Shown here in pieces: positions 1 to 41,352 of a stretch of 41,352 nt of DNA. The stretch comes from Nitrospinota bacterium. GTDB taxonomy: Bacteria > Nitrospinota > Nitrospinia > Nitrospinales > VA-1. Each line of letters opens with the position of its first letter. Within the stretch, counting starts at the first letter, position 1. A program made the translations under genes and the position numbers. The stretch is taken from assembly GCA_038108555.1 (NCBI GenBank), contig JAYNIA010000017.1, forward strand, positions 1-41,352. Direction: 5' to 3'. The notes below the pieces were generated by a model. The model had not been told where the DNA came from, made no database searches, and saw only the letters and a list, made by a program, of their open reading frames with translations.

Positions 1-335
1 ATCGATTCCAAATCCTGGCGGATTTCCTCTTTCCACTCCACAAAGTTTTCCCGATCAAAGGCAATAGCTAATTGAGTTTCTTTTTTCTTATTTTGTTTCA
101 ATTTTTTCCTTGCCCCGGCAACCGTAAACTTTTCTGCATACAATAATTGCTTGATCTCAAAAATCAGCTCCACATCCCTTTTTTGATACAACCGTTGACC
201 GGATTTATTCTTTTTGGGTTTGAGGGATTCAATTTCCTCTTCCCAGTACCTTAGAACATGCTGCTCAATACCGGTCAATTCCGCGACTTCACCTATTTTA
301 AAGAATAATTTATCAGGAATCGGAGGGGTTTTCAT
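1..335 (-). CDS. MerR-family HTH transcriptional regulator (3' end runs off the window)
   Basis: Not in the ORF track. Hand translation from ATG at 335 gives [79 protein letters not shown]..., open to position 1. It has the MerR motifs IGEVA, LRYWE and GQRLY, and the usual position just downstream of ihfA (23-nt overlap). Confidence 0.93.
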
Positions 336-648
336 GTGACTGATTGGTTGAAGCCAGGAGTTGCTTGCTGGGTTTAAAGGTTAAAACAGTTCGGGGACTG
401 ATTCGTATGGACTCACCGGTTTTAGGGTTCCGCGCATTGCGGGCATTTTTTTTCCTTAATATAAAACTTGCAAACCGTGATATCCGAACATTTTCCCCCT
501 GGGCCAAACGGCTCTTGATTTCATCAAACAAAATATCAACAGCTTGAGCGGCCTCCTGTCTCGTGAACCCGACCTTTTCATAGACAAGATCGACAATATC
601 GGCTTTTACAAGAGTCCCATTTGAATCTGCTTTATTCAATATACCCAC
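313..648 (-). CDS. ihfA: Integration host factor subunit alpha
   Basis: HU/IHF signature (KADIV...[38 protein letters not shown]) and ihfA-merR synteny; GTG start. Confidence 0.9.
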
Positions 649-691
649 CTATTAAGGAAGATCAAAATATAATTTATATTGGAACAAAAAG

Positions 692-2782
692 TTAATGCGT
701 CTCTTCATAGTTCTTGTTGGCTTCATCTATAATTTTTTTCATCAGATGATCCGGAACATCTTCATAGTGGTCAAATTCCATGACAAACATTCCCCGGCCT
801 CCCGTCATTGAAGTCAGGTCGGCAGCATAGTTTAAAACCTCCGCCATGGGAACATGGGCGCGAATCGTCTGCACATCTTCTCCGGGTTCAATTCCCTGAA
901 TCTTTCCCCGTTTGGCATTCAGGTCGCCCATCACATCACCCACCTGGTCATTTGGAACCACAATCTCCATATTCATGACCGGTTCAATAAGAATGGGTTT
1001 GCATTCGGGTATTCCCTTTTTGAACCCGAGGGAACCGGCAATTTTAAAAGCCATTTCCGAGGAGTCCACATTATGATAGGAACCATCGTAAAGACTCACC
1101 TTCACATCCACCATGGGGTAATGGGCTATAATCCCACCAGCCATGGCTTCCTGAATTCCCTTTTCAACCGCCGGAATGTAGGTTTTGGGAATGGCTCCCC
1201 CCACGATCTTGTTCTCAAAAACAAACCCTTCTCCTCTTTTTAAGGGAGAAATTTCTATCCAAGTATCACCAAACTGCCCCTTACCCCCGGTCTGCTTTTT
1301 GTATTTCCCCTGAACCTTAGTGGTTCCTTTTATCGCTTCACGATATGGGATTTGTGGTGCCTTTACATCCACTTCAACTCCAAACCGGGCTTTTAATTTT
1401 TCCAATGCAACATCAAAATGAACTTGGCCAAGACCTGAAATCAGCAATTCCCCGGTCTGCGAATTTCTTTCAACCTTCAGAGTGGGATCTTCTTCCGTCA
1501 GCCTTTGCAGAGCCTGACTTATTTTTTCCTCATCCGCACGAGTTTTGGGTAGCAATGCCCTTGAAAAGACCGGTAAAGGAAAATGGATTGGAGGGAAAAT
1601 AACCTTTTCCTCGGTATCCGAGAAAGTATCTCCCGTGACCGTTTGTTTTAATTTGGCAACCGTCCCTATCTCACCCGCAGGCACTTCAGGTACAGGAACC
1701 TGCGTTTTTCCCTGCAACATATAAAGTTGACCCACGCGCTCCGAAACTCCCCGAGAGGTGTTGAATATTGACGAGTCCCCTTTTACCGTACCTGAAAATG
1801 TTCTAAAAAGAGTCAGCTTCCCGGCATATGGGTCCGCCACTGTTTTAAACACTAATGCCGATGCTGGGTCCGTTCCACCTGCAGAGCGACTTAGTTCTGA
1901 ATCATCATCCGATTTTTTGGCCGTGACCGGAGCCCGGTTGTCAGGAGAAGGCAGATATTTCACAGCCGCCTGCAATAAAAGATCAACACCAATATTTTCC
2001 GTTGCAGAACCACATAAGACCGGAATCAATTGCCCCTGTTGAATCCCCTCTTTCAGTCCTCTTGAAAATTCTTCTTCAGTAAGTTCGCCACTTTCGAGAT
2101 ATTTTTCTATCAATTCATCATCCACCTCGGCCACGGCTTCCATCAGTTCGGCATGGCTGAGTTCCATTTCGTCCAAGAGATCTGAAGGCACGTCCCCCTG
2201 TTTGCCTTTGCCATCTCCCCCTTTATTGTAGGCAAAATATTTATTCTCAATCAGGTCAACAATCCCTGAGAAATTCTCCCCATTTCCCTGTGGCAAATGA
2301 ATAAAAATGGGTGTTTTTTTGAATTTACTTTTAATGGCATCAATAACCGGAGCGGTATTGGCCCGTTCATGATCCATTTTATTCAAGAAAATGATTCGGG
2401 GCAGCTCCAGTTCATCTGCCCATTTCCAGATTTTTTCTGTATAAAACTGTACTCCCTCGGTGGCACTTATAACAAATACCAAACCATCAACCACCCTTAA
2501 AACCGCTGGAGTATCTGAAATAAAATTACTGCTGCCTGGAGTATCAAGAAGATTTAATTTTTTAGAATTAAAATCACAAAATGCGATAGAAGAGCTTATG
2601 GAGTGACCGCGTTTAATTTCATCCGGGTCGTTGTCCATAATTGAAGAAGCATCGCCTACTTTTCCCAAACGATCGGAAACGCCTGTAAGATATAAGATCG
2701 ATTCTGCCAGTGAAGTTTTTCCTGACCCCCCGTGCCCCACCAACCCAATATTCCGGATATCCTGAAGTTTGTATTGTTTCAT
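692..2782 (-). CDS. fusA: Elongation factor G paralog (EF-G2 / EF-G-like), about 696 aa
   Basis: EF-G layout: GHGGSGKTS, DTPG, NKMD, KQTGGKGQF, SYHNVDSS, PILIEP, VPMAEV. Start placed at ATG 2782 (MKQYKLQ, preceded by GAGG) rather than the TTG at 2884. G-motifs diverge from canonical EF-G and the gene is not in an rpsL-rpsG-tuf context. Confidence 0.9.
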   Translation of the reverse strand: MKQYKLQDIRNIGLVGHGGSGKTSLAESILYLTGVSDRLGKVGDASSIMDNDPDEIKRGHSISSSIAFCDFNSKKLNLLDTPGSSNFISDTPAVLRVVDGLVFVISATEGVQFYTEKIWKWADELELPRIIFLNKMDHERANTAPVIDAIKSKFKKTPIFIHLPQGNGENFSGIVDLIENKYFAYNKGGDGKGKQGDVPSDLLDEMELSHAELMEAVAEVDDELIEKYLESGELTEEEFSRGLKEGIQQGQLIPVLCGSATENIGVDLLLQAAVKYLPSPDNRAPVTAKKSDDDSELSRSAGGTDPASALVFKTVADPYAGKLTLFRTFSGTVKGDSSIFNTSRGVSERVGQLYMLQGKTQVPVPEVPAGEIGTVAKLKQTVTGDTFSDTEEKVIFPPIHFPLPVFSRALLPKTRADEEKISQALQRLTEEDPTLKVERNSQTGELLISGLGQVHFDVALEKLKARFGVEVDVKAPQIPYREAIKGTTKVQGKYKKQTGGKGQFGDTWIEISPLKRGEGFVFENKIVGGAIPKTYIPAVEKGIQEAMAGGIIAHYPMVDVKVSLYDGSYHNVDSSEMAFKIAGSLGFKKGIPECKPILIEPVMNMEIVVPNDQVGDVMGDLNAKRGKIQGIEPGEDVQTIRAHVPMAEVLNYAADLTSMTGGRGMFVMEFDHYEDVPDHLMKKIIDEANKNYEETH

Positions 2783-2954
2783 ATTTCCTCGCTTGGTAAA
2801 TGTTGCAACCTTCTCAACAGGAATTAAAACACCACAAAAAATCTGAATCCAATATGTCCCTAACCATTCCAAACTTCCAGGCAAATGTCAAAGGTTTATA
2901 AGATAGGAGAGCATAAAAAAATCGATTAAATTTAGGAACTTAGGGGAAGAAAGG

Positions 2955-2990
2955 GAAAAGAAAATCCGACTCGGACGTGAGTTTCCGAGT
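2955..2990 (-). terminator. Possible intrinsic terminator downstream of der
   Basis: Perfect 7-bp inverted repeat ACTCGGA (2969-2975) / TCCGAGT (2984-2990) with an 8-nt loop. On the minus strand it is followed by CGGA and then TTTTCTTTT, so the U-tract is offset from the stem. Confidence 0.4.
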
Positions 2991-3084
2991 TACACAATTC
3001 ATTTTATTGAGGTTAAAGCAAATATCACCTAAAAATTTCTTGTGAACAGGTAATCTGGTATTTTTTAGTGACTCAATCCAGTAA

Positions 3085-4407
3085 TCAGGATTCTTCTTTT
3101 TTTGCAGATAAAATTAACCGAACCGGGGTTCCCATCAACCCAAATGTTTTTCGGATACTGTTTACCAAATAACGCCGGTAGGAAAAGTGGATGGATTCAG
3201 GATAATTCAGAAAGCATTTGAAGGTGGGCGGCTTGCTTTTAATTTGGGTGGCATAAAACATTTTTAAGAACTTTCCACGGAAACTACTCATGGGGTTTTT
3301 TTGAATCGCTTTTTCAAAACAATCATTCAAAGGGCCGGTCGAAATCCTTCGGGAATACTCTTCAAATACTTTTTCTACCTTCGGCAATATTTTATCCACA
3401 CGCATCCCCGATTTTGCCGATACCGTTAATATAGGAGCGAACTCCAGGAATTTAAGTTTGTGACGAACCCTGTCTTCAAATTCCTCGAACGTTATTTCTT
3501 TTTCTCGCATTAAATCCCATTTATTTCCGATAATGACACAGCCTTTTCCTCTATCCAGAGCATAACCCGCGACCGTTGCATCCTGGTCTGTTACCGCCTC
3601 CATAGCGTCCAGCAATAAAATTGCAACATCGCAACGATCCAGGGCTTTTAAGGCCATAATCACACTGAACTTGTCTAACACCTGTTTGGTCTTTCCCTTC
3701 CTGCGAATTCCGGCAGTGTCTATTAGAACAAACTCCTGATCATTGGCTTTCAGGTAAGTATCAATAGAATCCCGCGTGGTTCCAGGAATATTTGAAACAA
3801 TACAACGGTCCGAATCCAAAAGTTTATTTATTAAAGAGGATTTCCCAACATTGGGTTTTCCAATGACGGCAATTCGAATCGCATTGCTCTCTATTTCCGG
3901 CTCAACAATTTCGGGCAAAAGGTCGGATACCGCGTCCGTCAACTCAAAAACCCCGTGTCCATGCTCGGCTGAAACCGGGAACATTTTTTCCACCCCCAGT
4001 CCGGTAAATTCAGGAAGAATATAATGCTGGGAGGGAGAATCAATTTTGTTAATTGCTACAACAAAGGGCTTGCCAGACTTGCGGATTTCATCAACCATCT
4101 CCTGGTCATGAGGAGTGAGCCCTGCACGGTTATCCACAACAATAATGACACAGTCGGCCTCATTTCTGGCCCATTTCCCCTGCTCCACGACCTGAAGCTC
4201 GATGGGATCCGTTTGGTCGACATCGACTCCACCGGTGTCAACAAACATTACAGAACGGGTACCAAAATCAGCGGTGCCATAAATTCGGTCACGAGTGACC
4301 CCCGGAGTGTCATTGACTATGGCGGACCGACTATGGGTAAGCTTATTGAATAAGGTTGACTTGCCAACGTTTGCTCTGCCAACGATAGCAATAATTGGGG
4401 AGGACAT
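3085..4407 (-). CDS. der: Ribosome biogenesis GTPase Der (EngA)
   Basis: Two tandem G domains (GRANVGKS/DTGG/NKID and GKPNVGKS/DTAG/NKWD) plus the C-terminal KH-like domain. Confidence 0.97.
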   Translation of the reverse strand: MSSPIIAIVGRANVGKSTLFNKLTHSRSAIVNDTPGVTRDRIYGTADFGTRSVMFVDTGGVDVDQTDPIELQVVEQGKWARNEADCVIIVVDNRAGLTPHDQEMVDEIRKSGKPFVVAINKIDSPSQHYILPEFTGLGVEKMFPVSAEHGHGVFELTDAVSDLLPEIVEPEIESNAIRIAVIGKPNVGKSSLINKLLDSDRCIVSNIPGTTRDSIDTYLKANDQEFVLIDTAGIRRKGKTKQVLDKFSVIMALKALDRCDVAILLLDAMEAVTDQDATVAGYALDRGKGCVIIGNKWDLMREKEITFEEFEDRVRHKLKFLEFAPILTVSAKSGMRVDKILPKVEKVFEEYSRRISTGPLNDCFEKAIQKNPMSSFRGKFLKMFYATQIKSKPPTFKCFLNYPESIHFSYRRYLVNSIRKTFGLMGTPVRLILSAKKEES

Positions 4408-4413
4408 TCTAAG

Positions 4414-6009
4414 TTAGATGGATGGTCCTTTATCCTGCAGGTATTTATGAATCCCTTCAGCAATGGAAGACGCCACCCTGTATAAGTATTCAGATTGCGA
4501 AAGCATTTTAGCTTCCCTGCGGTTGGTTAAAAATCCAACTTCCACAAGAATACTGGGCATATCAGCCCCATGGAGGACATAGAAGGGGCCTTCTTTAACC
4601 CCAAGGTTTTTCTGGTAACGGTAGGTCTTTCGTGTATTTTGATACAAATTTTCCTGAACACGGCCCGCCAGCCGGGATGAATCATTTATTTTCGTAGTGG
4701 TAATCAGACTGGCAAGGATCTGTTGGACCTGATTATCCTTTACAGATTGCACCAATTCCCCGTTTTCCCGGGCGGCAACTTCCAGAGCCTCCTTATTATG
4801 AGAGGTTCCCAGGAAATATGTCTCTATTCCATGGGCCGATTTTCTTTTTGCTGCATTGGCATGAATTGATACAAAAAGGTCCGCATTACGTTTGTTGGAA
4901 ATTTTACTCCTATCTCTCAAAGGAATAAACGTGTCATCCTTCCGGGTCATAACGACACAATATTTATAACGATTTACCAGAAACGTTTTTACATGCCTGG
5001 CAATTTTAAGGTTGATATCTTTCTCTTTTATTCCTGAAGCACTTCTAGCGCCATCATCCTTACCTCCATGACCGGCATCGATGACAATTAAAGGAGAGTT
5101 AGTTTGGCCTCTTCTTAATTTTTTGGGAGTGTATAAATAACCATTACCAAACCCGTCTTTGATTCTAATCCTTTTCTTCGGAGAAACCGGTGGCTTTATA
5201 GAAGCTTTGGCAACTTGCGGTGAAGGATTCGCCCGTGGCGTCTTGCGAATGTTTTTTACAACCCTTTTTTGCCCCTTGCGAGCAACTTGGGTCTTTTGTT
5301 TTTCGCTTTTATTTCCCTGTGCCTTTTTCTTAAACTTTGCAACTATCTTTTTCTTATCCGAGTCAATAACTACAGACGGTGCCTGCTTCAATTTCTGTTT
5401 TTTTGCAATCTTCGCGACTTTCGGCTTGAAGACTTTTGAATCTGATGATTTGGGTCTGGTAACAGTGGCAGTATGATTTTTGTTTGAAACGACTTTGATG
5501 CTTTTGAATTTTTGCAGGGCTTTTTTGGCTTGATCCCCTTTGGGGTAATTATCTGAAATTTTCTTAAATGTTTCAGAAGCAGAAGCCAAACTATTTTTTG
5601 CTAAATATATTTCCCCCACCCGAAACAAGGCATCATCTGAAAGATTCCCCGAAGGATAGTTTTTTAAAACATTTTGATAATGGCGTAATGCCCGATCAAT
5701 ATCTTTGGAGTTTTTTGAAACCGAGTTCAAACCTTCAAATAATTTTCCAGTGGTAAATTCCGCTTTATAGGCCTCTTTACTTTTAGGATAAAGATCGATC
5801 ACTCTGGAAAACATATTTATCGTTTTCATCCAATGGTGTCTGAATTTCTTTTTTTCTTCAGAAGCCATCAGCTGGTAATACGATTTTTGCGCCATGAAAT
5901 ACAAGTCACCGGACGGGCTTGCAAACGCCAAATTTGCCAGAGAAAAAAGAAGTCCGCAAACCAGCAGCACTCTACTAATCTTTGGAATCAAATATTTCAT
6001 AAGAACCAA
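4414..6009 (-). CDS. N-acetylmuramoyl-L-alanine amidase (Amidase_3) with signal peptide, N-terminal TPR-like region and Lys-rich linker
   Basis: Amidase_3 zinc motifs IDAGHGGKD, EK.INL, SIHANA and LVEVGF. N-terminal hydrophobic signal sequence ending AFA. BamD/YbgF-like TPR repeats (YP.S, DDALF, YPKGD). Start may be ATG 6000. Confidence 0.92.
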   Translation of the reverse strand: MVLMKYLIPKISRVLLVCGLLFSLANLAFASPSGDLYFMAQKSYYQLMASEEKKKFRHHWMKTINMFSRVIDLYPKSKEAYKAEFTTGKLFEGLNSVSKNSKDIDRALRHYQNVLKNYPSGNLSDDALFRVGEIYLAKNSLASASETFKKISDNYPKGDQAKKALQKFKSIKVVSNKNHTATVTRPKSSDSKVFKPKVAKIAKKQKLKQAPSVVIDSDKKKIVAKFKKKAQGNKSEKQKTQVARKGQKRVVKNIRKTPRANPSPQVAKASIKPPVSPKKRIRIKDGFGNGYLYTPKKLRRGQTNSPLIVIDAGHGGKDDGARSASGIKEKDINLKIARHVKTFLVNRYKYCVVMTRKDDTFIPLRDRSKISNKRNADLFVSIHANAAKRKSAHGIETYFLGTSHNKEALEVAARENGELVQSVKDNQVQQILASLITTTKINDSSRLAGRVQENLYQNTRKTYRYQKNLGVKEGPFYVLHGADMPSILVEVGFLTNRREAKMLSQSEYLYRVASSIAEGIHKYLQDKGPSI

Positions 6010-6074
6010 ATTATAAAAACCAGACTGGGAAAATACCAGTTAAGTTATTAATTTTATTGAAGTTGTTTGATTTA

Positions 6075-6103
6075 AATATAACATTTCCCCATAACCGGGT
6101 CAA
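6075..6103 (-). promoter_or_regulatory. Sigma70-type promoter for amidase/der
   Basis: Minus strand reads TTGACC (6103-6098), 17-nt spacer, TATATT (6080-6075), with an extended -10 TGn, in the gap upstream of the amidase. Confidence 0.6.
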
Positions 6104-6171
6104 TAGGGCTTTTAATTACTTATCGGCTTTTAAAGAGGCTTTCCATAACCGCAAATTGAGTCCGAAATCCT

Positions 6172-6900
6172 TTATTTTCCCAAAGAAAGCCGATTTGCAA
6201 GATAAGCAGGAAGCCCATTTTTCAAGATTTTGTTTTGGGCTCCGGTCAGGTCATAATCGAACCTCTTAAATTCCACGGTCCGATTATCGGAATCGTACAG
6301 GATAAAGGTGGGCTTGGGATTTCCATCCCGAGGCTGCCCTAAACTCCCATCATTAAAAATGTATCGGTTCTCAGCCTCAATGTCCCATGAGTCCGACACA
6401 TAATCGTTTATCTCTCCTTCAGGAGTTTGCTCCAAAATAACGGGATGATGCGAATGACCCACAAAACAAATGTGTGCATCGAAACTGTCAAAATGCTTTT
6501 TCGCCCCTCTTTTATTAGAAATATAATGCCATCGTTTGGGCTGATAAGGAGAGGCATGCACCCAGTAAATTCCGTCCTCTTCCTTGCCCATAGGCAAGGA
6601 CTCCAGGAATTTTTTATTTTCCGCCGTCAGCTTTTTTTGAGTCCACTCACATGCTTCCAACGCATAGGGATTAAAATAGGAAGTATCGGTTTTCTCGACT
6701 ACAGCAAAATCATGATTTCCTGCCAGAGTAAAATCTGCATATTTCCTGACCCAATCCACACAAGCGTTGGGATCCGCTCCATAACCTACAATATCTCCCA
6801 GGCAGACCAGGCGGTCATGCGGAATGCCTGCGATTTCCTTTTCAAATTGATTTAGAGCTTCGAGGTTACTATGGAGATCTGAAAAGACAATATATCTCAT
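6172..6900 (-). CDS. Calcineurin-like metallophosphoesterase (YfcE/phosphodiesterase family)
   Basis: Motifs SDLHSN, LGDIVGYG, GNHD, HASP, GHSH and GSLGQPRDG. Confidence 0.92.
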   Translation of the reverse strand: MRYIVFSDLHSNLEALNQFEKEIAGIPHDRLVCLGDIVGYGADPNACVDWVRKYADFTLAGNHDFAVVEKTDTSYFNPYALEACEWTQKKLTAENKKFLESLPMGKEEDGIYWVHASPYQPKRWHYISNKRGAKKHFDSFDAHICFVGHSHHPVILEQTPEGEINDYVSDSWDIEAENRYIFNDGSLGQPRDGNPKPTFILYDSDNRTVEFKRFDYDLTGAQNKILKNGLPAYLANRLSLGK

Positions 6901-6910
6901 CTTGCGGTAT

Positions 6911-7324
6911 CTAGGGGAACACCTTGGAATCCTTAAATATCTTATCCAAGATTCCGTTTATGAAATCGGGAGATTCATCGGTTCCAAACTTTTTTGCAAT
7001 TTCCACCGCTTCGTTAATAACCACTTTAGGAGGAGTTGAGGAGCCAAACAAAAGTTCACAAATACCCAGACGAAGAATATTTTTATCAATAACTGCCATT
7101 CGATCAGGCGTCCAGTTGGCACTTATTTTTTCCAGCATTTCATTTACCTCTTTTTCGTGAAGCAAAAGATTTTTTACCAGGGCCTGGGTAAAATTTTGAA
7201 TCTCCTCACTGACATTTGCCCTTTCACAAAAGGGGCCCAACTGTGATTCGGGGTTTTCGGTGTTAAATTCTGTTTGATATAAAAACTTTAAAGCTAATTC
7301 CCTGGCTGCGCGGCGTTTTCCCAT
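6911..7324 (-). CDS. nusB: Transcription antitermination factor NusB
   Basis: RRAARE N-terminus, D.NILRLG, INEAVEIAK.FG and FINGILD; follows ribH. Confidence 0.97.
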   Translation of the reverse strand: MGKRRAARELALKFLYQTEFNTENPESQLGPFCERANVSEEIQNFTQALVKNLLLHEKEVNEMLEKISANWTPDRMAVIDKNILRLGICELLFGSSTPPKVVINEAVEIAKKFGTDESPDFINGILDKIFKDSKVFP

Positions 7325-7332
7325 TTTTCTTC

Positions 7333-7797
7333 CTACAGTTTTTTATACAATGTCGCCATTTCAATGGCGGCCAAAGCAGCTTCTCGACCTTTGTTCGAGG
7401 GCCCCGGGTTCGAACGCGCAACAGCCTGCTCCAAATTTTCTGTTGTCAAAACCCCAAACAAAACAGGAATATTAAACTCCAGTCCCACCTGGCCAATCCC
7501 TCTGCTGGTTTCCTGGCAAATATAATCAAAATGGGAGGTGTCGCCACGTATGACCGCCCCCAGACAAATGATGGCATCAAAACTTTCGGTGTCACATAAC
7601 TTTTTTGCAGCCAGTGGGATTTCGAATGCACCCGGGACTTTAAGGACCTTTAATTCCCCTTCATCGACTCCCGATTCCTTAAGCGCTTCCAAGGCACCAT
7701 TTAAAAGGTTGCTGGTGATAAAATCGTTAAATCGACTGACCACGATTCCAAACCGCAACCCCTTCGCATTGTTATCCCCTTCAATTATCTCAACCAT
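7333..7797 (-). CDS. ribH: 6,7-dimethyl-8-ribityllumazine synthase
   Basis: SRFN, VPGAFEIP, LGAVIRG.T.HFDYI, FGVLT and NKG.EAA motifs. Confidence 0.97.
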   Translation of the reverse strand: MVEIIEGDNNAKGLRFGIVVSRFNDFITSNLLNGALEALKESGVDEGELKVLKVPGAFEIPLAAKKLCDTESFDAIICLGAVIRGDTSHFDYICQETSRGIGQVGLEFNIPVLFGVLTTENLEQAVARSNPGPSNKGREAALAAIEMATLYKKL

Positions 7798-7807
7798 TTT
7801 TGTGGGC

Positions 7808-9019
7808 TCATTTTATATTTTGAAACATGTGGCCCAGTTTTTCCTGCTTGGTACGAAGATATTTCAGGTTATCCTCTTTCGGCTGGACTTCAATAGGAAC
7901 CCGTTCCACCAATTGCAATCCATAACCTTCAAGCCCAACAATCTTTCTGGGATTGTTGGTCATGATTCTAATTTTCCCCAATCCAAGGTTACGAAGAATC
8001 TGAGCCCCAATCCCATAATCTCTTAGATCCGGTTTGAATCCCAATTCCTCATTGGCCTGAACAGTGTCCTTTCCTTCATCCTGCAAAGCATAGGCTTTTA
8101 ATTTATTAACAAGACCAATGCCTCTTCCTTCCTGATACAGGTACAGCAACACCCCTGTCCCCTCTTGCCCAATCATCTCCATAGCTTTATCTAATTGGTC
8201 CCCGCAATCACATCTAAAAGAGCCAAAAACGTCCCCCGTCAAACATTGCGAATGCACTCGAACCAAAGTAGGAACATCTTTATTGATCTCGCCTTTTACC
8301 AGGGCTAAATGAACTTCATCATTTAACAAGTTTTTGAAAACTACAGATTGAAAACTACCATATTGGGTGGGCAGAACTGTGGTAGTGACTTCTTCCACCA
8401 ATGCTTCCTTCATGAGCCGGTATTCCGCTAAATCCTTTACCGTGATCATTTTCAGGCCGTGCTCCTTGACAAACTCAGTCAATTGCGGAACCCGGGCCAT
8501 CGTTCCATCTTCATTCATAATTTCACAGATAACACCATAAGGGTTTAATCCTGCGATCCGGGCAATATCGACAGAAGCTTCGGTTTGTCCCATTCGTACC
8601 AGAACACCACCATCCTTCGCTCTTAAAGGAAAAATATGCCCCGGTTTTACGAGGTCTCCCTTAACAGTTGCCGGGTCAATAGCCACCTGAATGGTATGAG
8701 CCCGGTCTGCGGCTGAAATTCCGGTGCTGATACCATGACGTGCATCAATGGACACCGTGAAGGGAGTTTCAAAAGCTGACTGATTATCTTCAACCATCAT
8801 TGAGAGACCCAAATCCCTGGTTCTCTCCTCTGTCAGGGTCAAACAAACTAATCCCCTTCCAAAGCGAGCCATAAAGTTGATAAGTTCAGGTGTAGCCTTT
8901 TCTGCGGCAATCATCAGATCGCCCTCATTTTCGCGATCTTCATCGTCAACAATGACGATCATTTTCCCCTGCCGCACATCCTCTATAGCTTCTTCTATGG
9001 TACTGAATACTTTTTCCAT
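7808..9019 (-). CDS. ribBA: Bifunctional DHBP synthase / GTP cyclohydrolase II
   Basis: RibB motifs [10 protein letters not shown] and TGISAADR; RibA motifs [29 protein letters not shown] and TNNPRK. Confidence 0.97.
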
Positions 9020-9667
9020 TTATTCTTTCCCCTTCTGCCGCAAAAAATCCAACATCGGCCCCGCAGCATCAGGATTCATCAAAGTTTCACAAGCTTTAAA
9101 AACGTATTTCCCAATCATATCACATTCAATATTTATTAAATCCCCAATTTTCCGTGTACTCAGGTTCGTATGCTCCCAGGTAAATGGAATGATAGAAACA
9201 TTAAACTTATTATCCTTACAATTGAAAACGGTCAAACTAATCCCATCCAAAGCAATGGAACCTTTTTCCATAATGTATGGACTGAGTGGAGCGGGATTCG
9301 AAAATTGAAACAACACCTCTCCCGGCTTTTTCTCAAAATTCAACACCTCACCTACCTGATCCACATGACCGCTGACAAAATGTCCACTGATTTTTGAATT
9401 GGGTGTTAAAGATCTTTCAAGGTTAACCTTGTCACCTACCTTTGAATTTTTAAAACTGGTTTTGCTCAACGTCTCCGTCCCCAAATCCATCCGGAATGTA
9501 GATTCATCAAACTCCACAACGGTTAGACAGACTCCGTTTACCGCAATGCTTTCTCCATCTTCCAAACCTTCAAAGCCAGTTTCCATCTCGACAACCATGG
9601 CGGCACTTTCCTGACCATGATTAAATTCACGTATTGTCCCTAACGATTCAATTATTCCACTGAACAC
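9020..9667 (-). CDS. ribE: Riboflavin synthase (alpha chain)
   Basis: MFSGII N-terminus, SIAVNGVCLTV, GHFVSGHVD and KGSIALDGISLTV. Confidence 0.96.
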   Translation of the reverse strand: MFSGIIESLGTIREFNHGQESAAMVVEMETGFEGLEDGESIAVNGVCLTVVEFDESTFRMDLGTETLSKTSFKNSKVGDKVNLERSLTPNSKISGHFVSGHVDQVGEVLNFEKKPGEVLFQFSNPAPLSPYIMEKGSIALDGISLTVFNCKDNKFNVSIIPFTWEHTNLSTRKIGDLINIECDMIGKYVFKACETLMNPDAAGPMLDFLRQKGKE

Positions 9668-10746
9668 GGTTTTGCCTCCACCATCAAATCATCTCCCAGT
9701 TGAGTGGTATTCAAAATTTTTAAACGCAATGCCTTGGATATTTTATCAATCCCGGTTCCTCCAATGGGACCCGGTGCTTCTTTTCCACCGATCAACATAG
9801 GGCATACAAAAGCAAAAACCCTGTCGACAATCCCTTCTGAAAACAAGCTACTGTTTAATTCACTTCCTCCTTCGACCAGAATTGATGTCAGGTTTCTTTT
9901 CGCCAGCATTTTCATTAAGTGTTTCAGGTTAAACCCTGCCCTTCCTGTTTTTCCTTTTAGGGTTTCTATATTTTTAGCAGTTAATGATTTCTCTCTTTTT
10001 TCTGAAAGTCCGGGACCCGAGACATAAATCACTTTTTGAACCCTGCTGTTAGCAAAAACCTTTGCTTTAAGCGGAATTCTATTTTTCCTGTCCAAAACAA
10101 TTCTTACAGGATGGCTGCCCCTTTTCCCACCCAAACGGCAAGTTAATTTCGGGTCGTCTTGAAGGATGGTCTTTGTTCCCACGAGAATAGCATCATTCCG
10201 ATTTCGTAATTCATGGACGAACTTTCGTGATTTCTCTCCCGATATCCATTGTGAATCTCCTTTTCGTGTAGCAATTTTGCCATCGAAAGACATAGCCGTT
10301 TTTACTGTTACAAATGGCATTCCAGTTTCAATCACTTTGACGAAAACCTCATTTAGTTTTTCACAATCCTTTTTCATCATGCCCACTGAAACTTTAATTC
10401 CAGCAGATCGTAATAATCGGACACCTTTTCCGCTTACCAGTTTGTTCGGATCTTTCATACCCGCAAATACCCGGCTCACCCCCGAGCGGATGATGGTATC
10501 AGTACAGGGGGGAGTGCGACCGGTATGACAACAAGGCTCAAGATTAACGTAAAGGTCTGCACCTTTTGCCTTGTTTCCTGCTTTTCTCAGAGCAACTACC
10601 TCCGCATGCGGTCCTCCAGCATAAGGATGAAAACCTTCAGCAATAACTCGATTATTCTTTACCACCACAGCTCCCACCATGGGGTTGGGAGAGGTTCTTC
10701 CCTTACGAGCCAATTCCAAAGCTCTGAGCATAAATGGGTTATTCAT
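9652..10746 (-). CDS. ribD: Bifunctional riboflavin deaminase/reductase RibD
   Basis: PNPMVG, HAE, LEPCCH.GRTPPC, DGKIAT and VEGG motifs. Confidence 0.96.
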   Translation of the reverse strand: MNNPFMLRALELARKGRTSPNPMVGAVVVKNNRVIAEGFHPYAGGPHAEVVALRKAGNKAKGADLYVNLEPCCHTGRTPPCTDTIIRSGVSRVFAGMKDPNKLVSGKGVRLLRSAGIKVSVGMMKKDCEKLNEVFVKVIETGMPFVTVKTAMSFDGKIATRKGDSQWISGEKSRKFVHELRNRNDAILVGTKTILQDDPKLTCRLGGKRGSHPVRIVLDRKNRIPLKAKVFANSRVQKVIYVSGPGLSEKREKSLTAKNIETLKGKTGRAGFNLKHLMKMLAKRNLTSILVEGGSELNSSLFSEGIVDRVFAFVCPMLIGGKEAPGPIGGTGIDKISKALRLKILNTTQLGDDLMVEAKPCSVE

Positions 10747-10772
10747 AATTTGGGAGACTAACTCGAAAATTT

Positions 10773-11588
10773 TTATCGGTTGCGACGAAGCACATCCACC
10801 ATATGTTTCCGAACGCTTCCACGCTGATAAACAATTTCAATTCTACGATTGGTGGCCCTGGCTTGCGGACTATCATTGGGAACTTTTGGACGATATTGTG
10901 CAAAACCTTCGATAGACAATTGGGTGGGTGGGAAACCTGCCTCCACTAATTCCCGGGCGACTTCAGCAGCACGGGCTGCAGATAACTCCCAGTTGGAGGG
11001 AAACTGTTCGGTTTTGATAGGAACATTATCGGTATGGCCTTCGATTTTCACATCGTAATTGAACTGCTGCAATAAATCGAAAACCTGTTTGATAATATTG
11101 TTACCGGCAGGAGTCATTCGGGATTTACCGGCTGGGAATAAAACGGTATCAGAAAGAGTAATGATTGCACCTCTTTCATCCGAGGAAACATCCACCTGCC
11201 CTGCCAGTTTGTTTTTAAATACGAATTCTTCCACTTCCGAGGCGATTTCTTCCACCTCTTTGGCGACCATCGCACCAACTTCATCGACCGCATGAATGGT
11301 ACTTTCATCCAACACTTGTTCTTTGATTACATCCAGGCCTTCCCGTATTCCTGACTCGGGAATTTTTTCCTGCCCCAAAGCATCTCGAAGTGAAGCCTTG
11401 ATTTGCTTCCATTTGTTTTCCTCAATGGAACCCATTGCAAACAGGAGAATGAAAAAAACCATAAGAAGGGTAACGAGGTCAGCAAAAGTCATTACCCATG
11501 CAGGTGCCCCCTCGGGACACTCGTGTTCCTCCTCCTCTTCCTCTTCTTCTGCTTTTTTCTTTTCTTTTTTAGCTTCTTTTTCGGCCAT
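10773..11588 (-). CDS. motB: Flagellar stator protein MotB/PomB
   Basis: TM segment WVMTFADLVTLLMVFFILL with the conserved Asp; OmpA-like domain (GHTD, NWELSAARA, NRRIEI). Confidence 0.95.
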   Translation of the reverse strand: MAEKEAKKEKKKAEEEEEEEEHECPEGAPAWVMTFADLVTLLMVFFILLFAMGSIEENKWKQIKASLRDALGQEKIPESGIREGLDVIKEQVLDESTIHAVDEVGAMVAKEVEEIASEVEEFVFKNKLAGQVDVSSDERGAIITLSDTVLFPAGKSRMTPAGNNIIKQVFDLLQQFNYDVKIEGHTDNVPIKTEQFPSNWELSAARAAEVARELVEAGFPPTQLSIEGFAQYRPKVPNDSPQARATNRRIEIVYQRGSVRKHMVDVLRRNR

Positions 11589-11594
11589 GGCTAA

Positions 11595-12396
11595 TTATTT
11601 TTTCTTTCCGCCTTTTTTGTCTTTTCCGTCCCCTTTCTTATCTTTTTTACCATGATAGGTATCGAGATAGTTTTCCAATACATCCTGCATGAACCTAAGA
11701 TTCACACCTTTTCGAATATACCCGATACCCTCCAGAATAAGTTGCATTTCAAGGGACTCTGTTGCACTTCTACGTTTCAGTTTAACAGTCATGGGAATAA
11801 AAATCAGGTTGGCAACCACCGCACCATAAAATGTTGTGATCAGTGCGATTGCCATTTTGGGACCAACGGTACTAACATCCGACAAATCCGAAAGCATCTG
11901 AATCAGACCGATCAAGGTTCCAACCATTCCAAATGCCGGGGCAAATGCGCCCATCTGATTGAATATTTCCCAACCATCCTTGTGTGCATTCTGTAACTGC
12001 TTCACTTCCCTTTTCAAAAGGGCATTTACTGTTGCCTCATCTTTTCCGTCTACCGTCAGTTCCAAACCTTTTTTAAGAAAGTCGTTGTCTATTTCCTTGA
12101 GCTTGGACTCGATGGCCAGCACGCCCCCTTTTCGCGCCACATTACAAATTCCCACCATGCTTTCAATAAGCTTGTACTGGTCACTTTGTTTGACCATAAA
12201 AACTCGCATGAACAACCCCATCACCTTCATCACCTCGTTGATGGGAAAAGCAATCAGGGTTGCTGCAAGAGTCCCCCCAATTACGATCATGGCGGAAGGA
12301 ATGTTTATGAACAGATCCAGACCACTGTTCATTAAAATTGAGGCGAGAACGAGTCCCACACCAGCAATTACACCTATTAAGGGAGGCTAAATCCAT
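11595..12396 (-). CDS. motA: Flagellar stator protein MotA/PomA, with a 1-nt frameshift near 12381 (intact ORF 11595-12359)
   Basis: MotA motifs IV.GGT, ARKGGVLAIE, APAFGMVGTLIGLI.ML and ALITTFYG. The canonical start MDLAS at ATG 12396 is out of frame by one base with LIGVIAGVGLV; deleting one base near 12381 gives a 266-aa protein. Confidence 0.9.
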
Positions 12397-12400
12397 TTCT

Positions 12401-13762
12401 TTAAGACGGTTGCTTTATTTTGATGACCCCTGAAATAGGATCAACGTTATGAAATTTTAAAATTTTATCCAGTGTTTCTTTATCCAACACCGTTCCTTTT
12501 CTTAAAAGGTTGATTCCGGATGCAGAAATTATATCTACTGCCAACTCCATTCCTTCAGTTAGTGCAAATACAGAACACTCCATGGTCGGTACTTCTTCCG
12601 TTTGACCCATTTGAGCTACGTAATCCTGCAAGGTTCGCATCACCAACTCATCAAAAATCATCCCCGTTTTTTCATCCATCTTAGCAAGGATTTCTTCGTT
12701 GGAGAGGTTCGGGTTGGCCATCTTATTATGATCGAAATAACTTGCGGCGGAGATTATTCGAGAGCCCATGGGAATACGATCTCCATACATACCATCCGGT
12801 GAACCAGTGCCATCAACATTTTCATGCAGATGCCGGATTATTTCCGCAACCATTTCAAAACCCGGAAACTCTTTTAAAAGCATCTCACCTACCAGGGGAT
12901 GATTGGTTTTAGGTTTGTCTCTTATATCATCGAGCTGCTCGTCGTTTGTTGCTTCTTTTCTCTTCTCAACGGTAGGCATAGCCACAATGCCCAACTCATG
13001 GAGTCGTGCGGCTGATTTAACGTTCCTGATTTGATAATCCGTCAGGCCCATTTTTTCTGCGATATAAACCGCAGCTTCGGTAACTCTTTCAGAATGGCCG
13101 CGATGTTCGGTCTGATGCAGTTCAATGATGGTCGCCAGTAAACCTTCTGTAGAATCAAATCGGCTGGCCAGTTCATCAACCATTGAAGAAATTTGCTGGT
13201 TTTTATTCTCCAACTGATCATTTAACTCTGTCATTTCCTTCAGGCTGGCACCCAGACGTCTTTTATCATTTCGCAACTCTTCATTTAAGGCCGCCAACTT
13301 TTGGTGAAACTGCTTTAATTGACCCAAAGAAGCTTCCAACTGTTTATTTTTTTCAAAAACCGCATCATTCAAGTGGGCCACTCGCATAACGAAATTGACT
13401 ACAAATAGCAATTCGCCTTTTTTAAGTGGTTTGGATAAATAGGCATCTGCCCCGGTTTCACTTGCTTTGATTGCATTGTCCTGCTCGGAATCATAAGCCG
13501 ACATGAGGATAACTGCCGACTGCAATTTTAATTCACGTACCTTCTGGCAAACTTCGAATCCATCCATTCCAGGCATATGAATATCGCAAAGAATAATGTC
13601 AGGTTGAACTTCCCGCATCATTTTCAACCCTTCTTCACCTGTACTCGCTTGAAAAACTTCGAGAACCTGGGGGCCAAATGATTTACTCAGTATCTGTTTT
13701 ACTATCATCTGCAAAGTGCGGTCGTCATCGATACTGAGGAATTTTTTAGCGTGCTTGTTCAT
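12401..13762 (-). CDS. Response regulator: REC, coiled coil, degenerate HD-GYP domain
   Basis: Intact receiver motifs (DDD, D.HMPGMDG, SA, KP). HD-GYP-like region has HSERV, LHELG, HP.VG, LHE..DGTGSPDG and IPMGSRII. Confidence 0.88.
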   Translation of the reverse strand: MNKHAKKFLSIDDDRTLQMIVKQILSKSFGPQVLEVFQASTGEEGLKMMREVQPDIILCDIHMPGMDGFEVCQKVRELKLQSAVILMSAYDSEQDNAIKASETGADAYLSKPLKKGELLFVVNFVMRVAHLNDAVFEKNKQLEASLGQLKQFHQKLAALNEELRNDKRRLGASLKEMTELNDQLENKNQQISSMVDELASRFDSTEGLLATIIELHQTEHRGHSERVTEAAVYIAEKMGLTDYQIRNVKSAARLHELGIVAMPTVEKRKEATNDEQLDDIRDKPKTNHPLVGEMLLKEFPGFEMVAEIIRHLHENVDGTGSPDGMYGDRIPMGSRIISAASYFDHNKMANPNLSNEEILAKMDEKTGMIFDELVMRTLQDYVAQMGQTEEVPTMECSVFALTEGMELAVDIISASGINLLRKGTVLDKETLDKILKFHNVDPISGVIKIKQPS

Positions 13763-13985
13763 GAATAAAACCTCTTATATTCCAGAAAATCCTGACATTA
13801 ATTCGAAAAATGACAATTTTAACCCATTTTTACAAAAAATACTCAAAAATGCCCCCTTAATAGTTCATTAAAGGCCGCCGACTCATGCTTATCGGAACTA
13901 TTCTAATAGTTAACCTATTGAAAATAAAATTGTTTTTATAATTCTTTTATGAATCGGCCAAGGAGGTTTATATTAACAGTTCCTG

Positions 13986-16376
13986 TCAATCCTCAGCCTC
14001 AATTTCTGTAAAACGAGGACCGGAGACACAGCGGAGGCCCACCGCCAAATACCTTTCGGAAGGATCAAAAGAGTTTCGGAAAAAACATTTAGCATGAACC
14101 AGATAATTCATCCAAGAACCTCCTCTGACAATTCTTTGGGTCGAATGTTTTGAAGCATTCCATTGCATGCACCATTCCCACACATTTCCAGCCATATCAA
14201 AACATCCGTAAGGAGACATTCCAGGTTCCATCTCAGTTACTGAACTGGTTTTGCATTCCATAAAATCACAGGTATTGGCAAACCCTTTTTCATATCCCAT
14301 CGCTTCTCCCCAAGGGTATACCCTGCCATCCGTTCCTCTCGCTGCTTTTTCCCATTCTTTTTCGGTGGGCAAACGCATTCCCAGCCAAAGAGAAAAAATA
14401 ACAGATTCAAAATAATTAATACCAATGACCGGTTGATCTTCCTCCCAGGAGTAGGAAGGGAATCTCAATTTAAATTGCGGGTCAAACTGCATATACAACG
14501 CATTGGTTACAGGAAACTTCATGATGGCAAATTCTTTCATATCGATTTGATCTTCCTCATCCTCCTCTTCCTGATAAATAAACTTGCCTTTGGGCACGGT
14601 CACCATTTCTCCATGTTTTTTGATTCGGGAAAGAGTGACCTGATTTCCATCTTTGGATTCATTAAAAAACGCCTGCAAACATTCAAGTTTCCGGATGGGC
14701 GCAAAATCATAATTATCCAGCAGATCATGAAGATTCAATCCGTTTTTAAACAGAACCAGCTCGAAAACACTGAACAAAATACGGCTATCCCGGTGTTCAC
14801 GTAATAACAACCTATCCAACAGGGCTTGCAGATAATCCTCATCATTAGTTTTCCAGACATCTTGCACTCGGACCAGTCGACAAGGTTTGAATTGCGGAAG
14901 AGCTTCATTACACTGATACTTGAGCAACTGGCGTATGAGCAGGTTTTGCCCTTCAGGGAGTTCTTTAACTTCCGCCAGCGAGTTGCCCGCCAACATAACC
15001 GCTCCTTCTTCGATGAAAACATCGAAGAGGTCTTTTCCGCATACCAGTCCAGCTAAAATTTTAAAGGCTTCATGCCATTTTTCGTTCCCACAATTTTCTC
15101 TGACTGTATTTTCCCACTCCGGCATTTTAGCAATGTGCCGTGCGGCGAAATATTCCTGATAGGAAGGATGGCAAAATTCCCAGCGACGAGGGGTTTGTTG
15201 AATAATCCCTTTCCAACGAGCAGAAATTTCATCCTCTTGTATCAATAAATCAAATTTATTCTTATCAATTACTGATTTTTCGTAACCCGGTTCCTCCTTT
15301 TGGAAACGCTGGATCTTTCCAACCAGCATTTGCTGGAAGGAAATTTCTGCTAATTGGCCCAACCCTTTTTCCAATTCCCCTTCTTCAATCTCCGGACTCT
15401 GATTCAATACCAATTGCTTAAACCATTGCTCATAGATTTCAGCCCTGTTTTCCAGCCCTTCCAGTTTTTCATTATCGGAAAGGCTTCGTATCATTTTCAG
15501 TAAAATAGGTGTCAGGGTTAGTTCTGGTGTATAAGCCGCAAGCTCCTTGATGATATTGTTTTTGGAAGCATCGCCAAGGTAAACACTGGTCTCTTCAGGT
15601 GATAGAGGCTGGAAAGCCATTTGAAATGCGGCCCCCTCTCCCCGCTTAACCACAGCATCAGTTGCCAATGCCCCAAACTCAAATTTTCGGCTTGCCAACA
15701 GGACAAAGTTACTTTTAAACGCGTTGTCTTCTAAAAAAGAATCCACAAAAAATCGAAACCTGTCTTGAGGATGCAATTGATCAAAGCCATCGAGCAAAAA
15801 CATGAATTTGCTTTGATTGAAGATAGAGCCTAAAGTACCCCGTAGAAGATCCTCTTCCAGAATCAGATCCGGGTTTTCTTCTTTTTCTAGAAGGATCACA
15901 CTGACAATTTCATCCTGAACAGTTTCGATGAAACTTTGAAATCCTCCACCTTCCGGTACATTGCCCAAATGGAAATAAACAGGAAGTGAATAAATTTGAT
16001 GGGGAGGTGCATCAAGAAGCTCTTCAAGATACCGCATCAGGAATGTTGTTTTTCCCATTCCGGAATCCGCATCCAACATAAACTTCAAACTATTTATGTC
16101 GAGCAATTTTTCATTGATATGGCGGGGAGCGGGAAAAACAATTTCAAGAAGGCTTTGCCGATGGCTGATTGGGTTGGTATCTAACAGGACCCGAGGTATC
16201 AGAGTTTTGTTCCTTCTCCCCTTCCCCAGGTTTTCGTTCAACCACATCGTCACCTTGTTCAGCTGGTGTTTGCGGTAGGTTTCAATGACCCATTCTATTG
16301 ATTCTTCCGGTCTTTCCGGGGCAACAGGTAAATTTTCACCCTCTGGCGAGGGAACCAGTCCTTCTATATCATCCAT
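13986..16376 (-). CDS. NACHT-type STAND NTPase with C-terminal FGE-sulfatase (SUMF1) domain
   Basis: Walker A ADSGMGKTT, Walker B FLLDGFDQ, sensor-1 LLASR, P.LL, and winged-helix motif FCHPSYQEYFAAR. C-terminal FGE motifs FPVTN, RLPTEKEWEKAARG.DGR.YPWG, SPYG.FDMAGNVWEW, RGGSW and GLRC. Start is ATG 16376 or TTG 16382. Confidence 0.88.
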   Translation of the reverse strand: MDDIEGLVPSPEGENLPVAPERPEESIEWVIETYRKHQLNKVTMWLNENLGKGRRNKTLIPRVLLDTNPISHRQSLLEIVFPAPRHINEKLLDINSLKFMLDADSGMGKTTFLMRYLEELLDAPPHQIYSLPVYFHLGNVPEGGGFQSFIETVQDEIVSVILLEKEENPDLILEEDLLRGTLGSIFNQSKFMFLLDGFDQLHPQDRFRFFVDSFLEDNAFKSNFVLLASRKFEFGALATDAVVKRGEGAAFQMAFQPLSPEETSVYLGDASKNNIIKELAAYTPELTLTPILLKMIRSLSDNEKLEGLENRAEIYEQWFKQLVLNQSPEIEEGELEKGLGQLAEISFQQMLVGKIQRFQKEEPGYEKSVIDKNKFDLLIQEDEISARWKGIIQQTPRRWEFCHPSYQEYFAARHIAKMPEWENTVRENCGNEKWHEAFKILAGLVCGKDLFDVFIEEGAVMLAGNSLAEVKELPEGQNLLIRQLLKYQCNEALPQFKPCRLVRVQDVWKTNDEDYLQALLDRLLLREHRDSRILFSVFELVLFKNGLNLHDLLDNYDFAPIRKLECLQAFFNESKDGNQVTLSRIKKHGEMVTVPKGKFIYQEEEDEEDQIDMKEFAIMKFPVTNALYMQFDPQFKLRFPSYSWEEDQPVIGINYFESVIFSLWLGMRLPTEKEWEKAARGTDGRVYPWGEAMGYEKGFANTCDFMECKTSSVTEMEPGMSPYGCFDMAGNVWEWCMQWNASKHSTQRIVRGGSWMNYLVHAKCFFRNSFDPSERYLAVGLRCVSGPRFTEIEAED

Positions 16377-16484
16377 ATTCAAACTATTTTATTCGCTTAT
16401 ATAATAACGGAGATTGTCAAATGCAATTTCCGCCCTTAAAATAACCCGCATTTTTAATACTATCATATTGCATTAAAGCAGCCG

Positions 16485-17126
16485 ATGATTCCCCTGAAAG
16501 ACGAAAACCCCACCCGCAACTTCCCGTTTCTAACGTTGCTTTTTATTGTCATTAATATGGCAGTTTTTATTTATGGGGTCAATTTACCTGTCCATCCCAG
16601 CGTACTTTATGCAGATTACGCTTTGGTCCCCTCTGAACTACTCAATAATCCTTTATCCGTTTATCCTACAGTTTATACATCCATGTTTCTTCATGCAGGT
16701 ATCTGGCATCTTGGTGGAAACATGCTGTACCTTTGGATTTTCGGAAACAATATTGAAGATGTATTGGGGAAATTCCGTTTCGTTTTATTTTATTTTGTCT
16801 GTGGGACCCTGGCTGCCCTGGGTCATATCGCCACGGATATGGATTCCCAGATACCCATGGTCGGCGCAAGTGGTGCTATTTCCGGCATACTGGGCGCTTA
16901 TTTGATTTTATTTCCCTTTGCGAAGATAAGGACGTTTATCTTTCTGGGATTTTTCTGGACCATCACCCGTATCCCTGCAATTGTTTTGTTATTGATCTGG
17001 GTCATGCTACAAATCTGGAACAGTGCTGCTTCTCAAACTGGGGGCGTCGCCTGGTTTGCTCATATAGGAGGTTTCGTCGCCGGACTTCTTCTTATCCTGC
17101 CTTTTAAAAATTTTGCAAAACATTAG
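16485..17126 (+). CDS. Rhomboid family intramembrane serine protease
   Basis: MIPLKDENP start, SMFLH..WHL.GNM.YLWIFG.NIED, catalytic GASG and AHIGGF. Confidence 0.95.
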   Translation: MIPLKDENPTRNFPFLTLLFIVINMAVFIYGVNLPVHPSVLYADYALVPSELLNNPLSVYPTVYTSMFLHAGIWHLGGNMLYLWIFGNNIEDVLGKFRFVLFYFVCGTLAALGHIATDMDSQIPMVGASGAISGILGAYLILFPFAKIRTFIFLGFFWTITRIPAIVLLLIWVMLQIWNSAASQTGGVAWFAHIGGFVAGLLLILPFKNFAKH

Positions 17127-17134
17127 CTCGTTTT

Positions 17135-18409
17135 TTAATTTTCTTCCGTCAACAACCCCAATAACTTCATCCGCACAAGATTCAAAGCAGTTTGCGCCAC
17201 CCGCTCCTTATTTTTTATCCGGTCATGGGTATATATATATTTCCGGCACCAGGTGTTTTCTCCATCACTGACAGCAATAAAAGTTAAACCCACCGGTTTC
17301 TCCGGAGTCCCTCCTGTGGGCCCCGCTATCCCGGTGACGGAAACCCCAATATCCGCTCCGGTAACTTTGCAAACTCCCTTTGCCATTGCACGAGCCACCG
17401 GCTCACTGACCGCTCCATGTGCCTCCAATTTTTTTTCTTCGACTCCCAAGCGGGAAACCTTGGCCTCATTACTATAAACAACAAAACCTTCCTTATAATA
17501 ATTGGAGCTTCCTGATATTTGGGTTAAGCGATGTCCAATCAACCCGCCTGTGCAGGACTCGGCAGTAGCCAGAGTCATAGATTTTTCCATAAGCAATTCA
17601 CCAACTTTGGCTTCAAGGCATTCTTCATCTTTCCCATAAATGTATTTATCAATTGATTCTCGCAGTGACTGCTCAACCTCATCAAGTTTCGCTTCACCTT
17701 TATCCTTGTTTTTTTCCAAACAGGAAATTCGAATCCTCACCCCCAAGTGAGATGGAAGGGAAGCTATCGTTGCTTTTTTCTGCAATTCATCCAGAGGGCC
17801 AACGGTTTCCCACAAGCTGGCTTCAGATATTCCAGTCGTTTTCAAAATGCGCTGGCAAAAAGCCTGGGTCGAGCGTTCTTTTAACTCGGGAACAATGTAT
17901 TGCTCGAACAGATTTTTCATTTCGTGAGGAACACCGGGAAGACAGAATAAAGCATGTTCATTCCTTTCAAACCTGAAACCGGGTGCAGTCCCCATCTCGT
18001 TATAAAAAACCTGGCAGTTGTCAGGAACCTGGGATTGTGATTTCACACTTTCAGGAATTTCCCGATTCCTTTTTCTAAAAATCTCCTTCAACATCGTTTC
18101 CACTTTTTCATCTTGCCGCAAATTGGAACCGAAAACTTTTGTTACAACCGATTTGGTAATATCATCGTGAGTTCCCCCCAACCCTCCTGTAAGGATTATC
18201 CAATCAGAACGCTGAAGCGCTTTTTCAATTTCATCTTCAATCACAGAAAAATTATCACCAATTTTTGTAATACAGGAAACGGACAATCCAAGTTCAAAGA
18301 TTCGCTGCGCCAGGTATTTGGAGTTCGTATCGACAATCAACCCACTGATGACTTCATCGCCAATGACAATTATTTCTGCCTGCCCCGATTCTGAACTCCC
18401 AAAACCCAT
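17135..18409 (-). CDS. cinA: Competence/damage-inducible protein CinA (MoCF-like domain plus NMN deamidase PncC domain)
   Basis: GDE..SG..DTN, TGGLG.T.DD.T, GTAPG and LPGVP.EM; C-terminal AESCTGG, YSN.AK, GAVS and TGIAGP.GG. Start placed at ATG 18409 behind AAGGGG. Confidence 0.93.
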   Translation of the reverse strand: MGFGSSESGQAEIIVIGDEVISGLIVDTNSKYLAQRIFELGLSVSCITKIGDNFSVIEDEIEKALQRSDWIILTGGLGGTHDDITKSVVTKVFGSNLRQDEKVETMLKEIFRKRNREIPESVKSQSQVPDNCQVFYNEMGTAPGFRFERNEHALFCLPGVPHEMKNLFEQYIVPELKERSTQAFCQRILKTTGISEASLWETVGPLDELQKKATIASLPSHLGVRIRISCLEKNKDKGEAKLDEVEQSLRESIDKYIYGKDEECLEAKVGELLMEKSMTLATAESCTGGLIGHRLTQISGSSNYYKEGFVVYSNEAKVSRLGVEEKKLEAHGAVSEPVARAMAKGVCKVTGADIGVSVTGIAGPTGGTPEKPVGLTFIAVSDGENTWCRKYIYTHDRIKNKERVAQTALNLVRMKLLGLLTEEN

Positions 18410-18514
18410 GACGATCCCCTTCAATTTAGTATCCTGTGATTTTACGCTTTCAATGGATCGGATTCTAGAAAAATAGGATGATTACCAGTTGCAAATTCCA
18501 AAACCCCATTTCCC

Positions 18515-18523
18515 TGTTACAAT
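18515..18523 (+). promoter_or_regulatory. Extended -10 element (TGtTACAAT) upstream of the TPR-MFS genes
   Basis: TGn plus TACAAT at 18515-18523, with TTCCAA 16 nt upstream of the hexamer. This implies the TPR gene starts downstream of the ORF-track TTG. Confidence 0.4.
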
Positions 18524-18539
18524 AATGCAACCAAAAGTG

Positions 18540-19022
18540 ATGGAAATAAATTTTTTTACCATGGAAGAAAAAGAATTATTGCAAAATTTATGGAGTGATG
18601 ACTCGGAGTTGCGCCAATCAGCCACCCACGAATTATGGAACCTTTGGCTAAGCGAAGCTGGAGCGGAAGCAGAATCTCGAATTCGAAAAGGAACACTGCA
18701 AATGGACCGAAACCATTATGAGCAAGCCCAACAGGAATTTGAAAACCTTGTGGCCGATTATCCTGATTTTGCCGAAGCCCATAATAAACTTGCAACCGTT
18801 CTTTATCTGCAAAGAAATTACAAACAGTCTATTAAAGAATGCGAAATCACTTTAAAAATGAATCCCAATCATTTTGGAGCCTGGAATGGGTTGGGTCTTT
18901 GCCATTATCAACTCACAAATTATCAAAAGGCGATTGAAAGCTTCCAAACCGCCTTAACCATTCAACCTTTTGCAGATTTCAACAAGGTTTACATCGCAAA
19001 ATGCCGGGGCCAGTTGAATTGA
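18540..19022 (+). CDS. Tetratricopeptide repeat protein
   Basis: TPR units (PDFAEAHNKLATVLY, PNHFGAWNGLGLCHY, A..IQP) after an A..ELWNLW N-terminal helix. Start is ATG 18540 or 18561. Confidence 0.85.
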   Translation: MEINFFTMEEKELLQNLWSDDSELRQSATHELWNLWLSEAGAEAESRIRKGTLQMDRNHYEQAQQEFENLVADYPDFAEAHNKLATVLYLQRNYKQSIKECEITLKMNPNHFGAWNGLGLCHYQLTNYQKAIESFQTALTIQPFADFNKVYIAKCRGQLN

Positions 19023-20239
19023 ACGAACCGGTCCAAACTCCTGAGGAGAAAACCCAAAAAACTTACCGATGCGACTTATGGCGAGGTGGATTCGAAGGGG
19101 TTCTTGCATCAGGCTCCCAGACATTTTGCCTGTTCATTGCCATTCGTTATTTCAATGCTGGGGAAAACACAAAAGCACTTATTGCTGCCGCACCTTTTAT
19201 GGGCATGTTCCTTTCCATGGCGCTACTGCATTATGCATCCCTCACTTCCTGGAAGAAATCAACCTGGGGCGCTCTGCCTTCTCTTATAACAGGAGGCTGC
19301 CTTCTTCTCGCGGCTTGGGTAGAATCCCTAACACTTTTTGCCTGCCTGGTGATTGCGGGATATATTTGTAGAAGCGCGCTTCTCCCATTCGTGACCGAAA
19401 TCTATAGCGACAATTACCCTTCAGATAAAAGGGGAGCCTATTTCTCCAAACCTCTTTTACTTTCTGTAGGCATCGCTGCCTTATCCGGTTTTATCGGGTC
19501 CTGGTTTCTTGAGTTGGACCTAAAAAATTATCATTGGATATTCACATTTTTCGGGTTTTGCGCCATTGCAAAAGCGGCGGCCATTTATTCCATGCCCTCC
19601 GAAACAATTTTGAATACTCCTCACACCAATCCCTTTGGAAATATGAAATACATTTTCCAGGACAAATCGTTTGGTTACGTTTTATTGACCTGGTTCATTA
19701 TGGGTTTTGCCAATCTCTGGACGGTGCCGCTTCGGGTGGACTACATTACCGCCCCCGAATGGGGAATAGAAGGATCTGCAATATTTGTCGCAATGATTAT
19801 TACCATCATCCCTGAAACGATGCGGATGGTCCTTATTCCTTATTGGGCCTCTCTCTTCGATAAAATGAACTTTGTAATTTTAAGGATGATTCTGAATCTT
19901 TTTTTTGGTCTTGGAATTTTACTGTTTTTCATAACATCCAATCCCTGGATCATTGGATTGGGCTCCGCCATGATCGGTGCCGCCTTTGCAGGAGGAAGCA
20001 TTGCCTGGAACCTTTGGGTGACAAAATATGCCCCGCCTGGAAAAGCAGGGGCTTATATGTCCGTCCATGTCAGTCTCACCGGAATTCGGGGTACTATCGG
20101 CCCCCTTCTGGGTTACTGGACCGCCAACGCGATTGGCGCACAAAAGATAGGTATTTTGTCGTTCGGGATGATGATTTTTGCCACCCTCATGCTGATTCGC
20201 GAAATCAAACACGGTGACAAATCGGCTACTTCAGGGTAA
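19019..20239 (+). CDS. MFS-type transporter
   Basis: About 11-12 hydrophobic segments in two halves, with YP..KRG.YF in the first half and G.RG..GP.LG near the end. TTG 19019 gives a TTGA overlap with the TPR stop; ATG 19001 is the alternative start. Confidence 0.82.
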   Translation: MNEPVQTPEEKTQKTYRCDLWRGGFEGVLASGSQTFCLFIAIRYFNAGENTKALIAAAPFMGMFLSMALLHYASLTSWKKSTWGALPSLITGGCLLLAAWVESLTLFACLVIAGYICRSALLPFVTEIYSDNYPSDKRGAYFSKPLLLSVGIAALSGFIGSWFLELDLKNYHWIFTFFGFCAIAKAAAIYSMPSETILNTPHTNPFGNMKYIFQDKSFGYVLLTWFIMGFANLWTVPLRVDYITAPEWGIEGSAIFVAMIITIIPETMRMVLIPYWASLFDKMNFVILRMILNLFFGLGILLFFITSNPWIIGLGSAMIGAAFAGGSIAWNLWVTKYAPPGKAGAYMSVHVSLTGIRGTIGPLLGYWTANAIGAQKIGILSFGMMIFATLMLIREIKHGDKSATSG

Positions 20240-20242
20240 CTC

Positions 20243-20271
20243 TTTATAAATAAAGGTCTGTTTGATATAAT
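20243..20271 (+). promoter_or_regulatory. Sigma70-type promoter for the coiled-coil/FGE gene
   Basis: TTTATA (20243-20248), 17-nt spacer, perfect TATAAT (20266-20271) with extended TG. Confidence 0.55.
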
Positions 20272-20330
20272 AGTAGTAAGGTTTTAACCCGTTTTTTCCG
20301 TTGAAATATAAACAAACTTTATATTCCCCC

Positions 20331-23300
20331 ATGACCCGGAAAAATTTCACTCTAAAAGACATTCAACATCTCAGCGACCACTATTCCCAATCCGGAAGCA
20401 GGGAACCTGTTTTGTTGTTTCAAATGGTTCAGGAGTTTTATCCTTCCGGCCAGGCTCCCGATACGGTTCCACCCATTCCTTTTGAGACCCTGATTAAAAA
20501 AATCCAGGATTCGGGTAAATTTCCTTCACTACCTGTGAAAAAAGAAGAACAAGAACCCTGGTTGAATTCCCTAAGAGAAAAGTTAAATGGCGAATTACTG
20601 GCTTTAATGTCTGACCGGGGAAACCCGGCTTCCCTTTCTCTCGATAGTAATTTCAATTTCATTCAATTTGAGGGAACTGACGCTCCTCCTCCCCAAATTG
20701 AAGCCACGGCTCAAAATCGAAAATTTAAGGAATCAGAAATAACTTTCAACCTTCCCGACGAACTCAGAGAGGAATTTGAAAACCAACTGCAAAGACTTAA
20801 GGAAAAAGAAGAGCTTGCCAACAGGCAAATGAGGGAAATTCTGGAAAAGGAAAAGCACCTGGAAGAAGCCAAGGTAAATATGGAGAAAGAAACCTCAGAA
20901 TTCCGATTGCAAATTCAAAAACTAAGGGATGAAGAACAAAAACATATTGAACAGGCAAAGAGTCAATCTGAAAAAGAAGTTTCCAGAATGCGTCAGGAAT
21001 TGGAGGAGGCTCAAAACGAATTGAACAAACTCCGAGGCGAAAAAAACCGGAGTTTAACTGACTATGAAGCGAACCGCTCCCGCCTGGATACGGATTTTAC
21101 ACGAAGGGACCAGATTTTCAGGGCCAAGTTTGATGAAATGATGGAACTCATGGAAAAACTGGCCAAGGAAGAAAAGGAAATACACAACTACAAGGAAAAA
21201 GTTTATAAGTCCGCCAAAGAAAAGCAGGTTCAACTAAAAAGGACCTCTAACCAACAGGCAAAGAAAAATCAGCAGCTGCTAAAACTTTCCAAATCTCTTG
21301 AAAAAGAAAAAAAACTTTTCAAATCAAGGCTCAAGGAAGAATTCGACACTAAAAAGGAAGAGTTGGAAACCGAATACCAGCGTCGGTCGGAATATCACAT
21401 CCGCAGACTTGAGGAGTTTGAAGCGGACGAGGAACGCCTGGGCCGGGAAAATGAAAAGTTGAGAATTAGGGAACAGGGTCTTGCGTTGGAAGCTCAACAA
21501 AAAGCCGATGAACAAACTAAAAAAAGGCTGGCTGAATTAGAAAAATGGGAAAAAGAAATTTCCAGAAAACAAAAAATTCTTAACAAAGAGGAAAAGGAAA
21601 ATAATCTGGAAAAAGCCGCCCTTCTTAAAGAAATGAGTGGAATTGAAGGAGGCAAGTTTGCCGTCGATCAAATTAAAACTGCCGCGAAAACCCAGGAAGA
21701 CCTGCTAAAAAGAAAACGCAAGCTTTACAAGGCAATGGAACAAGACCGACCTAAAGTCGAAGAAGAGATAAAAGAAAAGCTCCAGGAACTCGAAGACGAG
21801 TATGAAAAGGAACAAGCAAAGTTGGCCGAAAAAACCGAGACCCTTCTTGAAGAACAAAAACGCCTGCGCGAAAAAGAAAAAATTCTTTTAGAAAGGGAAA
21901 CCCATGAGCTTAAAACCATGAACCAGGAGTTTGAAGAGTTTAAAAACTCCCTGGAGGTGGGACAAATTGAGAAAGAAATGGCCCTTGATCGGAAGGAAGA
22001 AGAACTGGAAGCGGAAGAACAAAAAATCCTAGAGTTTCAAAAGCAGCAAATGGAAGAAGAAAAGGCCAGTCGCGAAAAAAATGAGGAAATAGAAGCGGAA
22101 ATTATGGCTGAGCTACAGGAAATTCAACTGGTCAAATCAGATGTCTTGCAGCACCAGGTAGAAGTTAAAAACTTTCTTGAAGACTTTAAAACTACCTACA
22201 ACCAAATTCTTCAATCTCAAGGATCTGAATACGAAGAATTTAAAAAACGTATTGCCAATATGGAAGAAGAAGCGGTACGACTCACCTCCAGCCTGAAGGA
22301 CAAAGAGAAATTAATTACGGAAGAAACAATAGAAGCTGAGAAAGTTCTGCAGGAAAGATTAAAACACCGCGAATCTATGGTGGATGTTATGGAAAAAGAT
22401 TTGCGCGGCCGAGTAGAAGAGTACCAAAAATTCGTCCAGGAATTGGCTGATGTAAAAAAATCCATGAATGAAGAAGATGAATCCCGCAAAGCGGAACTTT
22501 TAGAAAGCCTTTCTCATTACGAAGACAAATTGACCCATCTGGGAAAAGCCTTTGAAGAACTCTCAGAAGCGTTTCAGGTAGAGAAAGAAAAAGGACAGAT
22601 CGAAATCGTTCCGGAAGAAGACGAGAAAAAACCTCTTGAATATGATGATGCTCTGGCAAAAGCCGAGTGGCCCCTGGCTATTAGACAACGGCTGGGGACC
22701 GCTACCTCCAGTGAGCAAAACGCTCATATCACCGAATACCTGTACAAGTTCAGTGATAAATGGGATGAATGGATAAAGATCCCCTCCGGGAAGTTTGTTA
22801 TGGGGCATCCGCGGCAAAAAGATTCCGCTCCGCATAATGAAGTCGAAATTGAAAAATCGTTTTTGATGAAAAAGTTTCCCGTCACCAATGTCGAGTTTTT
22901 CAAATTCGTAAACGAGACCCATTACAAAACAGAAGCAGAATCACTTATTGACGCCATTGTATTTCATCATGGCGATTTGGCATTGCATGGGAGTCATGAA
23001 CCCAGAACTTCCTATTCGAATCCCAGTCTAACTCCGGAAAAAAACGCATTTTGGCTTTGCCCCAACGGTCAACCTGACTCCCTGTATGGAAAACACAACC
23101 ACCCGGTAACTCAGGTCACATGGAATGATGCTAAAGCTTATTGCAAATGGAAAAGTGAAACTACAGGTCAGACCATACGCCTGCCCTTCGAAAAAGAATG
23201 GGAGTTCGTAGCCAGCAATTTTGGCAAAACTTCGCCTGACCAGTTTTTCTCGGATGAAGATAGAGTCGTGGAGTTCTGCAATATAGAAGAAACCGGTTTT

Positions 23301-23576
23301 TTGGGAACCTTACCTGTGGACCATTTCCCCGAAAACGAATACTTTGGTGGCATCGCGGATCTTTTTGGAAATGTATTTGAATGGGTTGAAGATGACCATC
23401 CCAAAAGCCACCGCTCAAATGGCCGGAATGGCTCTTCCAATGGATTGACTTATAAAATTGCAAGAGGCGGAAGCTTCATCACCCATTTCAAACATATTGC
23501 ACCCTGGCGTCGCATCTCTTTTATAAAAAGCTATTGCACTTCCTTCCTCGGTTTCCGTACGGTTTGCGAAACCTAG
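20331..23576 (+). CDS. Large coiled-coil protein with C-terminal FGE-sulfatase (SUMF1) domain
   Basis: About 600 aa of E/K/Q/L-rich helical sequence, followed by IPSGKFVMG, FPVTN.EF.KFV.ET.Y.TEAE, HPVTQVTWNDA.AYC.W, RLP.E.EWE, GNVFEWV, RGGSF and GFR. Start is ATG 20331 or TTG 20301. Confidence 0.87.
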   Translation: MTRKNFTLKDIQHLSDHYSQSGSREPVLLFQMVQEFYPSGQAPDTVPPIPFETLIKKIQDSGKFPSLPVKKEEQEPWLNSLREKLNGELLALMSDRGNPASLSLDSNFNFIQFEGTDAPPPQIEATAQNRKFKESEITFNLPDELREEFENQLQRLKEKEELANRQMREILEKEKHLEEAKVNMEKETSEFRLQIQKLRDEEQKHIEQAKSQSEKEVSRMRQELEEAQNELNKLRGEKNRSLTDYEANRSRLDTDFTRRDQIFRAKFDEMMELMEKLAKEEKEIHNYKEKVYKSAKEKQVQLKRTSNQQAKKNQQLLKLSKSLEKEKKLFKSRLKEEFDTKKEELETEYQRRSEYHIRRLEEFEADEERLGRENEKLRIREQGLALEAQQKADEQTKKRLAELEKWEKEISRKQKILNKEEKENNLEKAALLKEMSGIEGGKFAVDQIKTAAKTQEDLLKRKRKLYKAMEQDRPKVEEEIKEKLQELEDEYEKEQAKLAEKTETLLEEQKRLREKEKILLERETHELKTMNQEFEEFKNSLEVGQIEKEMALDRKEEELEAEEQKILEFQKQQMEEEKASREKNEEIEAEIMAELQEIQLVKSDVLQHQVEVKNFLEDFKTTYNQILQSQGSEYEEFKKRIANMEEEAVRLTSSLKDKEKLITEETIEAEKVLQERLKHRESMVDVMEKDLRGRVEEYQKFVQELADVKKSMNEEDESRKAELLESLSHYEDKLTHLGKAFEELSEAFQVEKEKGQIEIVPEEDEKKPLEYDDALAKAEWPLAIRQRLGTATSSEQNAHITEYLYKFSDKWDEWIKIPSGKFVMGHPRQKDSAPHNEVEIEKSFLMKKFPVTNVEFFKFVNETHYKTEAESLIDAIVFHHGDLALHGSHEPRTSYSNPSLTPEKNAFWLCPNGQPDSLYGKHNHPVTQVTWNDAKAYCKWKSETTGQTIRLPFEKEWEFVASNFGKTSPDQFFSDEDRVVEFCNIEETGFLGTLPVDHFPENEYFGGIADLFGNVFEWVEDDHPKSHRSNGRNGSSNGLTYKIARGGSFITHFKHIAPWRRISFIKSYCTSFLGFRTVCET

Positions 23577-23701
23577 CTTCCTCCTGCACCTTGATCCCAC
23601 AGGAAAAATTGTTATAAAATGATTCCTGTTTTTCTATCATTAAAACAGCGAGCAATGTTTTGACCGCAACAGGCCGTTGGGCAAAATATTGAAAACACCT
23701 C

Positions 23702-24361
23702 ATGTCACAAATTTTAAAAACTGACTCTTCTAATCCCAATTCATGGGAAAATACTATTGCAAAAACCCAAAAGGTTTTAAAGGATGGAGGAGTCATCGCA
23801 TTTCCTACGGATACCTTCTATGGTTTGGGGGTTGACCCATTCAACAAAGCCGCCGTTGAAAAAATCTACCAAATAAAAGGACGCGACTCGAAAAAACCCC
23901 TGCTATTACTCATTGACCCACTGGAAAAATTATACGATCTTGTGGAAGGAATTTCAGAAGCCGGCACCAAGCTCATAGAAACTTTTTGGCCGGGTCCATT
24001 GACCCTGCTATTCAAACCAAAACCCTGCATTCCGGTAAACATAACCAAAGGCTTGATTGGAATAAGGCAACCGGGAAATTCGTTGACTAGAAAATTGTTG
24101 TCCGAATTAACTCATCCCTTAACTGCGCCCAGTGCCAACTTCAGCGGAGAAGACCCTGCAACCACCGCCGCACAAGTGGAAAATTCTCTCGGGAATAAGA
24201 TTGATATTATCCTCGATGGGGGAATTTGCAAGGGGGGTGAACCTTCCACTCTGGTGGATACCACGCAAACTCCTGTTCAGCTCATTAGAGAAGGTGCAAT
24301 CAATTTCAACAAGATTCAGGAATCATTAGCAGACACTCTACAAACTCAGGAGTCCTTATGA
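23702..24361 (+). CDS. tsaC: L-threonylcarbamoyladenylate synthase (TsaC/YrdC, no SUA5 C-terminal domain)
   Basis: AFPTDT.YGLG, IKGR...KPL, FWPGPLT, PSAN.SG and PST motifs. Confidence 0.95.
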   Translation: MSQILKTDSSNPNSWENTIAKTQKVLKDGGVIAFPTDTFYGLGVDPFNKAAVEKIYQIKGRDSKKPLLLLIDPLEKLYDLVEGISEAGTKLIETFWPGPLTLLFKPKPCIPVNITKGLIGIRQPGNSLTRKLLSELTHPLTAPSANFSGEDPATTAAQVENSLGNKIDIILDGGICKGGEPSTLVDTTQTPVQLIREGAINFNKIQESLADTLQTQESL

Positions 24362-24735
24362 TTATTGGAACAGGACTGGACATTATTGAGGTAGAAAGAA
24401 TTAAGAATTCCCTGGAAAAATATTCTCCCCGCTTTGAACAAAAAGTCTTCACTTCGGGCGAAATAAGCTATTGCCAATCACAGGGAGATCCTGCCAAACA
24501 TTTTGCAGCCCGGTTTGCCGTAAAAGAAGCCGTTTCAAAATGCCTGGGAACAGGAATCACCGGGAGTTTGGGTTTCAAAGATATGGAGGTCATTAATGAA
24601 GATACGGGCAAACCCGTGCTGAAAATGATAGGAAAAGGAAAAGAACTGTTTCAAAAACTCAACCTTAAAACCATCCACATCTCAATCTCCCACGATCGCA
24701 CCCATGCAATCGCACATGCCATTGCCGAACAATAA
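24358..24735 (+). CDS. acpS: Holo-[acyl-carrier-protein] synthase
   Basis: G.DI.E..RI, AARFA.KEA.SK.LGTG, GKP and SISH; ATGA overlap with tsaC. Confidence 0.96.
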   Translation: MIIGTGLDIIEVERIKNSLEKYSPRFEQKVFTSGEISYCQSQGDPAKHFAARFAVKEAVSKCLGTGITGSLGFKDMEVINEDTGKPVLKMIGKGKELFQKLNLKTIHISISHDRTHAIAHAIAEQ

Positions 24736-24749
24736 GTAAACGAGGCCCC

Positions 24750-25670
24750 TTGAAAACAATTCGGCACTATCTAGAATATCTGTTAGTCCGTACACTAATA
24801 CTTTTGGTTAGACCTCTCTCGCATAATTCTGTAGTTTCTCTTGGAAGGAACCTTGGTTCTCTGGCCTATCGTTTATCCAAAAGAAGGAGAGAGTCTGCAC
24901 TAACAAATTTGAACATCATGTTCTCCAACAATAAATCGCTCGAACAGAAATCAAAAATCATAAAAGATTCATTTAAAATCCTTTCTGTTTCAGCCCTGCA
25001 ATCAATTTGGGTCACCAAAAAAACAGAAGAAAGAGTTCAACAGTTGATAGAAGAAGAACCTAGGGGACTGGACACCCTGAAAAAATGTTTGGAAGAAAAA
25101 AAAGGAGTATTTTTTCTAACGGCCCACTATGGCAACTGGGAGATCATGGGGTTACACCACGGTTTACAAGGAATCTGCCCTTTGTCATCCATCGTACGAA
25201 AAATGGACAATCCATACCTGGATACTTTCGTAACGCAAATGAGAACATCAACGGGCAACAAGGTTTTTTATAGAGATGATTCCCTATTAAAAATTGTTCG
25301 CGAATTGAAAAACAATAATAGTGTGGCGGTGATGATGGACCAGAACACAGCTCGCGGAGGGATATTCGTCAATTTCTTTGGGATAAAGGCCGCCACCCCA
25401 AGAGCGGTTGCACAACTGAGTTATCGTATGGGAACTCCGGTCATTCCTTTATTTTCCTATCCCACCGAAAAAGGAACCTATCAAATTGAATATGGACCCG
25501 AACTCAAATTTGAAAAGTCCGATACGAAAGAACAAGATATTCTGGATTGGACTCAGGAAATGGAAGCTTTTATTGAAAAAGTCATTCGAGAAAATCCTGT
25601 TCCCTGGATGTGTGGTCATCGAAGATGGAAAACCCGGCCTCCTGAAGAAAAAGACAAGCATATATATTAA
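24750..25670 (+). CDS. Lipid A biosynthesis lauroyl/myristoyl acyltransferase (LpxL/HtrB family)
   Basis: H.GNWE (HX4E), DQN, FFG..A.T and P.PW...HRRWKT motifs; N-terminal membrane anchor. Confidence 0.9.
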   Translation: MKTIRHYLEYLLVRTLILLVRPLSHNSVVSLGRNLGSLAYRLSKRRRESALTNLNIMFSNNKSLEQKSKIIKDSFKILSVSALQSIWVTKKTEERVQQLIEEEPRGLDTLKKCLEEKKGVFFLTAHYGNWEIMGLHHGLQGICPLSSIVRKMDNPYLDTFVTQMRTSTGNKVFYRDDSLLKIVRELKNNNSVAVMMDQNTARGGIFVNFFGIKAATPRAVAQLSYRMGTPVIPLFSYPTEKGTYQIEYGPELKFEKSDTKEQDILDWTQEMEAFIEKVIRENPVPWMCGHRRWKTRPPEEKDKHIY

Positions 25671-25673
25671 GAA

Positions 25674-26165
25674 ATGAAATGCCCAGCCTGTGAAAGCCAA
25701 CTCTCCGAAAAAAAGGTTTCAGGAATTGGAGTCTTTGCTTGTATCGGCTCATGTGGAGGATTTTGGTTCCCTTATAAACAGGCTAAAAAAATTAAACGAG
25801 TCAAACCGGGAGCAGGATGCGAGCTTTTAAATTTAGATAAAGCGTACGGTGTGAAAATTTATCGAGGAGCGGAACATCCCTGCCCCCAATGTAAAACTAC
25901 ATTATTATATAGGCATTTTTACAGCAAGGATTTGGACACCGAGGTCAATCAATGTTCCAAATGCAGCGGATTTTGGATCGATGCAGGTGGCCTCATTGAT
26001 ATTATTAAAACCTCGAAAAACGAAGACCTGATCGCAAAATATTTCACCATATTACAGAACGAAAAAATTTCAGGAATGAACCTGGCGAATCCAGATATAG
26101 CTGAAGCTGCTAGTATGATGATTGCCATTTTTAAATTTATTAATCCAGGCTTGAGGGCAAAATAG
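25674..26165 (+). CDS. Double zinc-ribbon (zf-TFIIB-like) protein
   Basis: Two repeats: CPAC...C..SCGGFWF and CPQC...C.KC.GFW.D.G.L. Confidence 0.8.
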   Translation: MKCPACESQLSEKKVSGIGVFACIGSCGGFWFPYKQAKKIKRVKPGAGCELLNLDKAYGVKIYRGAEHPCPQCKTTLLYRHFYSKDLDTEVNQCSKCSGFWIDAGGLIDIIKTSKNEDLIAKYFTILQNEKISGMNLANPDIAEAASMMIAIFKFINPGLRAK

Positions 26166-26311
26166 TTTTTCCCCTTACTAAAACTATACAATTGAAAGTT
26201 GTTGGCTAACCCTTAAAAAAAATTCCATCTTTTTGCAAAACCATCCCCTCCCCCTATTACCACAAGGAAACCAATTAAATTCCCAAAAAAGCACCCCTCA
26301 AAAGAGTAAAA

Positions 26312-26320
26312 TGGTATAAT
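26312..26320 (+). promoter_or_regulatory. Extended -10 promoter element (TGgTATAAT)
   Basis: Perfect TGnTATAAT about 110 nt upstream of the FAD oxidoreductase start. Confidence 0.5.
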
Positions 26321-26431
26321 CCTTAGCTTGTTTGGTCATTAGCTTTTCCAATCACAAAACATCAAAACAAACACATGACCTACCACTGAGCATTCCAAAA
26401 TAAATGGGAGGCTACTTTAAAAAGGAAACAA

Positions 26432-27841
26432 ATGGTTAAGGAAAAAAAACCGGTTAAGGTAATTATTCTTGGTGCCGGTATTACAGGTTTATCTGCTGGA
26501 ATTCGATTTTTAGAGGCCGGATGCGATGTTTGCCTAATTGAAAAAGCCAAGCAGGTTGGCGGTTTAGCCAAAACAGTTGTTCGCGAGAACTACCGATTGG
26601 ATCTAGGGCCTCATCATCTATACAGCAAAAACGAAGCAATTCTGAACGAAATGCTTAATCTATTTGAAAAGGATGAACTTGTCCCTTTAACTTTGCATGC
26701 CAAAATTCTTTTTTACGACCGTTTTTTGGACTACCCTCTCACTGCCAGAAGCGTGTTGCTCCAAATGGGATTAAAACATGCCTTCTTTGGCGGCTTAAGC
26801 TACATATTAATGGGCTTTAGAAATTTTTTCGGCTTCCATTTTAAACAAGACAATTTTAAAGCGTGGGCCAGAAATCATTTTGGCGATTATATGTTTAAAA
26901 TATTTTTCAAACCCTATACGGAACAGTTTTGGGGCGTTCCCTGTGAAGAATTATCCACAGACTGTGTACCACAGGTCACTAAAACATCTTTCATGAAAAC
27001 TTTGAAAAGAGTTTTTTTTGAAAAATATGCCAACGAAAGCCTTTCAATCGAAGAGGTAGATGTGGGTTATGAAAAATCGGTGAATTATTATCCTGTGAAA
27101 GGGTTTGGGGCGGTTGCTGACAAACTGAAAAACGTATTTATTTCCAAAGGTGGAATCCTTCGACTAAACTGTGACATAACAGAGCTTGCAAAAACGGACG
27201 ATCACACCTACCAAATAAATTATAAGAATGAAGAAGAAGCTTTTAGTGATGAGGCCACATTTGTGATTTCATCTATTCCAATTTCGAGCCTCTTTGGTAT
27301 TTTAAAACCCACCCCCTCAGATTTAGTTAAACAAAGCGCTGAAAGTCTAAAATATTTGTCGACCGTTATATTATATATGGTGATCCCTGATCGAGACATT
27401 TTAAATTGTGGATTCCTATATATGCCCGATCGACCCTACAATCGGATTAGCAACACCAACAGATTCCATCCCAATTTATGCCCCGAGGGAGAGAATATGC
27501 TGGCATGTGAAATTACCTGCTCTTTTAATGATGAAACCTGGAAAAGCACCGATGAGGAATTATTTGAAAAATGCATAACCCATCTAGACTCCGACAATAT
27601 AATTTATAGAAACGAAGTTAAACAGTATTTTTCTGTTCGCGTTAAAAACGCCTACCCCTTTTATCGGGTTGGGTACAAAGAAGATTTAGACGCTATTTTC
27701 AAATATTTTGAAAGTATGCCCAATTTTTACCTTGCCGGGAGGGTAGGAGCCTTTAAATATATGGCTATCGATGAGTGTATGGAAGATGCCGCAAAGCTGG
27801 TCAACCAGATAAAAAGTGAGGGGTCAATAAATAAAGCTTAA
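26432..27841 (+). CDS. FAD-dependent oxidoreductase (protoporphyrinogen-oxidase / UDP-galactopyranose-mutase-like family found in glycan loci)
   Basis: Dinucleotide-binding GAGITG...EK...GG motif, D.GPH, F.PYTE..WG, AYP.Y and GR.G.F.Y..D. Confidence 0.8.
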   Translation: MVKEKKPVKVIILGAGITGLSAGIRFLEAGCDVCLIEKAKQVGGLAKTVVRENYRLDLGPHHLYSKNEAILNEMLNLFEKDELVPLTLHAKILFYDRFLDYPLTARSVLLQMGLKHAFFGGLSYILMGFRNFFGFHFKQDNFKAWARNHFGDYMFKIFFKPYTEQFWGVPCEELSTDCVPQVTKTSFMKTLKRVFFEKYANESLSIEEVDVGYEKSVNYYPVKGFGAVADKLKNVFISKGGILRLNCDITELAKTDDHTYQINYKNEEEAFSDEATFVISSIPISSLFGILKPTPSDLVKQSAESLKYLSTVILYMVIPDRDILNCGFLYMPDRPYNRISNTNRFHPNLCPEGENMLACEITCSFNDETWKSTDEELFEKCITHLDSDNIIYRNEVKQYFSVRVKNAYPFYRVGYKEDLDAIFKYFESMPNFYLAGRVGAFKYMAIDECMEDAAKLVNQIKSEGSINKA

Positions 27842-27853
27842 TCAGATTTTTTC

Positions 27854-28732
27854 CTAAGGCTTCATTCGCCTGAATATCAAATGCGAACCATACTTTAACC
27901 GGTATTTTGGGGGGAAATTTTTCATGGGCAAAGGCCCACCTGTTTTTCCCAGAAAATTTTGAGTACAACGCGATTTATAAATCAAGTCATATTCCAATTC
28001 CCTGAGCGCCCCAATCAAATCATCAATATTCAAAAAACGTGAACGCACCTTTTTCCCATAGAAATTTTGAGTCGTAATAAAAGTGGGAATATTCCCTGTG
28101 GGAACATCTTCCAATATTAAAAGTTCTGGCTGGTAACCAGCAAATTTAGACAATAAACCCTTCCAATCTGGAATGTATTGAAGAGAGCTTCCAGCATGAA
28201 CTATATGAACGGGACGGGACAACTCAGGAAGCTCTTCGTAAAAAAACAATTTCGGAAAGTCCTCTAATATTTCTTTAGATAGATCGCATATTGCTTTAAC
28301 CTCAACAATATGGAATTCGACTCTTTCCGGTTCTTCCAAAGCAGAAACTAAAGGAAAATAACTGGCGGCCATCCCTCCCCCAAAATCCAAAATTCGCAAA
28401 TCCCCTTTGGTTGTTGGAAGAAGAATCCCACCCACCAAGGACAAAACATAGTCTTGGGTAGAAGAAGCTAAAGATACGACTTTTCCAGAATGATAGGCAG
28501 CAAGGGCACTTTGGGCTTGGCGGGCAACTTTATTTATCCAAATCTTTCCTTCAAGGACATCATTGTCCTGAGGGGCTTCCTCCCATGAATCGTAAATCCC
28601 ATCCCAAACATTTAGGGCACCTGACAATACCAGATATTCAATAAGGGGAGACAGGTAAGAAGAAAATTTAGAGGTAAATACAATTTCTATTAACTTATGC
28701 TTTAACCTCAGCAAACTCGAAACCTCATTCAT
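27854..28732 (-). CDS. Putative SAM-dependent methyltransferase (TIGR04325/LIC12133-like)
   Basis: W.G.Y.SWEEA, ILDFGGG, IVE, SSLQYI and T.Q motifs, typical of this glycan-locus methyltransferase family. Confidence 0.75.
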   Translation of the reverse strand: MNEVSSLLRLKHKLIEIVFTSKFSSYLSPLIEYLVLSGALNVWDGIYDSWEEAPQDNDVLEGKIWINKVARQAQSALAAYHSGKVVSLASSTQDYVLSLVGGILLPTTKGDLRILDFGGGMAASYFPLVSALEEPERVEFHIVEVKAICDLSKEILEDFPKLFFYEELPELSRPVHIVHAGSSLQYIPDWKGLLSKFAGYQPELLILEDVPTGNIPTFITTQNFYGKKVRSRFLNIDDLIGALRELEYDLIYKSRCTQNFLGKTGGPLPMKNFPPKYRLKYGSHLIFRRMKP

Positions 28733-28762
28733 ATTTGATTTTTATATTTTTAAATTTAATTT

Positions 28763-29710
28763 TCATCCCATTTTTTCTAGTTTTCCCGATCGAAGAAGAT
28801 TTATTGTTTCTAAAATATTTCCCCTTATATCTCCTGTTAGTTTGAATCCTGTTTTGAGGATTTTTTGGCTGCACACTTCATAGGACAATTGATTCATAAT
28901 TTCAGAATCAACATATTCAATCTTAATGTTGGGTATAAATTCGGAAATGATATCTTTTATTGAATTTACGGTCATATTACTTGTAAGCACATTATAGACA
29001 TCACCCGGATACAGTTTTTCTTTTATGAAATGAGTTATTGCCCGGATCGCATCCGATAGTACCAGGTAAGGCCTTTTTTGATCTTTTGCTGTGGTCCAAA
29101 TAGTGAAAGGCTGCCCCATAACGGCTTGCCAACAAAACTTGTTTATTGCAGTATGGAATCTCATTCCAGGAGAGGTTCCACATATTGTTCCAAAGCGAAA
29201 AATTACAAATTTAAAATTTTCATCAGAACCCAACGAGCGAAGAAAATTCTCTTCTTTAAGCTTTGTTTCAGCATAGGGACTTTGGGGATTTAAATCTTCA
29301 GGAGAGCAATCCTCAGCTACCACCAATTTTTGTGTTCCATACACGCTGGTGGAAGAAATATGAATCATTGAACAACCCATTTCCCTACATGCCTCTGCCA
29401 CCTTTACCGTTCCCTCGAAATTAACTGTTTCAACCTGTCCCCTATTTTTAAAACTACTCGCCGCATCCGTTATCGCCGCTAAATGAAGAACCACCTCAGC
29501 GCCCTCAAAAAAAGGTCTCAAGTCTGTTTTAAGGATATCCTCCTCATAGAATTTATATACACCATTTCCTGGCAGGTTAAATAATGAAGGGTAGCGTTGT
29601 GTATGAAGGTTATCAATCAAAACTATCTCAGGTTCATGAAAAACCTCCGGCAATTCTCTTACAACCCTGGAGCCGATATGCCCCAGCGCACCTGTAATTA
29701 TTATTTTCAA
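28763..29710 (-). CDS. NAD-dependent epimerase/dehydratase (extended SDR)
   Basis: TGALGHIG, HLAAITD, SSTSVYG, YAETK and RFGT; TTG start. Confidence 0.9.
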   Translation of the reverse strand: MKIIITGALGHIGSRVVRELPEVFHEPEIVLIDNLHTQRYPSLFNLPGNGVYKFYEEDILKTDLRPFFEGAEVVLHLAAITDAASSFKNRGQVETVNFEGTVKVAEACREMGCSMIHISSTSVYGTQKLVVAEDCSPEDLNPQSPYAETKLKEENFLRSLGSDENFKFVIFRFGTICGTSPGMRFHTAINKFCWQAVMGQPFTIWTTAKDQKRPYLVLSDAIRAITHFIKEKLYPGDVYNVLTSNMTVNSIKDIISEFIPNIKIEYVDSEIMNQLSYEVCSQKILKTGFKLTGDIRGNILETINLLRSGKLEKMG

Positions 29711-29714
29711 AATC

Positions 29715-30701
29715 TCACCTTAAATACAAATCCAGATGCTTTTCATAAAATCCTTTTGTTCGAGCAAAACCCTCTTCCAAAGAAATTTTTGGTTTCCATC
29801 CCAATACATCCTTTATTTTTTTGTTAGAAAGAATAGCATCCCCAACATCAACTGATTTAGCTCCAGTCGGCCAATCAATAAAAACCACGTTTCCCTTGCC
29901 TATGTTTTTTACTGTCGCTTCAGCAATTTCCGCTACACTAAAATGCTTATCCCCCACTGCAAAGAAAACTTCTCCTGTCGACTTATCTGATTGTGCGGCT
30001 AGGATCAATGCAGAAACGGCATCATCTACAAATAGCACATTCCTCATCTGTTTTCCGTCTCCATAAACGGTAATATCTTTATCTTGCAACGCAAGACCTA
30101 TAAAATAATTATTAAACGTAAATTCCGGACTGTGGATGGATGCCCTGGGACCAAAAACATTTGACAACCGAATTACCGTAGAACACACATTAAATGCCTT
30201 TGAATAAATCAGAGTATACTTTTCAGAAACACTTTTATTGGCCGAATATATATCCGTGGGAAATTCAGGGTGTTTTTCATCAGCAGGTTGATAAGACAAT
30301 TTCCCCAATTGGGTGCTGGTTCCCACATGAACGAATTTTGCGGTTGGATTGAATCTTCTTACAGCCTCTAAAAGGTTTATAACCCCTTTACTATTTACAT
30401 CTGAATCTATCCATGGTTCGCGCATGGAAAAAGAATGTGATGTGGATGAAGCGCAGCTAAAAATATAATCTTTCCCGGGAACCACCTGAGAAACCTGGTC
30501 AAAATCAAGAATATTATGATACGAAAGTAATATGGAGTCCGAGAGGCCGTCAACATTACAAAGATTACCCCCAGATCTAGGATCCAAACAGTCAAAAATG
30601 GTTACTTCGGCTCCCATGCGCACAAATTCGTGGGCCAGATTGCTTCCAATGAAACCAAGCCCCCCTGTTATTAAAACTTTTTTTCCTTTCATTTTTTCCA
30701 T
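29715..30701 (-). CDS. NAD-dependent epimerase/dehydratase (extended SDR)
   Basis: TGGLGFIGS, YSANK, RL.NVFGP, YGDG.Q.R..LFVDD and LGW.P. Confidence 0.92.
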   Translation of the reverse strand: MEKMKGKKVLITGGLGFIGSNLAHEFVRMGAEVTIFDCLDPRSGGNLCNVDGLSDSILLSYHNILDFDQVSQVVPGKDYIFSCASSTSHSFSMREPWIDSDVNSKGVINLLEAVRRFNPTAKFVHVGTSTQLGKLSYQPADEKHPEFPTDIYSANKSVSEKYTLIYSKAFNVCSTVIRLSNVFGPRASIHSPEFTFNNYFIGLALQDKDITVYGDGKQMRNVLFVDDAVSALILAAQSDKSTGEVFFAVGDKHFSVAEIAEATVKNIGKGNVVFIDWPTGAKSVDVGDAILSNKKIKDVLGWKPKISLEEGFARTKGFYEKHLDLYLR

Positions 30702-30771
30702 TTAAATTTTAGTTAATAGGTTGTGGCAAAAAATTTTTGGGAGCTCGATCAGTACTTTGGGTTTAATAAAT

Positions 30772-31524
30772 TTAATCCTTTGTGCATTTCAGATATCCAC
30801 CCGGATTATTTGAAAATAAAAGTTTTTTATCAAATCTATCATCGACGGTAAATCTATCGGTTTCCCTCAAGAACTGAATCAAAGCAGTCTTTGGATTATT
30901 TCCAGGGCCCCAGGGTCTAACCCTGTGAGTTTGAGTTGGAATGTCCTCTACAATGGTATCTCCACAAACCAAATATTGACCTTTACCAACAAGTGGAGAA
31001 TAAAGATTGAGTTCTTTTTGGACATGTTCATGAGTATGGAAGGAATCCAAAAGAATTAAAACTTCTCTTGAATCACCAATTATGGATTTTACCTGTTCAA
31101 CGGTATTGGGATCTATGGATGATTCATTGATCAAGACCAATCGATCCGATATTTTTTCATGCGAAAAAAGCCTCTCTTTCAAATCATCGGGAATATAAAC
31201 ATCAATTCCTATCACCTTTTGTCCACCCAGGGCTTCCATAAGCGTCGAATAAAATAATAATCCTCCCCCCCATGCCACACCAACCTCAATAATAAACTTC
31301 GGTTTGGTCTGAAAAATTATTTCCTGTATTGCAAACATGTCTTGAGGCAGGTTTAAAACAGGCTCTCCAAACCAGTTTGTTTGATGAATCCATGAAAATT
31401 GATCCGCCCGAACAAACACATCCAGGGCATCTTTATACAGCGATTTGTCTTCAGACATTTTCTGAGCGCTTTCAGAGCGCATGGCTTCAAATTCAGATCG
31501 TGTATATAATTTTTTCTCCGTCAT
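30772..31524 (-). CDS. CmcI (cephalosporin hydroxylase-like) family methyltransferase, probable sugar O-methyltransferase
   Basis: W.G.P....PQD..A.QE.I...KP..IIE.GVA.GG, LDS.HT.EHV..EL..Y..LV..G.Y, DT.VE and RPWG.GNNP.TA. Confidence 0.88.
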   Translation of the reverse strand: MTEKKLYTRSEFEAMRSESAQKMSEDKSLYKDALDVFVRADQFSWIHQTNWFGEPVLNLPQDMFAIQEIIFQTKPKFIIEVGVAWGGGLLFYSTLMEALGGQKVIGIDVYIPDDLKERLFSHEKISDRLVLINESSIDPNTVEQVKSIIGDSREVLILLDSFHTHEHVQKELNLYSPLVGKGQYLVCGDTIVEDIPTQTHRVRPWGPGNNPKTALIQFLRETDRFTVDDRFDKKLLFSNNPGGYLKCTKD

Positions 31525-31547
31525 ATTTTATTCTTTCAATTTTGAAA

Positions 31548-32678
31548 TTAAGATCCCAACCTATTGGTATCGGTTAATTTTTTAATCCCCTCACATATCC
31601 AATCAATTTGGTCTTCTGTGAGTATGGCTGAGCCTGGAAGGTTAATACCCCGGCTTGAAATATCGTAGGCTACCGGGTTAATCTTTTCGTACCTGGCTTT
31701 TGCTCCTGGATAGGCGGGCAAAGATGAAAGAGGATAAAAAAATGGACGAGCCGGAATATCCATTTTAGCCAGTTTTTCGATCACATCCAGTTTATTTAAG
31801 TCGTATGACTTCCCAAATACTATTGAGGTTATCCAAGCTCCATTTACTCCACCTTCGGGCTCAGGGTTAAGATAAACATCTTCAATTCCCCCCAACCGGT
31901 CTCTATACATTTTTAATTGTTTTCTTTTTAACCCCACCAATTCTTCAATTCTTTGAAATTGAGCATACCCCAAAGCCGCCTGCACATTAAAAGGCATATA
32001 TTTAAATGTCACCTCATAATTAAAATACATGGCGCCCTCTTTACGACCATGATCCCTTAAAAACATACATCTTTCAAAGAGTTTATCGTCATCAAGTAAA
32101 AGCATTCCACCCTCACCCGTTGTCATTGTTTTTGTTCTGTGAAAACTAAATACAGACCCGATGCCAAATTTCCCTGCCCGTACTCCTTTCAAAGTCGACC
32201 CCAGAGATTCAGCCGAATCTTCTATCAAGAAAATATTATTTTCAGTGCAAATTTGGGTTAATTTGTCATAATCCGGCATGTTCCCAAACAAATCAACTGC
32301 AATCACCGCTTTGGTTTTTGGAGTAATTAATTTTTCAAGTGAAGCCGGATCAATGCACCAATGATTGGGGTCAATATCACAAAAAACTGGGGTTGCTCCC
32401 AAGTAAGTGATCCCCGCACCCGTTGCAATCCAAGTACACTCAGGAAGAATCACCTCATCTCCTTCCGATATCCCCATAGACGCAAGTATCAGGTGAATGG
32501 CCGTAGTACAATTCGGCGTCATAATTCCATACTTTCGATCATGGTAGGCAGCGAATTCCCGCTGGAACTTTTCAACATAGTCGTAGCTGTTTTCATACCA
32601 GCCATTCCGCATTGCATCTTCGACTACTTTTATTTCATGATCCGTGATCCAGGGACCTGCCATATGTATGGTCTTCAT
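31548..32678 (-). CDS. DegT/DnrJ/EryC1/StrS aminotransferase (perosamine-synthase-like, probably 4-amino)
   Basis: T.A.HL, GDEVI.P..TWIA, IEDSAESLG, and FSFH.TKT.TTGEGGM carrying the PLP lysine. Confidence 0.9.
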   Translation of the reverse strand: MKTIHMAGPWITDHEIKVVEDAMRNGWYENSYDYVEKFQREFAAYHDRKYGIMTPNCTTAIHLILASMGISEGDEVILPECTWIATGAGITYLGATPVFCDIDPNHWCIDPASLEKLITPKTKAVIAVDLFGNMPDYDKLTQICTENNIFLIEDSAESLGSTLKGVRAGKFGIGSVFSFHRTKTMTTGEGGMLLLDDDKLFERCMFLRDHGRKEGAMYFNYEVTFKYMPFNVQAALGYAQFQRIEELVGLKRKQLKMYRDRLGGIEDVYLNPEPEGGVNGAWITSIVFGKSYDLNKLDVIEKLAKMDIPARPFFYPLSSLPAYPGAKARYEKINPVAYDISSRGINLPGSAILTEDQIDWICEGIKKLTDTNRLGS

Positions 32679-33346
32679 TTGATATCCCTGCCATCCTTTA
32701 TGGGTTTTGCAGGAATACCCACTACCGTTTGCCCTTGTTCAACATTCTTCGTAACAACGGCACCCGCACCAACAATTGCATCTGAACCTATTTGGATTCT
32801 TGGAAGGACTGTTGCTCCTGCACCCACAAAACCGTTAACACCCACACTAACCAGACCACATAAAGTTGCACCAGGAGCAATTTCAACACCTGATTGAAGA
32901 ACGCTTTCATGTTCTACTGTGGCATTTGTGTTTACAATGCAATCTTGACCAATTTCAACCTCAGAAGAAATTACAGAACCTGCCATAATTTGAGAACCTT
33001 GTCCTATTTTTGCATTTTTGGAAATAAAAGCGGTGTGGTGGGCCAAAATAACAGGAGACAATCCTTTCTCCATCAGCTTTTGATGCAGTTTCATTCGTAC
33101 TCTTCCATGTGGATTCCCAATGGTGATACTAAAACCCAACTCTTTTTTGGATTGAATCCATTCCTCCAATTCACTGCCTGGAAATAAAGGAACATCTGGA
33201 AAAGGTTTTTTAAGATTAGGAGTATCATCAAAAACCGCAACAAGCCTGGAGCCATAATATTCAATGATGGGGCGAACCACCTTTGCCTGCCCGGTTCCTC
33301 CATAAAATATCATTTCTGGAGGAAATTGATTTATTTCACATTCCAT
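32675..33346 (-). CDS. Sugar N/O-acetyltransferase (PglD/PerB/NeuD family, hexapeptide repeats)
   Basis: N-terminal GG.GQ / DD Rossmann-like part, IG..R, NT.A.VEHE, left-handed beta-helix repeats and VGAGAVV.K.V...VVG.PA. Confidence 0.9.
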   Translation of the reverse strand: MECEINQFPPEMIFYGGTGQAKVVRPIIEYYGSRLVAVFDDTPNLKKPFPDVPLFPGSELEEWIQSKKELGFSITIGNPHGRVRMKLHQKLMEKGLSPVILAHHTAFISKNAKIGQGSQIMAGSVISSEVEIGQDCIVNTNATVEHESVLQSGVEIAPGATLCGLVSVGVNGFVGAGATVLPRIQIGSDAIVGAGAVVTKNVEQGQTVVGIPAKPIKDGRDIK

Positions 33347-33618
33347 TTGAGATTCTTATTCCTCAATATCCCCAGCTACAATCTTCGACCGAATACTTTT
33401 ATACACTTTCTCCAATCATTTCACAATTGATGCACCTAAAAAGTTTCCTCCAGCAAAAAAGGTCTATGGTTTTCCAACTTCCTGAATAATATAACATCTG
33501 AAAGTGGAGCAAAAGATAAAAGAAAAACCATAAAAAACCCTTAAAATAAGGTACTATTCGAAAGCCTTAGAGTATTTTCAAAATCCTTTTGAAAAAAAGA
33601 AAAATCCGGAGCACTTTA

Positions 33619-35535
33619 ATGACCCCAAACAACAAGGGCAAACTGGTTTTACTAAATTTATTTGCGGGGATATCCATATTTTTTGTTTTGATTGCCCTAA
33701 GACTGCCAATCCTCCTTAACTCGGATTCTCTTTTAAACACAGATGAAGCCTTAATGGCTTATGAAATACTCGATTTATACAACGGTGGCCCCTTCTTTTT
33801 TTATTACAGTGTGACCACCTATTTCGGCGTTTTAAATGGACTGGCGGCTATTCCCTTTTATAAACTCTTCGGAGTCAGCCCCTTGGCATTTAAACTCCCC
33901 GCCACCTTTTTTTATACTTTGTACATATTGTCCACCTATTGGCTGGCAAAAAAGATTCTACCCCAAGCAGCAAAAACAGTAATTTTACTTATGATTTTTA
34001 CTTCACCCGCTGTTTGGAACTTAACTTCATTGAACTTCGGGCTGGGGTTAACTTGTTTTTTGGGAAACTTGGTTTTTTTGACCTTTTATAAAGCTAAAAA
34101 AACCTTGTGGTTAAATTCTCTAAATGTCTTCCTGCTGGGGTTTGCTTCCGGTTTCGCAATATATTCCTTCACCTATACAATTATTTATATTGGCTCAATA
34201 ATTGTTCTGCATTTTTTATCCCTAAAAAAATGGAATACTTTACGAAAAAATTTTTCTATAAAAAACATTGCAGCTTGGTTTTTTAAAAGGAAAGAAAGCT
34301 TGCATAGAATCGCAGGAATACTGGATGCCATTATTTTATTTTTTATTCCTATAGTTTTATTCTCTTATGTATTCGGCGGATTCGGTATCGATATTGCGCG
34401 CTATTCTATTTTGCAAAGCAATGAACTCCACAAACCTTTGCAGCAACTATTAATAATCATCATCATTCGAGCCTGTCTTTATCGGCAGGATATATCAGGA
34501 ATTTTTAGTTCGGGCAAGTCCTTAATTTTATCAATCGACCCCTTGATCAGACGCTCCTGTCTATTTGGGATAATAGGGTTTATTCTGGGAATTCTTCCTC
34601 GCATTCTGAGCATCCTGTCGGGTCAAATCACAAGAGGAGGACAGGGGTTCGATGTCGATTTCGTTCCCACAAACCTAGCTTTCCATATTTGGGAATTGAT
34701 TATCTGGTTTATACCGGAAACTCTTGGGCTCAGGGAACCTATCACCCAATTGTTTCAGGGTAGGTTTGACATCCTTTCTCTCTCACAGGGACTATTAGCT
34801 GGCTTAATCATCATTCTTCTGGGCAAGGCAGCAATTTTCTTTATTTCCCCAAGAACTAAAGAAATCAAAAACTTTATCCTTTTAAAGCAGGTCGATTTTA
34901 ATCCAGCTCAGTTTTTATTTGTTCTTCCTGTTTTACTATGTGCTGCTGTAATAGCAAGTCAAGGGCCCCCTGCAGTACGGTATTTACTTCCACTACATGG
35001 AGTTGTTTCTATTTGGACTGCGATTTACCTTCAAAAAGTACTTTCTGAATCCAAGGGATTATTTGTCTTTGCCCTGGTCGCCTGGTGCCTATTTAGCGCG
35101 ATAGGAATTTATAAATCCTATTTAACATCAGGAATTGTCCATAACCTCTCAATTCAAAAAAGGCCCAACCCTATTCTAAATGTTATAAATTTCTGTAAAA
35201 AAAATCAGATTTCGCATGCTTATTCAGATTACTCCACCTCAATTTTGACCAGCTTTTTGAGCAAAGGCGATGTAAAGATGGCTGAATATACTAAAAATAT
35301 TTTCCTTGAAAAAATAAAGAGGGAGCTAGCGGGTGAAGAAAAATTTGCAATTGTTGTTAATGGTAATAGTAAGGACCTGAACATCTACCAAAGGTATTTA
35401 AATAAAAACATGGCCAAATTTTCGCAAGATATCGTACAGGATAACAACGGCACAAACAGGAAATTTTATATCTTTTCCAATTTTGAAGGGGATTTAAAAA
35501 CTATCGACTCCCTTCGTTCTCTAATTTCAAACTAA
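33619..35535 (+). CDS. Polytopic membrane protein, probable GT-C fold glycosyltransferase (ArnT/PMT-like)
   Basis: DE motif in the first loop (NTDEALMA) after TM1, many TM helices, RYLLP near the C-terminus and a soluble tail with YSDY. ATG 33619 has a GGAG RBS; the ORF is open from 33589. Confidence 0.65.
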   Translation: MTPNNKGKLVLLNLFAGISIFFVLIALRLPILLNSDSLLNTDEALMAYEILDLYNGGPFFFYYSVTTYFGVLNGLAAIPFYKLFGVSPLAFKLPATFFYTLYILSTYWLAKKILPQAAKTVILLMIFTSPAVWNLTSLNFGLGLTCFLGNLVFLTFYKAKKTLWLNSLNVFLLGFASGFAIYSFTYTIIYIGSIIVLHFLSLKKWNTLRKNFSIKNIAAWFFKRKESLHRIAGILDAIILFFIPIVLFSYVFGGFGIDIARYSILQSNELHKPLQQLLIIIIIRACLYRQDISGIFSSGKSLILSIDPLIRRSCLFGIIGFILGILPRILSILSGQITRGGQGFDVDFVPTNLAFHIWELIIWFIPETLGLREPITQLFQGRFDILSLSQGLLAGLIIILLGKAAIFFISPRTKEIKNFILLKQVDFNPAQFLFVLPVLLCAAVIASQGPPAVRYLLPLHGVVSIWTAIYLQKVLSESKGLFVFALVAWCLFSAIGIYKSYLTSGIVHNLSIQKRPNPILNVINFCKKNQISHAYSDYSTSILTSFLSKGDVKMAEYTKNIFLEKIKRELAGEEKFAIVVNGNSKDLNIYQRYLNKNMAKFSQDIVQDNNGTNRKFYIFSNFEGDLKTIDSLRSLISN

Positions 35536-35580
35536 AATTTCCAAACTCAGGTCAGAAAAAAAGATTGGCAGGATATTGCG

Positions 35581-36675
35581 TCACTTGTCAAAAAACTCCT
35601 TTAGGTGATTAATAACCAAAGATTGATCCTCGTGACTTAACTCTGGATATATCGGCAGGCTAAGCACCCTATCCACAATTTTTTCTGTATGAATCAATCC
35701 TTGGGAAGAATACCCTTTAAAAGCTGGCATCAAATGGACTGGCACAGGATAGTGAATCCCCGCTATAACACCTTTGGATTTTAAATTGCTTTCCAATGCA
35801 TTCCGTTGTTCAACATCTATAACGAACAAATGATAAACATGCAGACATTCGGGTCTTCGTTTGGGTAATACTAGGGGCAAGGAGTTCAGTTGTTCTTCAT
35901 ATTGATTTGCAATTGAAATACGGTTGGCATTGTCTTCTTCCAAATATCTGAGTTTAACCCTTAAAACTGCAGCCTGGATTTCGTCAAGACGACTGTTATA
36001 ACCTGTATATTGGCTAATACGATCTTTATCCCATCCATATTGTCGAAGTTTTATTAGCCTTTCAGCTAACTTGCAGTCTGAGGTGGTGACGGCTCCACCA
36101 TCCCCCAATGCCCCCAGATTTTTTGTGGGATAGAAACTAAAGCAGCCGACCTCCCCCAGGGTTCCCACCCGCGTACCTTTATAACTCGCACCGGGCGATT
36201 GTGCGCAATCTTCAATTAACTTTAAATTATATTTTTTGGCAACTTTCCTGAAACCGTCCATATCAGCAGGCTGGCCATATAAATGTACAACGAGTACCCC
36301 TTTGGATTTAGGGGTTATGGCCTTTTCCACGGAAATCGGGTCCAAAGTAAAATACTCTGATTCAACCTCAGCGAAAACGGGTACTGCACCGGCAAGAACA
36401 ATTGCAGCAACGGATGCTGTTGCCGTATGGGAAGGAACAATTATTTCATCGCCATCATTTATTTCCAATGCTCGTAAAGCAAGACAAATAGCATCGGTTC
36501 CACTACCAACGCCTATTGTGTATTTGGCACCAATAAATGTTGAAAATTCCTTTTCAAAAGCTTCAACATTTTCTCCCATTACCAAATTACCCTTTGCAAG
36601 CACACTCTGAATCGCAATATCTATTTCCTCCTTATGAGCTAGATATTGTAATTTCGGGTTGCTGCAAAGGATCAT
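35581..36675 (-). CDS. DegT/DnrJ/EryC1/StrS aminotransferase (FdtB/QdtB/DesV-like, probably 3-amino)
   Basis: SGTDA, VHLYGQ, IEDCAQ, SFYPTKNLGALGDGG, GYNSRLDEIQAAVLRVKL and HYPVP.H. Confidence 0.9.
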   Translation of the reverse strand: MILCSNPKLQYLAHKEEIDIAIQSVLAKGNLVMGENVEAFEKEFSTFIGAKYTIGVGSGTDAICLALRALEINDGDEIIVPSHTATASVAAIVLAGAVPVFAEVESEYFTLDPISVEKAITPKSKGVLVVHLYGQPADMDGFRKVAKKYNLKLIEDCAQSPGASYKGTRVGTLGEVGCFSFYPTKNLGALGDGGAVTTSDCKLAERLIKLRQYGWDKDRISQYTGYNSRLDEIQAAVLRVKLRYLEEDNANRISIANQYEEQLNSLPLVLPKRRPECLHVYHLFVIDVEQRNALESNLKSKGVIAGIHYPVPVHLMPAFKGYSSQGLIHTEKIVDRVLSLPIYPELSHEDQSLVINHLKEFFDK

Positions 36676-37898
36676 TTTCGAATTATTTCAACCTGAGGGA
36701 CGTATGTAATCCATTCTCCTCCCGACTCTGTGAAGGCCAACTCTTTTTCAAAGACTTCAGCTTTGTGATTCCAGGCAAAAAGCAAAAAACCGTCTGGATA
36801 TCCATCAAGGAGGGTTTCATAAGCGCGAACAGGAATATGCATTCCGGGGCTGAATTTACCCTGTTTTATGGGGGTTGTGTCAGAAATAAACTCAATCAGG
36901 TCGGGCCCAATATTGCAATAGTTGAGAACGGTAGTACTTTTGGATGTTGCCGCGTAACCAACAATCCTGCGCCCCGCATCCTTTTGCTCTTTCAAAATTT
37001 TCACTAAATTTTCCCGAGACGACTCACATTTTTCTCGAAATAAATCGTAAGTAGATCCAAGGTGAAGTCCCTTTTCCTCCTCATATTGGAGTTGATTTGT
37101 AACGGCTGAAGATACCGGCCATTTATCGCGTCGCGCCAATACGTAACGCATCGAACCCCCGTGAGTAGTCTGAGGTTTAACATCTACCAGGTCAAAATTA
37201 TATCTATTAAAAATATTCAGCACTGAACGTGCTGAAAATATATAAACATGTTCATCATATATTTGGTCATAGGCCGTATTTTCCACCATATCTCCAAGAT
37301 AAGGCTCTTCAAAAATCAAAACACCTCCGGGTGTAAGCAAATGGTCTGCACCCTTGGCAACCTCATGAAGGTCGGGTATATGGCACATCACATTTGCGGC
37401 AATAAGGGCATCCGCATGTCCTTTTTCTGAAACAATTTTTTTTGCCGCTTCCAAGTTAAAAAAAGAGCACAATGTTTCCACCCCATGCCCACGAGCTTTC
37501 TCCGCAACATTTGCAGAGGGCTCCACCCCCAATTGGCGAATTCTATCTTTGGCAAAACACTCCATCATTAGTCCGTCATTACTACCAATTTCAACCACAA
37601 ATGGATCGTCGCTTTTTAAGTAATTTTTCTTAACCCATTCTGCATATGAATTAAAATGGATAGCCATTCGTTTTGATGTTCGGGAAAAAAAAGCATAGTT
37701 TTCATGAAACATTTTTTCAGGGTCAGGCTGCACCAGAATTTGCAAGGTGGAGCAGTTCTCGCAAAACCCGGGCTTCAACTCAAAAAAATATTCGCTTGCA
37801 AAGTCATCTGGAGTTAAAAAACCGTTTGCGATTGGCATTTTTCCAAATGACATAAATGGTTCGAGAGATGTATCACAAATACGGCAGGTATATTTCAT
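36672..37898 (-). CDS. NDP-hexose C3-methyltransferase (TcaB9/KijD1/EvaC-like)
   Basis: N-terminal zinc site CRIC...CENC, EIGSNDG, ANVMCHIP, DQIYDEH, HGGSMR, GYAATSKS, KQGKFSPG.HIP and LFAWNH: the three-domain sugar C-methyltransferase layout. Confidence 0.88.
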   Translation of the reverse strand: MKYTCRICDTSLEPFMSFGKMPIANGFLTPDDFASEYFFELKPGFCENCSTLQILVQPDPEKMFHENYAFFSRTSKRMAIHFNSYAEWVKKNYLKSDDPFVVEIGSNDGLMMECFAKDRIRQLGVEPSANVAEKARGHGVETLCSFFNLEAAKKIVSEKGHADALIAANVMCHIPDLHEVAKGADHLLTPGGVLIFEEPYLGDMVENTAYDQIYDEHVYIFSARSVLNIFNRYNFDLVDVKPQTTHGGSMRYVLARRDKWPVSSAVTNQLQYEEEKGLHLGSTYDLFREKCESSRENLVKILKEQKDAGRRIVGYAATSKSTTVLNYCNIGPDLIEFISDTTPIKQGKFSPGMHIPVRAYETLLDGYPDGFLLFAWNHKAEVFEKELAFTESGGEWITYVPQVEIIRK

Positions 37899-37919
37899 AG
37901 GTTTTTCAAAGAATTTCGT

Positions 37920-38471
37920 TTAATAACGGGGCAAAAGTTTGTTTGAAATATTCTTAAGTGTGGGAAAGTTTGCATCTCGGTTACGAATAATGGGTTCCTG
38001 GATCGGCCAATCAATATTCAACTCGGGGTCACACCACAACACCCCTCCCTCATCATCAGGATCGAAATAATCCGTGCATTTATATAAAATATCGGCTTTC
38101 TCACTCAACGTACAAAACCCGTGCGCAACACCCTCCGGCAAAAATAATTGCTGCGGACGAGACTCGGAAAGCCTGAAACCCAACCAATGGCCAAAGGTCG
38201 GCAAACCTTTTCTAAGGTCCACTCCGACATCAAATATTTCCCCTTTGACCACATAAACCAGATGTCCTTGAGGCTGATTTATCTGGTAGTGCATTCCCCT
38301 TAAAACATTTTTTGTGGAATGGGAATGATTGTCCTGCACAAATTCGACATCCAAACCATGCTCTTTATACCTTTCTTTTTGATAGCTTTCCAGAAAACTT
38401 CCTCGTGGATCCCTAAAAACATCCAAGTCAATGAGCATCATTCCTGGAATTTTTGTTTCATGAACTTTCAT
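37920..38471 (-). CDS. rmlC: dTDP-4-dehydrorhamnose 3,5-epimerase
   Basis: D.RG.F.E, FVQDNHS.S...VLRGMHYQ, G.I.DV.VDLR, AHGF and YKC..Y. Confidence 0.95.
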   Translation of the reverse strand: MKVHETKIPGMMLIDLDVFRDPRGSFLESYQKERYKEHGLDVEFVQDNHSHSTKNVLRGMHYQINQPQGHLVYVVKGEIFDVGVDLRKGLPTFGHWLGFRLSESRPQQLFLPEGVAHGFCTLSEKADILYKCTDYFDPDDEGGVLWCDPELNIDWPIQEPIIRNRDANFPTLKNISNKLLPRY

Positions 38472-38660
38472 ATTTTATGACACCCAAGAATACTGCCGCT
38501 TCTACAATCAATTGTGGCACTAGTTTATTTGAAACACACTCGCAAAAACATTGAGTGCAACCCTATCATATATTTCTCGAAAGGAAAAAAATTTACAAAA
38601 TATGGAAGGTAATTCAAAAACCGCAGAAATATTTGGAGAGGTTGCCGAATGCTCAGGAAA

Positions 38661-39422
38661 TTACATTTCTTCTGCTATAACAATTTTAAGCTTGGAGCGT
38701 AGTCGGTAAACTGCTTTGGAGTGGATTTGGGAGACACGGGACTCAGTAATTCCAAGAACTTCCCCAATCTCTTTCATGGTCAATTCTTCATAGTAGTAAA
38801 GTGAAATCATCAACCGCTCTTTTTCAGGAAGAGTATCAATTGCCTTGGCAATGATTTCCTTCAGTTCGTTCAGACGGAGGGAGGTTTGCGGGTCGGTATC
38901 CCCTTTTCCAGCCAGACAATCCAGGAGGCTTTGCTGCTCCCCGGATTCCTTGGCGATTCCCAGATCCTCCAGACTGAGTATGGGCATGCTTTTCGTTTCG
39001 TTCATGGTATTGAAAAGCTCATCCATGCTGACACCCATCTCACCGGCGACTTCATCGTCTTCCGGGGGACGTCCCAGTTGATTCTGAAGTTTTTGCACCA
39101 CACCATCCAAAGCGGATGCTTTCTGACGCACCGACCTGGGCACCCAGTCCATCGATCTCAATTCATCAAGAATCGCTCCACGCACTCGAAACTCAGCATA
39201 AGTTTTAAACTTGGCACCCCGAGAGGCATCGTATTTGTCAATGGCATCAATCAAACCCAGCACACCCACACTGATCAAATCGTCAACTTCAATATGGGGA
39301 GGAAGACGCATGGCTATGCGATTCGCCACATACTTGATCATCGGCGCATATTCCTTGATAACCGCTTCGCGGTTTTCCACCGAGATTTCGATCTGATTTA
39401 TTTCTTCGCCTTTAGTCGCCAT
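38661..39422 (-). CDS. fliA: RNA polymerase sigma factor FliA/WhiG (sigma28)
   Basis: DDLIS.G.LGLIDA, F.TYA..R.RGAILDELR..DWVPRS and LYYYEELT.KEIG.VLG.TESRVSQIH; downstream of flhF-flhG. Confidence 0.96.
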   Translation of the reverse strand: MATKGEEINQIEISVENREAVIKEYAPMIKYVANRIAMRLPPHIEVDDLISVGVLGLIDAIDKYDASRGAKFKTYAEFRVRGAILDELRSMDWVPRSVRQKASALDGVVQKLQNQLGRPPEDDEVAGEMGVSMDELFNTMNETKSMPILSLEDLGIAKESGEQQSLLDCLAGKGDTDPQTSLRLNELKEIIAKAIDTLPEKERLMISLYYYEELTMKEIGEVLGITESRVSQIHSKAVYRLRSKLKIVIAEEM

Positions 39423-39437
39423 TTTTAATTATTTTCG

Positions 39438-39692
39438 TCAAGCCGTTTGATCCAATTGAGTTCCTTTTTCACTATCTTCATGTTCCTCATCATCCATCAT
39501 ATCTTCTTCGTCTTCCTGCAACAACATGGCCCCGCTCAACCAAGCCAACCCCCCAAACAGCAGGGCTCCAACAATTCCTCGAATAAAACCCGTAAAAACG
39601 GTCGCTCCCATCAACATACTTCCTATGCATAAAATCCCGAATGACAACAGGCCAAAAGATGCCGCCAATTTCTGTATGTTTAAAGGGTTCAT
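39438..39692 (-). CDS. Small hypothetical membrane protein (two TM helices, acidic tail)
   Basis: Fills the flhG-fliA gap, overlaps the flhG stop by 4 nt, and has two hydrophobic segments followed by QEDEEDMMDDEEHEDSEKG..LD. Confidence 0.75.
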   Translation of the reverse strand: MNPLNIQKLAASFGLLSFGILCIGSMLMGATVFTGFIRGIVGALLFGGLAWLSGAMLLQEDEEDMMDDEEHEDSEKGTQLDQTA

Positions 39693-40552
39693 TGGGCTTG
39701 AAAAGCACTCCTCCAGAAATAAGGTTGATTGCCTTCATCGGATTTCGGTTTCTCTTTAGAAATTTTTTCCGCAAGATCGTTAATGCATCCGCTGAACTTT
39801 GAAAAAGGATAAAGTTCCAGAAAAGCTTTTTGTTGACGGATGGCTTTAGGAACATTCGTATCGTGTAAAATATGCCCTAGGTATTCAACGGAAACCCCTT
39901 TCAAAAAGCGGTCTGTCACTGCCGTCAAGTTTCGGTACACTCCCTGCGCTTCCCTTTCGGATGCAACCGAGTTGACGATCAATCTGAAATGTTTTTGTGA
40001 ATGGTTGTTATGAAGAATCTTCATCAACGCATAAACATCGGTCAATGAAGTGGGCTCTGTGGTGGCAATCAGAAAAGTTTCATGCGCTGCGCTACAGAAA
40101 AAAGTGACATTAGGCGAAATACCCGCACCGGTATCAAAAATCAGATAATCATAGTCACGGCTGACCCGGTCCAATTCATCCATCAGCACCATTTTCTTTT
40201 CCGTTTCCAGTTGCGTCAACTCCTGAAGTCCATCCCCTGCCGGTAAAACGTGGATTCCTTCAGGCCCCTGCAATAGGATATCTTCAACATTGGATTCGCC
40301 GGATAAAACATGGCCAATATGCTTTTTGGAAGCCAACCCCAATAGAATATCGATATTATTCAGTCCCAGGTCGGCATCGACCACGAGGACTTTTTTACCT
40401 CTTTTTGACAAAGCGTAGGAAAGGTTCGCAACGATGTTGGTTTTGCCAACACCTCCCTTACCACTGCTGACTGCAAGAACCCTCAAACCAGATTCGCTCA
40501 TATCACCGTATGTCATTCTTTTTAAAGTCGTTGCTTGCCCACCTAATATCAT
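39689..40552 (-). CDS. flhG: Flagellar number regulator FlhG (MinD/ParA-like ATPase)
   Basis: SGKGGVGKT, DADLGL.N.DI.LG, DTGAGIS and EPTS.TD.YA.MK; lies between flhF and fliA. Confidence 0.93.
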   Translation of the reverse strand: MILGGQATTLKRMTYGDMSESGLRVLAVSSGKGGVGKTNIVANLSYALSKRGKKVLVVDADLGLNNIDILLGLASKKHIGHVLSGESNVEDILLQGPEGIHVLPAGDGLQELTQLETEKKMVLMDELDRVSRDYDYLIFDTGAGISPNVTFFCSAAHETFLIATTEPTSLTDVYALMKILHNNHSQKHFRLIVNSVASEREAQGVYRNLTAVTDRFLKGVSVEYLGHILHDTNVPKAIRQQKAFLELYPFSKFSGCINDLAEKISKEKPKSDEGNQPYFWRSAFQAQ

Positions 40553-40578
40553 ATTCCAATCCTTAATTTATCTTGAAA

Positions 40579-41352
40579 TCAGTTAAAAATCAAACTTATT
40601 ACCTTATCCGGCGTTGCAATCTCGAGGTCTTCCGGCACGTTCTGTCCAACGGTAAAATAGGACAGAGGAATGCGACTTCGCACCGAAAAATTGAATAAAG
40701 AACCAAAACTCAATCCTTCATCCAACTTGGTGAAAAGCACCCGGTCCACCCCAAGAGGTGAAAACTGTTGAAAAGTCGTAGAAAACAGTTTCTCCTGAGC
40801 GGTCACACTAAGCACCAAATGGGTTTCCACTTCCCCCACAGTGCTGAAGATCTGCTTGAGCTGGCGGGAATAATCACCATCCCGGTGCGATCGTCCCGTC
40901 GTGTCGATCAAAATCAGGTCCTTATCGGAATGCCGGGTTACGATATCCCGCAGGTCGTCTTTTCCCTCAGCCACTTCCACCGGCAACTGCATGATGTCTC
41001 CATAAATCTGCAATTGATCCACCGCTCCCAACCGGTAAGTGTCCAGTGAAACTAAAGCTACTTTCTTGTTCTTACGAATCGAGTAGTCTGCGGCCACTTT
41101 GGCAAGGGTCGTTGTTTTACCAACACCCGTCGGCCCAACAAAAGCCACCAGCTTGGGACTCTCGGTATCCAATTTAATTTCCCCTTCAAAAGGAATGACC
41201 TTTTTCATCAGATCCATCGCCCGTAATTTTTCTTTTTGTGGATTCTCATCATCTCCCCCCTTGGCTTTCTTTAAGATTTTGGATGCGAGGTTTTCATCCA
41301 ATCCGTTTTCTACGAGATGAGAATAGGTTTCAAACTGGCTGGCCTTCAGTCC
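40579..41352 (-). CDS. flhF: Flagellar biosynthesis SRP-family GTPase FlhF (5' end outside window)
   Basis: GPTGVGKTTTLAK, DTYR.GA..QL, DTTGR, TKLDE and GQ.VPEDL. The frame stays open to the window edge (GLKASQFETYSHLVENG precedes the ORF-track start). Confidence 0.95.
   Translation of the reverse strand, partial: GLKASQFETYSHLVENGLDENLASKILKKAKGGDDENPQKEKLRAMDLMKKVIPFEGEIKLDTESPKLVAFVGPTGVGKTTTLAKVAADYSIRKNKKVALVSLDTYRLGAVDQLQIYGDIMQLPVEVAEGKDDLRDIVTRHSDKDLILIDTTGRSHRDGDYSRQLKQIFSTVGEVETHLVLSVTAQEKLFSTTFQQFSPLGVDRVLFTKLDEGLSFGSLFNFSVRSRIPLSYFTVGQNVPEDLEIATPDKVISLIFN

Follow-up and report, generated by a model that had tools for sequence, protein, structure and literature searches.

A core NACHT-FGE protein of Nitrospinales, possibly domesticated from an anti-phage sensor

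Introduction

What might an NLR-like protein, with a NACHT-type NTPase, a C-terminal lectin-like domain and no visible killing domain, be doing among the housekeeping genes of a Nitrospinota bacterium? We addressed this question in the window, which here means the whole 41,352-nucleotide stretch of DNA analysed (contig JAYNIA010000017.1). NACHT-FGE proteins have already been published as STAND NTPase-FGS or DGR-diversified NACHT-CLec proteins (PMC8195603; PMC10907252), and an "antigen receptor, FGS type" is named in 10.1101/2022.07.19.500537. STAND-FGE sensors have so far been variable conflict proteins from bioinformatics, and CLec-STAND proteins were experimentally uncharacterised as of PMC10907252. 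Among known marine nitrite oxidisers, Nitrospinales are described as the most abundant (PMC10839748). A literature search found no account of a Nitrospinales NACHT-FGE family, which supplementary tables may list; the string "Nitrospin" was absent from 7 supplementary files of PMC13581612, mostly source data.

Results

Gene and protein architecture

The gene lies at 13986..16382 on the reverse strand, as do all of its features given below, and encodes 798 aa from a TTG codon: a NACHT-type STAND module, a helical linker and an FGE-type C-type-lectin (CLec) domain. Since the deposited protein is 796 aa long, the ATG at 16376 (residue 3) is probably the start codon. The open reading frame proved to be real, with every motif quoted in an earlier note present in its translation, and both domains named there were recovered by profile matches, Pfam NACHT at residues 106-238 (29.8 bits, cut-off 26.7) and an FGE-sulfatase domain at residues 592-786 (E 7.7e-39). 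An AlphaFold model (pLDDT 78.9) had its best Foldseek matches in NLRC4, NOD2 and NLRP3 (E 1e-12 to 1e-9). This first model was unreliable over most of the FGE domain, for which a second model was made.

Between the NTPase module and the FGE domain lie HD2-like helices (residues 421-505, 14868..15122) with a conserved LLKYQC motif, inside the range aligned to NLRP3 and aligning with the start of the HEAT region in a relative (P0212), followed by a family-specific linker (residues 506-590, 14613..14867) that is helical with pLDDT >90. An Atlas search with residues 430-590 gave no match scoring >0.78. The maximal hydrophobic segment in a Kyte-Doolittle scan (window 19) reached 1.46, with none in the first 60 residues, and the protein is predicted to be cytoplasmic. 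Searched whole against PADLOC, it reached only E 0.017. No tandem repeats were found within the gene, and a promoter scan returned an uninformative 10 sites (6.2 ± 2.5 expected by chance).

Nucleotide-binding motifs

The nucleotide-binding domain (residues 99-260, 15603..16088) matched Pfam NACHT in 40/40 orthologues and was modelled with pLDDT mostly 80-97, a single loop being at 65-70. Within Walker A (residues 105-112, 16047..16070), G110, K111 and T/S112 were present in 41/41 orthologues, position 105 being A in 34, S in 6 and T in 1. Within Walker B (residues 194-202, 15777..15803), D198 was found in 40/41 and an acidic residue at 201 in 41/41, while position 202 was Q in 20, R in 8, L in 7, E in 4 and T in 2. 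R232 (15687..15689), which we take to be the sensor-1 arginine, occurred in 41/41 orthologues and 121/122 relatives. HD1 and the winged-helix domain (residues 261-420, 15123..15602) carry an HxSFQEY motif (H405 in 40/41; Q409 and E410 in 41/41), and the alignment with NLRC4 passes through its HKSFQEY motif (E 9e-6).

The protein has the P-loop GK[TS], the Walker B Asp and the winged helix C-terminal to the AAA+ core that characterise STAND proteins. The NACHT clade is defined by D[GAS]hD, in which the Walker B Asp is followed by a small residue and then an acidic one; G/S at 199 and D/E at 201 were found in 41/41 orthologues, and the NACHT-type segment N-terminal to the NTPase is present. The second acidic residue of the NACHT hDE signature is absent, the residue here being Q202. 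The protein is a NACHT-type (DQ variant) STAND, outside the members with the canonical signature.

Ala for the first Gly of Walker A and DQ for DE in Walker B, both singled out in the earlier note, are indeed present, but they are the norm in the nearest NACHTs and not a special feature. Among the 126 nearest non-family NACHTs, a set ranked by the family's own profile, which favours these very residues, the first Walker A residue was S in 43, A in 37 and G in 7 of the 97 sequences that cover it, and the final residue of Walker B was Q in 100 and E in 17 of 123. The idea that the NTPase has degenerated, as a sign of domestication, was rejected, since the nearest NACHTs share these residues and the motifs are intact.

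The N-terminal segment

Residues 1-28 (16299..16382) form a Pro/Glu-rich, poorly conserved tail, with 0/30 near-invariant columns and the highest dN/dS among regions of the protein (0.18); 27-37 residues stand ahead of W31 in 37/41 orthologues. Next comes the pre-NTPase segment of the NACHT module (residues 29-98, 16089..16298; dN/dS 0.06), which is presumably "FISNA-like". Residues 30-505 superposed on NLRP3 134-676 (8zem; Z 18.1, rmsd 5.9, 389 aligned) and residues 25-479 on NLRC4 94-574 (Z 16.7), with residues 29-98 falling on the start of both NACHT modules. Relatives P0147, P0212 and P0154 have an equivalent segment, and relatives sharing it have 150-180 extra residues, with an HNH nuclease in P0147. 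Residues 22-100 gave no meaningful family match (best E 0.047 over 40 orthologues) and no match to PDB sequences.

A new small N-terminal effector domain, one of two options in the earlier note, was rejected on the superpositions, the same segment in relatives and the searches against families and PDB: residues 29-98 are the NACHT's own. For signalling in trans, the other option, no partner was found. The accompanying claim that there is no N-terminal effector stands, as about 28 residues precede the module. No adaptor domain was found in the orthologues and no recurring effector was seen among neighbouring ORFs of at least 100 aa. In amyloid-signalling systems of the Bab/Agp type the receptor and a neighbouring effector gene have a short motif in common; the observations here that bear on such a system are this lack of a recurring effector in ORFs of that size and the Pro/Glu-rich tail. 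A longer fused form of the protein was sought among 6299 candidates with 1 unrelated match, which is weak evidence.

The FGE domain and its tip

The FGE-type CLec domain (residues 591-787, 14022..14612) is the most conserved part of the protein (65/200 columns near-invariant; dN/dS 0.041). Two structures tied as its best fold matches, the DGR variable protein TvpA (2y3c; Z 21.3, rmsd 2.7, 199 aligned) and PvdO (Z 21.0). The tip equivalent to the DGR variable repeat (residues 752-787, 14022..14129) is conserved. Selection on this tip, a check proposed in the earlier note, gave a dN/dS of 0.025 across residues 745-790, making it the most constrained part.

A DGR at another Nitrospinales locus (L098) has targets hypermutated by its retroelement. 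N759, Y760, N770 and F772 fall on codons rendered variable by the L098 template, yet they are present in 40/40 orthologues. Tip positions 775 and 778-780 vary among orthologues, and mean conservation was 0.79 at DGR-variable positions against 0.87 in the framework. In a FastTree tree of 52 sequences and 202 columns, for which the sister group was chosen from the top matches, the FGE domain grouped with two L098 targets and three similar proteins (0.898). The L098 NACHT target could be aligned through the FGE domain only, so the two halves of the protein may have separate origins. An active DGR on the NACHT-FGE gene itself was rejected, no reverse transcriptase being found in its own genome (92% complete).

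In formylglycine-generating enzymes the catalytic Cys pair has the spacing Cys-x4-Cys. The pair is missing here, as the earlier note had read: no Cys-x4-Cys follows the GGS motif, and 1 Cys stands before the next conserved Arg. In human FGE the pair is C336/C341 (numbers from structure entry titles). C727, C738 and C766 were found in 40/41 orthologues and C785 in 39/41, and C766 and C785 occur likewise in the L098 targets. NCBIfam scores were below cut-off for EgtB (72.8 against 360), SenA (58.6 against 420), OvoA (22.4 against 400) and PvdO (20.6 against 500). The database name of the protein is "SUMF1/EgtB/PvdO family nonheme iron enzyme".

Distribution, descent and selection

A single copy was found in 96/101 other Nitrospinales genomes, fragments counted, and in 51/51 of those at least 90% complete; the five genomes without it are 57-78% complete. 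As presence controls, ribE was found in 92/101, the neighbouring response regulator (scored at E<=1e-80) in 64/101 and a neighbouring coiled-coil-FGE gene in 28/61. The family was not found in 18 genomes outside the order, where two weak matches were other NACHT-FGE proteins. A phage-borne copy was rejected, with none confirmed among 65 pattern matches in viral contigs. Its own genome was found to encode no other NACHT, and other NACHTs within Nitrospinales are sporadic.

The gene tree recovered 13/13 multi-genome genera at support 1.0 and the families f1 and f2; families f3 and f4 were intermixed. Overall dN/dS was 0.079, matching the 0.080 of the neighbouring rhomboid gene. Core versus patchy distribution was thus settled in favour of core: this is a core gene with largely vertical inheritance in Nitrospinales. 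Together with the purifying selection, this distribution and descent back the earlier hint of a domesticated role.

Genomic neighbourhood

Housekeeping and motility genes surround the gene, in line with the earlier description of the location, and the position of the locus is the same across four families of the order. Synteny is high for the entire block, and no functional link follows from it. A divergent rhomboid protease gene (16485..17126, forward strand), the nearest labelled upstream gene in 36/40 loci, is a usual neighbour only, with no functional link to the NACHT-FGE gene shown. On the other side lies a response regulator with an HD domain, c-di-GMP phosphodiesterase-like (12401..13762, reverse strand), ahead of motA/motB; it is a usual neighbour, but its presence in only 64/101 genomes of the order makes it no obligate partner.

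A defence scan covered 67 neighbouring ORFs of at least 200 aa unlike the window genes, drawn from 19/40 loci. It matched a Gabija pair (L039), an ankyrin and a caspase-like protein (L044) and, at domain level, two further loci (L060, L061). Gabija, the sole clear defence system, lay within about 6 kb in 1/40 loci, and a defence island was rejected.

Discussion

The P-loop, sensor arginine and winged-helix motif are intact, the effector is absent, the tip is conserved, and the gene is core and largely vertical. The near-universal single copy, the lack of a killing domain and the conserved tip together suggest a former anti-phage sensor now in an everyday role. On balance we favour, with modest confidence, a domesticated effector-less NACHT switch that probably derives from an anti-phage NTPase-FGE sensor, would bind a fixed host ligand at its tip and would serve as a scaffold or regulator gated by nucleotide, not as a killer. 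By analogy with STAND biology, the resting protein would be closed on ADP, and a ligand at the tip would trigger nucleotide exchange, opening and self-assembly. Nucleotide binding may outweigh fast hydrolysis, because position 202 drifts. The output could be a protein contact through the pre-NTPase segment or helices 421-590, in which case the gene for the partner would lie elsewhere. Such a protein could have arisen by loss of an N-terminal effector and fixation of one hypermutable-tip variant in the ancestor of the order. A more specific version we offer only tentatively: a DGR-hypermutated immune receptor became fixed on a single specificity, shed its killing domain, turned into an essential signature protein when Nitrospinales arose and now monitors or scaffolds a host protein complex particular to these nitrite oxidisers.

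The protein could also still be immune, which we regard as unlikely. On detecting an invariant phage protein, or a host protein that has been damaged, such a core guard would oligomerise and arrest the cell, alone or via an effector encoded at another place. All nucleotide-binding motifs are intact, the nearest modules come from conflict-type proteins, and STAND-FGS proteins have been put forward as invader sensors (PMC8195603; PMC10907252). Yet the gene is kept like a biosynthetic gene, single-copy and in the same place over four families, while other NACHTs of the order are sporadic, and neither an adaptor domain nor a recurring neighbouring effector accompanies it. Two characterised systems bear directly on the choice: bNACHT01 (clade 14) protects against phage although effector-less (10.1101/2022.07.19.500537), and bNACHT11 binds at least five phage activators via one conserved surface (10.1101/2024.12.17.629029). 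Both speak for a guard and against the domesticated switch, and a conserved sensor surface, as in bNACHT11, fits phage sensing too. Also counting against the switch are an effector-less NACHT-FGE protein outside the family (P0154), the intermixing of f3 and f4, the slightly lower conservation of DGR-variable positions and the small FGE tree.

That the protein regulates the adjacent response regulator and the MotAB stator, so that a cytoplasmic cue would feed into motility or attachment, seems improbable. In 34/40 loci the first labelled gene downstream, on the same strand, is the regulator, but in 5/40 the next labelled gene is ribD with the NACHT gene intact, and the regulator is missing (E<=1e-80) from 37/101 genomes; genus g8 lacks it in 11/11 genomes, with the NACHT gene found in 10/11. 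Where the two are adjacent, the gap measures 155-503 bp in 32/34 loci. Least probable to us is an FGE domain that acts as an enzyme or metal-binding module gated by the NTPase. The database name, fold matches to FGE, PvdO, CalU17 and EgtB and the four conserved cysteines would suit it; the missing Cys-x4-Cys, the NCBIfam scores far under cut-off and the occurrence of C766 and C785 in DGR targets argue the other way.

The protein marks the lineage and serves an unexplained core function in Nitrospinales, while databases list it under the name of a non-haem iron enzyme. With an invariant tip a single ligand is to be expected, and its recovery by pull-down could reveal what kind of ligand the STAND-FGE class binds and in what way a lectin tip opens a NACHT switch. 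If the gene is essential, an immune receptor would here clearly have become a core gene across an entire order. If the receptor was indeed frozen from a hypermutated form, it would be the first of the STAND-CLec proteins for which one ligand could be found, and a bacterial parallel to animal non-immune NLRs.

Comparison with known systems

The closest NACHT modules are mostly in HEAT-repeat proteins (best full-length match 125 bits), and some close relatives have trypsin, HNH or phosphoesterase domains; an FGE domain was found in just 4/126 nearest non-family NACHTs. NACHT-HEAT proteins with a DQ Walker B (P0212, NPV14510.1; P0147) share the pre-NTPase segment and the Walker A and B variants, but most differ in long N-terminal extensions and HEAT arrays (83/122 relatives have at least 180 residues before Walker A, called by regex). 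Ten relative clusters were examined, with 1-2 members each, eight of them outside the family. P0154, which may be incomplete and for which no locus was found, is 26% identical over 663 columns.

STAND NTPase-FGS and NACHT-CLec sensors have the same layout, a NACHT-type NTPase and then one C-terminal FGE/CLec domain. Those systems vary in presence, with several versions per genome, and their tip is diversified, in many cases by a DGR, whereas the Nitrospinales protein is single-copy and core, with a conserved tip and without an N-terminal effector, an adaptor or a reverse transcriptase in its own genome. Formylglycine-generating enzyme, EgtB and PvdO share the FGE-type CLec fold; the Nitrospinales domain lacks the catalytic Cys pair and scores under the curated cut-offs. 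bNACHT01 likewise lacks an N-terminal effector and keeps the Walker A lysine, but has a short, fast-diversifying SNaCT tail and lies beside CBASS (10.1101/2022.07.19.500537). In place of that tail the Nitrospinales protein, in housekeeping surroundings, carries an FGE domain of 200 residues on which purifying selection is strong, and its tip, the most constrained part, is the reverse of the bNACHT01 C-terminus. LypABC of Caulobacter crescentus is likewise an NTPase system of immune type that has been recruited to a host role and lies outside defence islands; it differs in having three genes with peptidases, in being toxic and in its presence in 4/11 Caulobacter species, and is not core (PMC13236601). 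Animal NLRC4, NOD2, NLRP3 and NLRP2 have the NBD-HD1-WHD-HD2 fold in common with the Nitrospinales protein (Z 16-19), which differs in having no CARD/PYD and no LRR, at an identity of 12-16%; fold alone shows no function. NLRP2 and its relatives, found in oocyte scaffolds according to structure entry titles, are an analogous case of NLRs that scaffold outside immunity.

The NACHT-FGE protein lacks an N-terminal effector

The NACHT-FGE gene is the open reading frame at 13986-16382 on the reverse strand (798 residues), likely starting at an ATG two codons inside the frame, and its translation contains all the motifs quoted in the earlier note. A Pfam scan placed an FGE-sulfatase domain at residues 592-786 and a NACHT domain, barely above the cut-off, at residues 106-238. 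An AlphaFold model built from 40 orthologues (pLDDT 78.9, pTM 0.81) had NLRC4, NOD2 and NLRP3 as fold matches, which together with the Pfam matches upheld the NACHT and FGE assignments made earlier. In a second model, of residues 455-790 (pLDDT 86.6), the fold search tied TvpA (Z 21.3), a variable protein of a DGR (a retroelement hypermutating the tips of its targets), with PvdO (Z 21.0). No signal or membrane segment was found in the protein sequence, and PADLOC gave nothing meaningful for it. Orthologues from two genera (g16 and g19; L060-L065) were 25-55 residues longer, with the surplus near the HD1-WHD boundary.

Across 41 orthologues G110, K111, T/S112, R232, Q409 and E410 were fixed and position 201 was acidic throughout, while position 202 drifted (Q 20, R 8, L 7, E 4, T 2). 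When residues 22-585 were used as a profile against 1.84 billion proteins, the family and its fragments ranked first, and the next matches were generic NACHTs scoring no more than 125 bits. Of the 126 non-family sequences (the 131 rows from P0141 onward, minus five short ones taken to be pieces of family members), 97 covered the first Walker A position, with S in 43, A in 37 and G in 7; at position 202, Q stood in 100 and E in 17 of 123. Such residues are favoured by ranking with the family's own profile. Judged from these sequences, the Walker variants that the earlier note thought unusual are typical of the clade, A and Q being frequent in the nearest NACHTs. Most of 48 relatives scanned with Pfam were NACHT-HEAT proteins, several had trypsin or phosphoesterase N-termini, and FGE occurred in 4/126 non-family NACHTs. 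P0154, a 744-residue NACHT-FGE protein outside the family, could be aligned collinearly with the family at 26% over 663 columns; it likewise begins at the pre-NTPase helix.

Residues 1-28 formed a weakly conserved tail rich in Pro and Glu, and residues 29-98 were conserved (dN/dS 0.06). In structural superpositions the match to NLRP3 began at model residue 30 and NLRP3 residue 134 (Z 18.1, rmsd 5.9, 389 aligned), and the match to NLRC4 at model residue 25 and NLRC4 residue 94; both ranges are end points only. Two relatives, P0147 and P0212, shared the helix and 'YVEP(V/I)L' strand of this segment, behind 150-180 extra residues, which in P0147 matched HNH nuclease effectors. These superpositions and relatives ruled out a new N-terminal effector, the novel small domain suggested previously; by alignment and model, residues 29-98, a FISNA-like segment, are part of the NACHT module. 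Because they belong to that module and only the weakly conserved tail precedes them, the effector position is empty.

NACHT-FGE is a core gene of the order Nitrospinales

Among 101 further Nitrospinales genomes, 96 carried the gene, always as a single copy (query residues 1-561, contig-end fragments counted). The five genomes lacking it were only 57-78% complete, so that all 51 genomes at least 90% complete had it, settling the question of core or patchy distribution in favour of core. In the same genomes the controls ribE and the adjacent response regulator (12401-13762, reverse strand; E ≤ 1e-80) gave 92/101 and 64/101, and a nearby coiled-coil-FGE gene gave 28/61 in a smaller set. Outside the order 2/18 genomes had weak matches, both to different NACHT-FGE proteins; within it, other NACHTs were sporadic. 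Close named relatives were labelled Nitrospina, Nitrospinaceae or Nitrospinae, and among 78 named loci 75 bore Nitrospinota-type names and 3 were labelled Nitrospirae or Nitrospirota; on this basis the order of the window is given as Nitrospinales. All 13 multi-genome genera came out in the gene tree at support 1.0. Families f1 and f2 were also recovered, with f3 and f4 intermixed. Since kin are not independent, these counts describe one ancient retention.

In 40 loci picked across genera, the nearest labelled upstream gene was a divergent rhomboid gene in 36, and downstream lay the response regulator in 34 and ribD in 5. A clear defence system was near the gene in one locus, where a gajA-gajB pair (Gabija) was inserted past the rhomboid gene (L039:9522-12103). 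The response regulator-motA-motB block, at 10773-13762 between the NACHT gene and ribD, was absent in 5/40 loci, and the regulator was split in L068 and L049. At L044:3360-5357 a 666-residue protein with a signal-peptide-like start, caspase-like and FGE domains was encoded convergently with the NACHT orthologue, close to an ankyrin-repeat gene.

The coiled-coil-FGE gene (20301-23576, forward strand) encodes 1091 residues with a long K/E-rich coiled-coil-like region, a C-terminal FGE domain and no obvious signal peptide; the 28 matches to its first 300 residues spanned all four families and often adjoined the same MFS gene, and it had shrunk to a short ORF in L040. The genome of the window held 29 ORFs with an FGE-type domain, most starting, by eye, with signal-peptide-like segments and none of the 29 having Cys-x4-Cys after the GGS motif; its relatives had 10-41 first-look candidates apiece, an order-wide expansion. 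Two ORFs among sugar-nucleotide genes, of 292 (27854-28732, reverse) and 648 residues (33589-35535, forward), had no Pfam match at E 0.01.

The conserved tip resembles a fixed DGR target

Selection was estimated by Nei-Gojobori from same-genus pairs; out of 105, the 16 whose pS was under 0.55 were used, and these are non-independent. dN/dS was 0.080 overall, 0.041 in FGE and 0.025 over the last 45 residues, the check on the tip proposed earlier. Compared with its neighbours, the gene gave 0.079 (13 pairs), rhomboid 0.080 (10 pairs) and the response regulator 0.100 (6 pairs). Near-invariant columns numbered 65/200 in FGE versus 18/165 in the NBD.

From the strongest non-orthologous FGE matches within the order we reached a DGR (L098:5859-12390). 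Its template repeat, at 8098-8209, is accompanied by a reverse transcriptase, and its targets are a NACHT-FGE and a KAP-FGE protein, in which 17/17 and 19/22 mismatches fell at template adenines. In an FGE tree of 52 sequences the orthologues were monophyletic (support 1.0), and their sister group (0.898) was made up of both L098 targets plus three proteins resembling them; the stand-alone FGE proteins of the window's genome were placed apart. KAP-FGE and TPR-FGE proteins at L097, L099 and L100 have tips like those of L098 and may be remote targets. Variable codons in this DGR covered 17 of the 36 tip positions (residues 752-787), and at their equivalents N759, Y760, N770 and F772 were invariant in 40/40 orthologues, V762 in 39/40 and D773 in 37/40. 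By sequence the tip looks like a fixed DGR target. Several points count against this reading: mean conservation was 0.79 at DGR-variable positions versus 0.87 in the framework, four late tip positions varied, the sister group in the tree had been chosen from top matches, and the L098 NACHT target aligned through FGE alone. No reverse transcriptase was found in the window's genome, which has one NACHT gene.

Possible function and relation to known systems

Intact nucleotide-binding motifs, no effector, a conserved tip and core inheritance are the observed base for a mechanism. By analogy with STAND biology, the resting protein would be closed, a ligand at the tip would open it, and self-assembly would follow. 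The genomics leads us to favour, by a little, a putative ligand that is a fixed host component and an output that is non-lethal contact with a partner protein encoded elsewhere. Next in probability, at a distinctly lower level, comes an anti-phage guard kept as a core gene, since bNACHT01 gives protection without an effector (10.1101/2022.07.19.500537) and bNACHT11 recognises several phage proteins through a single conserved surface (10.1101/2024.12.17.629029). Control of the adjacent response regulator and stator is less likely again, because the gene is kept where they have been lost, and an enzymatic role seems the most doubtful reading.

The NACHT-FGE architecture is already known, and the effector-less, invariant-tip, order-wide core behaviour appears undescribed: our literature search found no published account of such a Nitrospinales family, which supplementary tables outside the search may list. 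The passages and two supplement files of PMC10839748 made no mention of NACHT. 10.1101/2022.07.19.500537 gives the NACHT signature, a NACHT-FGS 'antigen receptor' type and effectors as nearly general in NACHTs outside clade 14; PMC13581612 covers sensors with FGE domains and describes STAND clades without a defence role scattered among defence clades; and PMC10907252 (STAND-FGS/CLec sensors), PMC13236601 (LypABC of Caulobacter crescentus, for comparison) and 10.1101/2024.11.07.622273 are further related work. PMC8195603 describes STAND-FGS systems with adaptors and DGRs, among them a bDLD3-bearing pair in nitrospinae whose architecture differs from that of the NACHT-FGE protein.
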